Shown here one piece after another: positions 1 through 64,000 of a stretch of 64,000 nt of DNA. Under the pieces are notes generated by a model. The model made no database searches and was not told the DNA's origin. It saw only the letters and a list, made by a program, of their open reading frames with translations. The DNA comes from Candidatus Doudnabacteria bacterium (GTDB taxonomy: Bacteria > Patescibacteriota > Doudnabacteria > UBA920 > O2-02-FULL-48-8): the NCBI GenBank assembly GCA_037200925.1, contig JBBCGO010000001.1:888235-952234 (forward strand), written 5' to 3'. How positions within the stretch are numbered: the first letter of the stretch is position 1; each line of letters starts with the position of its first letter. The translations under genes were made by a program, and so were the position numbers.

Positions 1-45
1 TGATAGGAATGATCCAAATAAAGCGGTATTTACAGTTAAACCAAT

Positions 46-1524
46 ATGATTATAAGCGGGATTACTCTTGAAAATTTAGATAAAATTGATCTGAGCCAGC
101 TTCGGGATCCGAATTTTTTTTCCAAAGTTGAGGATTTCGTTTACGGGCTTGATGCGGAAGGAAGTCCGGATAACGCCCGGGTGGTTTTCCTGAGCCTTAC
201 TGATCTGATCAGCAAGGCCGACGATAACCGCGAGACTTTAGCCAAAAAATATTTTCCGATTTTATGCGCGCTTAGGTTAATCGGTTTGAGTTCTGTTTCC
301 GATCAGGAAAAAGAGTCGTTTATTTCTCAAAATTTAACCGTACTCCTGAATCAGGATTATGCAGATTTGAAATATTGGCTGAATTTTCTTTTCGTTTCCT
401 ACGGTTACGATGAAGAATTGTCAAAAAATCTTCAAAATCTTTTTATTTCAGCTATTTCGCAAAGCAACAGCAGAATAGGCGACAAAGACATGAGGATTTC
501 GACCGGTCTGGTTAAGCCGTTCGTAAAAAATTGGATATATGATTATAACGGCTCCTCGCTCACGTATCAATCAAAAAAGACCGTAGCTGATGAAACCTCT
601 TATACTAATCAATCACCAAATGCCAAATTATTGAGCAAGCTTGAAAGAATCACTCTGTTAAAATTATTGAGACTGTATGATTGGCTGCGTTTTGACGCCG
701 TAAAACCCAAGCTAGAGGTTGAAGAGCCGGCGCTCCCTGCAGAAATCCTGATAACATCAGTAAACTATCCGCCGGTGGCTCCCGGAGTTGCTGCCAAGCC
801 CGTACCTGCAAAGCCTGTTTCGGATTTTGATAAAAAGTTAGCAGGGGTTGCGGCATCCACTGCCCACGGCCAGGATCTGGAAGTAATTCGCAAGCAAATG
901 GAGCCGAAACAGGCAAACCCCGCACCCAGCCTTCGAACATTTGAAAAGACTGCACCTCCTTTGGCTCCTGCGGAAATAAGGCGAGAGGTCGGGACACAAG
1001 AGTTGCAGGCGCACCAAGAAACGGTCAGGCCGGTTTTCAAGCCAGCACCTGTTGCGCCAGCGCCCAGGCCGATTGCTCCAAAACCGGCAGCCAGTATTTA
1101 TCCTTCCAGTCTGCCAACGCCTCCGCCACCCGTCCGACGGTTGGATGAGACACCTTATCAATTAGGGGGAGAAGCAAAAATTGGGCTGCACTCTTTGGAC
1201 AAAATTAATGTCATTGAAGATCTGAAAAAAGTAGATGTATCGGTTCTGCGAGAGGGACCGGTTGACGTTCAAACCCAGGCGTTAAGATCGAAAATTCTAA
1301 ACCTGGCAAATGCCAACAAGATCTTACCTTACTACACGGTCAATGCTTTTGAGCAGAGTCCTCTGTTCAATGCCTACCTAGAGATCGGCTCTGCGATAAT
1401 TGCCGACAACAGTTCGGACCGGAAAGCCGCGTTTAAAGTCGCCGCAGCCAAGGTTGGGAGCCAGCTGACATTCCAGGAATTCGAAGCAATAGCTGATCTG
1501 AAAAAAGAGATAGAAAGATTGTAA
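46..1524 (+). CDS. Hypothetical protein. Related N- and C-terminal segments flank a Pro/Ala-rich low-complexity linker (PAxPV, KPAPVAPAP).
   Basis: Complete 492-aa ORF with in-frame stops upstream of the ATG at 46. The central region (aa about 230-360) is proline/alanine-rich. No recognisable catalytic motif. Confidence 0.5.
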   Translation: MIISGITLENLDKIDLSQLRDPNFFSKVEDFVYGLDAEGSPDNARVVFLSLTDLISKADDNRETLAKKYFPILCALRLIGLSSVSDQEKESFISQNLTVLLNQDYADLKYWLNFLFVSYGYDEELSKNLQNLFISAISQSNSRIGDKDMRISTGLVKPFVKNWIYDYNGSSLTYQSKKTVADETSYTNQSPNAKLLSKLERITLLKLLRLYDWLRFDAVKPKLEVEEPALPAEILITSVNYPPVAPGVAAKPVPAKPVSDFDKKLAGVAASTAHGQDLEVIRKQMEPKQANPAPSLRTFEKTAPPLAPAEIRREVGTQELQAHQETVRPVFKPAPVAPAPRPIAPKPAASIYPSSLPTPPPPVRRLDETPYQLGGEAKIGLHSLDKINVIEDLKKVDVSVLREGPVDVQTQALRSKILNLANANKILPYYTVNAFEQSPLFNAYLEIGSAIIADNSSDRKAAFKVAAAKVGSQLTFQEFEAIADLKKEIERL

Positions 1525-1579
1525 AAAAAGGAAAAGCTAAAAGTCAAAAGATGTGATACAATAAAGACATTGCGTAAGC

Positions 1580-2038
1580 ATGTCTTTTTATTTTTTTATG
1601 CTCAAAGTTGTTATTGACACCAATTTGCTTATTGACGGTTCCGAGGATTTTTATAATTTCGGCAACCGGATCATTGATCTGGCCATCAGCGGGAATATTG
1701 AAGCTTATGCCAACAAAGCGACGCTGAGGGAAAATCAGTTCTTGGCCGAAAAAAAAATTCATGACGAGGGCTATTTGAAGAAGCTGAAATATTTTTTTGA
1801 TGCGGTCAAACCTGCTGAGTCAAGCGCTCATTTGAAAGTTGTGGAGGACAGCGAAGACGATAAGATCCTGGAATCAGCCGTTTCGGCCGGCGTGGATTAC
1901 CTGATCACCTCAGATCATCATCTGCTAAAACTCGGAAAGTTCCGCGGCGTCAGAATTGTCCGACCGGGCGCGTTTTGGCAGATTTGGGAAGATGAGGGCG
2001 AGGGGTGGAAGAAGTGGATAAATAGCTTCCTAAAATAG
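1580..2038 (+). CDS. PIN-domain protein (VapC-like nuclease fold; TIGR00305-like PIN family).
   Basis: N-terminal 'VVIDTNLLID' acidic PIN signature and C-terminal 'LITSDHHLL'. The start could be the internal Met at 1598. Confidence 0.6.
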   Translation: MSFYFFMLKVVIDTNLLIDGSEDFYNFGNRIIDLAISGNIEAYANKATLRENQFLAEKKIHDEGYLKKLKYFFDAVKPAESSAHLKVVEDSEDDKILESAVSAGVDYLITSDHHLLKLGKFRGVRIVRPGAFWQIWEDEGEGWKKWINSFLK

Positions 2039-2138
2039 GTTATTGGTCAAAGAAAAACCCCGAAAGGGGTTATTTTGGTAAATAATAAATATATGGTATA
2101 ATATTTAGGAACTATAGACATTAGACACCAAAAGAAAT

Positions 2139-2570
2139 ATGCAATTCGCAGTCCCACAATTCACGGATGTTGAGGATAAGCTCATTGGCCCGCTAACCTT
2201 GAAACAATTCCTTTTTTTGATGGCCACGGGCGGGATCGTTCTGTTCTTTTATTCTCTGCTGAAGCTTTCCATCTTCTTTTTTCTTTTTGCCGTTCCCACC
2301 GCTCTTTTGGGTATCGGACTGACTTTCGGAAAATTTAACGGCCGGCCTCTTTTTGGCTATTTGGGAGTTTTTTTTAGTTTCGTGTCCCGCCCTCAGACCA
2401 GAATTTTTAAAAGGGAAGAACAGGATGAAATTATCAGCACCGAGAAAGCCAAGCCAGTGGCTGCAAATATCATCCCCGCGAACATAGAGCCTGCCGAAAG
2501 CCGGCTTAAGAAACTGGCGTATTTGCTGGATCAGAAAACAGAAGAGGAAAAGGAATTATTGCAAAAATAA
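2139..2570 (+). CDS. PrgI-family-like small membrane protein (VirB3 analogue of Gram-positive-type T4SS).
   Basis: 143 aa with two hydrophobic helices after a conserved N-terminal segment (FTDVEDKLIGPLTLKQFLFL). It lies immediately upstream of a VirB4-family ATPase, as in prgI-prgJ synteny. Confidence 0.45.
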   Translation: MQFAVPQFTDVEDKLIGPLTLKQFLFLMATGGIVLFFYSLLKLSIFFFLFAVPTALLGIGLTFGKFNGRPLFGYLGVFFSFVSRPQTRIFKREEQDEIISTEKAKPVAANIIPANIEPAESRLKKLAYLLDQKTEEEKELLQK

Positions 2571-2676
2571 AGCCCCACACCAAAATAATATGAATTTTTT
2601 TCAGGAACTAATTGTAAAAAAAATAATTAATACGCCTAAATCAAATTTCTTGATCTGGCGTTTGGTGTGGGGCTAA

Positions 2677-3375
2677 ATGGCCAAGCAGGAGATGCAGAAT
2701 TTAACAGGCAACAAACCCACGGCTTCTACCCAGAAGTACTTGGACATTGCCGAGATCAAGGAAGATACGATAATTATGCGCGACGGGTCATTGCGCGCGG
2801 TGATCGTCATTTCCTCGGTCAACTTTTCTTTGAAAAGCGGTGATGAACAAAACGCCTTGATTTCCAGCTACCAGAATTTTTTAAATGCGCTTGAATTTTC
2901 GATCGAGATCGTGATGCAGTCAAGGAAATTGGACATTCATGCATATTTGGATAAACTGCGCTCAACCATGCAGCAGCAGACCAATGAATTGCTGCGAATG
3001 CAAACTCAGGAATATATAGAATATATCAGCAAGCTGATCGAGTTCGCCAGCATCATGAACAAAACTTTTTATATCGTCGTGCCTCTGACAACGGGCGCGG
3101 TCAAGAGCGGCATCTTCGCAAAACTGACCGGATTGTTCAGCCCCGCAAAAGCAATTTCCACCCAGAAGCTCGGGTTTGAGAGTTCGCGCGAAGAATTGTT
3201 AAAGCGCACCAATCAAATTTCCGCAGGCTTAGGTTCCATGGGGTTGAAAACGATCGTTTTGAACACCGAGGAGTTGGTCGAACTGATGTATAACAGCTAC
3301 AATCTTAACACTGCCACCCCGATCAAGATCAAAAGCGTTGAGGACCTGGGCTTAGGCCCGCAACCAAATACATAA
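2677..3375 (+). CDS. Hypothetical protein, possibly the separately encoded N-terminal domain of VirB4/TraC.
   Basis: 232 aa. Its stop abuts the start of the VirB4-like ATPase (3375/3376), and 232+610 aa matches a full-length VirB4 of about 840 aa. The motif 'IMRDGSLRAVIVISSVNFSLKSGDEQ' resembles the VirB4 N-domain 'dG.l.a.ie..g..f.l..eeq'. Confidence 0.35.
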   Translation: MAKQEMQNLTGNKPTASTQKYLDIAEIKEDTIIMRDGSLRAVIVISSVNFSLKSGDEQNALISSYQNFLNALEFSIEIVMQSRKLDIHAYLDKLRSTMQQQTNELLRMQTQEYIEYISKLIEFASIMNKTFYIVVPLTTGAVKSGIFAKLTGLFSPAKAISTQKLGFESSREELLKRTNQISAGLGSMGLKTIVLNTEELVELMYNSYNLNTATPIKIKSVEDLGLGPQPNT

Positions 3376-5208
3376 ATGGCATTATTTTCAAATAAACAAC
3401 CTGATCCGAACCGCCAGCTCCAACGTCAATTGGTGGAGAAAGAGCGCGAGTATAAAAGAGGTTTGAATACGCTCCGTGATCTGATCGCGCCGTCGGCATT
3501 TCGGGTCAGCCAGAATTCTGTTGAAGTTTCCGGAAAATTCGCGCGTTCGTTTTTTATCCTCTCCTATCCGAGATTTATTTCAGTCGATTGGCTGGCGCCC
3601 ATAATCAACATGGACACGCCCATGGACATGGCCATGTATATCTATCCCATGGATACGGCTGAGATCATGAAAAAGCTCAAGAGCAAAGTAGGCCAGCTGG
3701 AATCCGGCATGAAATTATCGGCTGAAAAAGGCAATGTCAGGGATCCCATGATGGAAACGGCTTTCCAGGATGTGGAAGGCTTGCGCGACAGGTTGCAGCA
3801 GGGAACTGAGCGTTATTTCCGCTTTTCCATATATTTTACGATCTATGCCGGCGACGAAAAAGAGCTTGACCAGGCTTCGGCCAGTTTGGAATCGATCCTC
3901 GGATCCAAACTGATCATTGCCAAACCGGCGGTGCTGCAGATGGAACAGGGCTTCAATTCAACTCTCCCGTTGGGCAATGATGAGCTGGCGATCGCTCAGA
4001 ACATGAATACCGAGCCGCTGTCCACGACTTTTCCTTTCGTTTCCTCGGAACTTACATCCAACGACGGGATCTTATATGGCATCAACCGCCACAACAACAG
4101 CCTGATCCTGTTTGACCGGTTCCAGATGGAAAATGCCAATTCCGTCGTGTTTGCCAAATCCGGGTCAGGCAAAAGTTATGCCGTGAAGCTTGAGATTCTG
4201 CGCTCCCTGATGCTTGGCACCGAAGTGATCGTCATTGACCCTGAGAACGAATACAAGCATTTGTCAACGGCGGTCGGCGGATCGTTCCTGAATATATCGC
4301 TGAATTCAGAATCGCGGGTCAATCCTTTTGATCTGCCTCGCGGCATTGAAGGCGAGACCAACGAGGATATTTTGCGCGCGTCCGTGGTCAATCTTCTGGG
4401 ACTGATGAATTTGATGCTCGGCAAACTGGATCCGACGGAAGAGGCGGTGATGGACCGGGCGCTCTGGGAAACTTATGCAAAAAAAGATATAACCGCCAAC
4501 GCGGATTTCTCCAACATCGAGCCGCCGACCATGCAGGATCTGGTGGAGATCCTGACAGGAATGGTGGGCGGCGAAAGCCTGGCGCAGCGCCTGACCAAAT
4601 ATACGCAAGGAACTTTTTCCGGAATTTTTAACCAGCAGACGAACCTGAATTTGAACAATCAGCTCGTGGTTTTTTCGATCCGCGACCTGGAAGACACTCT
4701 GCGCCCGATCGCCATCTATGTAACATTGAATTATATCTGGAATGTTGTGCGCGCCACGCTTAAGAAACGCATTTTGGTCATCGATGAGGCCTGGTGGATG
4801 ATGCAGCATGACGATTCGGCCAAATTCCTGTTCGGCATAGCCAAGCGCGCCCGCAAATATTATTTGGGCGTGACCACGATCACCCAGGACGTGTCTGATT
4901 TTTTGCAGTCGCCTTACGGCAAGCCGATCGTCACCAACTCATCCATCCAGCTGCTCCTCAAGCAATCCCCGGCGGCGATCGATATGATCGTCGAGACTTT
5001 CTTTCTGACCGAAGGGGAGAAATATCTGCTCCTGGAATCGGATGTCGGAGAGGGGATCTTCTTCGCCGGCATCAAGCACGTGGCAATCAAGATCATTGCA
5101 TCATATATGGAAGACCAGATCATCACCACTGACCCGAAACGGGCGCTGGAAATAGAAGAGGCGAAGAAGGAACTGCAATCGCAACATGCACAAACGCCGC
5201 AGGAATAA
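3376..5208 (+). CDS. VirB4/TrbE/TraC-family conjugative-transfer (T4SS) ATPase, C-terminal ATPase portion.
   Basis: Walker A 'AKSGSGKSYAVK', Walker B 'ILVIDEAWWMM', and 'VTTITQD' sensor-like motifs typical of VirB4/CagE ATPases. Confidence 0.7.
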   Translation: MALFSNKQPDPNRQLQRQLVEKEREYKRGLNTLRDLIAPSAFRVSQNSVEVSGKFARSFFILSYPRFISVDWLAPIINMDTPMDMAMYIYPMDTAEIMKKLKSKVGQLESGMKLSAEKGNVRDPMMETAFQDVEGLRDRLQQGTERYFRFSIYFTIYAGDEKELDQASASLESILGSKLIIAKPAVLQMEQGFNSTLPLGNDELAIAQNMNTEPLSTTFPFVSSELTSNDGILYGINRHNNSLILFDRFQMENANSVVFAKSGSGKSYAVKLEILRSLMLGTEVIVIDPENEYKHLSTAVGGSFLNISLNSESRVNPFDLPRGIEGETNEDILRASVVNLLGLMNLMLGKLDPTEEAVMDRALWETYAKKDITANADFSNIEPPTMQDLVEILTGMVGGESLAQRLTKYTQGTFSGIFNQQTNLNLNNQLVVFSIRDLEDTLRPIAIYVTLNYIWNVVRATLKKRILVIDEAWWMMQHDDSAKFLFGIAKRARKYYLGVTTITQDVSDFLQSPYGKPIVTNSSIQLLLKQSPAAIDMIVETFFLTEGEKYLLLESDVGEGIFFAGIKHVAIKIIASYMEDQIITTDPKRALEIEEAKKELQSQHAQTPQE

Positions 5209-5211
5209 TTT

Positions 5212-6165
5212 ATGGCAGATTTAGACGAGGAAGAATTAGTTGAGCGTCAGCACGCAGAAGAATCATCGTTTGAGGAACAACAGAGGCAGGATTGGGAAGC
5301 GCGCCAGCAGCAGGACCGATTGTTGAGAATTCAGCAAGAGAGAAACCCAGAAAATCGTGTCCAAAAAGCTGCCAATGCGGTAAAAAAGATTCAAAAGTGG
5401 TCGGAACGCTATGAGAAAGCTTCGGCGATAATTACTTTTCTTGCTGCAACGTCTGAGATTTGGGTGCCGATTTTAATAGTTTTAGTTACTGTGATGATTG
5501 CTGTTACGGTGTTGATCGCCGGCTGCAATTCAAGCGGGATCAGCGGGTATTTAGCTGCGGGTGCTTCTAGGGTCAGCGGTGCATTGAATAGTATAGGTCT
5601 TACTTCATTTCCTCCGGATGTCTGTAAAAATTTAACGTTTAACGGCGGCACCAGTGGCGGCGCGGGCGGAGGCAGTGGATTTGGTACAGGAGTTGGTTAT
5701 ACAGGAGGCAGCAGTGATGCAGAAATACGTGCGTATCTGCTTGCGCTTGGTATTACAATCAATAAAAATGATTGCGCTCCAGGACAAACAACCAATTGCA
5801 CTTCGCTCGACGGCATGCAGACTTCAACCATAGACGAAATTACAGGCATTGCTAGGGATTGCGACGTGGCGACTAATCCTGAAGGACCGCCGGACAATGC
5901 ATGTGAAATTCAAGTGACAGGGGGAACAGAAGACTCACATGCAGAAGGCGTTTGTAGCCATGCCAATGGTTATAAAGTTGACCTGGCTTCTACCGCGGCA
6001 ATCAACAGCTATATTCTTAATCCGGTATATTTTACGAGAAACGGAACCCGAGGCGATGGCGCCCCTTTGTATAAACGAAACAGCGACGGGGCTACTTATG
6101 CCGATGAAAGAAATATTCCCGGCGGCGGACCGCACTGGGACATAACCGGTCCCGGTTGCGGATAA
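5212..6165 (+). CDS. Bitopic membrane protein with an N-terminal coiled coil, one TM helix, a Gly-rich linker and a Cys-rich C-terminal domain. Possibly a VirB1/PrgK-like peptidoglycan hydrolase (M15-like metallopeptidase motifs).
   Basis: TM 'IWVPILIVLVTVMIAVTVLIAG'; linker GGTSGGAGGGSGFGTGVGYTGG; about 10 Cys in the C-terminal domain. 'CSHANGYKVDL' fits H-x2-G-x3-D of M15 peptidases, followed by 'GGGPHWDI'. The position directly after VirB4 matches a T4SS cell-wall hydrolase. Motif-level evidence only. Confidence 0.35.
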   Translation: MADLDEEELVERQHAEESSFEEQQRQDWEARQQQDRLLRIQQERNPENRVQKAANAVKKIQKWSERYEKASAIITFLAATSEIWVPILIVLVTVMIAVTVLIAGCNSSGISGYLAAGASRVSGALNSIGLTSFPPDVCKNLTFNGGTSGGAGGGSGFGTGVGYTGGSSDAEIRAYLLALGITINKNDCAPGQTTNCTSLDGMQTSTIDEITGIARDCDVATNPEGPPDNACEIQVTGGTEDSHAEGVCSHANGYKVDLASTAAINSYILNPVYFTRNGTRGDGAPLYKRNSDGATYADERNIPGGGPHWDITGPGCG

Positions 6166-6174
6166 TAAAAATAT

Positions 6175-7206
6175 ATGAATAGACGATTAGTTATAATTCT
6201 AAGTGCGGTTGCTGTCGTGATCGTAGTTGTCGGGGTGCTTTTGAGCATTGCAGTACGCAAACAGAATCAGAAACAACCCACGGCTGCAGTGTTTCAGGTC
6301 AAAAAAGTTTTGGATGAAGCCGTGATCTCGCCTGTCGCGTCTTTTGACAACAACGCGATCTGGTATTTCAATTCCGAGGGCCGGCTGTTCCGGATAAACA
6401 CAGACGGATCCGGCTTGTCGGAATTCCCTCTGCCAGCGCTGTCAAGCGGGCTGCTGAATAGAGTTTTGTGGCCCAAAACCGGTTCCGATTTTATGGCGAT
6501 AGTCGGATCCGGAAGCAATGAGATCAAAAATTATTACAACAGCGCCCAGAAAATTTATATCAATCTGCCTGCTAATATCCAAAGTATTGACTGGATGCCT
6601 GATTCGCAGCGCGTGGTGTATATCTGGAAATCAGGTGACAACATGCACCAGCAGTTAGTTATGGCCAATGCCGACGGCACGGGTTTTACGGCGATCAAGG
6701 ACGTGTTTTGGCCGGATCTGGTTGTAAAAGCGGGCAATGACGGCAAAACCGTTCTGCTTTACCGCTCAGGCATCCAAGGAGACAGCAATAAAGTTTATTA
6801 TGCAAATTTGGACACGGGAGTAATCGCTACGGCTGTGGATTCAGGAAAAACTATTTCTGCCCAATGGCTGCCGGTAGGCAGCAGGTTCGTATTTGCCCAG
6901 ATCTCGCTCACGGCCTATCCTAAATTATATCTTTATGATTTTACCAACCACCAAGCGGTGGATTTGAGCTTGAATACCACGCTTGACAAGATCACTTTTG
7001 ACAGCGACGGCAAATACATGTATGCGGCGGTTCCGAAGAAAGACAATTCCGGCGATATCTTTGTTAAAGTGGATTTGACCAGTTTCAAACAAGAAACTTA
7101 TTTTGAGCCTGACCAGAACATCAGTGCAACACGATTATTTTTGGCCGGCAGCCAGCTTTATTTCGTGAACAGCCAGGATCAGAAATTGTATACTATAAGC
7201 AAATAA
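6175..7206 (+). CDS. Membrane-anchored TolB-like/PD40 beta-propeller repeat protein.
   Basis: N-terminal TM helix, then repeated 'DGSG/DGT..' and 'W.PD...V' segments typical of PD40/TolB-type propeller blades. Confidence 0.4.
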   Translation: MNRRLVIILSAVAVVIVVVGVLLSIAVRKQNQKQPTAAVFQVKKVLDEAVISPVASFDNNAIWYFNSEGRLFRINTDGSGLSEFPLPALSSGLLNRVLWPKTGSDFMAIVGSGSNEIKNYYNSAQKIYINLPANIQSIDWMPDSQRVVYIWKSGDNMHQQLVMANADGTGFTAIKDVFWPDLVVKAGNDGKTVLLYRSGIQGDSNKVYYANLDTGVIATAVDSGKTISAQWLPVGSRFVFAQISLTAYPKLYLYDFTNHQAVDLSLNTTLDKITFDSDGKYMYAAVPKKDNSGDIFVKVDLTSFKQETYFEPDQNISATRLFLAGSQLYFVNSQDQKLYTISK

Positions 7207-7242
7207 GGGCGTTCGGATACTGCAAAAAAATGGAATAAAAAA

Positions 7243-7275
7243 AGCCGGATGGATCTATAATCCATCCGGTTTGGA
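7243..7275 (+). terminator. Rho-independent terminator after the TolB-like gene.
   Basis: Perfect 10-bp stem CCGGATGGAT/ATCCATCCGG with a 5-nt loop and then TTTGG. It is preceded by an A-run, so it could act bidirectionally. Confidence 0.6.
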
Positions 7276-7299
7276 TAAATAACCGGACAGGCTGGGGAC

Positions 7300-8081
7300 A
7301 GCCGCCCGGTTGTTACCTTGGGATGAGGGTTGCTCACCTTCGGGTAACACCCTTGAAAAGTCTAAAAGGTAGCAAGATAACATGCCCCTTTGCTGTCTTT
7401 TAGGCTCTTCAGAGTCCCAACGATTAAGTCGCGGCTTGCGCCTGTGATGTTTTCGTTTGCGGCGAGGGTACTGCGACCTGCGGCAGAAGCTTGATTGCCC
7501 GATCTACGATCTCTTCCGTTGATAGAGTCGTATTTTGGCAACAGTCTCGTGCACCGCGGGTTGCGGCCACCCAGTCTTCTACTCTGGCGGTCCGACAGTT
7601 CATATTGCTTCTTGAGCTGAACTGCGGTTCGATCCTTGGGAGCGACGAACATAAAACAAATCGCACAAGTCTCCATGCAAGCTCCTCAGGTAGTTGACGA
7701 ATTTTTGAGGGGAACCAGATGGAGTGTTTTCACGGTGAGCGCGAATGCACGAAGCGCCTCCGAAGTCAACGGCGTTACCAGGAATGTAAATGCTCCGGTT
7801 CAGACGTTTCTGAAGTGGATGTTGTGGGATCTCAGCAGGTCCACGATGGACGGATCCTCAAAATCCACGAGTCTGGCGTTGATCGGGGGTGGCGATGGCG
7901 TCGCCTGACAGATCCAAGGCTTTCAGGGTACGGTATGACTTTGGTCCCGTCTTCCGTAACACCGACCGCTTGGAACTCAGGTTTGCTCAAACCCATTCGC
8001 GCCAACGCATCTTTGAACTGCGGTGTACTTGGCGTCCTTGATGCGCGCTGCAACGGGCGTACTAAACACGAAGTGCGACAT
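7300..8081 (-). pseudogene. Decayed foreign gene remnant: G+C-rich, frameshifted ORF fragments, function unknown.
   Basis: There is no ORF above 130 aa in about 850 bp. The minus-strand ATG at 8081..8079 has a GGAGG SD 9 nt upstream and reads MSHFVFSTPVAARIKDAKYTAVQ before hitting a stop. Protein-like text continues in shifted frames (FKDALARMGLSKPEFQAVGVTEDGTKVIPYP; IYIPGNAVDFGGASCIRAH). G+C is visibly higher than in flanking DNA. Confidence 0.3.
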
Positions 8082-8225
8082 CTATCAACCTCCAGACTTA
8101 GCAGCTAGGGATTGTTCGTGTTGTTCTGCATCTCTGATAGTTGAATTTTGCTATAAACCTCCTTGGTTGACCGAGTGTACGATATGCTAATTTTAAAGAT
8201 TTGTTTTTGATTAGTCAAGATGTCC

Positions 8226-10266
8226 TTACTCCAAGTGCACTAATGGCTGCGCCTGGATTTTTTGCTTCAAAAGAGGATAAGGATTTAAATTGATATCCTC
8301 ATTCAAAAGCTTTTCGGCATACACACGAGTCCGCTGGACCAGATCCAGATTCGTAAGATTGGCAATTTTGAAGTCATAACCTGACTGTTTCGTACCATAC
8401 AGATCGCCGGCTCCCCGGATCTGCAGGTCTTTTTCCGCCAGTTCAAACCCGTTGTTGCTTTCGACCAGGGCCTGTAATCGGGGATTGGCCAAGGAGTCCG
8501 GGTCGTCAGAAAACAGAAAACAATACGATTTATGTTCGCTTCGTCCCACCCGTCCGCGGAACTGGTGAAGCTGGGCCAGGCCGAAGCGCTCAGAACCTTC
8601 GATCATCATGACTGTGGCGTTGGGCACATCAACCCCGACTTCAATCACGGAGGTGGAAACCAAAATTTTTATAATATTGTCTTTGAACTGCTGCATAGTT
8701 TGTTCTTTGTCCGAAGGTCTCATTTTGCCGTGCAGCAGTCCGATTTTGAAGTTTGGAAAAATTTGCTCCGTCAGTTTTTTATATTCTGCGGCGGCGGATC
8801 TCACGCCCAATTTGTCCGACTCTTCGATCAGCGGACAGATCACAAAGGCCTGCCGGCCGGCTGAAATTTGCTTCGCTATAAATTCATAAGCCTTGGTCCG
8901 GTTTTCTTCCGATACTATTTTGGTTACGATCTTCTGCCGGCCGGCCGGCAGCTCTTTCAGCCGAGACAGATCCAGGTCGCCATAAAGCGTCAGCGCCAGG
9001 GTGCGGGGGATGGGCGTTGCGCTCATGGTCAGCAAATGGGTATTGTTGAGCTGTTTTAAAATAGAGCGCTGTTCAACTCCGAACCGATGCTGTTCGTCTA
9101 TCACGACCAATGCCAGTTTTGAAAATTTGATGTCTTTTTCCAGCAAAGCGTGAGTGCCTAAAATGATCTTCGTCTTGCCGGAAGTGATGGCGGCCAAGAG
9201 CGTATCTTTGGAAACCGGATTGCCGTTCAGGCGGCTTTGGGATGAGGTCAAAAGGCCCAGATCAAACCCGTCGTTTTTAAAAAGCTCAAGAAAGGTAGCG
9301 TAATGCTGGGAGGCCAGGATCTCGGTCGGGGAGAGCAAGGCCGTTTGCAGGCTGTTTTTGGCAACCACAAAGCTTGCCAGTGCGACAATAATGGTTTTGC
9401 CGCTTCCGACATCGCCTTCCAGCAGCCGATTGGCGGGATAAGGGCGGGAAAAATCCGCAATGATCTCGGTCAGAGCGGTTTTTTTGTCCTTCTGTGAGGC
9501 CAAAAGGCAGGCTGCTTATTTTCTCCGTCAGGTCAATACCGGTGTTAATTTTTAGGGAAGATCTCTGCTCGCGTTTTTTTTTTGTATTGCAGAACCCGCA
9601 ACTGGGTCTTGAAAATTTCATCAAATGCCAGCCGGTTCTGAGCATGATTCAGCGAACCGTAATCTTGGGGGAAATGGAAAGTTTTAACTGCCCGGTTTTC
9701 ATCCGATAATTTTTCGGTTTTCAATATTTCTCTCGGCAGATATTCGGGAATCATGATCTTATCCAGATAAGTTTTGATTATGGAGCGAAGTTGTTTTTGC
9801 GTCAGATTAGCGGTCAGGGAATAAAGCGGAACGAGGCGTGAAGTGTGGATCTGTTCGTTTTTTTCCTGCTCGTAAATTGGATTTTGAAGCTGCAGCTTGT
9901 TTTTACTGACAGCGACCTTTCCGGAAAAAATAAAATACTCGTTTTTTTTGAGCACTTTGGCCAAAAACGGCTGATGAACCAAACGCAAAGCATGCTTGCT
10001 GAATCGTCCTCGATCAAAGCCTGCGTCAGGGTAAAACGGCGCACTTTGGTACGGAAGCTTTTGACATCCAGGATTTTGGCTTTGACATTGGCGTTGTCTC
10101 CTGCTTTCAGATCGGCGATCGAAGTGAACTTTGACAGATCCTGGTGGGTGCGGGGAAAATAAAAAAGCAGGTCCTCAAGCGTGTTGATGCCAAGGTTTTT
10201 TAAAAGCTTAGCGCGCGCCGGACCCACTAAGTAAAGTTGTTCTACTGGGGTATTAAGATCAAACAT
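8226..10266 (-). pseudogene. recG: ATP-dependent DNA helicase RecG, interrupted by two frameshifts (pseudogene or homopolymer sequencing errors).
   Basis: Three collinear minus-strand ORFs cover the wedge/N-terminal domain (10266..9814), a middle part (9988..9545) and the helicase core (9503..8226; 'DVGSGKT', 'VIDEQHRFG', 'QLHQFRGRVGR'). T10 (9574-9583) and T8 (9942-9949) homopolymers lie at the frame changes. Confidence 0.6.
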
Positions 10267-10281
10267 TGTTAACGGTATTCT

Positions 10282-10356
10282 TGGTGCGCCCGCGAGGAAT
10301 CGAACCTCGATTACAAGCTCCGCAAGCTTGAGTCCTATCCGTTGAACGACGGGCGC
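10282..10356 (-). tRNA. tRNA-Arg (anticodon GCG).
   Basis: Reverse complement GCGCCCG...CGGGCGCACCA with a 7-bp acceptor stem, T-arm CGAGG-TTCGATT-CCTCG, anticodon loop TTGCGGA and encoded CCA. Confidence 0.8.
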
Positions 10357-10372
10357 TCGTCGCTAAATCTTA

Positions 10373-10852
10373 TCAAATCTTCAGGTTTCTGGCCAGAGTG
10401 TCCGTGAATGACTCTTCGCGGTCCAGATCTTCAGGGATATATTGATTCAAAAATAATTTTAGTTCCACCGGATCCTGGCTGCCCAATTCCAGGCTGATCT
10501 GGCTGTTCAGGTAAGCCGAAGTCTCAAAATTCAAAGTTTTTACAGTCGGCGGGTTGTAAATGATCCAGAAAGTTTTAACGGTTTTGTAGGGATAAACAAT
10601 GCCGCCCGAAACGATGCCCGTTTTGCTGGCTTTAAAGATCAAGGTTTTGGGTTGCTGTGAGGTGAACAGCAAAACCGAGAAGATGATGACCACGAAAGTT
10701 ACGACCATGAGAATACTGTGGTTATATATGCCGAAAATAATCAATGCGAGAGAGATGAATCCAAAACTTAAATACCAAACGGGCGGCCGTGATTGCCTCG
10801 TTTGGCTTAAAGCTTTCCAGGTTATGGTTTCGGGAAGTTTTTTATTTTCCAT
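10373..10852 (-). CDS. Small membrane protein (two TM helices), function unknown.
   Basis: The ORF-track start at 10900 would overlap tRNA-Ser; its first 16 codons are a tRNA antisense translation (FESRPH). The likely start is the Met at 10852 (MENKKLP...). Confidence 0.4.
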   Translation of the reverse strand: MENKKLPETITWKALSQTRQSRPPVWYLSFGFISLALIIFGIYNHSILMVVTFVVIIFSVLLFTSQQPKTLIFKASKTGIVSGGIVYPYKTVKTFWIIYNPPTVKTLNFETSAYLNSQISLELGSQDPVELKLFLNQYIPEDLDREESFTDTLARNLKI

Positions 10853-10859
10853 AAATTTT

Positions 10860-10949
10860 TGGCGGTGGGGGCGAGATTCGAACTCGCGGTCGGCTTTCAC
10901 CGACTCCGGTTTTCAAGACCGGTGCACTAAACCGCTATGCGACCCCACC
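10860..10949 (-). tRNA. tRNA-Ser (anticodon UGA), type II with a long variable arm.
   Basis: Reverse complement GGTGGGG...CCCCACCGCCA with anticodon loop CTTGAAA, variable arm GTCGGTGAAAGCCGAC and T-arm GCGAG-TTCGAAT-CTCGC. Confidence 0.8.
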
Positions 10950-11078
10950 GCATTAATTTTACCATTATTTTGATAGATAAGAAAAGACCCGCGTTTCCGC
11001 GGCCTTTTCCTCATATGAGTTTCTTTCCTTAGACGAATTTAATTATGGACAATCCATAATTAGAAAATTTAAATACGC

Positions 11079-12143
11079 TTACTGTGAGGCAGGAGTGGTG
11101 TCTGCGGCTGGGGTTTCAGTTTTAGCATCATCAACTGGTTTAGAATCGGATGTTTTAGCATCAGTTGCTTTAGGGTCAGGTTGGGTAACTGTTGTAGGGT
11201 CTTGAGTTAAAGTAATTGTCTGGGCGTATGTTTTATTGTCTTTGATGATTCCGTCAATATCCACCTGTTGATCGATAGTTAGATCGGCGGCTGTTGTATT
11301 TACGTATGCCGTATCTTTGGAAACCAGGAATTTGGCCGAGCCAATGCTGACATAGGTGTTTGTTACGGCGGTAAGTTTGCCTTGCGCCGAAACCGAATTA
11401 TCAGAGCTATTGGAATTGTCATCTGCTTTTGCGCCAGCCAGCTGGATGTTCGCAATAGTTTGTTCCAGTTCGATCTTGACCTCGCCTTCGCTGGTAATGG
11501 AAGCAACCTTGAGCTTGTTGGAAAGATCCGCGAGCTTGGTGGCAATTGCGGCCTTCGGCTGCTGACCGCTTGCATTAGCTGCAGCAGTTGCGGTTTTTTG
11601 CAGGTCCTTAACGGTGTCAGACACGATCTTTTGGGCTGTTTTGTCCGAGATCTGGCCGTCCTGCTGCTGTTGCAGGACCTGCTGGAGCTCGTCCACGCGA
11701 TTGTTGGCAAACTGGATCTGCAGGGAAGATTGCTGGTCAGCCGGAGCCAGTTTCAACTGGATATTTTCAACCACTTTTTTCAGCGGATATATTGCTTGTC
11801 CAGGCACGCTGTTTAAGGCAGCTACAGACGTACCCAAGGTCAGGCTGATAACGATCAAAACGCTGCCCAGGACCACGGTGCCGATGCGCAGCAACCTTGG
11901 GACGGTTGCTACGAACCATCCGGATTCTTGTCTATCCTCTTGGCGAGCAGCAATGCGGTCAAGGATCTGGTTTTTCACCCGCATAAAATCAAAATTTGGG
12001 ATATGGGCTTTGGGCAGGCTGTTGAGTTGCGAAAGCAAAGTTAGCAATCCGGAAGTTTTGCGGTCTTTTTTATAATCAGAAACATCGCCGTTAGTTTTCA
12101 AACGGTCGATGATCTCATCAAGTTTGTCCTGGTCTGGTTCCAT
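11079..12143 (-). CDS. Membrane-anchored anti-sigma-factor-like protein, downstream partner of the ECF sigma factor.
   Basis: Its start is 2 nt from the sigma gene stop (12143/12145). It has one TM helix ('IGTVVLGSVLIVISLTLG'), a coiled-coil and Q-rich extracytoplasmic domain and an acidic Thr/Asp-rich tail. Confidence 0.4.
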   Translation of the reverse strand: MEPDQDKLDEIIDRLKTNGDVSDYKKDRKTSGLLTLLSQLNSLPKAHIPNFDFMRVKNQILDRIAARQEDRQESGWFVATVPRLLRIGTVVLGSVLIVISLTLGTSVAALNSVPGQAIYPLKKVVENIQLKLAPADQQSSLQIQFANNRVDELQQVLQQQQDGQISDKTAQKIVSDTVKDLQKTATAAANASGQQPKAAIATKLADLSNKLKVASITSEGEVKIELEQTIANIQLAGAKADDNSNSSDNSVSAQGKLTAVTNTYVSIGSAKFLVSKDTAYVNTTAADLTIDQQVDIDGIIKDNKTYAQTITLTQDPTTVTQPDPKATDAKTSDSKPVDDAKTETPAADTTPASQ

Positions 12144-12144
12144 A

Positions 12145-12684
12145 TTATTGCTTATTTTTCAAAAGTTCTTTAAGTTTCGCAATTGCGCGGTGCTGAAGCA
12201 CTCGGACTGAGCCTTCGGTCTTTCCCATAATATAGGAAATTTCTTCATTTGAAAGGTCTTCAAAAAATCTGTATTTGATGATTTGCTGCTGATCCTGCGG
12301 GAGTTGGTTCAGGACATTGAGGATCTTGTTCTGCTGAAAGCTGAGATTCACGGAATCAACTGAACTGGCTTCATCTACCAAAAATTCTTCCACTTCTGAC
12401 AGGGCGATCAGTTCCTTTTTCAACCTATAGTAATCTATAATGTTGTTTTTGGCAATCTGGTAGAGCCACCCTGACAGGGCGCCGGGGGAATTGATCTGAT
12501 TGATCTTCTCCCAGCTTTTGACAAAAGTATCGGATAAAACGTCCTCTGCCACTTCTTTGTGGCCGACCCGGAAGTAGATGAACCGGTAGATCTTATCGGC
12601 AAAGTGGTCATAGATCCGGCCAAATGCGTCTTGGTCGCCGGATTGCGCCTTTTGCAGCCAATTTTTTAATTCTTCTTCCGTCAT
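12145..12684 (-). CDS. ECF-subfamily RNA polymerase sigma-70 factor (sigma-24 type).
   Basis: Region 2 'FGRIYDHFADKIYRFIYFRV', 'YQIAKNNIIDYYR', and region 4 'LSNEEISYIMGKTEGSVRVLQHRAIAKLK'. Confidence 0.75.
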   Translation of the reverse strand: MTEEELKNWLQKAQSGDQDAFGRIYDHFADKIYRFIYFRVGHKEVAEDVLSDTFVKSWEKINQINSPGALSGWLYQIAKNNIIDYYRLKKELIALSEVEEFLVDEASSVDSVNLSFQQNKILNVLNQLPQDQQQIIKYRFFEDLSNEEISYIMGKTEGSVRVLQHRAIAKLKELLKNKQ

Positions 12685-12795
12685 AGTTTAAGACGATTAT
12701 TCAGGTAAAATGTTACAAAGCCAGATTTTATTTTACCATAAATTGCGTAAATTGACTTTTAACCCAATTTAAGCCAAAATTAGCTGTAATAACTC

Positions 12796-12849
12796 TGTCA
12801 TTCCGGACTTGATCCGGAATCCAGATCCTGAAACAAGTTCAGGATGACA
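12796..12849. repeat. MITE/RPE-like palindromic element, copy A (two hairpin modules bounded by TGTCAT...ATGACA).
   Basis: tgtcattccggacttgatccggaatcc (stem attccgg/ccggaat) followed by gatcctgaaacaagttcaggatgaca (stem atcctgaa/ttcaggat). Homologous modules recur at 24080-24104 and 33804-33876. Confidence 0.6.
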
Positions 12850-12858
12850 GGGCGACGA

Positions 12859-12950
12859 GGAGAGTTGGCCGAGTGGCTTAAGGCAGTGGATTGCTAATCC
12901 ACGGGTGTCTAAAAAACGCCGCACAGGTTCGAATCCTGTACTCTCCGCCA
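12859..12950 (+). tRNA. tRNA-Ser (anticodon GCU), type II.
   Basis: GGAGAGT...ACTCTCCGCCA with anticodon loop TTGCTAA, a long variable arm and T-arm CAGGTTCGAATCCTG. Confidence 0.85.
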
Positions 12951-13112
12951 ATAAGAATTAGATGAATTTAATCGGATTCGAACGGGTTGAAGCGAGACAA
13001 GTCATCAGACGAAGTCGAGCGTCGACAAACGCGAGCAAGCGCAGCGTTTGGCGCAACCCAGTCCGCGCGAGCATCAGCGAGCGCTGAAGAATCCTGTACT
13101 CTCCGCCAATAA
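12931..13112. repeat. 24-nt perfect direct repeat of the tRNA-Ser(GCU) 3' end (12931-12954 and 13089-13112) flanking a 134-bp G+C-rich insert.
   Basis: gaatcctgtactctccgccaataa occurs twice. This is att-site-like duplication of a tRNA 3' end. The intervening segment contains the 18-mer GGATTCGAACGGGTTGAA, also found at 41245-41262. Confidence 0.6.
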
Positions 13113-13126
13113 AATTTAAGTTTACA

Positions 13127-13333
13127 ATGAATAAAAGGCATACAGTGTATCACAAAGACGGCAGTGTTTGGGCCAAAGGTAAAATGTCGGGCAGCGTACC
13201 GGATGGTTATTGGGAATGGTTCCGGAAAGACAGGACAAAAATGCGGTCCGGATATTTTAAAAAAGGCAAACAAACCGGAAAATGGACCACTTATGATAGA
13301 ACCGGAAAAGTGGTCAAGGTAACTAATTTTTAA
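13127..13333 (+). CDS. Small MORN-variant/YwqK-like repeat protein.
   Basis: 68 aa with repeated G-x-W-x-x-Y/W motifs (DGSVWAKGKM..GYWEWFRKD..SGYFKKGKQTGKWTTYDRTGKV). Confidence 0.4.
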   Translation: MNKRHTVYHKDGSVWAKGKMSGSVPDGYWEWFRKDRTKMRSGYFKKGKQTGKWTTYDRTGKVVKVTNF

Positions 13334-13345
13334 TTTTTTTGGACC

Positions 13346-14056
13346 TTACCCGTGCGCGGCGGTCAGGAGCCAGACTTCCTGTGCGTGATCATGTTTCAAA
13401 AGTTTTGCCAGTTCATTGGCTGTAGATCCTGAAGTGACCACATCATCCACCAGCAGGATCTTTTTGTTTGATGCATCGCCGATCAAACCAAAGGCGTTTT
13501 CCATGTTACGTTTTCGTTCTTCTGCTTTGAGTTTGACTTGCGGCTTTGTGAATTTTTGTCGCAACACAAGTTTATTGTCCACGTTGAGTTGCAGGTTTTC
13601 AGCAAGTTTACCGGCTAATAATTCTGCCTGATTGAAGCCGCGCCAGTTGAAGCGACGGGCATGCAATGGCACTGGAACAATGGTAAAGTCCCGGAAATAT
13701 TCGGCCAGCTCCTGCTTTTTTATCTCTTCCAAAATTGTTTCAGCCAGAGGAAGGCTTAGGTCGGAAATAAAGTTGTATTTGAAAGTCTCAATGATCTTAT
13801 TGACTTGCCGGTCTTTGTAGGGAAGAGCTGCAATACTGCCGTCTATTGTGTTTTTGGTTTTGCAACTAAGGTGCGTTTTGCCGAAAGGCGAAGCTGTCTG
13901 GCAGACAAGGCACTGCTGCTTATCCAATCTCGGCAATTCCGTAAGGCACTTATCGCAAAGATACAAGCCGTCCGCGCCGCAGAGGAGGCAAGAGATCGGA
14001 AAAAGCAGGTCAAGAAATTCTTGGCCTGCTTTTTTGAGGATATTTTTTACATCCAT
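13346..14056 (-). CDS. comF: ComF-family protein (double zinc-ribbon plus phosphoribosyltransferase domain).
   Basis: CxxC pairs at the N-terminus (CLLCGADGLYLCDKC, CLVCQ) and PRTase motif 'ILLVDDVVTSGSTANE'. Confidence 0.65.
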   Translation of the reverse strand: MDVKNILKKAGQEFLDLLFPISCLLCGADGLYLCDKCLTELPRLDKQQCLVCQTASPFGKTHLSCKTKNTIDGSIAALPYKDRQVNKIIETFKYNFISDLSLPLAETILEEIKKQELAEYFRDFTIVPVPLHARRFNWRGFNQAELLAGKLAENLQLNVDNKLVLRQKFTKPQVKLKAEERKRNMENAFGLIGDASNKKILLVDDVVTSGSTANELAKLLKHDHAQEVWLLTAAHG

Positions 14057-16576
14057 TTATGCCCGTGCTAATTCAACCTGTTTGATCTGGATAGCATCAT
14101 TAGCAACCGTGATCTTCGCCTCCGACATTTCGGCGATTTCACCGGTAATGATCTTTTCAGCCAGAGTGTCTTCGATCGTTTCCTGAATGTTGCGGCGGAT
14201 GAGACGCGCGCCTTGCGCCGGATCGTAACTTTTATCCGCTATGAACTTCAGCACTTCGCGGTCAAATGATAGGGTTATATTTTGCTGTTTTAATATCCGC
14301 TCCACCAGCCGGTTCAGTTCCAGGCTGACGATCTTCCGGATCTCTTCCATTCCCAAGGGGCGGAAAACAATGATCTTGTCGATACGATTGAGAAGCTCGG
14401 GCCGCATAGCCTCGCGCAGCGAAGATAAAACCTTGTCTTTCACCCGGTCGTATTCATGTTCGGCTTTTACCCGCACGTCCTCCTCGGTTTGGGTATTGCG
14501 GTCCTGCGAAAAGCCAAAGCTGCCGGCAGTGCGGGTCAGTTCGCTCATTCCGATGTTGGAGGTCATGATGACCACAGTGTTGCGGAAGTTGATCCTTTTT
14601 CCCGCCGCATCCGTCAGCTCGCCCTCTTCCAGGATCTGTAAAAGAATGTTGAATACGTCAGGGTGCGCTTTTTCAATTTCATCGAACAGGATCACGGCAT
14701 AGGGTTTTTTGCGTATCTCTTCGGTCAGCCGGCCGCCTTCCTCATAGCCAACGTAGCCGGCTGGCGCGCCGATCAATCTTGCCACATTGTGCCGTTCCAT
14801 GAATTCGGACATATCCACGCGCACCAGAGCGTCTTTGTTCTCAAACACTTCTTCAGCCAAAGCCTTGGCGGTCTCGGTCTTTCCCACGCCCGTAGGGCCT
14901 AAGAAAAGGAAAGAGGCGATAGGCCGTTTGGGTGAGGCGATACCTGCTCTGGAGCGCCTGATGGCCGAAGCGATCTGTTTGGTGGCCTCGTCCTGGCCCA
15001 CGATGCGGGTCTGCAGGGTTTTTTCCAGGCCGATAAGTTTTTTGCTCTCGGATTTTAGAAGTTTGGTCAGCGGGATCTTTGTGATATTAGAAACAGTACG
15101 GCCGATATCCTCAGCAGTGATCTGTATGTTGGCGGAGGTCTTGCGGCCCAGGGTTTTTTGGTATTCCTGTTTCTGTTTTTTCAGCTTGTCTTCCTGCGAC
15201 TTTAAATGCAGCGCTGTGGTGAAATCCTGCAGCATCACAGCTTTGGTCTTTTCCTCTTCCAGGCGCTTCAGTTCACTTTCGATCTTTTTCACGACCCGGA
15301 TATTGCGGGTCTTGGTGTTCAAAGTTTTGCTGTACGCCGCGGTTTCGTCGATCAGGTCCAGGGCCTTATCGGGCAGAAAACGGTCGGTCAGATAACGGGA
15401 CGACAGTTCCACAGCCGCTTTGATGGCTTCATCTGTGATCACGACATTATGGTGGCGCTCGTAATTTTCCCGAAGGCCACTTAAGATCTCCAAAGATTCT
15501 TCGTTGGACGGCTCTTCCACCAGGATCGGCTGGAAGCGCCTTTCCAGCGCCGCATCATGCTCAATGTGTTTTTTATATTCAGAAAGGGTTGTGGCCCCGA
15601 TCACTCGGATCTCGCCGCGGGCCAGCGCAGGCTTTAAGATATTGGCCGCATCCAAAGAACCGGTCGTAGCTCCTGCTCCGACAATGGTGTGCAGTTCGTC
15701 AATGAATAAAATGATGTTTGAATTGTCCCTGACTTCATCGATAACTTGTTTTAAACGTTGTTCAAATTCTCCGCGGAACATAGAGCCGGCCACGACCAGC
15801 GCCATGTCCAAAGTCAGGATCTTTTTATCAGCCAGCGTATCCGGGATCTCCTGTTTGGAAATGGCCAGAGCCAGGCCTTCAACGATCGCGGTTTTGCCGA
15901 CCCCCGGTTCGCCGATCAGCACGGGGTTATTTTTGGTGCGGCGATTAAGAATGGAGATCAGGCGTTCTATCTCGTTCTTGCGGCCGATGACCGGATCGAT
16001 CTTGCCCTTCAGAGCTTTTTTGGAAAGGTCCGAGGTGAAATAATCCAGAGCCGGCGTCTTGGTATTTTTTTCAGGAGCGGGCAATTCCGCCTGCTCGTCG
16101 ACATTCAGCAGATCGGGAAACCTGGAAACATTCTCAAAAATTGACAGCAGATTTTTCCGCAGCTCAGACACTGAAACTTTCAGACCCAGCAGCATGGTTT
16201 TCGCTTCGTCGGTCTCCATGTCCGTGATCCCATACAAAAAGTGCTCAGTGCCGATGAACTGGTATTGGTAGCGGCTGGCGATGATGGCGGCCTTCTCAAT
16301 GACCTCGCGCAGATTGTTGGAGAGCTTCGGCTGCCATTTATCAGAGATATGGTTTTGGTTCAGGCTGATGATCTGCTGCTTGACGGTTTCGCCGTTCACG
16401 CGGCTTTTCAGCAGGATTTCCGAGGCAAACGAAGCCTTCTCCTCTACGATGCCGTAAAGCAGATGCTCGGTACCGATGTGGTCATGGTGCAGATCTTCGG
16501 AAATGCGCTGTGAAGTTATCAAGGCGCTTTTCGCCCGACTGGATAGCCGTTCTAGAATAAATGAAAAGTGGTTCAT
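14057..16576 (-). CDS. clpC: ClpC/ClpB-family AAA+ chaperone (Clp ATPase with two nucleotide-binding domains).
   Basis: Duplicated Clp-N repeats, D1 Walker A 'GEPGVGKT', D2 'GPTGVGKT', sensor 'GARLIRR', 839 aa. The short middle domain favours ClpC over ClpB. Confidence 0.8.
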   Translation of the reverse strand: MNHFSFILERLSSRAKSALITSQRISEDLHHDHIGTEHLLYGIVEEKASFASEILLKSRVNGETVKQQIISLNQNHISDKWQPKLSNNLREVIEKAAIIASRYQYQFIGTEHFLYGITDMETDEAKTMLLGLKVSVSELRKNLLSIFENVSRFPDLLNVDEQAELPAPEKNTKTPALDYFTSDLSKKALKGKIDPVIGRKNEIERLISILNRRTKNNPVLIGEPGVGKTAIVEGLALAISKQEIPDTLADKKILTLDMALVVAGSMFRGEFEQRLKQVIDEVRDNSNIILFIDELHTIVGAGATTGSLDAANILKPALARGEIRVIGATTLSEYKKHIEHDAALERRFQPILVEEPSNEESLEILSGLRENYERHHNVVITDEAIKAAVELSSRYLTDRFLPDKALDLIDETAAYSKTLNTKTRNIRVVKKIESELKRLEEEKTKAVMLQDFTTALHLKSQEDKLKKQKQEYQKTLGRKTSANIQITAEDIGRTVSNITKIPLTKLLKSESKKLIGLEKTLQTRIVGQDEATKQIASAIRRSRAGIASPKRPIASFLFLGPTGVGKTETAKALAEEVFENKDALVRVDMSEFMERHNVARLIGAPAGYVGYEEGGRLTEEIRKKPYAVILFDEIEKAHPDVFNILLQILEEGELTDAAGKRINFRNTVVIMTSNIGMSELTRTAGSFGFSQDRNTQTEEDVRVKAEHEYDRVKDKVLSSLREAMRPELLNRIDKIIVFRPLGMEEIRKIVSLELNRLVERILKQQNITLSFDREVLKFIADKSYDPAQGARLIRRNIQETIEDTLAEKIITGEIAEMSEAKITVANDAIQIKQVELARA

Positions 16577-16621
16577 AAAGGGTTATACTATATATGTATT
16601 ATACCATGTGTGTCAAGCCAT

Positions 16622-17041
16622 ATGAATATCGAAGAAAAAGCCAAAAGTTTGCTTAAGATCCGGCCTCACCATTCGGAAGAACTGGCGAAAAAACTTCTGA
16701 TGCGCGGTTTTGACCGTGAGCAGGTCAATGCCGTTATTGCTAAATTAACAGATGAAAAGCTGATTGACAATCAGCAGTTTGCACAAAATTATTTGGACAG
16801 TTTGATAAGATATAAAAGTTTTGGTTTCTACGGTCTCAAGGCCAAACTGATGCAGCGGGGGATTGATGGCAAAGATGCGGAAGCTTTGTTGAAAGAAAAT
16901 TTGCCCATTGAGACAGAAAAAGAAATCGCCCTGAAAGCGGTTGAAAAATCGCAAGAAAAAGATAAAGCGAAACTGGCTCAAAAATTGTCCAGGAAAGGGT
17001 TTCGGAGCGAGGTGATTAGGGAAGTGGTCAAAACAAAATGA
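16622..17041 (+). CDS. recX: RecX regulatory protein.
   Basis: Repeated three-helix RecX motif 'LLMRGFDREQVNAVIAKL...IDNQQFAQNYLDS'. The ORF-track start at 16568 extends into the clpC overlap, so the Met at 16622 is preferred. Confidence 0.65.
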   Translation: MNIEEKAKSLLKIRPHHSEELAKKLLMRGFDREQVNAVIAKLTDEKLIDNQQFAQNYLDSLIRYKSFGFYGLKAKLMQRGIDGKDAEALLKENLPIETEKEIALKAVEKSQEKDKAKLAQKLSRKGFRSEVIREVVKTK

Positions 17042-17082
17042 TTATGATAGCATAAGCAAACAAAACAGAAGAAGGGATTTGT

Positions 17083-17430
17083 ATGGATGTAGATGCGGTC
17101 ATCAAATACCTGCAGGTGACGCAGCAGGATTTGAGTTGGATCACTCCGCCAAATTGGTCAGGACGCCGATATGTCGCTTATGAGATCTATGGAACTTTTA
17201 GAATAAGCGGATTTAACCGGTCATGCCCGCTGTCGCGGATCATAGATCAAGGCGTAGATCGATTAAATAGATTTGTGCCAGTCCCGGAACAAAAAAGGAT
17301 CATCCAGGCTTCTTTTGCGGTAACAGATTTTTTTGATCTTACTTCGAACCACAACACGATGCTTCGAAGAATTAGCCGTCAAGAACTGGAATTTGAAGTT
17401 TCGACGCATCCATTTTTGCCGTTCACATAA
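17083..17430 (+). CDS. Hypothetical protein.
   Basis: 115-aa ORF with a terminator hairpin downstream (17432-17458). No recognisable domain. Confidence 0.3.
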   Translation: MDVDAVIKYLQVTQQDLSWITPPNWSGRRYVAYEIYGTFRISGFNRSCPLSRIIDQGVDRLNRFVPVPEQKRIIQASFAVTDFFDLTSNHNTMLRRISRQELEFEVSTHPFLPFT

Positions 17431-17470
17431 GAGAAAGCGCTGTGCTTTTCTCTTTTTTATTACTGCATTT

Positions 17471-17500
17471 GCTCATGACTTTAGTCATGAGCATGCTCAG
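17471..17500. repeat. Palindromic motif built from GTCATGAGC/GCTCATGAC units, copy 1.
   Basis: gctcatgac-ttta-gtcatgagc-at-gctcag. It shares at least a 16-nt core with the perfect 22-nt palindrome at 37639-37660 and lies at the edge of the G+C-rich island. Confidence 0.6.
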
Positions 17501-17534
17501 TAGCAAAAAAAGAGCCAACCGCTTGCGCAGTTGG

Positions 17535-17843
17535 CTATTTGAACCCCAGGTCAGCCGCCTTCGACGGTCCGAGATGGACCATCAGTCCATGAGACCAGAG
17601 GACGTCACGTAGATCGTACAGCGATTTTCTTCCGAAATTGCCGACGCGCATGAGCTCGCCTTCGTCGGCGACCAGGATCTTGCGCAGGGACCACCCCGAC
17701 AAAGCTTGCTGTACGCGCAGGGGGAGTTCGGCCCGAATCTCGGCTTCCGTTGCTTTCGCTCCGATTTTCCGGATCCGTCCCGACAATCGTGCACGCCGTC
17801 CATGCAGTTCGGTTGCTGTTGGTTCGCTCCAGATCATTAACAC
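17535..17843 (-). CDS. Orphan RNA polymerase alpha-subunit C-terminal-domain (alpha-CTD)-like protein.
   Basis: 'ELPLRVQQALSGWSLRKILVADEGELMRVGNFGRKSLYDLRDVLWSHGL' aligns with RpoA-CTD 'LDLSVRSYNCLKRAGI...MKVRNLGRKSLEEVKAKLEELGL'. Only 102 aa with no alpha-NTD. G+C-rich, with an AGGAGG SD 8 nt upstream. Confidence 0.5.
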   Translation of the reverse strand: MLMIWSEPTATELHGRRARLSGRIRKIGAKATEAEIRAELPLRVQQALSGWSLRKILVADEGELMRVGNFGRKSLYDLRDVLWSHGLMVHLGPSKAADLGFK

Positions 17844-17935
17844 TGCCTCCTGTTGGCTTTTGAGGAGGTACCGAACTTTAAAGTCCGGAACCGCCTACTA
17901 TCAGAATAAGAGCAAGGTCCTATCTGTAATAACTA

Positions 17936-17965
17936 ATTTTACTCATAGTTTTGTCATTTTGTCAA
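17936..17965 (-). promoter_or_regulatory. Sigma-70-type promoter for the alpha-CTD-like gene.
   Basis: Minus strand TTGACA-18 nt-TAAAAT (plus-strand tgtcaa at 17960-17965 and atttta at 17936-17941). Confidence 0.4.
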
Positions 17966-18021
17966 TAGTTAAATAAACAAAAAAGACCCCGGACCAAGTC
18001 CGGGGCGGGGTGTATTAGGGA

Positions 18022-18927
18022 TTATTTCTCCATCTCTTCCAATCTTTTGATGCGTTCCTGAATAGGGGGGTGGGTGTCGAACAGGCGCGACAGGGCAGAA
18101 CCTGCCTGCCGGACATTGAGATTTTGTTTGAAAGGATTGACTATATAGAGGTGCGCCGTGGCATTATTAGCTTCTTCTAAAGGCTCGGTATCAGCCGCGA
18201 TTTTTTTGAGCGCCGAAGCCAAACCTTCCGGATAGCGCGTCAGCAAAGCGCCTGAGGCGTCAGCCAGATATTCGCGCTTGCGCGAAATTGCCAGTTGGAT
18301 CAGAGTTGCGGCGATGGGCGAGAGGATGGCTAGCACCAAACCGACTACCATAAAAATTACGCCGGCTTCACCTTCATTATTGCGGCGCCTGCCGCCGAAG
18401 AAACTGGCTCTCAACATCCAGTTGGACAAAAGCGAAACCACGCCAACCAGCACCACAATAATTGTTGAAAGCCGGATGTCATAATTACCGACATGCGACA
18501 GCTCGTGGGCGATCACGCCTTCCAGTTCCGGTTTGGTCAGTTTGCTTCGCAGTCCTGTCGTGATGCAGACCACGGCGTGCTTCGGGTCGCGGCCGGTGGC
18601 AAATGCATTGGGAGCCGTATCATCTATAAGATAGATTTTTGGTGTCGGCAGGCCCGCGGCGATGGCCAGGTTTTCAACTGTGTGGTAGAGCTCCGGATCA
18701 TCGGCGCGCTGGATCTGTTTTGCGTGCGACATGGAGAGAATGATCTTGTCCGAATAGAAATAACTGGTCAGGCTTAAGCCAACGGAAAAGATCACGGCGA
18801 TCGGCAAAATACCCGGCGAGTCAAAATACTGGCCGAAGAAGTAACCGAGCGCAATGATCAGAACCAAAAAGAATGTTATCAGTAGCGCTGTTTTGCGTTT
18901 GTTGGAAGAGATTTCAGAGTAGATCAT
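18022..18927 (-). CDS. htpX: Zinc metalloprotease HtpX (peptidase M48).
   Basis: 'HELSHVGNYD' HExxH motif, N-terminal TM helices, 301 aa. Confidence 0.8.
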   Translation of the reverse strand: MIYSEISSNKRKTALLITFFLVLIIALGYFFGQYFDSPGILPIAVIFSVGLSLTSYFYSDKIILSMSHAKQIQRADDPELYHTVENLAIAAGLPTPKIYLIDDTAPNAFATGRDPKHAVVCITTGLRSKLTKPELEGVIAHELSHVGNYDIRLSTIIVVLVGVVSLLSNWMLRASFFGGRRRNNEGEAGVIFMVVGLVLAILSPIAATLIQLAISRKREYLADASGALLTRYPEGLASALKKIAADTEPLEEANNATAHLYIVNPFKQNLNVRQAGSALSRLFDTHPPIQERIKRLEEMEK

Positions 18928-19473
18928 TTAGAATTGCACATTCACCGGCTGCTGGATGGCCTTGTTGTCATCGTCAAAGAAAGTTTTGGCGGTAAACCCG
19001 AGCATGCCCGCAAACAGGTTTGATGGGAATGTCTGAATTTTGGTATTGTAGTCGCGGACGTTGCCGTTATAGAACCTTCTGGCCGCCTGAATCTTATCTT
19101 CAGTGTCGGTCAGATCTCCCTGCAGCTGCAGGAAATTCTGGTTGGCTTTCAGTTCCGGATAATTTTCCGCCACGGCGAACAAAGAGCGGATGGTCTGCGA
19201 CAGCTGGTTTTCAGCAGCTAGTTTCTGTCCGGGGGTCGGCGCTGCCATGGCAGTGGCGCGGGCAGCGGTAACCTTAGTAAACACGCCTTCCTCATGTTTG
19301 GCGTATCCTTTGACCGTGTTGACCAAATTCGGGATCAGGTCGTAGCGGCGTTTGAGCTGGACTTCTATGTCTGACCAGGCTTCGTCCACGCGATTGCGCG
19401 ACTGGACCAGGCCGTTGTAAATAGCAATACCGGCTACAACCAGCACGACAACGACAATTAGCAAATAAATCAT
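18928..19473 (-). CDS. lemA: LemA-family membrane protein.
   Basis: N-terminal TM then 'YNGLVQSRNRVDEAWSDIEVQLKRRYDLIPNLV' LemA signature. The stop is adjacent to the htpX start. Confidence 0.75.
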   Translation of the reverse strand: MIYLLIVVVVLVVAGIAIYNGLVQSRNRVDEAWSDIEVQLKRRYDLIPNLVNTVKGYAKHEEGVFTKVTAARATAMAAPTPGQKLAAENQLSQTIRSLFAVAENYPELKANQNFLQLQGDLTDTEDKIQAARRFYNGNVRDYNTKIQTFPSNLFAGMLGFTAKTFFDDDNKAIQQPVNVQF

Positions 19474-19536
19474 ATTTTTCTCCTTTCTCTATCTTATTAT
19501 AGATATGGTATAATAAATTATCAATAACCAGTAATT

Positions 19537-19821
19537 ATGGCAATTTCTATAGAAGAAGTCAACAGGATCGCAAAGCTGGCCCGCTTATCATTTAGCGAAG
19601 ACCAGAAACAAAAATTGCAGCAAGAGTTGTCGGCAATTCTGGATTACGTGGACCAGCTGAAAGAAGTGGAAGGCAGGGTCAGTCCCGAAGCTGCAGATCC
19701 GGGTGCGGTTAACCTGATGCGCAACGACGTGGCGCAGGAAACCGCGGCACCGGAAGATTTTTTGAAGCAAGCGCCGGCTCGAGAGGGAAATTTTATTAAA
19801 GTAAAGAGTGTTTTAGACTGA
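19537..19821 (+). CDS. gatC: Asp/Glu-tRNA amidotransferase subunit C.
   Basis: 94 aa, 'ISIEEVNRIAKLARLSFSEDQKQKL...ILDYVDQLKEV', first gene of gatCAB. Confidence 0.8.
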   Translation: MAISIEEVNRIAKLARLSFSEDQKQKLQQELSAILDYVDQLKEVEGRVSPEAADPGAVNLMRNDVAQETAAPEDFLKQAPAREGNFIKVKSVLD

Positions 19822-21269
19822 TGGAAATTCTTGACCTGACAGTTAAAACTGCTGCTGATTTGCTGGCGAATAAGAAAATTTCCGCTAAAGAATTGGCCCA
19901 ATTATCTTTGAAGCGAATTAAACAGATAGATGATAAATTGCATGCATTTTTGTATGTTGCGGAAAAAGAAGCACTGGCTTCCGCAGACAAAGCTGACGGC
20001 CTGATCGCAGATGGCGAGAATTTTTCGCTCACAGGGATCCCTTACGCGGCCAAGGACAATATTTTGGTAAAAGGACTTCAAGCTACCGCCGCTTCGAAAA
20101 TTTTGGAAAATTACAAAGCAACCTATGACGCTACGGTTATTAAGAAATTAAACGAAGAACAGCCGGTGCTCATGGGTAAAACCAATCTAGATGAATTTGC
20201 CATGGGTTCCTCGACCGAAAATTCAGCCTACGGGCCGACGAAAAATCCTTACGATCTCACCCGCGTGCCGGGCGGTTCCTCAGGCGGCTCCGCTGCCGCG
20301 GTTGCGTCCGGCGAAGTTCTGTTCGCACTCGGCACAGATACCGGCGGATCGGTCAGGCAGCCGGCCAGCTTTTGCGGGATCGTCGGTTTTAAGCCGACGT
20401 ACGGCCGCGCTTCCCGCTACGGTTTGATAGCTTTGGGATCCTCCCTGGATCAGGTCGGAGTGCTGGCCAAAACGGTTGAAGATACGGCAGCGGTTTTTGA
20501 GATTATTGCGGGACAGGATTCTTATGATTCCACATCATTGCCCAAGCCCGTGCCTGATTACGGCAGTTTTTTAAAAGAAGACATGAAGGGAATAAAAATC
20601 GGAATTCCAAAAGAATATTTCATTGACGGCTTAGATCCGGAGGTTGATGCGATCGTAAAGAACGCTGTAAAAAAAATGCAGGAGTTGGGAGCCGAGGTTT
20701 CTGAAATGAGCCTGCCGCATTCCTCGTACGCTTTGGCCTGCTATTATATTATTTTGCCGGTTGAAATTTCCGCAAATCTTTCCAGGTATGACGGCATCCG
20801 CTACGGCCTGTCAGCCGCCGGGAACAATTTGGAAGAAGTTTATTATAACACCCGGTCAAAGGGATTTGGCGCGGAACCCAAGCGCCGGATCATGATTGGC
20901 ACTTATGCATCTTCCGCCGGATATTTTGACGCTTATTACAAAAAAGCCAAACAGGCCCAACAGCTCATCCGCCGGGATTTTATCGATGCTTTTAAAAAAT
21001 TCGATCTGATCGTCACTCCCACAACCCCGGCTCCGGCCTTCAAGCTCGGCGAAAAAACCGATCCGCTTTCCATGTATCTGGCGGATATTTTTACCGTCGG
21101 ACTGAACATCGCTGGCGTGCCGGGAATTTCAATTCCGGCCGGAACCACAAAGGCAGGCCTCCCGGTCGGGGTCCAGCTTGTGGCCGACCACTTTGCGGAA
21201 GAAAAATTGTTTGGCGCCGCGTTTGCTCTAGAAAAATCTTTAAACTTATCATTAAAACCAAAAATATGA
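19821..21269 (+). CDS. gatA: Asp/Glu-tRNA amidotransferase subunit A (amidase).
   Basis: Amidase signature 'GGSSGGSAAAVASG', 482 aa. Confidence 0.85.
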   Translation: MEILDLTVKTAADLLANKKISAKELAQLSLKRIKQIDDKLHAFLYVAEKEALASADKADGLIADGENFSLTGIPYAAKDNILVKGLQATAASKILENYKATYDATVIKKLNEEQPVLMGKTNLDEFAMGSSTENSAYGPTKNPYDLTRVPGGSSGGSAAAVASGEVLFALGTDTGGSVRQPASFCGIVGFKPTYGRASRYGLIALGSSLDQVGVLAKTVEDTAAVFEIIAGQDSYDSTSLPKPVPDYGSFLKEDMKGIKIGIPKEYFIDGLDPEVDAIVKNAVKKMQELGAEVSEMSLPHSSYALACYYIILPVEISANLSRYDGIRYGLSAAGNNLEEVYYNTRSKGFGAEPKRRIMIGTYASSAGYFDAYYKKAKQAQQLIRRDFIDAFKKFDLIVTPTTPAPAFKLGEKTDPLSMYLADIFTVGLNIAGVPGISIPAGTTKAGLPVGVQLVADHFAEEKLFGAAFALEKSLNLSLKPKI

Positions 21270-21670
21270 AAAAGAAAATTTTTGTTTTGATATTTATTTT
21301 CACTCTGACGGCCCCATTGCTTGCCGCTGCCGCTCCATGCTCTGTTAACGTAAATAATAACCCGCCGCTTACACCCAAGGACTTGCCGATATGCGTTAAT
21401 CAGATCTATATCTGGTCGCTCGGCATTTCGGCCCTTTTGGCCATGCTGATCCTGGTTATAGGCGGATATTACTACATGACAGCTTCCGGGAATGCCGAGC
21501 AATCGGGTAAGGGGATTCAAATGATCTGGTCGGCTGTTATTGGTTTGGGGCTTTTGTTCGCTGCCTATTTATTGCTGCATACTATCAATCCGGATCTGGT
21601 TAATTTTCCGGTAAATTCGTTAAATACAATTAATCAGCCTCAGCCAGGGCCCCGTCAAACGCCCCAATAA
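21266..21670 (+). CDS. Secreted small membrane protein, candidate TrbC/VirB2-family pilin, nested between gatA and gatB.
   Basis: Signal peptide MKKKIFVLIFIFTLTAPLLAAAA, then two hydrophobic helices separated by a short polar loop (TASGNAEQSGKG) and a Pro/Gln tail. Its start overlaps the gatA stop and its stop is 1 nt from the gatB start. Confidence 0.45.
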   Translation: MKKKIFVLIFIFTLTAPLLAAAAPCSVNVNNNPPLTPKDLPICVNQIYIWSLGISALLAMLILVIGGYYYMTASGNAEQSGKGIQMIWSAVIGLGLLFAAYLLLHTINPDLVNFPVNSLNTINQPQPGPRQTPQ

Positions 21671-21671
21671 A

Positions 21672-23150
21672 ATGATCAAGGATTACGAACCGGTTATTGG
21701 ATTGGAAGTCCACGTACAATTGAAAACTTCCAGCAAAATGTTTTGTCGCTCCAAAAATGCCGAAGCTGATCAGCCGAATATTCATATTTGCGAAGTTTGC
21801 ACAGGACAGCCGGGGACATTGCCGGTGATCAACGAAGAAGCTGTGAAGAAAGCCGTAATGGTCGGCCTGGCTTTGAACTGTAACATCGCCGAGTATTCAA
21901 AATTCGACCGCAAGAATTATTTTTATCCGGATCTTCCCAAGGGTTACCAGATATCGCAATTTGATATGCCCATAAACGGCCGCGGGCAAATGAAACTGGC
22001 GGTAAACGGAGAAACCCGGACAATAGGCATCACACGCGCTCATTTGGAAGAAGATGCGGGCAAGCTCGTGCATCCGCCGGGCGCAAACTACAGTTTGGTG
22101 GATTATAACCGCGCCGGGACGCCGCTTCTTGAGATAGTCTCTGAGCCGGACATCCGCAGTTCAGAAGAAGCCAGGCATTATTTACAGGAACTGCAAAACC
22201 TAATGCGTTATTTGAATGTTTCGGATGCTGATATGGAGAAGGGGCATTTGCGATGCGATGCCAATATTTCCCTGCGGAAAAAAGGGGAAAAAGGATTTCC
22301 GCCGTATAAAGTTGAGATCAAGAATATGAATTCTTTTAAATCCGTGGCATCAGCAATTGAATTTGAGATCAGGCGGCAAACGGAAATTTTGGATGGAGGA
22401 GAAATTCCAAAATTGGAAACCCGCGGCTGGGCGGATGACAAAGCAATTACGGTTTCCCAGCGGTCAAAAGAGGAGTCGCAGGACTACAGATATTTTCCGG
22501 AGCCGGACCTGCCGGTTTTGCATTTTACCAAAGATTATTTGTCCGGGTTGAAGCGGGAATTGCCGGAACTGCCGAAAGCCAGAAAGCAAAGGTTTATCAG
22601 CGAATTTGGTTTGGCCGAAAAAGACGCGCAGACTTTGGTTTCATACAAAGAACTGGCAGAATATTTTGAACATGTCGCAACCGAACTGGCCGAATGGTTT
22701 GAAGCCGAGCACGTGAAAGATGCCGGCAATAGCGGGCAGACGGTGGCGAATTGGGTTTTGGGGCCGTTTTTGGCGGCTATCAATGAACATAACTTGCTTC
22801 CGCGGGACTCAAAGGTCACTGAAGAAAATTTTGCGGAACTGATCAAGATGATCCGGCAGGGGAAAGTTTCTAATCTTGCAGCCAAGGATGTATTTGCCAA
22901 AATGTTCGAGACCGGCGAGGATCCGCACGTCATCCTGGACCAGCTGGGGCTTCACCAGGTTTCCGATGAATCGGTAATTTTGGAAGCCGTAAAAAAGACA
23001 ATTTCAGAAAATCCCAAAGGAGTTGCGGATGCTAGGACAAAAGGCGACAAAGCTTTAGGTTTTTTGATCGGGCAGGTTATGAAGGAATTGAAAGGAAAAG
23101 GCAATCCGCAGATTATCAATGAAATTTTGAAAAGAGAATTAAAAATTTAA
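21672..23150 (+). CDS. gatB: Asp/Glu-tRNA amidotransferase subunit B.
   Basis: 'PVIGLEVHVQL', the 'CEVCTGQPGTLPV' zinc-ribbon-like segment and a YqeY-like tail, 492 aa. Confidence 0.85.
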   Translation: MIKDYEPVIGLEVHVQLKTSSKMFCRSKNAEADQPNIHICEVCTGQPGTLPVINEEAVKKAVMVGLALNCNIAEYSKFDRKNYFYPDLPKGYQISQFDMPINGRGQMKLAVNGETRTIGITRAHLEEDAGKLVHPPGANYSLVDYNRAGTPLLEIVSEPDIRSSEEARHYLQELQNLMRYLNVSDADMEKGHLRCDANISLRKKGEKGFPPYKVEIKNMNSFKSVASAIEFEIRRQTEILDGGEIPKLETRGWADDKAITVSQRSKEESQDYRYFPEPDLPVLHFTKDYLSGLKRELPELPKARKQRFISEFGLAEKDAQTLVSYKELAEYFEHVATELAEWFEAEHVKDAGNSGQTVANWVLGPFLAAINEHNLLPRDSKVTEENFAELIKMIRQGKVSNLAAKDVFAKMFETGEDPHVILDQLGLHQVSDESVILEAVKKTISENPKGVADARTKGDKALGFLIGQVMKELKGKGNPQIINEILKRELKI

Positions 23151-23151
23151 T

Positions 23152-23739
23152 ATGAAAGAGTATTTAGTATCATTTGATAATATCCGCCTGGAACATAAGC
23201 TGACTGATGAAGAAAAAGCCGAAAAAGTTGAGGTTTTTTTGCGCTATTACCTGATCACAACCGCGGACCAGATACGGCTGACCCAGAGGATCCAAAAAGT
23301 ATATAATCCGTTCAGTTTTAAAAATTTCAGCTGGGGGAAGAAATTCGGAGGCGATGATGACCCTAAATTCCAAAAAACCCTGGCCAGCCTGAAAGATGAT
23401 TTTATAAAAAAAGAGACTGATGAAAAGCTTTATCATCTGGATCAGGGTGAGGGAAAAATATTTAACCACTACTATTACAGGCTATCTCCCAAGATCATAG
23501 AGATGATAAAAAAATCAACCCTGATCTGGCTGCATTATTATACCGAGAAAACTTATGAGCCTTTTTATGGTTTTGAAGACCCGAGTTTTTATAAAGAAGG
23601 CAGACTGGTCGCCCATGTCGTCAGCCATGAGAATTATGTTCATTTATTCTTAGACGAAGATATCGCATATAATTTTATGAGACGTCTGAGTGTGGAATTT
23701 CATGATATAACCAGTCAAAATATAAAAAGCTTAAAATAA
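23152..23739 (+). CDS. Hypothetical protein.
   Basis: 195 aa, start 1 nt after the gatB stop. No recognised motif. Confidence 0.4.
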   Translation: MKEYLVSFDNIRLEHKLTDEEKAEKVEVFLRYYLITTADQIRLTQRIQKVYNPFSFKNFSWGKKFGGDDDPKFQKTLASLKDDFIKKETDEKLYHLDQGEGKIFNHYYYRLSPKIIEMIKKSTLIWLHYYTEKTYEPFYGFEDPSFYKEGRLVAHVVSHENYVHLFLDEDIAYNFMRRLSVEFHDITSQNIKSLK

Positions 23740-24630
23740 TCAGGCTGACAGGTATTTTCTAACAAGCCGTTCGGCTTGTTTTTGATTTTTGATCCAATGA
23801 ATGCGGCTGTCGGTCTTAAACCAGGTCGTCTGGCGTCTGGCGAATTTGTGAATTGCTGATTTGAGCTGTTCAATCATCTGCCCGTAGGTTAAGTAGCCTT
23901 GCAGGTATAAAGAAACAAAGCGATATTCCAGGCCCATTTCTTGCAGACGTTTGTGAGCAACTTTTTGCTTAAGAAGTTTTTTGACTTCGAAGACCAGTCC
24001 TTGTTTAAAGCGGTTTTCTAAACGCTCGTCGATCAGTTTATACAGTTTTGGCAAATCTTTTTTTAAACCGAGTAAAAGAGATCCTGAACCAAGTTCAGGA
24101 TGACGCAATGGCGGCACCGGCTTCCCCGTGGACTTAATGATCTCAATGGCACGGATGAGGCGGCGCGGGTTCTGGCGGTCAATATTCATAGCGCGCCGGG
24201 GATCCAGTTTTTTCAGGATCTTAAAAAGTTCGGCAGGTGTTTTTTTATTCAATCGGTTGCGTAATTTGAAATTGGGCTTAACCCCGGGAATCTGCAAGTC
24301 GTCGATTGTGGCGTAAATATAGAAAGGCGTGCCGCCGACCAGAAACGGCAGTTTATTTTTTTCCCTGATCTGTTTGATCGCCTTTAAAGCCTTTGGTTTG
24401 AAATCCGCTACGGTGAATTGTGTTTTGGGCGAAGCAACATCAAGCAGGTGATGACGGACTTGCTTTTGTTCTTTTTTCGTGACCTTGCCCGTGCCGATGT
24501 CCATGCCTTTATAGACTTGTCTGGAATCTGCCGAAATTATCTCGCCTTGGAATTTTTGAGCAAGTTTAATTGCCAGGCTTGATTTGCCCGAGGAGGTGGG
24601 ACCCAGAATGACTACCAATCCGGGCTTCAT
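23740..24630 (-). CDS. miaA: tRNA dimethylallyltransferase MiaA.
   Basis: P-loop 'ILGPTSSGKSSLAI' and 'ISADSRQVYKGMDIGTGK'. It contains a partial copy of the palindromic repeat (24080-24104) encoding RHPELGSGS. Confidence 0.8.
   Translation of the reverse strand: MKPGLVVILGPTSSGKSSLAIKLAQKFQGEIISADSRQVYKGMDIGTGKVTKKEQKQVRHHLLDVASPKTQFTVADFKPKALKAIKQIREKNKLPFLVGGTPFYIYATIDDLQIPGVKPNFKLRNRLNKKTPAELFKILKKLDPRRAMNIDRQNPRRLIRAIEIIKSTGKPVPPLRHPELGSGSLLLGLKKDLPKLYKLIDERLENRFKQGLVFEVKKLLKQKVAHKRLQEMGLEYRFVSLYLQGYLTYGQMIEQLKSAIHKFARRQTTWFKTDSRIHWIKNQKQAERLVRKYLSA
24080..24104. repeat. Partial MITE/RPE-like hairpin module, copy B, inside the miaA coding sequence.
   Basis: gatcctgaaccaagttcaggatgac is a 24/25 match to 12824-12848. 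Confidence 0.5.
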
Positions 24631-24851
24631 TATTTTTTCTTGGCGATTTTAAGACCCGCAAACTTGGAAGGTTTGCGCAGTGATAATCCATGCACCCGCA
24701 TTCGCGGGCGCTTTTTTATTTCTCTTTTTTCTGCTTTGAGATTGTGTTCGGTTTTTTGTCTCATATTTGATATGATACGAGTCTGGAGGATCAATGGAGG
24801 ATCAGCCTGAGAATAAGGTGCAAGACTGCTGTTTATTTTGCTTCCGGCCAA
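24630..24851 (-). CDS. Small basic protein upstream of miaA, function unknown.
   Basis: Lys/Arg-rich tail (RMRVHGLSLRKPSKFAGLKIAKKK). No confident ribosomal-protein match. The true start may be the internal MRQKTE. Confidence 0.3.
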   Translation of the reverse strand: MAGSKINSSLAPYSQADPPLILQTRIISNMRQKTEHNLKAEKREIKKRPRMRVHGLSLRKPSKFAGLKIAKKK

Positions 24852-25054
24852 TCCCTCAGGAATCAGTGGAATCGATCAGTACTCCTAACGGGGTTTTCTG
24901 CAACTTCGGCCATCAGGTGAAACTCGCAGGCTACCTCTATATCTGCGAACTGGCGACAAAGGAGTCGCAGAAGTATCCAAAACACGAGGTAGACTTCGGG
25001 CTCGCGAATGCATATTTGATCGAAATGCTTGCCGCTTCTAAGGCCAAAGCCTAG
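24794..25054 (+). CDS. Small Cys-rich hypothetical protein.
   Basis: 86 aa with CC..C..C..C residues. It overlaps the neighbouring small ORF on the opposite strand, so one of the two may be spurious. Confidence 0.25.
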   Translation: MEDQPENKVQDCCLFCFRPIPQESVESISTPNGVFCNFGHQVKLAGYLYICELATKESQKYPKHEVDFGLANAYLIEMLAASKAKA

Positions 25055-25065
25055 CAGCGGTTTTT

Positions 25066-26874
25066 TTATTCGCGATTTTGAATTTCACCGGAAACTTTTT
25101 TGATGAACTTATCCGTTTTCATCGCACCCAGATCTTTCTGATTCCGGGCGCGGACAGCAACGGACTTTGCCGCAACTTCTTTTTCCCCCACGATCAGCAT
25201 ATAAGGGACTTTTTCCATTTCCGCATCGCGGATCTTTTTGCCCACGGATTCATTTCGGTCATCGAGTTCCACCCGGATCCCGTTTTCTTTTAACTCTTTC
25301 AAAACCGTCTCGGCGTATTTATTTTGTTTCTCTGTGATTGGCAGGATTTTTACCTGGACAGGGGAGAGCCATACAGGAAAGGCGCCCGCATAGTGCTCGA
25401 TCAGGATGCCGATGAATCTTTCAAGCGAGCCGTAGATCACGCGGTGAATTGCAACCGGAGTTTTTTTTGTTCCATCCGCGGCCGTATATTCAAGTTTGAA
25501 CCTTAACGGCTGCTGGAAATCTAATTGGATCGTACCCATCTGCCATTGCCGTCCTATCGCATCTTTCATTAAAATATCGACTTTAGGGCCGTAAAAAGCA
25601 CCATCTTTTTCTGCTATGGTAAATTTTTGGACGCTTTTTTTAAGAACATCTTTAAGAGTTTTTTCCGCTTTGTCCCAAGTTTTGATGTCACCCATAAAAT
25701 TATCCGGCCGAGTTCCTATTCGAAATGAATATTCCAGGCCAAAGATCGAATAAAATTTTTCAACTATTTCAAATATTTCTTCGTATTCTTGTCCGATCTG
25801 GTCCTCGCTCACAAAACAATGCGCATCATCCTGCCTGAATTCTCGAACACGCAACAAGCCGTTCAGCGCTCCCGAAATCTCATTTCGATGCAATGTATCC
25901 GTGTCGGATAAGCGCAGCGGCAGATCTTTGTAACTTCTGAGCTGGGATCCAAAAACAACCATGGCATTCGGGCAGTTCATCGGCTTCAGGGCGTATTCTT
26001 CGTTGTCTTTTGTTTTAACAACAAACATATCTTCCCAATAATGTTCGTAGTGGCCGGAAGTTTGATAAAGCTCTTTTTTATTCAGAAGAGGGGATACGAT
26101 CTCTTGATAGTTGCGCTTGCTGTGTTCAAAGCGCCAAAAGTTGACCAGTTCGTTGTACATGATCACACCTTTGGGCAGCCAATAAGGCATGCCCGGAGAA
26201 GTGTGGTGGAACATGAACAACCCTAATTTAGGTCCTAATTTTTTATGGTCCCGTTTTTCCGCTTCTTCCTGCATTTTTAAGTATTCTTCCAAATGCAACT
26301 TAGTTGCAAATGCTAATCCGTAGATCCTTTGCATCTGCGGATTTTTTTGGTCCCCGCGCCAGTAGGCGCCGGAGATTTTAGAAAGTTTGAAACTTTGCGG
26401 ATCTATCTCGGAAGTATTTTCCACGTGTCCGCCGCGGCACAGGTCAGTGAATTTTCCGGTTTTATACAAACTGACCTTTTCAACTTTTTCGCTTGATTTT
26501 TTTTCACCGGCTAAACTTGCCTCGGAGTTTAAAATTTTATCAGCTTCGGTCGTGCCAAACTTCTCAATATCTTTGATCAGTTCGATCTTAAACGGCTGAT
26601 GAGCTTGATCAAAATAAGTTTTGGCTTCGTGAGTAGTCAATTCCTGCCGTTCGAAAGGGAGTTTTGATTTGACCAGTTCGCGCATGCGTTTTTCGATTTT
26701 CGCAATATCCTCGGGAGTCAGGGGGCGGGGGAGCAGGAAATCGTAAAAGAAACCGTTCTCGATCACAGGCCCGACGCCTAACTGGGCTTTCGGGAACATT
26801 TCGATCACAGCACTGGCTAAAATGTGAGCGAGCGAATGGCGGATGTTATGCAATTTTTCATCACTGATTTTCAT
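25066..26874 (-). CDS. thrS: Threonyl-tRNA synthetase lacking the N-terminal TGS domain.
   Basis: Editing-domain start 'RHSLAHILASAV', class II motifs 'FRIGTRPD', 'HRVIYGSLERFIGILIEH', and an anticodon-binding C-terminal domain. 602 aa. Confidence 0.85.
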   Translation of the reverse strand: MKISDEKLHNIRHSLAHILASAVIEMFPKAQLGVGPVIENGFFYDFLLPRPLTPEDIAKIEKRMRELVKSKLPFERQELTTHEAKTYFDQAHQPFKIELIKDIEKFGTTEADKILNSEASLAGEKKSSEKVEKVSLYKTGKFTDLCRGGHVENTSEIDPQSFKLSKISGAYWRGDQKNPQMQRIYGLAFATKLHLEEYLKMQEEAEKRDHKKLGPKLGLFMFHHTSPGMPYWLPKGVIMYNELVNFWRFEHSKRNYQEIVSPLLNKKELYQTSGHYEHYWEDMFVVKTKDNEEYALKPMNCPNAMVVFGSQLRSYKDLPLRLSDTDTLHRNEISGALNGLLRVREFRQDDAHCFVSEDQIGQEYEEIFEIVEKFYSIFGLEYSFRIGTRPDNFMGDIKTWDKAEKTLKDVLKKSVQKFTIAEKDGAFYGPKVDILMKDAIGRQWQMGTIQLDFQQPLRFKLEYTAADGTKKTPVAIHRVIYGSLERFIGILIEHYAGAFPVWLSPVQVKILPITEKQNKYAETVLKELKENGIRVELDDRNESVGKKIRDAEMEKVPYMLIVGEKEVAAKSVAVRARNQKDLGAMKTDKFIKKVSGEIQNRE

Positions 26875-27048
26875 AGATTTTGGTTAAAAAATACCCAAAC
26901 GTCCTATGACGTTTGGGATCCTCGCGGATGGTTCCACCCAATCTTTGCTTCATTTTTTCCGTAACGCCGGAATTGTGCGGAGAACTCCATGGTTGGTGGC
27001 CATTTCTGCGTTCTCAAAACTTAAATAGATTATATAGCTCCCGGCGGT

Positions 27049-30000
27049 TTAGGGCAAGTTCGAGCCAAGAAGCTCTTTGATCTTCGATTTTAGTTCCTCA
27101 TTCAGGTCTATCCGGAACGGCGTTTTGATCTTTTGCTGGTCGATCATAAGATTTACATTCAGATCGCCGGGAGCCGATTCAAACAGCTGTTTTAATTGGC
27201 CAAACAGTTCATCGGATGCGGCTGTCGGAATTTTGATAGTGACGGATGATTCTTGGGAAGGAGCTGTGGTTTCCGCGAACAGTTTTATCGTGTCAGCCAG
27301 AAATTTCGGCTCGCCGTCCTTGTCCGACATCTTGCCGGTCATGAGCACGATCTTTTCCGCCACGATAAGATCCTTGAACTGGCTGAATAAATTTGGAAAA
27401 ACGATGACTTCTATTGTGCCGGTGGTGTCCTCCAGATCGATAAACGCCATTTGATCGCCTTTTTTTGTAAGAATTTTCTGGACCCTGGTAATAATTCCGC
27501 CAATGGTAGCGGTTGGTGTTCTGTTTTCTATGACTTGTTTGATAGATAAGGCCGATCTTTGCAATTTTGCAGCGTGTTCGGCAAGCGGATGAGAGGTAAC
27601 ATAAAGCCCCAGCAGTTCTTTTTCCCAAGCCAAACGTTCCCGCTCGGTTGCCGGTTCCACGTCGCGCAACTTCAATTTTGCATCAGGGATAAAATTTTCG
27701 CCAAATAAACTTGTTTGATTGTCAGCCGCCGCTTTTTGCAAATTTCGCGCAAACTCCAGAATTATTTCCGTATTGGCCAAAAGCTTGTTGCGCTCTCCCA
27801 AAGCGTCCAAAGCGCCTGACTTAGCCATTGCTTCCCAGGATTTTTTGTTGAAATTGCGCGTTTGCACCCGTTTGACGAAATCTTCGACGGAAGAAAATTT
27901 CCCGCCGGCTTTCCGCTGTTCGATAATGATGCTGATGATATCCGAACCTAGATTTTTGACGGCAGTCAGCCCGAACCGGATATTGCGTTCGTCTATGACC
28001 GTAAAGTTGGCCAGGCTTTCATTCACATCCGGTGGCAGGACCTGGATGCCCATGATTTTGCATTCTTCAACCGCTTCGGCAATGGTTTCCATATCGCCTG
28101 ATTCGGCCGTCATCAGGGCGGCCATGAATTCCACGGTGTAATTGGCTTTCATGTAAGCCGTTTGGTAGCTGACAATGCCGTACGATGCGGCGTGGGCTTT
28201 GCCAAATCCGTAGGCCGCAAATGGCTCGATCAGTCCGAACAGCTGTTCCGCCCGGTAAGGCTCCATTCCATTTTTTACGCATCCTTTAATGAACTTTTCT
28301 TTTTGTTTGGCCATCTCAGCAGGGATCTTTTTACCCATAGCTTTGCGGAGTTTATCCGCTTCTTCCCACGAATAACCGGCAATATTAACAGCCGTTGTGA
28401 GTACGTCGTCCTGATACACCAGTAATCCCAGCGATCTTCCAAGATATGCCTGCATGCGCGGATCGAAATATTCGATCTTGCTGCGCTTATGCTGCCGGGT
28501 AATATATTCAGGAATGATCCCCATTGGGCCGGGGCGGTATAAAGCGATCATGGCCATGATGTCGAAAATGCTTTTTGGTTTTAGGTCCATCAGGTACCGC
28601 GTGATGCCGGACGAGCCCATTTGGAATACGCCGAATGTGTGGCCTTCGGACAGAAGTTTGAAAGTTTTTTCATCCGGATGAGGAAGATTTGCGATATCGA
28701 TCTGCACTCCCTGTCTTTTCTCTGCAATTTTTACCGCGGCTTCCAGGGTGGACAAATTGCGGATGCCTAAAAGATCGAGTTTGACCACTCCCAATGCTTT
28801 TTCGCCGCTGGCATTGACGTCCAATGCGTACATATCGTATTGCGTGATGACGCGTTCGCCATCCGGTTCTTTTTGCAGCGGCATGTAGTCAGTCAGTTCG
28901 GTCGGGGTAATGACAATGCCGGCGGCATGCACAGAAGCGTGCCGTGCATTACCCTCCAGTTTTTTGGCAATGTCGAGGATCTTTTTTGTTTCCGGATCTT
29001 TTTCGTAAGCGGCTTTCAGGTCGGTATTTAAGTCCATGGCTTTGTCCAAGGTCATATGAAAACCCTGTTTGCCTGTAGGGATCATTTTGGCGATCTGGTC
29101 GCATTTGCCGTAGGCAACGCCCAACGCCCGCCCGACATCCCTTACCGCGGCTCTTGCCATCATAGTCCCGAAGGTAATGATCTGTGCGACTTTTTCAGCT
29201 CCGTATTTTTTTGTGATATAAGAGATCACTTCATCGCGGTGGTTGTCGGCAATATCCAGGTCGATATCGGGAGGAGTAGGGCGGTGTTCGGTTAAAAATC
29301 TTTCGAACGGCAGTTCATAATAAAGAGGGTCTACATTTGTAATGCCTAAGATGCGCCCGACAATGGACCCGGCCGCGCTTCCTCTGGTATTGGTGATGGC
29401 GCCAAGCTTATGAGCTCCTTCGACCACGTCCGCGACCATGAGAAAATAAGTGTCAAATCCTTTATTGATTATAATATTAAGCTCGTAATCAATTCGTTGT
29501 TTGATATCATCGGGGACAGCGCCATCCTTGCCGTAAAGCGGCAAAGCGCGGGCGTAAGTCAGCTCCCGCAGGTACTCGGCAGTTGTTTTGCCCTCCGGCA
29601 CCTCAACTTTAGGAAAGTATCTTTGATTGGTTAAAATTTTAAGATTGCATTTTGCGGCAACCAAGGCCGTATTGGCCACGGCTTCGGGCAGATCCTTGAA
29701 TCGTTCATACATTTTTTCCTCGGTCTTAAGCGACAGGTCGTATCCTCGCATATCCATGCGGTCCGTATCAGAAGTAGTCCTGCCCGTGCCGATGCAGAGC
29801 AGAACATCCTGCGCTTCAGCATCCTGCGGTTCAATATAATGGCAGTCAGCGGTGGCGACCAGCGTCAGATTTTCAGCTTTAGCCAAAGCGGCAAGTTTTT
29901 GGACCAGTTTTTTTTCATTGGCGTCGGGCAGGCGGCTGTTGCGCTGGATCTCAATATAATAATTATCCGGCCCGAAAATATCCAGGTATTTTTGCAGGAT

Positions 30001-30510
30001 TTCGCGGGTTTCAGAATCGGATTTGTTCATGACGGCCCGGGCCAACTCGCCTCGCTGGCAGCCTGATAGGGCAATCAGCCCCTCGCTGTGTTTTTTTAAA
30101 ACCTCCAGGTCAATCCGGGGTTTATAGTAATAGCCGTCGATATGGGCTACGGTCGTAAGTTTTAAAAGATTTTTGTATCCTGCCTGATTGGCCGCCAGCA
30201 GAGTCAAATGAAAATAGTCAGAATCAATCTTGCCATTTTTTTCTTGCAATGTCCGCGGGGCTACATAAGCTTCAACGCCGATGATCGGTTTGATCCCGGC
30301 TTCTTGGCATTTATTATAGAATTCAATGGCGCCGTACATCACCCCGTGGTCGGTCAAAGCCAAACTGTCCATGCCGAGTTTCTTGGCGGTGGATACCAGT
30401 TCGTTTATTTTCGGCAGTCCATCAAGCAGGGAAAAGTGCGAATGGACGTGCAAGTGAGTGAATTTGGACATAAGTAAGTCCATTATGGCAAAAGTCGCGT
30501 TACAGCGCAA
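27049..30510 (-). CDS. dnaE: DNA polymerase III alpha subunit.
   Basis: PHP domain 'HLHVHSHFSLLDG' plus polymerase core and OB-fold, 1153 aa. The start may be an internal Met (MDLLMSKF...). Confidence 0.85.
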   Translation of the reverse strand: MRCNATFAIMDLLMSKFTHLHVHSHFSLLDGLPKINELVSTAKKLGMDSLALTDHGVMYGAIEFYNKCQEAGIKPIIGVEAYVAPRTLQEKNGKIDSDYFHLTLLAANQAGYKNLLKLTTVAHIDGYYYKPRIDLEVLKKHSEGLIALSGCQRGELARAVMNKSDSETREILQKYLDIFGPDNYYIEIQRNSRLPDANEKKLVQKLAALAKAENLTLVATADCHYIEPQDAEAQDVLLCIGTGRTTSDTDRMDMRGYDLSLKTEEKMYERFKDLPEAVANTALVAAKCNLKILTNQRYFPKVEVPEGKTTAEYLRELTYARALPLYGKDGAVPDDIKQRIDYELNIIINKGFDTYFLMVADVVEGAHKLGAITNTRGSAAGSIVGRILGITNVDPLYYELPFERFLTEHRPTPPDIDLDIADNHRDEVISYITKKYGAEKVAQIITFGTMMARAAVRDVGRALGVAYGKCDQIAKMIPTGKQGFHMTLDKAMDLNTDLKAAYEKDPETKKILDIAKKLEGNARHASVHAAGIVITPTELTDYMPLQKEPDGERVITQYDMYALDVNASGEKALGVVKLDLLGIRNLSTLEAAVKIAEKRQGVQIDIANLPHPDEKTFKLLSEGHTFGVFQMGSSGITRYLMDLKPKSIFDIMAMIALYRPGPMGIIPEYITRQHKRSKIEYFDPRMQAYLGRSLGLLVYQDDVLTTAVNIAGYSWEEADKLRKAMGKKIPAEMAKQKEKFIKGCVKNGMEPYRAEQLFGLIEPFAAYGFGKAHAASYGIVSYQTAYMKANYTVEFMAALMTAESGDMETIAEAVEECKIMGIQVLPPDVNESLANFTVIDERNIRFGLTAVKNLGSDIISIIIEQRKAGGKFSSVEDFVKRVQTRNFNKKSWEAMAKSGALDALGERNKLLANTEIILEFARNLQKAAADNQTSLFGENFIPDAKLKLRDVEPATERERLAWEKELLGLYVTSHPLAEHAAKLQRSALSIKQVIENRTPTATIGGIITRVQKILTKKGDQMAFIDLEDTTGTIEVIVFPNLFSQFKDLIVAEKIVLMTGKMSDKDGEPKFLADTIKLFAETTAPSQESSVTIKIPTAASDELFGQLKQLFESAPGDLNVNLMIDQQKIKTPFRIDLNEELKSKIKELLGSNLP

Positions 30511-30551
30511 AAAGTGATATAATTAGTCAAGATTTAAGACTTGAAACAAAT

Positions 30552-31394
30552 ATGGCACTAACGGATAACGACAGGATTCAGGAGTTATTTCTGGTCGTCG
30601 GCGACAAACTCGCTCCCGTGAACAAAAAATGGTGGTATGCCCTGGTCATTTTTCTGATCGTGCTGATCCCGTTTTATTATTTGGCGAAATATTCCTTCGT
30701 ACAACTGATAATGAGCGGATATCATGCGCCGGAAATAGTTTATACTGCGGGGATCCAGGAATCTTTACAGATAATCGACAAGAAAATTTTTATTCTTGCG
30801 CCGAACACATATTCAGGTTACGTGAAAATAAAAAATATCAATCTGGAATGGGGAGTGCCCAGCCAGGATTATACGGCGGAATTTAAAACTTTGGGCGGGA
30901 CCAGTATTGCAAAAATAAGCGATTCAACGTTTATCCTTCCGGCTTCCGAAAAACTAATCGTTTTTCCGCGTTTTACCTCACAAACCAAACCCGATGAGAT
31001 CGACGTGACTTTGGGTGAGACGCAGTTTATCCAAAAACCCGATGTGACGGTCAATTATGAACTTCAACGCGTGAATCTTCAGAATAACCCCGCAGGCTTT
31101 TCTATGACGGCCGGGATAAAAAACACAATGGCTTTCACGGTCGGGCAGATCGATCTGCCTGTAGCTGTTTACGACAGCAATAATAATATAGTTGCCGTCA
31201 ATTTTACGACCATTAACGATGTTCTGTCCGGTGAAACCAGGACATTCACATATTCCTGGCCGGGCGCAGTGGCCGGCGCAGTCCGGGCGGAGATCAATCC
31301 GGAGATCAATATATTTGACCGGAATATATTTTCGCAGCCCGCCGGAGTCTCGCCATTCGACAGTTCAACGCAGCCCGCGCCCGCATCTCCATGA
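30552..31394 (+). CDS. Membrane-anchored hypothetical protein.
   Basis: N-terminal TM 'WWYALVIFLIVLIPFYYLA' and a beta-rich ectodomain. Its stop overlaps the start of the SEDS gene. Confidence 0.4.
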   Translation: MALTDNDRIQELFLVVGDKLAPVNKKWWYALVIFLIVLIPFYYLAKYSFVQLIMSGYHAPEIVYTAGIQESLQIIDKKIFILAPNTYSGYVKIKNINLEWGVPSQDYTAEFKTLGGTSIAKISDSTFILPASEKLIVFPRFTSQTKPDEIDVTLGETQFIQKPDVTVNYELQRVNLQNNPAGFSMTAGIKNTMAFTVGQIDLPVAVYDSNNNIVAVNFTTINDVLSGETRTFTYSWPGAVAGAVRAEINPEINIFDRNIFSQPAGVSPFDSSTQPAPASP

Positions 31395-32494
31395 GAAATT
31401 GGTTTGCGAATTTCCGTTATTTTGACCTTTATATTTTCGGCAGCAGCACTCTGCTGCTGATTTTGGGTTTGCTCATGATCTATTCCACCACGCTTGCCAG
31501 CCCGACCAATCTTCTAAGCCATCAGCTGGTGTTCGCCGTCCTGGGATTTATTGCGATGTTCCTGCTGGCTTTTTATGACTACAGAAAACTTAAAAAGAGT
31601 ACGGGGTTTTTCTATGTCCTGATCATATTAAGCCTGCTGCTGGTGTGGTTCTTGGGCCATAATGTCCGCGGATCGACCCGGTGGATCGATCTTGGGATCT
31701 TCCGCGCCCAGCCGGCGGAGTTTGCCAAACTGATAATGGTTGTGATCATGGCCAAATTCCTGGATCAAAGCGGCGAAAAATTGAAAGACATCAGGTATGT
31801 TCTCCTGTCGGCTGTTTATGTCAGCATTCCGGCAATACTGGTCTTGATCGAGCCGGACCTGGGTTCGGCCCTGGTTATTTTTTTCACCTGGCTGGGCATG
31901 CTGCTGTTCTCCAAGATGAATAAAAAACATTTGGGCATCCTGCTTTTAATTGCCGTCCTGGTTTCTTCCTTCAGCTGGTTCTTTGTGCTCCATGATTATC
32001 AGAAAAACCGCATTTATACTTTTTTGGACCCGAGCCAGGATCCGCGGGGCAGCGGCTATAATGTCCTGCAATCAATAATCGCCGTAGGCTCAGGCAGCAT
32101 TACGGGCCGGGGAGTGGGCAGGGGGCTGCAATCCCAGCTGAAATTCTTGCCGGAGCGGCAAACTGACTTTATCTTCGCTTCTACTGCAGAGGAATTGGGC
32201 TTGGTGGGAAGCCTGTTCATCCTGAGCATGTTCGCCATATTGTTTTTCGGCCTGGTCCGGGCGATCAAGCATGCCAGGGATAACTTCGGAATGTATCTGA
32301 CCCTGGGGATTTTTTTCATGCTATTGTCGCAAGTGCTGATAAATATCGGCATGAATGTCGGACTGCTTCCCGTCACCGGCATTCCTTTGCCGCTTTTAAG
32401 TTACGGCGGATCCTCACTTCTGACCACTATGGCGGCACTGGGATTAGTGCAAAGCGTTGTGGCCCGCCAGAAGGCTGTGAAGTTCGGCAACTGA
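31391..32494 (+). CDS. ftsW: SEDS-family peptidoglycan polymerase (FtsW/RodA).
   Basis: Ten TM helices and conserved 'LPERQTDFIFA', 'GLLPVTGIPLPLLSYGGSS'. Confidence 0.75.
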   Translation: MRNWFANFRYFDLYIFGSSTLLLILGLLMIYSTTLASPTNLLSHQLVFAVLGFIAMFLLAFYDYRKLKKSTGFFYVLIILSLLLVWFLGHNVRGSTRWIDLGIFRAQPAEFAKLIMVVIMAKFLDQSGEKLKDIRYVLLSAVYVSIPAILVLIEPDLGSALVIFFTWLGMLLFSKMNKKHLGILLLIAVLVSSFSWFFVLHDYQKNRIYTFLDPSQDPRGSGYNVLQSIIAVGSGSITGRGVGRGLQSQLKFLPERQTDFIFASTAEELGLVGSLFILSMFAILFFGLVRAIKHARDNFGMYLTLGIFFMLLSQVLINIGMNVGLLPVTGIPLPLLSYGGSSLLTTMAALGLVQSVVARQKAVKFGN

Positions 32495-32540
32495 TCTTTG
32501 GTTGACGCCAAAAATATTAGCCCTTACAATATAAGCATCT

Positions 32541-32897
32541 ATGCCGAAGTTTGATTTCAACAAAATCGTCCAGTGGCTGGCTTATATTTTGAAGTGTCCG
32601 GTTTGCGGGCACCAGTATACGCCGGAACAAACCAAGATCATTGATACGGGGGAAGAAAAACCGCTTTCCGGCCGCAGCCTTCTGGTCCACACTGACTGTG
32701 ACCGGTGCAAAAGCTCGGTGGTATTTTCCATTGCGATTGACGGACCCGAGATCTTTTCCATCGGCATGGTGACAGACCTGACCAGCCAGGATACATCCAA
32801 ATTTAAAAATGCCAAACCTATCACCACGGATGAAGTTTTGGCTACTCACGAATTTTTAAGGGGTTTTGACGGGGACTTCAAATCTGCTTTGAAATAG
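32541..32897 (+). CDS. Zinc-ribbon hypothetical protein.
   Basis: CPVCGHQY...CDRC four-Cys ribbon. Confidence 0.35.
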   Translation: MPKFDFNKIVQWLAYILKCPVCGHQYTPEQTKIIDTGEEKPLSGRSLLVHTDCDRCKSSVVFSIAIDGPEIFSIGMVTDLTSQDTSKFKNAKPITTDEVLATHEFLRGFDGDFKSALK

Positions 32898-32937
32898 CTT
32901 TGACCTATTCATCAGAAGATGTTATTATATTGCGGCT

Positions 32938-33639
32938 ATGGAAAATATTGCAATTGAAGCGACCAAACGAACTATTTTGGGCAAACGGGTAAAAACATTG
33001 CGTCAGGCAGGAAAGCTGCCCGGCATTTTGTATGGGCACAATACAGAGACAGCAGAAATCGAAATTAAGGAAAAAGATTTTTCCAAGGCATTTAAGCAGG
33101 CGGGTGAATCAACGCTGGTCAATCTGGTTATGGACGGCAAAACCACGCCGGTCTTGATCTACGATGTCCAGCACCACTATCTGAACGGCCAGCCACTGCA
33201 TGTGGATTTTTATGCCGTGAACATGACCGAAAAACTGAAGGTCCGCGTGCCAATCCAGTTCACCGGCGAATCGCAGGCGGTAAAGGGCTTAGGCGGGACT
33301 TTGCTTAAGAATCTTTCCGATGTTGAGGTGGAATGTTTGCCGGCTGATATTCCTAAATATTTTGAAATCGACATCAGTTCGTTGAACACATTTGAAGATG
33401 CTATCCGCATCCAGGACCTGAAAGTCAGCGACAAGGTAACAATTCTGGCTAAACCGGATGAAGTGATCGTCAATGTCGCGCCTCCCCGAACCGAAGAAGA
33501 GATGAAAGAATTATCCGAAAAACCGGTTGTTGAAGATGTAACCTTGGTTGAAGGGGTATTAAAGCCGGAAGAAACTCCTGAGGCAGTAGCAGGGGATGAG
33601 AAGGCTGAGAAGCCGGAGAAAAAAGAAGAGAAAAAATAG
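32938..33639 (+). CDS. rplY: 50S ribosomal protein L25 / general stress protein Ctc.
   Basis: 'RTILGKRVKTLRQAGKLPGILYG...LHVDFYAV' with a Glu/Lys-rich C-terminal extension. Confidence 0.75.
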   Translation: MENIAIEATKRTILGKRVKTLRQAGKLPGILYGHNTETAEIEIKEKDFSKAFKQAGESTLVNLVMDGKTTPVLIYDVQHHYLNGQPLHVDFYAVNMTEKLKVRVPIQFTGESQAVKGLGGTLLKNLSDVEVECLPADIPKYFEIDISSLNTFEDAIRIQDLKVSDKVTILAKPDEVIVNVAPPRTEEEMKELSEKPVVEDVTLVEGVLKPEETPEAVAGDEKAEKPEKKEEKK

Positions 33640-33641
33640 CT

Positions 33642-34550
33642 TTAGCTTATAGTTGATAGGTTTTGTAGAATTGCAAACCTCTCAAATCCGGATAAATCTT
33701 TATAAATTTTTGTTTCAAAAGCTGGTAAATATTTTTTTACCAGCTTTTTGATTGCCGGGCCGTGGGTCTCGCCGATCTCAAGGAAGAGAAATTGAGGCGC
33801 TCTTGTCATCCCGGACTTGATCCGGGATCCAGATAAAGAACTTTTTGTCTGGATTCCCGCTTTCGCGGGAATGACAAAAGAAATTTGCTTGAAAAGCTCT
33901 TCCAATAATCCGAGTCCTTTTTTTTCCGCGATTAAAGCTTGTTTCGGTTCAAACTTGGTTGATGCGTCAGTTTCTTCAGCCAGGTAAGGCAGATTGGCCA
34001 CAATAATATCGAAATGCTGTTTTTTCCACGGGGTCAAAAGCGAGCCGTGTTTGAAAATAATTTTAACTTTATGCTGTTTGGCATTCTTTTTTGCTATTAA
34101 TAAAGCGGCTGGTGAAATGTCCGAGGCGAAATATCGATTTTTTGACCCAAGTTTTTTTGCCACGCTTACGATAATATTTCCTGAGCCGGTCCCGACATCC
34201 AGAATGTTTAAGCCGTTTTTGATGCCAATAGTCTTCATGGCCAATTCCACCAGACCCTCGGTTTCGGGGCGGGGGATCAATACGTTTTCATCAACGTAAA
34301 AACCAAGGCCATAAAATTCTTTTTTTTTGGCCAGATAAGCAACAGGCCAGCCCATCAGCCTGCGGGTTAGAAATATATGAAATCGTTTTTCCAGCTTCTG
34401 ACTGACCGTTTGGCCGGGATTGGCAAGCAGATATTCTTTGGGCTTATCCAAGACATGCGACAAAAGCACTTCCGCATCCAGATCCGGGGAAGCGCTTTTT
34501 GATCTGGATAATCTTTTTGCGGCTAAATTTAGCAGTTCCCGAACCGTCAT
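33642..34550 (-). CDS. prmC: Release-factor glutamine methyltransferase PrmC/HemK carrying an in-frame repeat-element insertion.
   Basis: SAM motif '[11 protein letters not shown]' and a catalytic 'IVANLPY' motif (NLPY rather than NPPY). It overlaps the prfA stop. A 25-aa insert ([25 protein letters not shown]) is encoded by the palindromic element at 33804-33876. Confidence 0.8.
33804..33876. repeat. MITE/RPE-like palindromic element, copy C, inserted in frame in prmC.
   Basis: tgtcatcccggacttgatccgggatcc ... ggattcccgctttcgcgggaatgaca: two hairpins bounded by TGTCAT/ATGACA. The 73 nt plus 2 give 25 codons. Confidence 0.6.
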
Positions 34551-35602
34551 TTTGCAATTGATTCCAATTGCCGTTTCTGGTCTTCGGCGATCATGGCTTG
34601 GGTGATTTGTTCCATGTTTCCTTCCATGATCGTCTGGATCTGGTTCCAGTTTTGGTTGATCCTGTGGTCTGTGATGCGGTCCTGGGGGAAATTATAGGTC
34701 CGGATCTTTTCCGACCTATCCCCGGTGCCGATCTGGGATTTACGTTTGTCGCTTAGTTCCTTTCTTTTGCGCTCTTCCTCGAGCGCGAGCAGGCGGGCGC
34801 GCATGACATTCATCGCTTTTTCTTTGTTCTGTGATTGAGAACGCTCGTCCTGGATGACCACGACAATTCCGCTTGGAATATGCGTTAAGCGGACAGCGGA
34901 ATAAGTGGTGTTTACGGATTGCCCGCCGTGGCCGGATGACGTGGTAGCTTCAAATTTGATATCTTTCGGGTCTATCTTAAAATCAACTTCTTCGATCTCT
35001 GGCATGACCGCCACGGTAACAGTTGATGTGTGCACTCGCCCTGATTTTTCCGTTTCCGGGACCCGCTGCACCCGATGTACGCCGGATTCGTATTTAAATT
35101 TACTGAAAGCCGCGCGGCCCAGGATCTCAAAAATGATCTCTTTGAACCCGCCGATAGAGGTGCGGCTGGAAGAAAGAACGACGATTTTGTACTTTAACTT
35201 TTCCGCGTATTTTGAATACATCCGGAACAATTCGGCCGCGAACAGCCCGGCCTCATCGCCGCCGGCACCTGCGCGGATCTCCACGATAGTGTTTTTTTCA
35301 TCATATGGATCTTTGGGCAATAAGGCCTGCCGCAGGCTTTCGGCCAGTTTTTCACGCTCGGATCGCAGGGTAGGGAGTTCTGAGGCAGCCATGTCGGATA
35401 ATTCGGACCCTTCGGCAATCATTTTTTCATGCTCAGCGATCTCGGTTTCCAGTTTTTCCAGCCGGTTGATCTTCTCGATCATAGGCAAAAGCTCGGATTG
35501 CCGTTTCCCTAAGCTCGCCAGTTGTTTGCGGTCAGTGGTTTGAGAAAGCTTTTCCGAAATATCGCCGTATTCTTTTTTGATATGGTTATATTGGAGTTCC
35601 AT
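34547..35602 (-). CDS. prfA: Peptide chain release factor 1.
   Basis: GGQ motif '[11 protein letters not shown]', a PAT-like tripeptide '[17 protein letters not shown]', 351 aa, followed by prmC. Confidence 0.85.
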
Positions 35603-35663
35603 AAAGGTTTAAACAAAAAACAGGCCTTAATATAATTCTATATCAGTAGCCTGTTTTTGTCAG

Positions 35664-35912
35664 TTAAGCAGCTGCGAGTTTTTTGCTGATGCGCTTAGAT
35701 TTCATTTCTGCAGACTTGGTGCCGCGTTTCTTGAATTTATCGATCGTGCCCGCCACATCAAGCAGGTTTTGCTTGCCGGTATAGAACGGATGGCAATTTG
35801 AGCAAATTTCAACATGCAGTTCCTGTTTGGTGGAACCGGTGATAAAGGTGTTGCCGCAGGCGCAGACGACTTTGGCATCAGTAAAATAAGTCGGATGTAT
35901 GTCTTTTTTCAT
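35664..35912 (-). CDS. rpmE: 50S ribosomal protein L31.
   Basis: 'MKKDIHPTY...CACGNTF...[12 protein letters not shown]'. Confidence 0.85.
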
Positions 35913-35934
35913 AACTACAAAATTATATCGCAGA

Positions 35935-35963
35935 TTGACAGAAAAGTCAACAGGGGATATGAT
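35935..35963 (+). promoter_or_regulatory. Consensus sigma-70 promoter driving the island operon.
   Basis: TTGACA (35935-35940), 17-nt spacer, TATGAT (35958-35963). The first gene has an AAGGAAGGAGG SD. Confidence 0.5.
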
Positions 35964-35988
35964 TGTATGTCAAAAGGAAGGAGGACAC

Positions 35989-36096
35989 ATGAAGTTGGTG
36001 TATGCACTTTTTGGGCTAGTGGCACTTCAATGTGTCTTTCTCGTCTGGAGCCTGATCAAACAGCAACTACGCCGCAACCAAAGGTCAAAGAGGTGA
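35989..36096 (+). CDS. 35-aa single-TM peptide with a basic C-terminal tail (type-I-toxin/holin-like shape), island gene P1.
   Basis: MKLVYALFGLVALQCVFLVWSLIKQQLRRNQRSKR, with a strong SD and promoter directly upstream. Confidence 0.4.
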   Translation: MKLVYALFGLVALQCVFLVWSLIKQQLRRNQRSKR

Positions 36097-36100
36097 GTAG

Positions 36101-36664
36101 ATGAACACGCAACTTGAACTGATGCTGAAGGTTTGGGAGAGGCTGAACAACGAAGTGCTCCAGTACATGCGCATGCTGGACTATTGGATAATGTTCCTGA
36201 TCGCGCTGCTCGTGTTCCTCATCTACGCTTCGCGACAGGAAGGTTATCGCGATTTCATTGTCTGGGCCGCTGTCACGGGCGCTATTACGCCGGTTTGGAT
36301 CGGCAGGATAGACGTGCTGATTCACAGGCCGGTGCCGGCCACGATCGCGATCGAAGAGGAGATCAATGAATACCTGAGGCGCGATCCATCAGGGGAGCGG
36401 TTGAGGGAGGAACTGAAGCTTGGTCCGAGGTTTAAGACCTGGGAAAATTACTACAAACCCGGACTCAAGACCGGCGTCAAGATCCTCGTCCCTTTGGATG
36501 CTGTTGCGCTCGTGTTCCTTCTTTTCCTGTTCGCGCATGCCAACAACCGCGCGGCTCAATTCCTTGCGGACACAGGCTGGTCGGGCGTTTTCTGGTGGGG
36601 GTGCTGGGTCGTCTTTGTGTGCGGCGTCGGCATAATTGCCGCAGCCAAACCACTGGCGGAGTGA
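36101..36664 (+). CDS. Integral membrane protein, island gene P2, no recognisable domain.
   Basis: 187 aa with TM segments 'YWIMFLIALLVFLIY', 'ILVPLDAVALVFLLFLF', 'GVFWWGCWVVFVCGVGIIAAA'. SD GAGGTGAG. G+C-rich. Confidence 0.45.
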   Translation: MNTQLELMLKVWERLNNEVLQYMRMLDYWIMFLIALLVFLIYASRQEGYRDFIVWAAVTGAITPVWIGRIDVLIHRPVPATIAIEEEINEYLRRDPSGERLREELKLGPRFKTWENYYKPGLKTGVKILVPLDAVALVFLLFLFAHANNRAAQFLADTGWSGVFWWGCWVVFVCGVGIIAAAKPLAE

Positions 36665-36681
36665 AGCTGGGAGGAAAAAAC

Positions 36682-36978
36682 GTGACGCTGATCCTGGTAA
36701 TATTGGCAGCCGCTGCAGGTTTCGCGGCCGGAATACTGTACCGCCATTGGAATCAGTTGCCGGAGACTCGCGAACTTGGGGTATACCGCACCTGGCTCTG
36801 GCGGTCAGACATGAATGACGGCCCGATCAATCAGCCCGGAACAAAGTTCAGATTCAGCCTCGACGGCCGCAAGAGCATCTGGTGGGCGCAGGTTAAACCT
36901 GACGGCAGCGTAGGACCGGGAGAACTGGTGGCAGAGCCGCTCCCTTATCTGGAAGGTCCGCCAGTCGCGATCCATTAA
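36682..36978 (+). CDS. Membrane-anchored small protein, island gene P3 (GTG start).
   Basis: GGAGG then 8 nt then GTG. TM 'LILVILAAAAGFAAGIL' then a soluble domain of about 70 aa. Confidence 0.4.
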   Translation: MTLILVILAAAAGFAAGILYRHWNQLPETRELGVYRTWLWRSDMNDGPINQPGTKFRFSLDGRKSIWWAQVKPDGSVGPGELVAEPLPYLEGPPVAIH

Positions 36979-37054
36979 GCCCTCCGGGCAATCCGGTCGG
37001 CTTCTTTTTTTGGCTAATTTTGCTAGAATGTAATGAACTTCAGCAGGAGGATCC

Positions 37055-37609
37055 ATGAAGCCTAAGACCAAACCTTTGCATGAGTTTGAAATAGCGCAGT
37101 ATGCCGTGTATATGGCGCTACAACAAATGCAGAAAGAGATAGAAACCGGAGTTGAAGGATTCATTTCAAAATATCTTCGGATCTGCGGCGCCTTGGCGGT
37201 TGCGATCATTCTCGCGTTTTGGATGGGCGGTGCGATCCATCCGATCCGGTGGGGGTTGGTCGGTCTGAAATGGACAGCGATCGCGTACTGCACGCTGATC
37301 CTGCTTTGGACCTGCAGGGTTAAATTCTTCATCAACCGGGACCGCCGGCGGGGGATAAGCGAAGTCAGGCGTTTAAAGGCACTGCTTCGGAGGTGCTTGT
37401 TCAAAGGCAAGTGCCTCAATCGCCGCACAAAACTGCATCTAGCCAGAAATTATTTTGTCTGGTACGGACTGGGAATGTTCGGGAATCCCGGCCTTGCCGT
37501 CTGGTTGTATGTGATCAAAGCCAGAGCTTTCGTTTGTTGCTACTTTTTTCTGTTCACCGGCCTGTTCCGGCTGCGGAAACTGGATCAGCAAAATGCAGCC
37601 AATCTGTAA
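37055..37609 (+). CDS. Integral membrane protein, island gene P4.
   Basis: AGGAGG SD. TM helices 'ICGALAVAIILAFWMGGAI', 'WTAIAYCTLILLW', 'LAVWLYVIKARAFVCCYFFLFTGLF'. 184 aa. Confidence 0.45.
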   Translation: MKPKTKPLHEFEIAQYAVYMALQQMQKEIETGVEGFISKYLRICGALAVAIILAFWMGGAIHPIRWGLVGLKWTAIAYCTLILLWTCRVKFFINRDRRRGISEVRRLKALLRRCLFKGKCLNRRTKLHLARNYFVWYGLGMFGNPGLAVWLYVIKARAFVCCYFFLFTGLFRLRKLDQQNAANL

Positions 37610-37638
37610 GATTGGCTTTTCTTTTTGCTCAGTACCTA

Positions 37639-37660
37639 AGTCATGAGCATGCTCATGACT
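37639..37660. repeat. Perfect 22-nt palindrome AGTCATGAGCATGCTCATGACT (copy 2 of the island-associated motif).
   Basis: Its own reverse complement. The core is shared with 17471-17500. It lies 30 nt after the P4 stop. Confidence 0.65.
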
Positions 37661-37707
37661 AAAACACGGTCAGCTTAGTTCAGTCAGGTTTTTTACAAAA
37701 AAAAGAA

Positions 37708-37727
37708 CGGTTGCATATGTACAACCG
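37708..37727 (-). terminator. Hairpin plus T-run terminator for the convergent island gene P5.
   Basis: cggttg-catatgta-caaccg stem-loop, followed on the minus strand by TTCTTTTTTTT. Confidence 0.45.
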
Positions 37728-37742
37728 CTCGAAAAAGAAGCG

Positions 37743-38417
37743 TCAGAGACTGGGAACTGCGATGATCTTTCCATCAACCTCGATCAGATCCTGCAGTCCA
37801 TCCCAGCCGTAGAAGTACTCGGATTCGATGCCGCGCCGGCCAATATAGATGACCTTGAGAAACGGGTCGGCGCCCAGCCTATGGACCTCAAATTCGGCTT
37901 GGGGAAGTTTGTGGCAGATCCATTTCATCAGCATCAGCCCCGGATGAGGGATATCCCGGTTGCGATGAACCGGGCTGATGGTCCACTCATAATTAACCGT
38001 GCGTGCCGCCGCCGTGTCCAGACCGCTTTCCGCGTAGGAGAACGCGACTAAAGCTGCGACCGAGAGGATGAATCCCGCAGCCGGATAGAACGTGAGCGAT
38101 GTCCATCCTAGGCTCGCGAAGTTCGTTGTGAGGTGATCAGCAACCAGGGCCAGAATGCCGATCACGATCCCGAGAGCTGAGCCCAAAGCAGTCCACATGA
38201 TCGCACAGCAGAGCTTATGGATGCCGGCCAGCAGGCGTGGTTGTGCCACGGCCATGCGTTCAGACCAGCAGGCGGCGGCCAGCGCCTCTTGCCGTACTTG
38301 GGCTTTGTACGCTGACACGGCGTCAGGTGAGAACACGGTGATCTGCAGATCTTCCAGGACGTTGGCCAGGGTCGGAGTCACAAGAACAGGTCGCGCCGCA
38401 AACACAGCAGTTCCCAT
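37743..38417 (-). CDS. Membrane protein, island gene P5: cytoplasmic N-domain, two TM helices, C-terminal domain.
   Basis: AGGAGG SD. TM 'AIMWTALGSALGIVIGILALV' and 'FYPAAGFILSVAALVAF'. 224 aa, G+C-rich, no recognised domain. Confidence 0.45.
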   Translation of the reverse strand: MGTAVFAARPVLVTPTLANVLEDLQITVFSPDAVSAYKAQVRQEALAAACWSERMAVAQPRLLAGIHKLCCAIMWTALGSALGIVIGILALVADHLTTNFASLGWTSLTFYPAAGFILSVAALVAFSYAESGLDTAAARTVNYEWTISPVHRNRDIPHPGLMLMKWICHKLPQAEFEVHRLGADPFLKVIYIGRRGIESEYFYGWDGLQDLIEVDGKIIAVPSL

Positions 38418-38630
38418 ACCGCCTCCTTGAGAAAAGTTAAGATTATTTTATCATAAGCTGGTTTTGGTTTCCATTTCGTCTTGCCTTGATCTTGGTTTTA
38501 TGATAGAATCTTTGGGTTATTAATCATACATGTTCTCCTGATGTATTTGGGGCCTGTTTTAAGGTTCAAGACAATGAATCCTTAAGATCCCAAAGCAAAT
38601 GACGGGAACAGAAGTATAAAGGACATAATT

Positions 38631-39362
38631 ATGAAACCCATCACTCTGATGGATATGTTGAAAGCCGGAGTCCATTTCGGCCACAAAACTTCTTTGTGGA
38701 ATCCGAAAATGGCGCCTTTTATTTACACTCAGCGCAACAACATCCACGTCCTGGATCTGGAGAAGACCAAAACCAAGCTTGCCGAGGCTTTGAATTTTGC
38801 CAAAGATACGGCAAGCCGGGGCGGCATAATTTTGTTTGTCGGCACCAAGCGGCAAGCCAAAGAAGAAGTGCGCAAAGCGGCCGAAGTCTGCAATATGCCG
38901 TACGTGGTGACCCGCTGGCTGGGAGGCACATTTACGAATTTCCGCACTATCCAGCGCACGATCAAGAAAATGGAGCGCTACGAAAAAATGATCGCAGACG
39001 GCGAGATAAAGAAGTACACCAAAAAAGAGCAGTTGATGATCGCCCGCGAAGTTACGAAGATGAAAACATTTTTTTCCGGCATCAAAGACATGAAGAAACT
39101 GCCGGAGGCGATATTCGTGCTTGATTCCAAATACGATCACATTCCGGTGGAAGAAGCCCGCCAGTCAAAGGTCAAGATCATCGGCCTGGTGGATACGAAT
39201 GCCGACCCGACCAACATTGATTACATGATCCCGTCAAACGACGATGCAATTAAGGTTATTACATTCATGGCACAGGCTATGGCTGATGCGATCAATGAGG
39301 GACGGGCGACTATGGCCCAAGCCATCATGACGCAAACCGAAGGCGCGGCCGTTGCGAAGTAA
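38631..39362 (+). CDS. rpsB: 30S ribosomal protein S2.
   Basis: 'MLKAGVHFGHKTSLWNPKMAPFIY...IHVLDLEKT', 243 aa. Confidence 0.9.
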   Translation: MKPITLMDMLKAGVHFGHKTSLWNPKMAPFIYTQRNNIHVLDLEKTKTKLAEALNFAKDTASRGGIILFVGTKRQAKEEVRKAAEVCNMPYVVTRWLGGTFTNFRTIQRTIKKMERYEKMIADGEIKKYTKKEQLMIAREVTKMKTFFSGIKDMKKLPEAIFVLDSKYDHIPVEEARQSKVKIIGLVDTNADPTNIDYMIPSNDDAIKVITFMAQAMADAINEGRATMAQAIMTQTEGAAVAK

Positions 39363-39384
39363 TAAATAATAAAGTAAAAATCAT

Positions 39385-39972
39385 ATGAAAATTACACCAG
39401 ATGATATAAAAAAATTAAGAGATGATACCGGCGCCGGTATGCTGGACGCCAAAAAAGCTTTGGAAGCATCAGAGACTTTTCATGATGCAATAGTTTTTTT
39501 GCGCAAGAAAGGCCATGCCACGCTGGCAAAAAAATCCGACAGAGTCGCCAAAGAAGGCCTGATCACTTCCTACATCCACGCCGGCGGCAAAGTAGGCGTT
39601 TTGCTGGAGCTCAATTGCGAAACGGATTTTGTGGCGCGTAATGAGGAATTTAGGGAGTTGGCCAATGAAATATCTCTCCATATCGCGGCTGCGTCGCCGC
39701 TGTACGTTTCGCGCGAACAAATTCCGGCCAATGCCATAGATAATGAGAAACAGGTATATCTGGAGCAGGTAAAAGACAAACCTGAGAAGATGAAAGAACA
39801 GATCGTGGCCGGCAAGCTTGAAAAATACTATGAACAGGCGGCTCTCTTAGACCAGTCGTATGTTCGGGAGCCTGAGAAAAAGATCAAAGACCTGATCGCG
39901 GAAAAAGTCGGCAAGCTTGGTGAAAATATCCAGGTCCGCAGATTCGCCAGGTTTGTCCTGGGGGCGGAATAA
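39385..39972 (+). CDS. tsf: Elongation factor Ts.
   Basis: 'ITPDDIKKLRDDTGAGMLDAKKAL' UBA-like N-terminus, 'LLELNCETDFVARNEEF'. Confidence 0.85.
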   Translation: MKITPDDIKKLRDDTGAGMLDAKKALEASETFHDAIVFLRKKGHATLAKKSDRVAKEGLITSYIHAGGKVGVLLELNCETDFVARNEEFRELANEISLHIAAASPLYVSREQIPANAIDNEKQVYLEQVKDKPEKMKEQIVAGKLEKYYEQAALLDQSYVREPEKKIKDLIAEKVGKLGENIQVRRFARFVLGAE

Positions 39973-39974
39973 TC

Positions 39975-40856
39975 ATGATCTTATTTATCGCAATTTTATT
40001 CGTCGCTTCAGTTCTCGTGATCGTGAGCATGTTTTTGGTAAAGCTCGCGCAACTGAACCAGCGCCCGGTGGTGAGGGTCAAACTTGCAGGCGTGCCGCCG
40101 AATTATTATGAGACTTTATGGCCTTATTTCAGACAGAAGCTGGTATTTATCGCAAACAAACTCTGGCGGTTCATTCTAGAGGCAAAAGACCTGACTCCTG
40201 CCGCCACTAAAACCCTGCAAACTTCGGTTGCGAAAGCCAAAAATGTTTTCCGCATCCGCATCCGTTCTTCGGCCTCAGAACCGCAATGGCTTCCGGAAGC
40301 GGCGGAGTTGAGCATTAAGCCGACCGTATCTCAGAATCCGGAAGATCTTTATCTGGAAGCGATCAAAAAAAATCCGAACGACAAGCAGGCTTATGAAGCT
40401 TTGGGCCGCCTGTATCTGCAGAACAAGAATTATTCTGATGCATCGCAGACCTACGAGTATCTGACCAAGCTCGATGCCGGCCGCGATATCTATTTTTCGA
40501 ATTTGGGATTGGCATATTACTCTCTCGGCGAATATCAGAAAGCCGCGGCATCTTATGAGAAGGCGCTGAATATCAACAATAAAGTCGCGACCCGCTGGAT
40601 CAACCTGGCGCTTTGCTTTGAAGCTCTGGATGAGTTCACGAAAGCGGTGAAAGCCATCACGCAGGCTTTGGTACTGGACAAGCTGAACGTGAATTACCTG
40701 ATGCTTCTGGCGGATACCTACATCATGCTTGATAACAGTATCCGGGCAGAAGAAGTTTTAGAGCAGATCATGTCCATGGATCCCATGAACAAGCCGGCTC
40801 GCGAGAAGCTGATGAAACTAAAAGTAAAATATAAAGGGGTCGGGATAAAGTATTAG
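39975..40856 (+). CDS. TPR-repeat protein with an N-terminal TM anchor.
   Basis: TM 'ILFIAILFVASVLVIVSMFLV', then TPR-like repeats (AYEALGRLYLQNKNYSDASQTYEY, LGLAYYSLGEYQKAAASYEKAL). Confidence 0.6.
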   Translation: MILFIAILFVASVLVIVSMFLVKLAQLNQRPVVRVKLAGVPPNYYETLWPYFRQKLVFIANKLWRFILEAKDLTPAATKTLQTSVAKAKNVFRIRIRSSASEPQWLPEAAELSIKPTVSQNPEDLYLEAIKKNPNDKQAYEALGRLYLQNKNYSDASQTYEYLTKLDAGRDIYFSNLGLAYYSLGEYQKAAASYEKALNINNKVATRWINLALCFEALDEFTKAVKAITQALVLDKLNVNYLMLLADTYIMLDNSIRAEEVLEQIMSMDPMNKPAREKLMKLKVKYKGVGIKY

Positions 40857-40895
40857 GGTTGGAAAAAGTTCGTAAATTTGCTAAAATGTTCTATT

Positions 40896-40969
40896 GCCCC
40901 CTTAGTTCAGTGGCAGAACAACAGTTTTGTAAACTGTAGGCGGTAGTTCGATTCTACCCGGGGGCTCCA
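40896..40969 (+). tRNA. tRNA-Thr (anticodon UGU).
   Basis: GCCCCCT...CGGGGGCTCCA with anticodon loop TTTGTAA and T-arm GGTAG-TTCGATT-CTACC. Pair 7-66 is a mismatch. Confidence 0.75.
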
Positions 40970-41107
40970 GAAAAATCTGTTGCGAATAACACTTCACAAA
41001 ACATGAGGCGCAGCGTAGCGAGCACATGTTTTGTGAAAAAAGGAGCAGTATGCCGACCGCAGCACAATCGCTTATGCGATTTGCGAAGGTTCGGCCAACT
41101 GCGACGC

Positions 41108-41194
41108 GGGCAGGTAGCGAAGTGGTCAAACGCGGCTGACTGTAAATCAGCTGGCCTTGCGCCTTCATAGGTTCGAATCCTATCCTGCCCACCA
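41108..41194 (+). tRNA. tRNA-Tyr (anticodon GUA), type II.
   Basis: GGGCAGG...CCTGCCCACCA with anticodon loop CTGTAAA, a long variable arm and T-arm TAGGTTCGAATCCTA. Confidence 0.8.
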
Positions 41195-41265
41195 AGAAAA
41201 ATTCCTGACCTTGTGTCGGGAATTTTTCTTTTTGTTGCATGAAGGGATTCGAACGGGTTGAAATA

Positions 41266-42672
41266 TTAGAAACTGATTTGAAAAGTCGGATTATCCATGC
41301 TTGTCCAATCATTTCCTGTGCTGCCGCCCAGGTCTTGATTTTTTAAACCTACTGAATACAATATTTTTTTTGTTGCCGAATATCGGATAGGCTGATGGTC
41401 GAATGGATCCTGCGGAACTGCAGTAAGATATTGAGGGACAAGCTCTGCGAGCGTATTTGGAAGCTGGCCTTTGTCCATTTCATATTCCTTGATAGCCAGT
41501 TCAATTTGGGCGACGTTGGCAATTAGATCATTCTGGCATTCTTTTGTTACCACACTTCCTAACGAAACAGCGAATGTGGAAAACAAATTTTTGCCGATAG
41601 CATTTTCAGCAAACGGCAAGTTTCGGCTCGAAATATCGACTGCAAACTGACTCAGAGTAGTGTTCAGTTGTTGGTTTGATTCAGCTAAATCGCATTTCAC
41701 TCCGATTGCTGCAACCTGGGAATTATATAAATTTGTAAATAAATTTTTTGTTTGATTAGGTTTGTAGTAGTAACCATATTTGGCGTATTTAGCATAAGCA
41801 AAAGAACTGACGTCTCCATCTTTTACCGTCTGAGTAATTTGGTTGGAAATATTCGTATAATCAAACCGGAAACCATCCTTATAACCCTCTAAATTATTAC
41901 TGCTGTCCTGAAGGGTTGTTCTGACCGTTTCTAAAGTTTGCTTACCCGGATTATTAAAAGGCAGAATCCGCAGGATCGTTTGGGAGCCTAGTTGTCTTAT
42001 TGCCAGGCCGACCAGAACTCCGATGAGGCCATTGTGGCCATTGATAATATTGTATCCGACTTTATTTAGTTTCGCGGCTTCCAGCAGAGCTTCATCAGGT
42101 TTTCCCTGAGCTGACAGTGATAAGGCTTTAATGGCTTGAAGTCTTGCTGCGCTTCGCCAGGTATTCGTCGGAGGCTCGGCAGTATTGGGATTAATGTTAA
42201 TAGGATTCGCATAATCCGGGACCTGAACGTGACCTTTACCGGCGGCGGCATCAAACAAGCTCAAGGCTTGCTGGTTTTGACTCAGCACCTGATCTACCAA
42301 GTGCTGATCCCATTGCACGGGTTTGGTGAAGTCGGTATATTCAAGGTCAAAGGCGATTTTTTGGTCATTGCTCGGCACGTTGATCATCGTCGGCGTTATT
42401 TTATTTAGATCATAAAAACCGTTGTCAGCATCCGGCACTGAAACTTTTTGCAGTGTCAATTGAGAATCGTCAATCAATGTTGCATCACCGGGATGCAATA
42501 CAGTTAAAATGAACGGCAAGAAATAAATCCCTGCGCCGATCACTATTATCAGAATAACCAAAATCATTAGGATTTTTTTCCATAGTTTCATTTTGTGCTT
42601 CGGCGGAGGCTGAAGGGGAACAGAGGCAACTGTCGGGGATTCGGCTAATTGGTTTTGATTGTCATTTTCCAT
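41266..42672 (-). CDS. Membrane-anchored, largely extracytoplasmic hypothetical protein.
   Basis: N-terminal TM 'ILMILVILIIVIGAGIYFLPFIL' and 468 aa with no recognised catalytic motif. Confidence 0.45.
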   Translation of the reverse strand: MENDNQNQLAESPTVASVPLQPPPKHKMKLWKKILMILVILIIVIGAGIYFLPFILTVLHPGDATLIDDSQLTLQKVSVPDADNGFYDLNKITPTMINVPSNDQKIAFDLEYTDFTKPVQWDQHLVDQVLSQNQQALSLFDAAAGKGHVQVPDYANPININPNTAEPPTNTWRSAARLQAIKALSLSAQGKPDEALLEAAKLNKVGYNIINGHNGLIGVLVGLAIRQLGSQTILRILPFNNPGKQTLETVRTTLQDSSNNLEGYKDGFRFDYTNISNQITQTVKDGDVSSFAYAKYAKYGYYYKPNQTKNLFTNLYNSQVAAIGVKCDLAESNQQLNTTLSQFAVDISSRNLPFAENAIGKNLFSTFAVSLGSVVTKECQNDLIANVAQIELAIKEYEMDKGQLPNTLAELVPQYLTAVPQDPFDHQPIRYSATKKILYSVGLKNQDLGGSTGNDWTSMDNPTFQISF

Positions 42673-42818
42673 ATTTTTGTTTCGTTTACATCAATTATGA
42701 TTATTTGCTTAATTATAGCTCTTGATTGGTCATTAAACAAGTAATTGCGTGCATTTTTCCGTTTTTTGACGAATGTGCTATAATGTTGGCAATCATTATA
42801 ACCACTAGAGATAAAAAT

Positions 42819-43259
42819 ATGAGCGAAAAAAAGACCAAGATCTTAATTGTTGAGGACGAGGAAATTCTGCTGACTGCGCTTTCTGAGGAATTGACTCAGG
42901 AGGGATTTGCGGTTGCGGGAGCCAAAGACGGGGTGGAAGGTGTGGAAAAGGCCGTATCCGAAAAGCCTGATTTGATCCTTTTGGATCTGGTCATGCCGCG
43001 TCTGGACGGGATCGGAGCATTAAAAAAAATGAAAGAGAACCCGGTAATCAAGGAAATTCCTGTGGTGATCCTGACCAATTTGTCGGATTACGACAAGGTT
43101 TCAGATGCCCTGTCTTTAGGCGCCATGGATTATTTGGTAAAGGCCAATTACCGTTTGGATGAATTGGTGAACAAAATTAAAACAGTGCTTGAGCGAAAGC
43201 AATCCGGTGTGCTTACAGCGCCGGTTCAGCCGCCCCCGGCTCCGCCGCCAACCGCCTAA
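42819..43259 (+). CDS. Response-regulator receiver-domain protein (CheY-like, no output domain; Pro-rich tail).
   Basis: 'KILIVEDEE', 'LILLDLVMPRLDG', 'PVVILTN', 'AMDYLVK'. Likely start at MSEKK (42819) downstream of a TGcTATAAT extended -10 box at 42775-42783. Confidence 0.7.
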   Translation: MSEKKTKILIVEDEEILLTALSEELTQEGFAVAGAKDGVEGVEKAVSEKPDLILLDLVMPRLDGIGALKKMKENPVIKEIPVVILTNLSDYDKVSDALSLGAMDYLVKANYRLDELVNKIKTVLERKQSGVLTAPVQPPPAPPPTA

Positions 43260-43467
43260 GTTTTTGCGAAGCCTGTTTTATTCCGTTTGGTTCAGTTTTT
43301 TAAGTTAGGTTTTTCAAACTTGGCGGCAAAAGCCGGAATACTTAAAAACAATGGCGAATGCGCATCTCTGAATCAATTCAATTTTTTTCTTGTCGACAAT
43401 CTATAGTGTGATTGTCTTTGTTTTTATCAGGGAAATTAAAGCTTGACGAAATGATAGCCACAAAATA

Positions 43468-44196
43468 ATGCCAGAATCAAAAAAACCCCGAAAAAAACAT
43501 CACAAGGATATCCAGTCAGATTTTATTAATCTGACCTCGCACCAGCTGCGCACTCCGCTTTCCGGAAGCAAGTGGCTTTTGGAGCTTTTGCAGAAACCGG
43601 GCACCGGGAGCCTGAATAAAAAGCAGAGGGATTTTTTGGAAAAGATCAATATCGAAAATGAACGCATGATCGCTTTGGTCAATGACCTGCTGGAAGTCAC
43701 TCGCATTGAGGCCGGACAAACCAAGCTTTACCTGCAGCCCACGGACTTGACCACGGTCATCCGAGGATTGATCAAAGAAAAAGGAAAAGAAGTCAAGAAA
43801 AAAAGGCTGCAGATCGTTTTTACCATGCAGCAAAAGCCTTTCCCTCTAGTGCGCACCGAAATGAATAAGATCAGGCATGCCATGTCGAATCTGCTTTCCA
43901 ATGCCATTGCATATACGCATGAAGGCGGAAAGATCACAATCGACCTGCAGGTACAAGACGGCATGTTGCTGGGAACGATAAGCGATACCGGAGTTGGTAT
44001 TCCCAAAGATATGCAGGACGAAATATTTACCAAGTTTTTTCGTGGCGCGAACGTCACCAGCCTGGAAACAACCGGTACGGGTTTGGGGTTGTATATTTCC
44101 CGGGCTTTTATTGAAGCCTCCGGAGGCAAACTCTGGTTTAAATCAAATGAGGGCCAGGGCACCACGTTTTATTTCACGTTGCCGATAGTAAGATAG
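43468..44196 (+). CDS. Cytoplasmic sensor histidine kinase (HisKA plus HATPase_c).
   Basis: H-box 'LTSHQLRTPLSG', N-box 'LLSNAIAYT', G-boxes 'DTGVGIP' and 'GTGLGLYIS'. No TM segment. Confidence 0.7.
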   Translation: MPESKKPRKKHHKDIQSDFINLTSHQLRTPLSGSKWLLELLQKPGTGSLNKKQRDFLEKINIENERMIALVNDLLEVTRIEAGQTKLYLQPTDLTTVIRGLIKEKGKEVKKKRLQIVFTMQQKPFPLVRTEMNKIRHAMSNLLSNAIAYTHEGGKITIDLQVQDGMLLGTISDTGVGIPKDMQDEIFTKFFRGANVTSLETTGTGLGLYISRAFIEASGGKLWFKSNEGQGTTFYFTLPIVR

Positions 44197-44253
44197 GCCG
44201 GCTTGATTTATCTGCTGATTTTTGCTATAGTATGCAGGCAAGTTTTAAATTTT

Positions 44254-44329
44254 GCCCAGGTAGCTCAGCTGGTAGAGCAACTCCATGGTAAGGAGTAGGT
44301 CCGCGGTTCAATTCCGCGCCTGGGCTCCA
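44254..44329 (+). tRNA. tRNA-Thr (anticodon GGU).
   Basis: GCCCAGG...CCTGGGCTCCA with anticodon loop ATGGTAA and T-arm CGCGG-TTCAATT-CCGCG. Confidence 0.85.
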
Positions 44330-44372
44330 GGAACGCCAATCGTTTCCAGAATTTTAGATTAGAAAGGAAATC

Positions 44373-44528
44373 ATGTCACAAGATAACCTGATCAGTATGG
44401 AATGCTCAATTTGCCACCGTGTAAATTATCATTCCAGAAAAAATAAAAAGCTCACTCCCAGCCGTTTGGCTTTGGAGAAATTTTGCCGGTGGTGCCATAA
44501 GCATACCGAGCATAAAGAGACAAAATAA
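44373..44528 (+). CDS. rpmG: 50S ribosomal protein L33.
   Basis: 51 aa, below the ORF-track cutoff. MSQDNLISMECSICHRVNYHSRKNKKLTPSRLALEKFCRWCHKHTEHKETK matches L33 (C..C...Y.T.KN....P.RLEL.KYC..C..HT.H.E.K). SD AAGGAAA. Confidence 0.8.
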   Translation: MSQDNLISMECSICHRVNYHSRKNKKLTPSRLALEKFCRWCHKHTEHKETK

Positions 44529-44544
44529 CAGGGCGATTTTTGTT

Positions 44545-44618
44545 GGGGGCATAGTGTAACGGTAGCACAACGCTCTCCAAAAGCGTTTGTTGAGGTTCAA
44601 ATCCTCATGCCCCTGCCA
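44545..44618 (+). tRNA. tRNA-Trp (anticodon CCA).
   Basis: GGGGGCA...TGCCCCTGCCA with anticodon loop CTCCAAA and T-arm TGAGG-TTCAAAT-CCTCA. Confidence 0.75.
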
Positions 44619-44700
44619 AAAGTCGCTCTGGCTGAAACAAACAATCGTTAGCAATCGTCTTATTAATTGGCGGCTTTTATGTCGCGATTGATACTTTAAT

Positions 44701-46464
44701 ATGCTTAAAACCCAGAATTTTCGAACTAAAGATACATTCCGTATTTTTTGGCGGCATGCCAGGGCATATCCCTGGCTGATTTTGGTATTGTCCGCATCAT
44801 TGCTCGGCGCCACAATTGCCGAAGTGTTCGGGCCTTTCTTCTACAAACAGCTTTTCGACCTTTTGTCGGCTTCGGGATCTCTGCCCGCGCTTTTGGCTGT
44901 TGTTCTGAAGATATTAGCGGCTGCCTCCCTTGCCTGGTTCTTTTGGAGGATCGCGACTTTCGCAAACAATATGTTCCAGCCGGCCGTGATGCGGGATTTG
45001 GTCAACACATGTTTCAACTATCTTCACGACCATTCTTTTAATTTTTTCACCAATAATTTTGCTGGTAGCCTGGTAAAAAAGATCGGCCGGTATGAAAGGG
45101 CATTCGAGGATATAACCGATCAGATCTACTGGAGCCTTGCGCCGACAACGCTGAAAATTTCCATCATTGTCGGTATTTTGTATTTTGTACGGCCGGTATT
45201 TGCTTTGGCGGTTCTCGTCTGGTCGGCAGTTTATATTATTTTCAGCATCTGGTTTGCTTTTTACAAGCTTAAGTATGATGTAGAAAATGCGGAACTGGAC
45301 ACGGAGGTCGGGGGCAGACTGGCGGATACGATAACCAACAACGTTAACGTTAAATTGTTCGGCGGATTTAATCGGGAATCGAAATCTTTTGAACAATTAA
45401 CCCAAAGACAATACAAAATCCGAAAATGGACTTGGGATCTGGGATCCATCAATGAGGCTGTTCAGGGAGCTTTGTTTGCGATCCTGGAATTCACGCTTCT
45501 GAGTTTGGCGGTGCGGCTTTGGAAGCACGGATTACTGACGCTCGGCGATTTTGCCCTGCTCCAAGGCTATATGGTCCAGATGTTCGGCAGGCTCTGGGAT
45601 CTGGGCCGGCAGATAAAGAACATTTATTCCCGCCTGGGTGATGCGGAAGAAATGACTGAGATCCTTCTGACCCCGCACGAAATCCAGGACAAGCCGAATG
45701 CCCGCAAGCTTAAAATTGCAGGCGGCAAGATCGATTTTAAGGATGTGACGTTCGGCTACCACAACAGGCGAAAAATCTTCCAGAATTTCAATCTTACGAT
45801 TACGCCCGGGGAACGCGTGGCCCTGATCGGGCCTTCAGGCGGAGGCAAGACCACCATCGTGAAATTGTTGTTCCGGTTCTTTGACATCCAATCCGGCCAA
45901 ATTATGATCGACGGACAGAATATTAGCCGCGTCACCCAAGCAAGCTTAAGATCCGCTATGTCATTAGTGCCGCAGGAGCCGATTCTTTTCCATCGTTCGC
46001 TGTTTGAAAACATAGCCTACGGCAACCCGAATGCCACCCGCGATGATGTGATCAAAGCTGCCAAATCTGCTCATTGCCACGAATTTATAGTTAAATTTCC
46101 GGAACAGTATGAAACTTTAGTGGGCGAACGCGGTATCAAACTTTCCGGAGGCGAGCGCCAGAGGGTGGCTATCGCGCGCGCGATCCTGAAAAATGCGCCG
46201 ATCTTGGTTTTGGATGAGGCCACAAGTTCCTTGGACTCGGAATCGGAATACTATATCCAGGACGCTCTGAAAAACTTGATGAAAGGCAAAACAACGATCG
46301 TGATCGCGCACAGGCTTTCCACCATCATGCAAATGGACAGGATCATTGTCATCGAGAAAGGACGTATAAAAGAAGAGGGGAGACACGAAGAATTGCTCAA
46401 AGTGAACCAAGGCACATATCAGAAGCTTTGGCATATCCAGGCCGGGGGGTTTGCCAAAGCCTAG
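44701..46464 (+). CDS. ABC transporter, fused permease/ATP-binding subunit (MsbA/multidrug-exporter type).
   Basis: Six-TM N-domain. Walker A 'GPSGGGKTT', ABC signature 'LSGGERQRVAIARA', Walker B 'ILVLDEATS', H-loop 'IVIAHRLS'. Confidence 0.8.
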   Translation: MLKTQNFRTKDTFRIFWRHARAYPWLILVLSASLLGATIAEVFGPFFYKQLFDLLSASGSLPALLAVVLKILAAASLAWFFWRIATFANNMFQPAVMRDLVNTCFNYLHDHSFNFFTNNFAGSLVKKIGRYERAFEDITDQIYWSLAPTTLKISIIVGILYFVRPVFALAVLVWSAVYIIFSIWFAFYKLKYDVENAELDTEVGGRLADTITNNVNVKLFGGFNRESKSFEQLTQRQYKIRKWTWDLGSINEAVQGALFAILEFTLLSLAVRLWKHGLLTLGDFALLQGYMVQMFGRLWDLGRQIKNIYSRLGDAEEMTEILLTPHEIQDKPNARKLKIAGGKIDFKDVTFGYHNRRKIFQNFNLTITPGERVALIGPSGGGKTTIVKLLFRFFDIQSGQIMIDGQNISRVTQASLRSAMSLVPQEPILFHRSLFENIAYGNPNATRDDVIKAAKSAHCHEFIVKFPEQYETLVGERGIKLSGGERQRVAIARAILKNAPILVLDEATSSLDSESEYYIQDALKNLMKGKTTIVIAHRLSTIMQMDRIIVIEKGRIKEEGRHEELLKVNQGTYQKLWHIQAGGFAKA

Positions 46465-46569
46465 GGAATGTGTTATGCTTTATATGCAAAATATTCTAGG
46501 ATCAAGAAATTAGTCGAGTTTCGCAAAACCTATTTACTTTGCATTTTTACTCACTAACTTTCAAAATCA

Positions 46570-46767
46570 ATGGACGGTACAATCAAAAAGCTCACCGACA
46601 AAGGTTTCGGCTTCATCGCTGTTGAAGGCCAGGAAAAAGACGTTTTTTTCCATGGCAAATCTTTGGTCGGCGTGACTTTTGCAGAACTCCATGAAGGTGA
46701 CGCAGTCAGCTTCGATATGGAAGATTCTCCAAAGGGTCCAAACGCGGTCAACGTCAAGCGAGCCTAG
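46570..46767 (+). CDS. cspA: Cold-shock protein (CspA family).
   Basis: 'GTIKKLTDKGFGFIAVEGQEKDVFFH' RNP1/RNP2 motifs. Confidence 0.85.
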   Translation: MDGTIKKLTDKGFGFIAVEGQEKDVFFHGKSLVGVTFAELHEGDAVSFDMEDSPKGPNAVNVKRA

Positions 46768-46778
46768 GCTCTCTTATA

Positions 46779-46812
46779 AAACCCGCCCTCTAACCGGGGC
46801 GGTTTTATTTTT
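46779..46812 (+). terminator. Rho-independent terminator after the cold-shock gene.
   Basis: cccgccc...ggggcgg stem followed by TTTTATTTTTG. Confidence 0.5.
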
Positions 46813-46877
46813 GCTTGACAAGAATTTGAAAGACAATTATACTAATCCTACATTTCTAACTAATAGGAAAGGGAATA

Positions 46878-47120
46878 ATGCATACAAAAGAAAACTGTCC
46901 GTTTTATGGCTCGACAACTATCGGAGAAAAAGGCCAGGTCGTAATTCCGCAGCAGGTGCGCGAAACTATGAAATTGGAAAAAGGGGATAAGCTTTTGGTT
47001 TTCGGCATGGGCGAGGAGATGGTGGCTTTGGCCAAAGTTTCCCGGTTCGAAAAATTCGAGAAACATCTTTCCTCAAAGCTTGAGTCGATCAGAAAAATTA
47101 TTAAAGAAAATGGAGACTAA
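46878..47120 (+). CDS. AbrB/MazE/SpoVT-family DNA-binding protein.
   Basis: Swapped-hairpin motif 'IGEKGQVVIPQQVRETMKLEKGDKLLV'. Confidence 0.55.
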   Translation: MHTKENCPFYGSTTIGEKGQVVIPQQVRETMKLEKGDKLLVFGMGEEMVALAKVSRFEKFEKHLSSKLESIRKIIKENGD

Positions 47121-47121
47121 T

Positions 47122-47727
47122 ATGTTTGATACAATCCCGTCTGACGAAGTTATAAACAAAACGGCGGAAGCGCTGAAAGCCAATGGTATTGAAACCTTTG
47201 TCGTCAATACAGGCGCTGAAGCCAAAGCCAAGCTGTTTGAGATTATCCCGGCGGGCGTGCTGATCATGAACAGCACCTCGGTCACCCTGGATGCGATCGG
47301 GGCCGCAGAAGAGATCGTGAATTCGGGCAGGTATGACCCTGTGCGGGCGAAACTGAATGATCCTAATACACCGCCAAAAGAAAAAGTTATTTTAGGGGCT
47401 ACTGCAGACTGGGCGACAGGAAGCGCAAGTGCGGTCACGCAAGACGGAACTGTGCTGATTGCCTCCAACACAGGCAGCCAGCTTCCCTCCGAGGCTTACG
47501 GCTCGGCAAATGTTGTATTTGTTGTTGGAGCGCAGAAGATCGTTAAGGACCGCGATGAGGGCTTCAAAAGAATTTATGACTATGTCCTGCCCAAAGAATC
47601 GGTGCGGGCCAACAAAGCATACAATATCACAACCGGCAGTTTTGTAAGCAAATTGCTGATAATCAACCGCGAGATCAAACCCGGCCGCATTAAATTGATT
47701 TTGGTCAAAGAAGTCTTGGGCTTCTGA
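47122..47727 (+). CDS. LUD-domain protein (LutC/YkgG family).
   Basis: The ATG at 47122 sits 1 nt after the upstream stop. 'LIMNSTSVTLDAIGA' and 'NVVFVVGAQKIV' segments are typical of DUF162/LUD proteins. Family-level call only. Confidence 0.45.
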   Translation: MFDTIPSDEVINKTAEALKANGIETFVVNTGAEAKAKLFEIIPAGVLIMNSTSVTLDAIGAAEEIVNSGRYDPVRAKLNDPNTPPKEKVILGATADWATGSASAVTQDGTVLIASNTGSQLPSEAYGSANVVFVVGAQKIVKDRDEGFKRIYDYVLPKESVRANKAYNITTGSFVSKLLIINREIKPGRIKLILVKEVLGF

Positions 47728-47831
47728 TTATTTGACAGAACTAGCGTAAATGCTAAGGATTTGCTATACTAATTTGCGTATTGCCTGCCAGATGGCAGGC
47801 AGGTTAATAAAGTAATTAAGAAAGGTATCTT

Positions 47832-48116
47832 ATGGCCAAAGGAATGACCAAATCCGAGGTGCTCAATGCGGTTGCCGAAAAGACCGGCAAGAGCCGCAAA
47901 GAAGTCGCCGAATTTATCGACGCTGTCGTGGGTGTTGCCTACGAAGAGACCAAAAAGAGCGGGGAATTCACCATCCCGGGCTTAGGAAAGCTTTTAAAGA
48001 AGCACCGCGAAGCCCGCATGGGACGTAACCCGGCCACCGGCGAATCGATCAAGATCGGCGCCAAAACCGTTGTTAAGTTCCGCGTGGCAAAAGCCGCGAA
48101 AGACGCAATTCTTTAA
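47832..48116 (+). CDS. hup: HU-family nucleoid protein.
   Basis: 'MTKSEVLNAVAEKTGKSRKEV...FTIPGLGKL...RNPATGESIKIGAKTVVKFR'. Confidence 0.85.
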   Translation: MAKGMTKSEVLNAVAEKTGKSRKEVAEFIDAVVGVAYEETKKSGEFTIPGLGKLLKKHREARMGRNPATGESIKIGAKTVVKFRVAKAAKDAIL

Positions 48117-48133
48117 TTAGAATTACACAAAAG

Positions 48134-48165
48134 ATCCGCTCCTAAGATCAGAGCGGGTTTTTTGT
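48134..48165 (+). terminator. Rho-independent terminator after hup.
   Basis: ccgctc-ctaagatcag-agcgg hairpin then GTTTTTTG. Confidence 0.6.
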
Positions 48166-48341
48166 TTGATAAATGTTTGATAAAAATCAGGCTTGACGGC
48201 GGAAGGAAAATCTGCTATAATACACATAGATAGATTTTTTTGATGGAAACTAAATATCAATTCAAACTTGGAAAAACCGAGTAAATCCCGCTTTTTGGGT
48301 CTTGGTTTTTTTGTCTTGCATAAGTATTCAAATCCTGGGCC

Positions 48342-48779
48342 TTGATCAAAATCGAGAAACTAAAACTCAAAACCCAAAAACAATTCGAACTCATCGATAT
48401 TACTGATAAAGTCAAAACAGTTTTGGAATCCGCAGGTATTGATTCCGGGATGCTCACGGTGTTTTCGCCGCACACCACAGCTGCGATCCGCATCAACCAC
48501 AACGAACCGCTGCTCATCCAGGATATTATCAAAATGATCTATCGGCTGGTGCCGGTGGATATCAATTATTCCCACGATCTGTTTGAGATCCGCTCCGGGA
48601 TAGATGCGGGGGAGCGCAGCAACGGGCACGCGCATGTCAAAGCTTTTTTGCTGGGGTCATCGGAAACTATTCCCGTGGCTCATAAAGAAATGCAACTGGG
48701 GGGAAAGCAAAGTATATTTTTTGTTGAATTGGACGGCGCCAGAGACAGGGAAGTTGTTATTCAAGTAATGGGGGAATGA
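48342..48779 (+). CDS. YjbQ/UPF0047-family protein.
   Basis: 'LTVFSPHTTAAIRINHNEP' and 'GHAHVKAFLLGSSETIPV' conserved blocks. Confidence 0.7.
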   Translation: MIKIEKLKLKTQKQFELIDITDKVKTVLESAGIDSGMLTVFSPHTTAAIRINHNEPLLIQDIIKMIYRLVPVDINYSHDLFEIRSGIDAGERSNGHAHVKAFLLGSSETIPVAHKEMQLGGKQSIFFVELDGARDREVVIQVMGE

Positions 48780-48780
48780 T

Positions 48781-48836
48781 AAATTTCTAATTGACCTAAC
48801 TTTAGAAATTAGATCAATTAGGTTAATTAGAAATTT
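48781..48836. repeat. Imperfect 19-nt inverted repeat (AAATTTCTAATTGACCTAA / TTAGGTTAATTAGAAATTT).
   Basis: 18/19 complementary arms separated by 18 nt. It begins 2 nt after the YjbQ stop and may be a terminator or operator. Confidence 0.5.
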
Positions 48837-48880
48837 TATTTACTTTGTTTCCAAATCATTGGAAAAAATAAACTAAAGGT

Positions 48881-48920
48881 CGTCCGGTCGAATGACCGGA
48901 CGCCCGATCGGATGATCGGG
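48881..48920 (+). promoter_or_regulatory. Tandem G+C-rich hairpins in the 5' leader of the downstream membrane-protein gene.
   Basis: cgtccggtc-gaat-gaccggacg and cccgatc-ggat-gatcggg, then SD AAGGGGG and the ATG at 48944. Attenuator-like or riboswitch-like arrangement of unknown class. Confidence 0.35.
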
Positions 48921-48943
48921 CGAAATGAAAGGGGGTGAATCTA

Positions 48944-49633
48944 ATGAACAATTATTATCAAAATACATATTCACAGGCAATTACCGATTCTTTGAGCAAA
49001 CTTTATGATCAATTCATAAATTTTCTGCCAAGCTTCCTGGTCGCTGTTATTTTTTTGGTCATCGGCTGGGTCGTGGTAGTATTTATTGCCAAACTTATCA
49101 AACAAGCTTTGCATTCTTTAAGGCTGGATGAGTTCGGAGATAAGTTGGGATTAGATGTGGTCTCTGAGAGAACCGGAATGAAAATGACGGTTTCGGGCAC
49201 GATCGCCTGGCTGGTCAAGTGGTTCCTGCTGTTGGCCATATTCTTGGCCGCAGCTGATATCCTTGGACTGACTCAGGTCTCAGTGTTCTTAAACAATGTA
49301 TTATTGTACATTCCTAACGTGATTGCCGGAGCTGCAATACTTTTGGTCGGCACAATGGTCGCCAGATTCCTCGCGAAATTGGTCCGCCATTCTGTCGCTG
49401 CGGCAGGTTTGTCTTCTGCCGATATGCTGGGAGCAGTGACCCAATGGTCTGTCATGATCTTTACGATCCTGGCGACCCTGGATCAGCTGAAAGTGGCTCA
49501 AGCCTTCGTAGCAACCCTGTTCACCGGCATTATTGCCATGCTTGCAATTGCGGGCGGACTTGCTTTCGGTCTCGGCGGCCGTGATCATGCAACCAAGGTT
49601 TTGAATAGGATCGAAAGAGATATCAAATCGTAG
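48944..49633 (+). CDS. Membrane protein with two 'conserved TM helix' repeats (MscS-associated type).
   Basis: Two related halves, each with paired TM helices (FLVAVIFLVIGWVVVVFIAKLIK / LLYIPNVIAGAAILLVGTMVARFLAKLV). The ORF track starts at the GTG at 48935; the ATG at 48944 has better SD spacing. Confidence 0.45.
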   Translation: MNNYYQNTYSQAITDSLSKLYDQFINFLPSFLVAVIFLVIGWVVVVFIAKLIKQALHSLRLDEFGDKLGLDVVSERTGMKMTVSGTIAWLVKWFLLLAIFLAAADILGLTQVSVFLNNVLLYIPNVIAGAAILLVGTMVARFLAKLVRHSVAAAGLSSADMLGAVTQWSVMIFTILATLDQLKVAQAFVATLFTGIIAMLAIAGGLAFGLGGRDHATKVLNRIERDIKS

Positions 49634-49847
49634 GAGATAGGTTATAGTTCTTTCTAAAAATTTCCATCTAAAAAAACAAATCAACCGCATTCCAGCGGTT
49701 GATTTGTTTTCCGCCGCCGATCGCGAATTAAGAAACTCCACTATAAATATTGGGGTTGCACATCGGAGTAATATGTGCTATAATATAAGTGTAAGTTTGC
49801 AGTGTTTCTGAAACAAAAACAAAAGAAAACAAAATAAAAATCAAACA

Positions 49848-50327
49848 ATGATATCCAAGCTCCGCTTTGGGCTTTTATTGGCGTTAATAGGCATGTTTTT
49901 GGCCGGCAGCTATTCCAGTTCTCCGCTGACTGCGCAGCAAATTTTGAATTTGGTCAACCGCGACCGTGAAAAGCACGGTCTTTCTTCATTGTCTCTTAAT
50001 CCTACTTTGAACTTAGCTGCTCTGGCTAAAGCCGATGACATGATCAATAAAAATTATTTTGCGCATGTGAGTCCCGCCGGCACCAAGCCTTGGGACTGGT
50101 TTCTGAGCCTCGGCTATAACTACAGTTACGCCGGAGAAAATCTGGCCGAAGGTTATACTGATCCGTATGAGCTTGAAAATTCCTGGATGAGCAGCCCGGC
50201 TCACAGGGCCAATATTTTGTCGCCATTCTATTCCGAAGCGGGTTTAGCCGTCGTTGAGAGGAATAACACGAATATCATTGTCCAATTCTTCGGCAGCAAG
50301 GAAAACAAAGTCACATTGAGGCAATAA
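49848..50327 (+). CDS. Secreted CAP/SCP/PR1-like domain protein.
   Basis: Signal peptide, then 'LNLVNRDREKHGL', 'YFAHVSPAGTKPWDW', 'GENLAEGYTDP', 'SSPAHRANIL' CAP motifs. Confidence 0.7.
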   Translation: MISKLRFGLLLALIGMFLAGSYSSSPLTAQQILNLVNRDREKHGLSSLSLNPTLNLAALAKADDMINKNYFAHVSPAGTKPWDWFLSLGYNYSYAGENLAEGYTDPYELENSWMSSPAHRANILSPFYSEAGLAVVERNNTNIIVQFFGSKENKVTLRQ

Positions 50328-50343
50328 TAAATTTGCAGGCTTA

Positions 50344-50373
50344 ACTCCGCTCCGTTTCAGGAGCGGTTTTTTG
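50344..50373 (+). terminator. Rho-independent terminator.
   Basis: ctccgctcc-gtttca-ggagcgg then TTTTTTG. Confidence 0.6.
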
Positions 50374-50414
50374 TTGCCCTTTATACTTTATAACAAATAC
50401 TTTATACTTGTTTT

Positions 50415-51491
50415 ATGAACGAATACGAAATACCAAGATCAAGCAAAAGCATCAGAAACAAAGTGCAACTGGCAGCGGCAGTAGTTTTGGTCGCGCTTTT
50501 GGTCGCTGTAATTTATTATGAAACCAAGGTCAACCAGGCGGCCAGCTCCGAAAGCCGGCAAGTTATGTTCACGGTGGCCAAAGGATCCAGAACGCGGCAG
50601 GTGGCGGAAGAACTCGCGAAAGAAAAAATCATCGGCAGTCCGACTGTATTTTTAATTTATACATCTTTACATTCTGCGGCCAAGAAAATCCAAGCCGGGC
50701 AGTATTCGCTGAACGCCAACATGGCAATCCCGGAAATTGTTAATGTGCTGACGCAGGGAAAAGTTATTCCGACATCCAGCAAAGTGACCTTTATCGAAGG
50801 CGAAACGAATGCTCAAGTGGCGAAAGATCTGGGAGACCAAAATATTGCCGGCGCGGATGATTTTTTGCACGCGACCGCTGACAGCGGATACAGTTTTAAA
50901 TATTTGAGTGTTGCAGCCAAGGTCAATTACCAGGGCTTTCTTTTTCCGGATACTTACGAGATCGGTAAGACGGATACCGTAAAAGATATCGTGCAAAAAA
51001 TGCTGACAGATTTTCAGACAAAGTTTACTGACAAAATGTACGCCGACTCGCAGGCCCGCGATGTTAAATTAATTGATTTGATCACATTGGCTTCGATCGT
51101 AGAAAAAGAAGTCGGCAGAAACAAAACCAACCTCACAGCCGATGATCTGTCTACAATGCAAAAAGAACGCGAACTGGTTGCTTCGGTTTTTTATAATCGA
51201 CTGAGTGCAGGCATGCCTTTGGAATCCGATGCCACAGTCAATTACATCACAGGTAAATCTGACCGCTCGGTTACTACTGCGGACACCAAGATCAAATCGG
51301 CTTATAATACTTACCAAGTAAAGGGTTTGCCGCCAACACCGATCTCCAACCCGGGCCTAGATTCAATTATGGCCGCCATTTATCCGGCAAAGTCGGATTA
51401 TCTATATTTTTTGAATGCGCCGGACGGAACCGCGTATTTTGCCAAGACTTTGGATGAGCATAACGCTAATAAAGCCAAGTACCTGAAATAA
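50415..51491 (+). CDS. mltG: Endolytic murein transglycosylase MltG (YceG-like).
   Basis: N-terminal TM and YceG motifs 'IAGADDFLHATA', 'GFLFPDTYEI', 'TLASIVEKE', 'LESDATVNYITG'. Confidence 0.75.
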   Translation: MNEYEIPRSSKSIRNKVQLAAAVVLVALLVAVIYYETKVNQAASSESRQVMFTVAKGSRTRQVAEELAKEKIIGSPTVFLIYTSLHSAAKKIQAGQYSLNANMAIPEIVNVLTQGKVIPTSSKVTFIEGETNAQVAKDLGDQNIAGADDFLHATADSGYSFKYLSVAAKVNYQGFLFPDTYEIGKTDTVKDIVQKMLTDFQTKFTDKMYADSQARDVKLIDLITLASIVEKEVGRNKTNLTADDLSTMQKERELVASVFYNRLSAGMPLESDATVNYITGKSDRSVTTADTKIKSAYNTYQVKGLPPTPISNPGLDSIMAAIYPAKSDYLYFLNAPDGTAYFAKTLDEHNANKAKYLK

Positions 51492-51493
51492 AA

Positions 51494-51931
51494 GTGGCCG
51501 GAAACCGAAAAAATCACGGATTTACTTTGATAGAATTGCTGGTAGTGATAGCCATAATCGGTCTTTTGGCCACAATAATCCTGGTTTCTTTAAATAGCGC
51601 AAGAGTCAAAGCCAGAAATGCCCGCAGACTGGCCGATGCTCATCAATTGGTAACAGCCATGCAATTGTATTTATCCGATAACGGGAATATGATGGCTTGC
51701 GGTGGGGCCGTCAGCAATAACCCTACCGATTGGGACAATGGCCGATGTCTGCAAAACGCCCTTTCTCCGTATATGAGCAAACTGCCTTTGGATCCTCTTA
51801 ATGATGTCAATTATTATTATTATGTTTGTACGGAAGGATCGGGATGTAATGCTAGTTATCCGGATTCCCGTTATTGGGTGCAATTTTGGCTGGAAAATTT
51901 GGGCGGGCAAACATTTTTCGTTTACAAATAG
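51494..51931 (+). CDS. Type IV pilin-like/pseudopilin protein (prepilin-type N-terminal cleavage/methylation domain).
   Basis: Class III signal 'NHGFTLIELLVVIAIIGLLATII'. Confidence 0.65.
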   Translation: MAGNRKNHGFTLIELLVVIAIIGLLATIILVSLNSARVKARNARRLADAHQLVTAMQLYLSDNGNMMACGGAVSNNPTDWDNGRCLQNALSPYMSKLPLDPLNDVNYYYYVCTEGSGCNASYPDSRYWVQFWLENLGGQTFFVYK

Positions 51932-52091
51932 GCTTGTTGACATGATCCCGGAATTCATCTATACTGTTTAGGAATTAAATATCTCCAAAGACCGTAGCTG
52001 ACATTTGTCTTAATTCGCTACGCAGGAACAAAAATCACTTAGTGATATTGAACCGTTGTCTTTGGACAGCGGATTTATTTTTATTAATTTA

Positions 52092-52215
52092 CGAAAAAAT
52101 TGAGTCGCAGTCCCTACTTGTCGGGACGAGAACAATTTTTTCGAGAGGAGTAATATGTCGACCATAGCGTATTCCGACTTGTCGGGATCGCGAAGGTTCG
52201 ACAAATTACGACGAT
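52092..52215 (+). promoter_or_regulatory. Conserved structured leader element, copy 1 (upstream of rplJ).
   Basis: cgaaaaaattgagtcgcag-[hairpin gtccc/gggac]-gagaacaattttttcgagaggag... The blocks are shared with 52778-52895 and 63143-63262, and the variable hairpins show compensatory base changes. Confidence 0.6.
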
Positions 52216-52740
52216 ATGGCAGTAACCAGAAAAGAAAAAGAAGCATCACTAGCATCGTTAACGGAAGATTTGAAATCCGCTCGCGGTGTGGTCTTTACCG
52301 AATACCGCGGCATGACCGTAAAGCAGATGGATAACGTGCGCAAGAATTTGCGCAAAGAAAACGTGAAGTATCAGGTGGTGAAGATCACCTTGCTGAAAAA
52401 AGCTTTAGCCGCCTTGGGAATTAATGCTGACGGGTTGAAGTATGCAGGGCCTCTGGCTGTGGCAGTATCGGATGAGGAAGAAACAGCGCCGGCGAGAATT
52501 CTTAAGAGTCTTATCCGCGAAAACCCTCAACTGGTTTTGGACGGCGGAATTTTCAATCATGAATTGGTTGGCTCGGATGTTGTGGCTAAGCTGGCTTCAT
52601 TACCAAGCAAACAGCAGCTGCTGGGGCAATTAGTTTCTGTTCTGTCAGGCCCGGCCCGAGGATTGGTCACTGTACTTTCCGGCAACACCAGAAATCTGTT
52701 GAACGTATTGAATGCAATTAAGGATAAGAAGAATAATTAA
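52216..52740 (+). CDS. rplJ: 50S ribosomal protein L10.
   Basis: 'VTRKEKEASLASLTEDLKSARGVVFTEYRGMTVKQMDNVRKNLR'. Confidence 0.85.
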   Translation: MAVTRKEKEASLASLTEDLKSARGVVFTEYRGMTVKQMDNVRKNLRKENVKYQVVKITLLKKALAALGINADGLKYAGPLAVAVSDEEETAPARILKSLIRENPQLVLDGGIFNHELVGSDVVAKLASLPSKQQLLGQLVSVLSGPARGLVTVLSGNTRNLLNVLNAIKDKKNN

Positions 52741-52777
52741 AGGTCGATTTACTTGTTATAGAGTCTATAATTAATTA

Positions 52778-52895
52778 CGAAAAAATTGAGTCGCAGGCTC
52801 GAAGAGCCGAGAACAATTTTTTCGAGAGGAGTAATAAGTCGACCGGAGCGCATTTTACGAAGTAAAATCGCGAAGGTTCGACCAATTACGACGAC
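52778..52895 (+). promoter_or_regulatory. Conserved structured leader element, copy 2 (upstream of rplL).
   Basis: Same primary blocks as copy 1. Hairpin 1 is replaced by ggctc-gaag-gagcc and hairpin 2 by attttac-gaa-gtaaaat. It is preceded by a TATAAT box (52766-52771). Confidence 0.6.
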
Positions 52896-53273
52896 ATGGC
52901 AAATTTTGATAACATAGTTTCTGAGATCGAAAAGCTTACCGTGCTGGAAGTTTCCGAATTGGTGAAAACCTTGGAAGAAAAATTCGGTGTTTCGGCTGCC
53001 GCTCCCATGATGATGGCAGCAGCAGGTCCTTCAGCCGGTGGAGGCGCACCCGTTGAAGAAAAAACTGAATTTACGGTTGAACTGACGGAAGCCGGCGCTA
53101 ATAAGATCAACGTCATCAAGGTAGTGCGCGAGGTAACCGGCAAGGGTCTGAAAGAAGCGAAAGATCTGGTTGACGCAGCTCCAAAGCCGATCAAAGAGAA
53201 CATAGGAAAAGCTGAAGCCGAGGAACTGAAGAAGAAATTGGAAGAAGCCGGCGCGAAGGTAATATTGAAATAG
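52896..53273 (+). CDS. rplL: 50S ribosomal protein L7/L12.
   Basis: '[31 protein letters not shown]' and '[28 protein letters not shown]'. Confidence 0.85.
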
Positions 53274-53293
53274 GTAATAAGTAATAAGTTTTA

Positions 53294-53325
53294 GACCCGA
53301 GTCAACACTCGGGTTTTTGTTTTTC
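53294..53325 (+). terminator. Rho-independent terminator after rplL.
   Basis: acccgagt-caac-actcgggt stem followed by TTTTTGTTTTT. Confidence 0.6.
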
Positions 53326-53535
53326 TATACCCTAAAACCTATTAACCTCAAACTTATCAAATTGCTCTTTACAAGTTCTCTTTTTTGTGCTATAATGTTT
53401 ACAGATACAGTATTGGTTAGCCGATACTTTGCGGCAAATCATTACAAATCCCCAAGAAACAAAAATAAAATTGAATAAAGAGAGAAGATCAGGGAACAAT
53501 TTTTTTCCTGAGCTTTCTTCTTACTTTGATACAAA

Positions 53536-53766
53536 ATGGAAATCCAAACCGACGAGCTTTTAAGCTTAAAAGAAGCTTCCGAACTGTCGCCTTACAGCGC
53601 TGATTATTTGAATCTTCTGGCGCGAAAAGGGAAGTTAAAGGCGCGTAAAATAGGCCGCGACTGGCTGATCACCAAAGCCGATCTTTTTGATTATCTGCAT
53701 AAACAGCATCTGGACTCAAAGAGCCGTCTCAAGCAGCTTTCAAAATATTTAAACCTGCTTATGTAA
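53536..53766 (+). CDS. Excisionase-family helix-turn-helix DNA-binding protein.
   Basis: 'LSLKEASELSPYSADYLNLLARKGKLKARKIGRDWLITKADLFDYL' HTH. Confidence 0.55.
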   Translation: MEIQTDELLSLKEASELSPYSADYLNLLARKGKLKARKIGRDWLITKADLFDYLHKQHLDSKSRLKQLSKYLNLLM

Positions 53767-53855
53767 GTTGTGTCCTTCGAGGATAAATTCCTTACAGCTT
53801 TGCGCCACTTCAATGGCACCAAACAATCGTAAATTAATTAGAATTAATTAAATCT

Positions 53856-54296
53856 ATGGCAAAAAAATCGAAACCAAAAACTAAAACAACAAGAGTAAAA
53901 AAATATCCGACCCATCATTTGGTCACGATATTGACCTGCGTGCTGGTTCTAGAAGGAATTTTGTTTGCGGTCAGCACTCCGGCTGACTGGCTGAATGCCG
54001 CCAATATTTTGGATGTTTCGGGCGGTGTTTCGGAAACCATGCAGGAAACGATCGTAACTTTTCAGCCGATGATCGACGTGGTGCGGGGCATCAATCAGTT
54101 TTATCAGCTTTCAGCCACCCAGATGATGCGGCTTTTGGATCTGTCCGACAGCGGCGCTGGTCAGGAGATCGGATATATCTATAACGGTGTGGCTGATTTT
54201 TATCAGCAGACCAGTTCTCAGATGGCTCAGCTTCTTGATGTTTCGGATAATCGGTTGTGGACGCCAAAGGTTTCCGGGATTTCAATACAGCGATAA
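53856..54296 (+). CDS. Membrane-anchored hypothetical protein with internal repeats.
   Basis: N-terminal TM and repeated 'FYQ(L/Q)S(A/S)TQM..LLD(L/V)SD' segments. Paralogous to the next gene. Confidence 0.4.
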   Translation: MAKKSKPKTKTTRVKKYPTHHLVTILTCVLVLEGILFAVSTPADWLNAANILDVSGGVSETMQETIVTFQPMIDVVRGINQFYQLSATQMMRLLDLSDSGAGQEIGYIYNGVADFYQQTSSQMAQLLDVSDNRLWTPKVSGISIQR

Positions 54297-54316
54297 TTAC
54301 ACAAAGATCAAAATAA

Positions 54317-54916
54317 ATGCAGAGAGCCGCCGCAATCTTTTATGGTTTGAGTATTTTCGTCCTGATGACGGCTTTTTTCGTCTTGCAGCCGTCGAAGGCG
54401 CCGGAAGTCGCGGCTTTTCAGCAAAGCGTGAAACTGCAAGTCAGTGTGGCCTGGCAGCAAACGATCGGTGACGGACCTTATTTTGACACCCTGGCCAATA
54501 TATATGACGGCGTCACAGGATTTTATATGCAAGCTTCAAATCAGGCGATAGCTTTGCTGTCACAGCCTGATTCTGACGCAGCGGTATATTATGTTTTCCA
54601 TACAACGTACCAGGATTTTGCGCAAATTTTTAAATCAAGACAAGTTCATTTGGCGCAAACTTTAAATTCACCGGGACCCGATAAATTTATGACCGAAGCT
54701 GCGATTGATAATATAATTCCGGATAGCATTGTCCAGGCCAGTGAATCTTCGGGCGTAATTGCGGGTGCTGCCGTCAACGCCGTTGATGCGCCTGTGAACC
54801 AAGAAAATTCATGGGTGACGATCCAGGATAATTTTACGGGCCAAAAATATTGCCTGGCGATCTATAACGGGGAAGTGAATAAATATCTGGGAGAATGTAA
54901 ATCGATTTATCGCTAG
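54317..54916 (+). CDS. Secreted hypothetical protein, paralogue of the preceding gene.
   Basis: Signal/TM 'IFYGLSIFVLMTAFFVL' and 'GFYMQASNQAIALLSQPD' related to the upstream repeats. Confidence 0.4.
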   Translation: MQRAAAIFYGLSIFVLMTAFFVLQPSKAPEVAAFQQSVKLQVSVAWQQTIGDGPYFDTLANIYDGVTGFYMQASNQAIALLSQPDSDAAVYYVFHTTYQDFAQIFKSRQVHLAQTLNSPGPDKFMTEAAIDNIIPDSIVQASESSGVIAGAAVNAVDAPVNQENSWVTIQDNFTGQKYCLAIYNGEVNKYLGECKSIYR

Positions 54917-54955
54917 AATAAAAAAAACGCTCCACCGGAGCGTTTTTTGTTTTGA

Positions 54956-56839
54956 CTATAATGTGATCTTATAAAGCTTATTGTCGCCCAAAATATACAG
55001 GCTGCGTGAACTTTCATCCACGGCCAGGTCAAAAAGTTTATCCAGAGTCGGCAAATATATCTGGTTTAAGAGTTGTCCGTTCTTATTGAGGATGACAACC
55101 CGCTTTTTGTTTGCTTCCAGAATATAAAGGTTGGATCCGACAAAGATCTTCGTGGCATTGGTGATCGGGTCACTCAGAGCCGGATAGGGGAAAGACTGGG
55201 CCTTATTATTGGTTATCTTCTCAATTTTGTCCGTAAACAGCAGATAAATGTCTTTGTCGGCCCCCAAGTCGCGGATATTTTCCTGGCTTCCCGTACTGAT
55301 ACCGACGCTTGAATACTTATTTTTGGTAAAATTGGTTTTGATAACCTGGCCGGCGGCCGGGTTGAGGGTATATAAATTGCTGCCGAAAGTTGCAAGGCCA
55401 ATGAACGCGCTACTTGGCGTGGTGACAATCGGTTCAAACTGCTTCAGGGTCGGGTCAATATGATAAATGCTGTCGCCCGATGTCACCACTACGCCGGCCG
55501 GATTGAAGTAATTGATGCCGGTAATGTCGGACTTCAGGCTGTTAAGCAAAAAATAATCATTCAGGCTGGAATCATAAAGGGACAATGAATTGGAATCTTT
55601 ATTTGCAAACAAAAAGCCGATACTTGCGCGGGAGACATAGACGGGCGAGTGCTTCAATTCCACAAAAACCTTAGGATCAGCGATCGTACTGACTTTATTG
55701 ACCTGATCTTTAAGCTTCTGAAGTTCCCCTGAAAGTCCGTCGGCTTTGGAAGCGCTGAGCTTCTGCAGGGCGGTGAAATCAGATTCAGCCTGGGCCAGGG
55801 ATTGGAAAGCCTCTTTATCGTTTTTATATATAAGAGCTGACTGCGCATCAGACATATCATTGGCAAGGTTTTGAGCCAGTACATCGATGTTGCTTTGGGA
55901 TTTTTTGCCGTGCGCCTTTATGGCATAAACGCCAAGATTTCCCAGGAACAGCAGCAGGAAGATAGAGAAGCTGATGAAGAAGAATTTTCCCGATGTGCTG
56001 AGGTTTTGAAAAAATCCCAGCTGTAAGCGCGGCATCTTGGGAAGGCTGAATCGCGGCTTTTGTAATTTGGGCAAGGCCGGCATTGCCCAAGAGCTTTTAT
56101 TTTGTTCCTCGTTTTCCTCCTGCATCGGGGCGTAAATAGAGTTTGCCCTTTCTTGGGCAGGCTTAGCTTCCACGGCTGTTTTTTTGCCGAAGCTTAAGAA
56201 GAAAGAAGAAAATCCCTCTTCCGAGCTTTGCGAATCTTGCAGGATCTTTGAAATCTCGTTCGCGGCTTCTCCCAGCGGTTTGTTGGCAAGGATCTTTGAG
56301 AATAGTTCGACCGAAATGAAATTAAATATATTTGAAGTGGTGATGATGACGCCGTCGCCTTCCTTTAATCTTCCTTGGGTGAAGTTCGTGAATGTTTTCA
56401 GGGGATGGATCCCGTGCTTTTCGGATTTAAGTATTTCCAAAAGCTCCGATTTGCGCAAAAGCCAGGCGGATGTCTGGCCGTCATTCGCAATGTAAATATT
56501 CTCGCCGGATTTGAGGGCGATCAGGCAGGAAAATTTGCCAACCCAGGATTTGTGCCCCGAATGGGCCAGATCCGCCAGGTTCTGGTTGACCTGGGCCAAT
56601 GCTGATTCAAACAGCGTTTCTGCTGCCAGTTTTTTATTGGCGTGGAAGGATTCCAGGATAATTTCAGAGATTTTTTTGAGGTCTTGTGCTTCTGATTTGC
56701 GCAGCAGATTTTTCAATTCGGCCAAAACAAACAAATGAGCCGAGTTGCTTATCTCTTCTTCATATAAAATCAAAGAAGATTTTTTACTCTCCGGATCTGT
56801 CAGATAAATTTGATTGATTTCTGTTTCCAGCCGCGCCAT
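54956..56839 (-). CDS. Large bitopic hypothetical protein: cytoplasmic N-domain (possibly PPM-phosphatase-like), one TM, extracytoplasmic beta-rich C-domain.
   Basis: 627 aa with TM 'FFFISFSIFLLLFLGNLGVYAI'. The N-domain call is tentative ('NIYIANDGQTSAWLL', 'GDGVIITTSNIFNFI'). Confidence 0.45.
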   Translation of the reverse strand: MARLETEINQIYLTDPESKKSSLILYEEEISNSAHLFVLAELKNLLRKSEAQDLKKISEIILESFHANKKLAAETLFESALAQVNQNLADLAHSGHKSWVGKFSCLIALKSGENIYIANDGQTSAWLLRKSELLEILKSEKHGIHPLKTFTNFTQGRLKEGDGVIITTSNIFNFISVELFSKILANKPLGEAANEISKILQDSQSSEEGFSSFFLSFGKKTAVEAKPAQERANSIYAPMQEENEEQNKSSWAMPALPKLQKPRFSLPKMPRLQLGFFQNLSTSGKFFFISFSIFLLLFLGNLGVYAIKAHGKKSQSNIDVLAQNLANDMSDAQSALIYKNDKEAFQSLAQAESDFTALQKLSASKADGLSGELQKLKDQVNKVSTIADPKVFVELKHSPVYVSRASIGFLFANKDSNSLSLYDSSLNDYFLLNSLKSDITGINYFNPAGVVVTSGDSIYHIDPTLKQFEPIVTTPSSAFIGLATFGSNLYTLNPAAGQVIKTNFTKNKYSSVGISTGSQENIRDLGADKDIYLLFTDKIEKITNNKAQSFPYPALSDPITNATKIFVGSNLYILEANKKRVVILNKNGQLLNQIYLPTLDKLFDLAVDESSRSLYILGDNKLYKITL

Positions 56840-56898
56840 ATTCGGGTTTTATAATAGCATATTTTAATCATTGAGGCTATTTATGCTATAATATTTGC

Positions 56899-57489
56899 AT
56901 GTTGGCACAGCTTTTATCATCTAAACCTAAAGCGAATCTGATCAATCTGTTTTTGGCGCACCCCCAGCGCAGTTTTTCTTTCAAAGAATTGAAGATGAGC
57001 AGTTTATGCCCGAATAAATTGCTCAAAGAAACTTTGAAAGAGCTGGACAAAATGGACTTTTTGTCCGTGACGCAAAAAAACCGCGTAAAGTATTATCAGA
57101 TGAACCGGCATTTTCCGCTTTATCCGGAGCTTTTAAATCTTTTGCGGAAAGTAAAAAAAGTGCCTGTGGATCTTCTGGCCAAACAAGCCGCAAGGTTGGG
57201 CGATTGCAGGCTGGCAGCCTTGACCGGGGTATTTGTGGGCAGGCCAAGAATTGAGACCGATCTTTTGTTTGTGGGAAAGATCAGCCCGAAAAAACTGCAG
57301 GGCTTTTTGAAATTCGCGGAAAAGCTGGCCGAGCAGCAGGTCAGCTATACCGTATTCAGCGTCCAGGAGTTTGAATACCGCAAACTCATGAACGACAGGT
57401 TTGTCAAGAATATCCTGGAAAATGACCCGGTATTGGCTGTCGATAAAATGAAGCACCGGACTTTATCTAAGATCGTTTATAAATTTTGA
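56899..57489 (+). CDS. Hypothetical protein (possible wHTH regulator-like).
   Basis: 196-aa ORF with no catalytic motifs. Confidence 0.35.
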   Translation: MLAQLLSSKPKANLINLFLAHPQRSFSFKELKMSSLCPNKLLKETLKELDKMDFLSVTQKNRVKYYQMNRHFPLYPELLNLLRKVKKVPVDLLAKQAARLGDCRLAALTGVFVGRPRIETDLLFVGKISPKKLQGFLKFAEKLAEQQVSYTVFSVQEFEYRKLMNDRFVKNILENDPVLAVDKMKHRTLSKIVYKF

Positions 57490-57519
57490 TCTATTAATAA
57501 CTCATAACGATAAAAAAAT

Positions 57520-57756
57520 ATGGAACAAATTTCCTCCATTTATAATCAATTCTTAAGTTTTTTTCCTGCCAATCTCCATGGCCTCGTTTCTTTGGTCCTG
57601 GCTATCCTGATCGTGATAGGCATTTTCAAAGTCATCCGCAAGGATTTCATATATATTATTTTGTTGATCGTCCTGCTGCCGGCCTCGGTGCCGATCCTAA
57701 AGAACATCTGGGAAAGCCTGGTAAATATCTTAAATTTCCTGTTGTCAAAGAAATAG
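57520..57756 (+). CDS. Small membrane protein.
   Basis: 78 aa with two hydrophobic helices. Confidence 0.4.
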   Translation: MEQISSIYNQFLSFFPANLHGLVSLVLAILIVIGIFKVIRKDFIYIILLIVLLPASVPILKNIWESLVNILNFLLSKK

Positions 57757-57762
57757 GATGTT

Positions 57763-57791
57763 TTGACGTTTCAGAAACTATCCAGTATAAT
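57763..57791 (+). promoter_or_regulatory. Consensus sigma-70 promoter (TTGACG-17-TATAAT).
   Basis: TTGACG at 57763-57768 and TATAAT at 57786-57791 with an exact 17-nt spacer. Downstream are the leader hairpin gatccgc-agact-cgcggatc and a 38-codon acidic ORF (57845-57961). Confidence 0.5.
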
Positions 57792-58225
57792 ATTTGCAAT
57801 ATTAAGATCCGCAGACTCGCGGATCAGAAAGTCACATATTCAATATGGATGACGACGGCAAGATGCCACCAGATGACATGCCATCAGATGATACCGCTGA
57901 TAAGAAAAAGGATGATGGCGCGGAAGATACTGGTACAGGCGACGAAAGTGATGTTATATAGCAAGGTATCGGAAGTTTGATCAGCTGCTGACAAAGGTTA
58001 AAGTAAATTTGTGATCAAACTTCGACATTTTATCAAACTGCTAAAATTATCCAGTAGGGGAGTTCGATTATTCCGGGAAACTCGGATCAACTTCCACTAC
58101 TGGATTAGAGGCAGTTTTTTAGTGGATAACCTGATTGTGGAGTAAAATTTAACTAGTTGACCAAGTTTAGCAATTCTGTTGCAATTTAGCCTTATTTGAG
58201 GGCTTTTTTTGTTTGATTAAACTCT

Positions 58226-58297
58226 TTGACGAGTGGTTTAAGGTGGATTATAATGATTAGGAAGTGGTAAGTTGTGGATAAAAGTGGGGAAAAGTGG
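58226..58297 (+). promoter_or_regulatory. mraZ promoter (TTGACG-17-TATAAT) overlapped by an array of six GTGG repeats at 10-bp periodicity (candidate MraZ operator).
   Basis: -35 at 58226-58231 and -10 at 58249-58254. GTGG at 58233, 58243, 58264, 58274, 58284 and 58294. The one slot without GTGG coincides with the -10 box. Confidence 0.6.
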
Positions 58298-58334
58298 AAA
58301 ACTATCTTTGAACCTCAAGGAAACAGGAAAATCA

Positions 58335-58766
58335 ATGTTTATCGGGGAATATACAATCAGCATGGATGCCAAGGGGCGAATCGCAGTTCCTTCAAAATTC
58401 CGCAGCCTTTTGAACACCGCAGCCGTGGTCACTAGGGGATTGGATCAAAGCTTGTTCTTATATCCGCGGAAAGAATGGGAAGTAATTGCGGCCAAGCTGG
58501 CTGCCCTGCCTTTGTCCAAAGCCAATTCCCGGGCATTTTCACGTTTGATGCTGGCCGGGGCATGGGATATTGAGCTCGATAAGCAGGGGCGCATCATGAT
58601 CCCCGAATATTTGCGCAAATTTGCCGGGTTGAGCAAAAAAATTGTTGTGGCGGGTTTATACGACCGGATCGAGCTCTGGGATGAGCAGACTTGGTTGGAA
58701 TATAAGAGAAACACGGAACGGGAAAGTACGAAGATCGCCGAAGAATTGGGGGAGTTGGGAGTTTAA
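58335..58766 (+). CDS. mraZ: Transcriptional regulator MraZ.
   Basis: 'MFIGEYTISMDAKGRIAVPSKFR' and a second 'DKQGRIMIPEYLR' SpoVT/AbrB-like repeat. The ORF-track start at 58272 runs through the operator repeats, so the Met at 58335 is preferred. Confidence 0.8.
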   Translation: MFIGEYTISMDAKGRIAVPSKFRSLLNTAAVVTRGLDQSLFLYPRKEWEVIAAKLAALPLSKANSRAFSRLMLAGAWDIELDKQGRIMIPEYLRKFAGLSKKIVVAGLYDRIELWDEQTWLEYKRNTERESTKIAEELGELGV

Positions 58767-59726
58767 ATGCATGTCCCGGTACTTCTTAAGGAAGTTCTAG
58801 AATATTTAAATGTTCAGAAGGGGAAAAAGTTTGTTGACGGCACAGCCGGGGGAGGGGGGCATATTTTTGCCATCAAACATGCCAATCCGAAAGCAAAAAT
58901 TTTAGGTATTGATTTGGATCAAACCTCTTTGGATAACTTGCAGACTGAAGTTGACCAAAAAGGCTTGGGCCAAACCATCGAGCTGGTCCAGGGAAATTAC
59001 AGGGATATTGATAAGATCCTCAGCGCGGCAAAGTTCGGTTCGGTCGACGGGATATTGGTCGATTTGGGTTTCTCGTCAATGCAGCTGGACCATCCAGACC
59101 GGGGTTTTTCCTTCCAACAGGATAGCCCTTTGGATATGCGATATGACACCAGTTCCAAGTTAACCGCGGCAGATGTGGTTAACCGGTACCACCAAAAAGA
59201 GCTGGAAAAGGTAATTGCCGAGTTTGGAGAGGATCGGTTTTACCGGCGAATTGCCCAGGGTTTGATCGCATCACGCAAGGCCAAGCCGATCGAAACCACA
59301 AGCCAACTGGCCGAGTCCGTAAGAAAGGCTGTTCCGCCTCAGGTCAGATTTAAGGCCAATGACAATATCAGGCGGGTGTTCCAGGCGATCCGGATCGAGG
59401 TCAACCGGGAACTTGAGAATTTGAAGATATTTTTGCCGAAAGCATTAGACTTGCTGACTCCTGCCGGGCGATTGGTAATAATTTCTTTTCATTCACTTGA
59501 AGACCGGATCGTCAAAGAATTTTTTCGGGAACAGGCAAAAGATTGTATTTGCCCGCCGGAGTTCCCGATGTGCGTGTGCGGTAAGGCTTCGAAACTTAGA
59601 ATTTTGACGCGCAAACCGGTAACGGCAACCGAACAGGAACTTGAGGAAAACCCCAAGAGCAAACCGGCGAAGCTTAGGGCCTGCGAAAAAATAGAAAGTG
59701 CGAAAAAAATTAAAACTAAATATTAA
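58767..59726 (+). CDS. rsmH: 16S rRNA (cytosine1402-N4)-methyltransferase RsmH/MraW.
   Basis: 'HVPVLLKEVLEYL', 'DGTAGGGGH', 'GILVDLGFSSMQLD'. Confidence 0.85.
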   Translation: MHVPVLLKEVLEYLNVQKGKKFVDGTAGGGGHIFAIKHANPKAKILGIDLDQTSLDNLQTEVDQKGLGQTIELVQGNYRDIDKILSAAKFGSVDGILVDLGFSSMQLDHPDRGFSFQQDSPLDMRYDTSSKLTAADVVNRYHQKELEKVIAEFGEDRFYRRIAQGLIASRKAKPIETTSQLAESVRKAVPPQVRFKANDNIRRVFQAIRIEVNRELENLKIFLPKALDLLTPAGRLVIISFHSLEDRIVKEFFREQAKDCICPPEFPMCVCGKASKLRILTRKPVTATEQELEENPKSKPAKLRACEKIESAKKIKTKY

Positions 59727-59737
59727 AGGCGGCAAAA

Positions 59738-60073
59738 ATGCGTGATTTAACACTAGCGATTCCCGTGGGATTTACTAAAAAAAGAACTGGGAATTCCGTT
59801 TCCAATAAAATTTTGAATCTGTCTATTTTGGTTGCTACATTGTGTTTCGGATTTATCTACCTGTTTGAGATCAATGCCATGGGGACAAAAGGCTATCAGA
59901 TCCGAAGCCTGGAGCAGCAGGTCAGGCAGGTGCAGGAGGTGCAGAAGAATTTGCAGCTTCAGACCTCCGATCTGCAATCAATCAACAGGATCCAATTGCT
60001 GGCCCAAACTTTAAATTTTGTCCCGACCACCAATGTCACTTATCTTAAAGATTCCGATTTTGCTCTCAAATAA
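59738..60073 (+). CDS. ftsL: FtsL/DivIC-like cell-division protein.
   Basis: Single TM followed by a coiled coil (LEQQVRQVQEVQKNLQLQTSDLQ). Its position between rsmH and the PBP fits the dcw-cluster order. Confidence 0.45.
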   Translation: MRDLTLAIPVGFTKKRTGNSVSNKILNLSILVATLCFGFIYLFEINAMGTKGYQIRSLEQQVRQVQEVQKNLQLQTSDLQSINRIQLLAQTLNFVPTTNVTYLKDSDFALK

Positions 60074-60084
60074 CCGAGCTTTTC

Positions 60085-61830
60085 ATGAATAAGGCTGTGA
60101 AAGCAAATCCACCGCCGTCAAAAAATTCTTATAATCTAAGAATTTTTTTGTTAATGCTGCTGCTGACTTCTTTTATCGGCGTGATCGGCATCAGGCTGTT
60201 TAATCTGCAAATTTTAGACCATAGTTATTACAAGGCTTTGGCATCAAATCAGCATGGACTTGAAACCACTATCGATCCGCAGCGGGGGCAAATTTATCTG
60301 CAGCCAGTAAACCCCGATTCACAGCCGCTGCTGGTGGCGACGAATCTGAGCAAAAATATGGTTTTTGCCATTCCGAAGCAAATTCCCGATAAAGCCGCGG
60401 CTGCAGCAAAACTTGCCCGCTTGCTTGATATGTCCGTAAGCGATTTGCAGGCAAGAATAAGCGGTCCCAGTTATGTGGCGTTAAAAAAGCAATTGACCGA
60501 TGATGTTTCGGCCAAGATCAAGGCCCTCAAAATTCCCGGCATTTATTTGGAAGCCCAGAATATCCGGTTTTATCCGGAAGATAATCTGGCCAGCCAGGTT
60601 TTGGGATTTTTGGGCTTCAAAGGAGACCAGCGGGTCGGCCAATACGGAATTGAGGGAAAGTTTGAAAAAAATTTGGCCGGTGACAAGGGTTCGCTGGGCA
60701 CGGATACTGACCAGACCGGCAGCTGGATCTCTCTATCGGGGCGCAATCTGGTGCCGGCTACCGACGGAGACGACATTTATCTGACGATCGATCCGACCAT
60801 CCAGTATAAGGCTCAGCAGGTTTTAGCCGACACTGTGAAGGCGCATCAAGCCGATGGCGGCAGTGTGGTCATCTTAAATCCCAAAACCGGCGCGGTACTG
60901 GCAATGACTTCGTTCCCTGATTTTGATCCTAATAACTACGGCAACGTGACAGACCCTTCGGCCTTCAGCAATCAAGTACTGACAGAGCCGTATGAACCGG
61001 GATCGGTGTTCAAGGGAATCACCATGGCTGCGGCGATCGACACGGGCAAAGTAACCCCTGATACGACATTTGAAAACACCGGTTCCGTCCAGGTGGACGA
61101 TAAATTGATCAAAAATTCCGATCCTACGCTTTTTTTGGGCACGCAGAATATGATCACGGTTTTGGACGAATCGCTGAACACGGGCGCGTATTTCGCGGAG
61201 CAGCAGATCGGCAACGATGTTTTTAAAAATTATGTTGAAAAAATGGGTTTCGGCAAACCGACGGGTTTTGAGCTGCCGGAAGTGGCCGGCAATCTGAAAA
61301 ATCTTGAGCAAAAAGGCAATGTGTTCTTTGCCACGGCATCATTCGGCCAGGGTATTACAGTTACCCCTCTGGAACTGGCCCAGGCTTATTCCGCACTTGC
61401 CAATGGCGGCAAAATGGCCAAACCATACATTGTGGCAAAGATCGTGCATCCCGACGGGTCCCAGGATGTGACCAAACCCGCTGATCCGGTTGAGGTCATC
61501 AGCCCCAAGACCGCCTCTACGGTTTCAGCCATGCTCGTGGATGTGGTGGAGAACGGCCATGGGAAAAAAGCCGCAGTCAAAGGCTATTACATCGCAGGCA
61601 AGACAGGAACCGCGCAAGTCCCGCTGGTCGGCAAGTCAGGATATGATCCCAATAAAAATATCGGGTCCTTCATCGGATTTGGCCCGGTGGACAACCCGCA
61701 ATTCGTAATGCTGGTGCGCATTGATAATCCGAAAGACGTAAAATTCGCCGAAACCACAGCTGCGCCGGCATTTGGCGAGATAGCCAGTTTTATCCTAAAC
61801 TACCTGCAGATTCCTCCCTCTAGACAATGA
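60085..61830 (+). CDS. ftsI: Penicillin-binding protein (FtsI/PBP2-type transpeptidase).
   Basis: N-terminal TM, SxxK 'SVFK', SxN-like 'KNSD' and KTG 'KTGTAQ' motifs. Confidence 0.8.
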   Translation: MNKAVKANPPPSKNSYNLRIFLLMLLLTSFIGVIGIRLFNLQILDHSYYKALASNQHGLETTIDPQRGQIYLQPVNPDSQPLLVATNLSKNMVFAIPKQIPDKAAAAAKLARLLDMSVSDLQARISGPSYVALKKQLTDDVSAKIKALKIPGIYLEAQNIRFYPEDNLASQVLGFLGFKGDQRVGQYGIEGKFEKNLAGDKGSLGTDTDQTGSWISLSGRNLVPATDGDDIYLTIDPTIQYKAQQVLADTVKAHQADGGSVVILNPKTGAVLAMTSFPDFDPNNYGNVTDPSAFSNQVLTEPYEPGSVFKGITMAAAIDTGKVTPDTTFENTGSVQVDDKLIKNSDPTLFLGTQNMITVLDESLNTGAYFAEQQIGNDVFKNYVEKMGFGKPTGFELPEVAGNLKNLEQKGNVFFATASFGQGITVTPLELAQAYSALANGGKMAKPYIVAKIVHPDGSQDVTKPADPVEVISPKTASTVSAMLVDVVENGHGKKAAVKGYYIAGKTGTAQVPLVGKSGYDPNKNIGSFIGFGPVDNPQFVMLVRIDNPKDVKFAETTAAPAFGEIASFILNYLQIPPSRQ

Positions 61831-63095
61831 AGAAGCTAATTCAGAAAATTCTATACGGTTTGGCAAAACTAACCCTGGCCCGCTATCGGCCCAGGGTTAT
61901 TGCTGTCACCGGAAGCGTGGGGAAAACTTCCACGACAGGAGCTATCGTTAAAGTTTTGGAGACCAAGTTTTCGGTCAGGGGCAGTGCGGGCAATTATAAT
62001 AATGAATTCGGAGTGCCTCTGACTATTATCAATGAAAAATCCGGGGGGAGAAATCTGCTGCTTTGGATATTGATTATCATTAAAGCCGTGCTTAAGTTAA
62101 TCTACGCCGATTACCCGCAAGTGCTGGTCTTGGAATTGGGCGCTGACCGCCCGGGCGATATCGGATACTTAGCCGGTATGCTGGGCAGGATCGAGATCGG
62201 GGTTTTAACTGACATCGGCATAAGCCATCTGGAGTTTTTTTCCAGTCAAAGCGAACTGGCTAAGGAGAAATGGACTTTGATAAAAAAACTGGATCGCAGC
62301 GCCCTGGCTATCCTTAATTTTGACAACCCGAAGATCTTTGAATACAGAACCCAGGCTAAAGCGGATGTTTGGGGTTATGGATTCAATCCTTCTGCCCAGA
62401 TAATGATCTCTGATTTTCAGATCATCCGGGTGAATGACAAGTGGGGAGTGAATTTCAAGATCCATCATAACGGCAATGTCGTGCCTTACTTTTTGCCGGA
62501 CGCTTTGGGCAAACCGCCGGTGTATGCGGCGGCGGCCGCAGTAGGATGTGCTGTCAGATTTGGCATTGATCTGGCCACAGCTTCCGAAATATTAAAATCA
62601 TTTTCACCGCCTCCCGGGCGGCTGCGGATGCTGTCCGGCATCAAGAATACGCTGATCATTGATGATACTTATAATGCGGCTCCTGATTCGACCTTTGCAG
62701 CGCTGGAAGCCTTGAGCCAAATTTCATCCGGGCGCAAGGTTATAGCGTTTGGCGGCATGACAGAGTTGGGAAACAAGACGGAATCAGGACACAGGGAAGT
62801 GGCGGGGAAAATTATGGAAAATAATATCGACCTTGTTTTTCTGGTTGGCGAAAATGCCAGGATAGTTGAGCATGAATTGCGTAAACGCAAGTTTGGCGGC
62901 CAAGTAAAGTGGTTTGAAACCGCAGACCAGGCACGCATCCCGATCCAAGATGAATTACGGGAACAAGATACGATCTTGGTGAAGGGCTCGCAGGCCGGCC
63001 GTATGGAAAAGATCGTAAAAGAGATAATGGATGAGCCTCTTCGGGCAGAAGAATTGCTAGTCCGGCAATCCCAAAAATGGCTGGCCACGCCATAA
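61827..63095 (+). CDS. murF: UDP-MurNAc-tripeptide--D-Ala-D-Ala ligase MurF (Mur ligase family).
   Basis: P-loop 'VIAVTGSVGKTSTTGAI' and 'IIDDTYNAAPDS'. Its start overlaps the ftsI stop. A hydrophobic segment (LLLWILIIIKAVLKLIYA) is unusual for MurF. Confidence 0.7.
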   Translation: MKKLIQKILYGLAKLTLARYRPRVIAVTGSVGKTSTTGAIVKVLETKFSVRGSAGNYNNEFGVPLTIINEKSGGRNLLLWILIIIKAVLKLIYADYPQVLVLELGADRPGDIGYLAGMLGRIEIGVLTDIGISHLEFFSSQSELAKEKWTLIKKLDRSALAILNFDNPKIFEYRTQAKADVWGYGFNPSAQIMISDFQIIRVNDKWGVNFKIHHNGNVVPYFLPDALGKPPVYAAAAAVGCAVRFGIDLATASEILKSFSPPPGRLRMLSGIKNTLIIDDTYNAAPDSTFAALEALSQISSGRKVIAFGGMTELGNKTESGHREVAGKIMENNIDLVFLVGENARIVEHELRKRKFGGQVKWFETADQARIPIQDELREQDTILVKGSQAGRMEKIVKEIMDEPLRAEELLVRQSQKWLATP

Positions 63096-63142
63096 TTATG
63101 GGTTTTAGTTTTAGCCAAAAGTGAGTATAATAGTGTAGTTCC

Positions 63143-63262
63143 CGAAAAATTTGAGTCGCAACCGCCGAAGGCGGTGAGAACAAATTTTTCGAGAGGAGCA
63201 GCAAGTAAACCGTAGCGCTTTTGACGAAGTCAAAACGCGAAGTGTTTACCGGACTGCGACGA
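63143..63262 (+). promoter_or_regulatory. Conserved structured leader element, copy 3 (immediately upstream of tRNA-Glu).
   Basis: cgaaaaatttgagtcgca-[accgcc-gaag-ggcggt]-gagaacaaatttttcgagaggag...[ttttgac-gaa-gtcaaaa]. TATAAT at 63125-63130. It ends 1 nt before the tRNA. Confidence 0.55.
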
Positions 63263-63263
63263 A

Positions 63264-63338
63264 GGCCCTATCGTCTAGTGGTTAGGACAGGTGGTTCTCA
63301 TCCACCAAACCCGGGTTCGACTCCCGGTAGGGTCACCA
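63264..63338 (+). tRNA. tRNA-Glu (anticodon CUC).
   Basis: GGCCCTA...TAGGGTCACCA with anticodon loop TTCTCAT and T-arm CCGGG-TTCGACT-CCCGG. Confidence 0.75.
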
Positions 63339-63367
63339 AATATCATTTATTAAAATTAAAAATCCAA

Positions 63368-63880
63368 ATGATCCTAAATCAACTTCATGATTTCCTCCTG
63401 GCCAGCGTCGGCGCCTCAGCTTCTTTTATCGGTTTGCTGTTTGTGGCTTTAACTTTGGTCATGGAGCGCGGAGACGTCAACAGCACAGTTTCGGCAAGGG
63501 ACCGCGTTTTGGCCGAGAGCGCGTATACGGCGCTGTTGACCATATTTTTTATCTCACTTGTGGGCCTTATTCCGAATGCGGATATCAGCTGGGTCCTCAT
63601 CGTCTTTGGCTTATTGGGTCTTACGCAGTCCTTGCGCATGTTCATCGGCGGAAAAAAACATCACGTTTACATAGGCAATAAATTGATCCTTGTTGCCCTG
63701 ATAATTGTTTATCTGGTTATTGTGATATATGGCGCATATCTGCTCTCAAACACTGAAGCCATGCTCAATCTTGACATATTCTTCACTATAATTTTTATCC
63801 TGTACAGCATAGCACTGGGACGGTCCTGGGCTCTCATTGGCCTAAGAAACAACTCTTCCAATAATAAAAAAGAGCTTTAA
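63368..63880 (+). CDS. Integral membrane protein.
   Basis: The ORF-track start at 63221 runs through the tRNA-Glu gene. The Met at 63368 (MILNQLHDFLL...) precedes four hydrophobic helices. Confidence 0.4.
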   Translation: MILNQLHDFLLASVGASASFIGLLFVALTLVMERGDVNSTVSARDRVLAESAYTALLTIFFISLVGLIPNADISWVLIVFGLLGLTQSLRMFIGGKKHHVYIGNKLILVALIIVYLVIVIYGAYLLSNTEAMLNLDIFFTIIFILYSIALGRSWALIGLRNNSSNNKKEL

Positions 63881-64000
63881 TAATTATTGCTCATGCCAGA
63901 ATATCAGATAGTCTGGCCGGAGGGGTTCGACCCCGGCAAATACCCGGTTCATAGTTACAACCAGCTGTTTATTCCGGCCTCAGCGGAAGATATTTGGCGA

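Follow-up and report, generated by a model that had tools for sequence, protein, structure and literature searches.

The element described here represents a previously undescribed family of self-contained structured 5′ leader cassettes in Doudnabacteria-type CPR bacteria, which we tentatively read as a portable leader cassette with a hairpin-bridged, self-masked Shine-Dalgarno (SD) site. A total of 23 copies were collected, the cassettes being about 113-147 nt in length, with covariance-model scores of 65-135 bits against noise below 18 bits; in the window, i.e., the whole 64-kb stretch of DNA analysed, the top unrelated or reverse-strand match with filters off reached 17.6 bits. Among 21 aligned copies, 29 of 40 base pairs show changes on both sides and 97.3% of cells are paired, compared with 29-45% in controls with slid partners, and strong purifying selection acts on approximately 45 positions.

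Copies of the element and their genomic context

Scanning with a covariance model, as suggested by the initial annotation, recovered further copies in the window, in the same genome and in other genomes. The three copies originally claimed all lie where they had been placed, but their number was too low, a fourth being present at 40995-41107. Six copies occur within 103 kb of one Doudnabacteria genome, four of them in the window and two elsewhere (before rpsL and tRNA-Pro). The copies in the window and the neighbouring L10 leader are as follows:

40995..41107, + strand: element copy 4, with tRNA-Thr (40896-40969) upstream and tRNA-Tyr (41108-41194) downstream; covariance models R1 86.7 bits, R2 97.7 bits
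51937-51965, + strand: promoter of the L10 leader, TTGACA-17-TATACT
51967..52088, + strand: L10 leader (Rfam RF00557), 54.6 bits (cut-off 44), context of copy 1 and outside the element
52053-52072 plus U tract, + strand: terminator of the L10 leader
52092..52215, + strand: element copy 1, with the L10-leader terminator upstream and the rplJ ATG (52216) downstream; 121-131 bits
52778..52895, + strand: element copy 2, with a TATAAT box (52766-52771) upstream and the rplL ATG (52896) downstream; 131-135 bits
63143..63263, + strand: element copy 3, with a TATAAT box (63126-63131) upstream and tRNA-Glu(CUC) from 63264; 115-118 bits

The copies have predicted fold energies of -43 to -50 kcal/mol, and copies 1-3 fold with z scores of -6.0 to -6.4 relative to shuffled sequences, none of 200 shuffles being equally stable. 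The true L10 leader, copy 4 and the pairing of an SD-like GGAG with the 3′ tail had been overlooked in the first reading of this DNA.

Architecture of the RNA

The predicted fold comprises two domains. In domain 1, an A/U helix (P1) carries an internal loop of conserved sequence, AGUCGCA facing GAGAA, and a hairpin that varies; P3, P4 and P5 together make up domain 2, one long hairpin interrupted by a conserved 3x3 loop of purines. The parts of copy 2, with the corresponding motifs of the other copies, are:

52778..52824, + strand: domain 1 of copy 2 (predicted folds, pair counts)
52778-52788 with 52814-52824, + strand: P1 of copy 2, CGAAAAAAUUG paired with CAAUUUUUUCG
52789-52795 opposite 52809-52813, + strand: loop A of copy 2, AGUCGCA opposite GAGAA
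52796-52808, + strand: variable hairpin P2 of copy 2
52826..52831, + strand: SD-like GAGGAG of copy 2, 5′ foot of domain 2
52831..52889, + strand: domain 2 hairpin of copy 2 (predicted folds, pair counts)
52889..52895, + strand: 3′ tail CGACGA+C of copy 2, predicted to pair with GAGGAG and adjoining the ATG
52145-52150, 63193-63198 and 41040-41045, + strand: SD-like motif of copies 1, 3 and 4 (AAGGAG in copy 4)
52209-52215, 63257-63263 and 41102-41107, + strand: 3′ tails of copies 1, 3 and 4

The shared sequence blocks reported earlier are present, and the outer 11-nt blocks are exact reverse complements that form P1. Compensatory changes, previously noted between the variable hairpins, were seen in both of them and confirmed statistically across the collected copies: P1 and P2 are 100% paired with double changes in 9 of 17 pairs, and helices 3-5 are 93-98% paired with double changes in 20 of 23. 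In copy 2, P3 is GUAAU/AUUAC, P4 is GUCGACC/GGUUCGAC, and P5, composed of GCG and a variable 7-bp stem with a GAA loop, is separated from P3/P4 by the purine loop (GGA opposite GAA). Sequence varies freely at the hairpin tips but not in the internal loops, which are invariant, and the 5′ strand of P1 is always A-rich, as in ordinary leaders. Within one genome, the core of the copies is identical while their P2 and P5 stems are unrelated.

GGAG is invariant in all 21 aligned copies. At the foot of domain 2, GAGGAG and the last six nucleotides, CGACGA, are predicted to form two G-C pairs flanking tandem G.A pairs, and this pairing places the end of the structured body at -1 to +3 nt relative to where the downstream functional RNA begins. 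In 16 of 22 copies, the energy model gives a probability of 0.6-0.94 for a pair between the tail's second C and the leading G of GGAG. In addition, the base that opens the linker covaries with the final base of the tail, G..A becoming A..C in copy 4 and in L097. Copy 4 is a variant with AGGCGCA/GAGCA as loop A, the linker AAAAAAGGAG and the tail CGACGC, its 3′ end lying flush with the start of tRNA-Tyr at 41108. In the tRNA-Pro copy of the same genome, loop A of domain 1 has been lost whereas GAGGAG, the tail and domain 2 remain, an indication that what matters beside the gene is probably domain 2 with its foot. A pseudoknot between CGA of the tail and UCG of loop A was also considered and is contradicted by L097 (tail C, loop U unchanged). 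The roughly 45 invariant nucleotides, unpaired loops included, go beyond what a simple ribosome-binding-site scaffold would need, suggesting catalysis or a specific ligand or protein.

Relation to known RNA families

In agreement with the earlier view that this is not a described family, no Rfam family matched the element, either in the window (E<=10) or in seven further loci (E<=1). The only sub-threshold match was Listeria rli53 (RF01481; 25.9 bits against a cut-off of 70), in which an A/U-rich helix with a GC hairpin resembles P1/P2 but the rest of the model is unmatched; it was treated as a chance match.

Copy 1 lies upstream of rplJ, where the RF00557 L10 leader is likewise a cis-acting structured RNA, and an autoregulatory leader of the L10 type, bound by a ribosomal protein, might be envisaged. 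This reading is refuted, its probability being close to nil: the element differs in fold, does not match RF00557 and is not restricted to rplJ, copies being found before rplL, rpsL, nusA, mutM and ten tRNAs. That the element is not an L10 leader had been stated at the outset, and the genuine one was found as a separate sequence. No terminator-like site was found within the element, which argues against an attenuator, one of the roles put forward initially next to a processing or stability element and a decoy, all of them hypothetical.

Position relative to downstream genes

All 23 copies with their 3′ end present share the orientation of the next gene, which is an ORF in 13 cases and a tRNA in 10. 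With the offset counted in nucleotides from CGACGA to the first base of the downstream RNA, ORF copies fall at -1 (two), 0 (three), +1 (seven) and +2 (one), and tRNA copies at 0 (six), +1 (three) and +3 (one). Eleven of the 13 ORFs are ribosomal-protein or Nus genes (L10, L7/L12, S12, L33, L32, S20, S8, L23 twice, NusA and NusB), the other two being mutM and a pilC-type gene. These 23 independent copies bear out the initial proposal of a generic, transcribed, cis-acting 5′ module, and the 3′ ends first given, at the ATG of rplJ for copy 1, at that of rplL for copy 2 and 1 nt before tRNA-Glu for copy 3, also hold. The start codons were checked: Fpg starts MPELPEVE at residue 1, the Pfam profiles of L32 and S20 begin at residue 2, and the starts of rplJ, rplL and rpmG match those of orthologues. 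No SD was found between element and ATG in any ORF copy, and most genes in the window lack any SD. In two independent genes, rpmG (L002) and rpsH (L085), the A of AUG is itself the last tail base (CGACG-AUG). Neighbouring tRNAs in these genomes are separated by only 1-4 nt, and genome compaction may account for part of the tight spacing.

A TATAAT-like box had been claimed before each copy; one is present before copy 2 (6 nt upstream) and copy 3 (11 nt upstream), but copy 1 is preceded by the L10-leader terminator instead. Owing to their poor -35 hexamers, the boxes of copies 2 and 3 were not rated as complete sigma-70 sites in the promoter scan. A -10-like hexamer lies 3-14 nt upstream of many copies, which would place P1 at or near the transcript 5′ end, so that a compact, nuclease-resistant structure might shield highly expressed transcripts from 5′-end-dependent decay by RNase J or Y or, in a variant, insulate the downstream RNA from upstream sequence. 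It would then resemble the 5′ stem-loops and STAB-SD elements of Firmicutes, the latter exemplified by the cryIIIA stabiliser; the very stable fold and an SD-like motif far from the normal ribosome-binding position, as in STAB-SD, fit such a role. We nevertheless give it little probability: several copies are transcript-internal, behind a tRNA, the L10 leader or a terminator; neither the invariant bases nor the flush +1 position is required for stabilisation; and there would be little point in protecting a pre-tRNA leader only for RNase P to remove it.

Location inside polycistronic units (tRNA-Thr/element/tRNA-Tyr, L10 leader/element/rplJ and tRNA-Cys/element/tRNA-Leu), together with the consistently flush 3′ ends, would also suit a processing ('punctuation') module, in which the element brings about its own endonucleolytic separation at the 3′ boundary. 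It could cleave itself there, which would make it a new class of ribozyme, or the foot of domain 2 could be cut by an RNase that is dedicated to it or specific for double strands. The downstream RNA would thereby be released with a 5′ end at or within a few nucleotides of +1, giving mRNAs that are leaderless or nearly so and tRNAs with a mature or near-mature 5′ end. Mitochondrial 'tRNA punctuation' yields leaderless mRNAs in a comparable way, a structured RNA abutting AUG or the next tRNA with no 5′ UTR between; the element, however, is not tRNA-like (no ARAGORN or Rfam tRNA match) and its cleavage is hypothetical. A few leaderless-looking genes occur in the window (4 of 69 with a -10 box 6-7 nt from the ATG, compared with a 1.3% background), and the -10 box of tRNA-Thr at 40896 ends 8 nt upstream. 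The many invariant unpaired nucleotides recall small ribozymes, among which HDV-like theta ribozymes provide a precedent as small conserved RNAs abutting mature tRNA ends in many copies and varied gene contexts (PMC10879173). Theta ribozymes, however, lie at phage tRNA 3′ ends, whereas the element is on the 5′ side with a variable +1 offset and no similarity to ribozyme models: none of the Rfam ribozyme families (hammerhead, hairpin, HDV, twister, twister-sister, pistol, hatchet and glmS) matched at E<=10. Several further points speak against a processing module, which is the main rival reading but a rather unlikely one. The offset varies from -1 to +3; a fixed cut after the last tail base would destroy the AUG of rpmG (L002) and rpsH (L085), while one further upstream would leave 1-4-nt leaders on the remaining mRNAs; the tRNA-Pro copy lacks loop A and the pseudoknot fails in L097; and tRNAs are processed by RNase P in any case.

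Gain and loss among relatives

Five related Doudnabacteria contigs have no copy at the orthologous rplJ/rplL loci, and close relatives lacking the element at rplJ and rplL have L10 proteins that are 69-87% identical. Conversely, the window's genome lacks the element at rpmF, rplW and rpsH, where other genomes carry copies. Since relatives without the element have ordinary short leaders at the same loci, it is gained and lost quickly. Element-free rplL leaders read AGAAAGGA-8 nt-ATG in L103 and AAGGA-8 nt-ATG in L106, and rpmG is preceded by AGAAAGGA-4 nt-ATG in the window but by the element at the same site in L002. With orthologues carrying ordinary SD leaders at the same sites, the cassette has taken the place of the ribosome-binding site; that is, it replaces the native ribosome-binding region.

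Such turnover would accord with an element that acts at the RNA level and is selfish, mobile or duplicative. It might be excised in the manner of a small intron and would survive only where it is harmless, supplying its own SD before ORFs and being removed by RNase P before tRNAs; P1, with its A-rich 5′ strand, would then serve as a guide that pairs the element to the A-rich flank on its 5′ side. Its sporadic, multi-copy distribution, the identical core with unrelated P2/P5 stems and the metagenome contigs that break within the element (L028 and L097) are consistent with this idea, as is the element-free rpmF leader of the window's genome, CGAAAAAAT|ATG, in which the initial 9 nt of the element directly abut the ATG, whereas the closely related L044 has a full element before rpmF. 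Simple deletion, however, explains this remnant equally well. Moreover, the element lacks terminal inverted repeats and shows no target-site duplication that is consistent between copies, the element-free alleles of rplJ, rplL, tRNA-Tyr and rplW lack the P1 5′ strand and further flank, and the element, at 105-120 nt, is much too small for a group I/II intron and has no such Rfam match. The purifying selection implies a function, though mobility itself could be that function, and we regard the selfish reading as quite improbable.

Proposed function of the cassette

The strongly skewed gene set, with tRNAs following 10 of the 23 copies, the contrast between invariant internal loops and free hairpin tips, and a terminal helix that includes both the SD-like motif and the final nucleotides ahead of +1 could also indicate a regulatory sensor, in which a small ligand or a protein, captured by the conserved loops, would lock or open this helix. 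Post-transcriptional control of ribosomal proteins, NusA, NusB and tRNAs would then be coordinated, as an RNA-based analogue of growth-rate or stringent control. SD-sequestering riboswitches and RNA thermometers have an SD helix ending beside the start codon and highly conserved unpaired core nucleotides, both of which the element shares; it differs in standing before tRNAs, in its turnover between close relatives and in the lack of an Rfam riboswitch match. Regulons are normally more stable than this patchy presence, copies also precede mutM and the pilC-type gene, there is no candidate ligand or partner protein, and we know of no precedent for regulated RNase P access; a sensor is accordingly unlikely.

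The best, if tentative, explanation is the self-masked, hairpin-bridged SD cassette. In ORF copies, it would stand in for the gene's own ribosome-binding region: the hairpin would join AGGAG at its 5′ foot and the 4-7-nt tail at its 3′ foot into a bridged ('split') SD, SD and spacer would mask each other through pairing as a weak lid, and 30S loading would require this lid to open. In tRNA copies, the tail would be the RNase P leader, masked by the same lid. We infer both that GGAG acts as an SD and that the lid limits ribosome or RNase P access. Against a bridged SD, 10 of the 23 copies precede tRNAs, which have no need of an SD, with GGAG, tail and tight spacing equally conserved; the 'masked RNase P leader' is our own extension and, to our knowledge, has no precedent. 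Nor is the need for an SD obvious where most window genes have none.

In phage T4, SDs bridged by a hairpin have been described at genes 38 and 25, where, as proposed here, intervening structure brings a distant SD and AUG to a functional distance (PMC3014915). The bridging hairpin of the element is at least about 58 nt (58 nt in copy 2), much above the ~20-nt T4 examples, which also counts against the bridged reading; unlike the T4 sites, it is conserved and has protein- or ligand-like loops, a second conserved domain lies upstream, the SD is predicted to pair with its own spacer, and one cassette precedes many unrelated genes and tRNAs. AGGAG fits the SD consensus, and closure of the hairpin places it 4-7 nt from the AUG, inside the 4-8 nt seen for native SDs in these genomes.

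Copies of the element and the rplJ-rplL locus

The element is a structured RNA leader of about 120 nt, of which the window holds exactly four copies, scoring 98-131 bits in a covariance-model scan with filters off; the next-best score in that scan was 17.6 bits, a reverse-strand echo. The initial annotation had described three copies, before rplJ, rplL and tRNA-Glu, as a generic 5' module. All three were recovered together with their common blocks, including outer 11-nt blocks that are exact reverse complements, and with 3' ends at the positions it had proposed; its count was too low by one, as a covariance model built from the copies adds a fourth. Copies 1-3 fold more stably than their dinucleotide shuffles (z = -6.0 to -6.4; 0/200 shuffles equally stable).

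Copies of the element in the window and features adjoining copy 1
40995-41107: copy 4, between tRNA-Thr and tRNA-Tyr, last base directly before the tRNA-Tyr start at 41108 (covariance model)
51937-51965: promoter of the L10 leader, TTGACA-17-TATACT
51967-52088: L10 leader RF00557, immediately upstream of copy 1 (Rfam scan, 54.6 bits, cut-off 44)
52053-52072: intrinsic terminator of the L10 leader
52092-52215: copy 1, ending at the rplJ ATG (52216)
52778-52895: copy 2, ending at the rplL ATG (52896)
63143-63262/3: copy 3, ending 1 nt before tRNA-Glu (63264)

The initial annotation had read the element as something more generic than an L10 leader, and the RF00557 match, which adjoins it from outside, agrees with this: copy 1 is placed between the U tract of that leader and the rplJ ATG, RF00557 gives no match on the element itself at E<=10, and the element is therefore not an L10 leader. 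The placement likewise differs from one confined to rplJ, as ten tRNAs and rplL, rpsL, mutM, nusA and other genes are also preceded by the element. What follows rplL (window 53274-53400) is not rpoB: a strong terminator lies at 53293-53316 and a new promoter at 53368-53396, and the rplJ-rplL pair is split off from rpoBC in the window's genome and its relatives.

As the initial annotation had proposed, covariance models were carried beyond the window, and they yielded further copies before varied genes. Searching public collections by pattern returned 3 loci in genomes and 99 in metagenomes (L-numbers designate loci outside the window), the metagenome matches being mostly chance, and among these the covariance models resolved 17 further distinct copies. 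The conservation of GAGTCGC, GAGAAC and GAGAGGAG is partly circular, because the scans required GAGTCGC...GAGAAC...GAGAGGAG; copies found by model only (copy 4, L097, L108 and L109) serve as the guide to what can vary. The window's L10 protein shares 100% identity with the L10 of a Candidatus Doudnabacteria MAG, encoded on a 964-kb contig. In two other stretches of the window's genome, a fifth copy is flush with tRNA-Pro and a sixth with rpsL, giving six copies in the 103 kb sampled, and no copy was found in viral contigs. Two of the genome loci (L001 and L003) are titled 'uncultured Candidatus Saccharibacteria', labels that are doubtful given that the L001 contig encodes an L2 protein with 77% identity to a Doudnabacteria-like one; cross-phylum spread is not relied on, and we treat the family as probably one of Doudnabacteria-type CPR.

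Some metagenome contigs stop inside the element (L028 1430-1488; L097 1-76), as expected if a multi-copy repeat breaks assemblies. A tandem 7-mer, ATGGAAT, fills the whole of L098 1-134, upstream of an element that precedes rplW.

Fold and conservation

The element measures 113-147 nt and comprises two domains, the first formed by P1, loop A and P2 and the second by the hairpin P3-P5.

Parts of the element, 5' to 3' along the fold
P1: 11 bp, 5' strand always A-rich, 3' strand always U-rich
Loop A: internal loop, AGUCGCA opposite GAGAA
P2: hairpin, variable
Linker: A-GA
Domain 2: long hairpin of P3, P4, a 3x3 purine loop (NNA opposite GAA) and P5 with a variable tip
Tail: CGACGA, then 0-3 nt

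Across the 21 full-length copies, 97.3% of the cells in the 40 model pairs are paired and 29 of the pairs have changed on both sides, figures that are somewhat inflated in that the alignment was fitted to the model. The two-domain fold is nevertheless secure, because sliding the partners by 1-3 columns lowers pairing to 29-45%, with a similar result on 18 copies, and because the number of pair types is so large. Shuffles fail to reach the observed value on four of five measures (0/500) and reach it once in 500 on the count of further pair types. Covariation is especially extensive in domain 2, where 20 of the 23 pairs of P3-P5 show double changes.

Just 5' of domain 2, GAGGAG can pair with the tail CGACGA to form a foot composed of G-C, tandem G.A, G-C and tandem G.A, the inner G-C pair having a predicted probability of 0.6-0.94 in 16/22 copies under the energy model. 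In copy 4 and L097, the base that opens the linker and the base that closes the tail change jointly, from G..A to A..C. Taken together, the predicted pairing and the joint change would therefore extend the helix of domain 2 to the very last nucleotide of the element. Copy 4, with its U-to-G change in the loop and A-to-C change in the tail, had also suggested a pseudoknot between tail CGA and loop A UCG, but this is contradicted by L097, where the tail carries C and the loop is unchanged; the loop change in copy 4 is offset locally (U-A to G-C), and its tail change accompanies the linker G-to-A.

A divergent copy in the window's genome, flush with tRNA-Pro (L108 13924-14037, contig JBBCBH010000057.1), has a simple hairpin (CAAUUUCAAAUG/CAUUUGAAAUUG) as its domain 1, with the conserved loop A missing, and retains GAGGAG, domain 2 and the tail, which makes domain 2 and its foot the probable seat of the gene-proximal function.

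Position at gene 5' ends

Each of the 23 copies that retain a 3' end has the orientation of the gene that follows and directly adjoins its functional 5' end. Of these copies, thirteen precede ORFs (rplJ, rplL, rpsL, rpmG, rpmF, rpsT, rpsH, rplW twice, nusA, nusB, mutM and a T2SS-F/pilC-type gene), and ten precede tRNAs (Tyr, Glu twice, Pro, Ala twice, His including G-1, Phe, Val and Leu). The choice of strand is based on this co-orientation; counts of G.U versus A.C, taken as a check on the transcribed strand, were 10 versus 9.

Offset in nucleotides from CGACGA to the first base of the downstream RNA
-1: 2 ORF copies, 0 tRNA copies
0: 3 ORF copies, 6 tRNA copies
+1: 7 ORF copies, 3 tRNA copies
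+2: 1 ORF copy, 0 tRNA copies
+3: 0 ORF copies, 1 tRNA copy

The annotated start codons that follow the element are the true ones, since Fpg begins MPELPEVE and so includes its catalytic N-terminus, the Pfam profiles of L32 and S20 begin at residue 2, and the N-termini of rplJ, rplL and rpmG agree with those of orthologues. No Shine-Dalgarno (SD) sequence lies between the element and the ATG at any ATG examined. On the upstream side the contexts vary: some copies follow a TATAAT-like box at 3-38 nt, some a tRNA at 15-30 nt, and some a terminator. Genome compaction may contribute to the tight spacing, because neighbouring tRNAs in these genomes are only 1-4 nt apart.

In window 40859-40896, the tRNA-Thr(UGU) gene upstream of copy 4 has a TG-extended -10 box (TAAAAT) that ends 8 nt before its first base, and the leader of its transcript would therefore be only 1-2 nt. 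In L087, tRNA-Thr and tRNA-Tyr are separated by 1 nt; in the window they are separated by 25 nt together with the element.

Presence and absence in relatives

At the rplJ and rplL loci of five related Doudnabacteria contigs, whose L10 proteins are 69-87% identical, no element was found. In one of these relatives (L106), the rplJ ATG stands directly after the U tract of the L10-leader terminator with zero spacer, and rplL has an ordinary SD (AAGGA-8 nt-ATG); rplL of L103 has one as well (AGAAAGGA-8 nt-ATG). The pattern is reversed at rpmG, where the window has AGAAAGGA-4 nt-ATG and L002 has the element, and ahead of rplW, rpsH and rpmF the window's genome has empty sites that are occupied in other genomes. 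These ordinary SDs and empty sites at the same loci show that the cassette replaces the native ribosome-binding region and that it is gained and lost over short evolutionary time scales.

At the rpmF site, the element-free leader of the window's genome (L108 9960-10003) reads ...AATTCAACGAAAAAAT/ATG or ...CGAAAAAAT/ATG, a remnant equal to the first 9 nt of the element and still abutting the ATG, while the closely related L044 (600-745) has a full element there. The remnant reflects either a past deletion or a target that includes the 5' strand of P1.

Other long spacers in ribosomal-protein operons contain unrelated hairpins or direct repeats and no element; examples are L104 10555-10600, in which ACCACTATTCAC occurs twice, and L109 7557-7672 (rpsJ-rplC) and 16825-16968 (rpsH-rplF).

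Comparison with known RNA and repeat classes

The Rfam comparison that had been proposed for the element placed it in no described family: none of 4227 families matched, with none at E<=10 in the window and none at E<=1 in seven other loci, and full-text literature searches returned no description. The only sub-threshold match was rli53 (25.9 bits against a cut-off of 70), which we treat as chance. At the same thresholds there was no match to the hammerhead, hairpin, HDV-like, twister, twister-sister, pistol, hatchet or glmS models. Loop A resembles loop A of the hairpin ribozyme (AGUC/AGAA), while loop B of that ribozyme has no counterpart in the element.

Group I and II introns are longer than 200 nt, with a catalytic core (P3-P9 or domains I-VI) and a terminal G or GUGYG...AY; the element is shorter, matches no Rfam intron and has a variable last base. 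MITE, REP or Correia-type repeats are equally poor matches, as its two ends (CGAAAAAA... and ...CGACGA) do not form inverted repeats, target-site duplications are not consistent, and the 23/23 copies, instead of lying in either orientation, are co-oriented and flush with the downstream gene. A tRNA-like mimic for RNase P or RNase Z was rejected, ARAGORN and Rfam tRNA matching the flanking tRNAs only, and the T-loop-like GGUUCGA in P4 (UUCGA) is a strand of a covarying helix. The tandem G.A pairs have K-turn polarity but come without the 3-nt bulge. A DNA-level promoter for leaderless transcripts is refuted by its would-be -10, which is the 3' strand of P3 and covaries. No intrinsic terminator or attenuator was found inside the element, and an upstream ORF was rejected, an AUG following GGAG in some copies only.

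The element is most like a split or masked ribosome-binding site (RBS) in its working and a processing signal in its position. It belongs to no described family and would be new both as a family and in behaviour. There is no described counterpart for its five joint traits: a conserved two-domain fold, a flush position at tRNA and ORF 5' ends alike, near-restriction to translation-machinery genes, replacement of the native RBS, and fast gain and loss. If this holds, one portable RNA cassette takes over protein- and tRNA-gene 5' ends in the translation machinery of minimal-genome bacteria, unlike any described leader, riboswitch, ribozyme or repeat class, and each surviving explanation would mean new biology.

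A proposed hairpin-bridged, self-masked RBS and its alternatives

In the 22 nt before the start, most predicted genes of the window show no SD, and a minority have SDs of the AAGGAG type, a consensus that the invariant AGGAG of the element fits. Native SDs in these genomes lie 4-8 nt from the ATG. AGGAG forms the 5' foot of P3-P5, the very place taken by the SD in orthologues, and its distance to the AUG with P3-P5 closed is 4-7 nt in 13/13 ORF copies. We tentatively propose, at somewhat less than an even chance, that the element is a portable leader cassette with a hairpin-bridged, self-masked RBS, in which P3-P5 would bridge AGGAG to the AUG as a split SD, and the SD would be masked by pairing with its own spacer. 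A split SD is known from T4 genes 38 and 25 (PMC3014915), where an SD-like sequence and the AUG are separated by a stable structure and the effective spacing falls in the functional range once folded; the element has both, with AGGAG, P3-P5 and the 4-7 nt spacing, and adds the pairing of the SD with its own spacer. Whereas the T4 arrangement serves ORFs, 10/23 copies of the element precede tRNAs. These ten copies are the weak point of the split-SD reading, as they keep GGAG, tail and spacing as well as the ORF copies do; before tRNAs, the same helix might mask, or simply constitute, the RNase P leader. If the RBS reading is true, the element would amount to a giant self-masked ribosome-binding site, bridged by a hairpin and able to take the place of a native one. 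As a compact, self-contained expression module of ~120 nt, it lends itself to direct trials in synthetic biology.

The flush position before both RNA classes, together with the many invariant unpaired bases, would also be accounted for if a ribozyme or an RNase cut the RNA at the element's 3' boundary. We regard this as a rather unlikely alternative, since it fits poorly with the variable offset and the two CGACG-AUG overlaps, known ribozyme models give it no backing, and the pseudoknot first proposed has been lost. Distinctly improbable is a more specific version, in which the element would be a new self-processing RNA class, a small ribozyme or intron-like mobile leader, that is self-cut or excised at its 3' boundary. 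After such a cut, mRNAs would be leaderless or nearly so and tRNAs would already have their 5' ends, P1 would be a guide helix pairing the element with its A-rich 5' flank, and the CGAAAAAAT/ATG junction at the element-free rpmF would be a scar or an exon junction. The idea that leaderless mRNAs are the norm is weakened by the window, where only 4/69 genes have a -10 box 5-9 nt before the ATG. Four window genes (32938, 35895, 50415 and 56899), with a -10-like box 6-7 nt before the ATG, are possibly leaderless.

The translation-apparatus gene set matches a gate controlled by a ligand or a protein, and of the features expected of a riboswitch, conserved loops and a helix containing the SD are seen, with no known class matched. 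Quick turnover fits such a gate poorly, and we consider it unlikely. If one cis element gated or created 5' ends on tRNAs as well as on mRNAs, this would bear on translation start in SD-poor CPR bacteria and on how ends are formed independently of RNase P.

Turnover, occurrence in several copies and the rpmF remnant would be natural for a selfish mobile or intron-like element, which, if true, would be a tiny mobile RNA aimed at gene starts; the ends are not transposon-like, however, and the P1 5' strand is absent from most element-free alleles, so that we give this reading only a slim chance. Equally slim are the prospects of a simple 5' stabiliser, which leaves internal copies and the conservation unexplained. 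The rival readings are not mutually exclusive.

Near one tRNA-Ala copy, L032 2776-3171 (minus strand) carries the element, the 5' half only of tRNA-Ala, a GC hairpin, a small GIY-YIG-type ORF (YILRDKSGRLYKGVTNNLVRRLREH...) and an intact tRNA-Ala, an arrangement that looks like a homing-endonuclease-like insertion with a duplicated tRNA 5' half.
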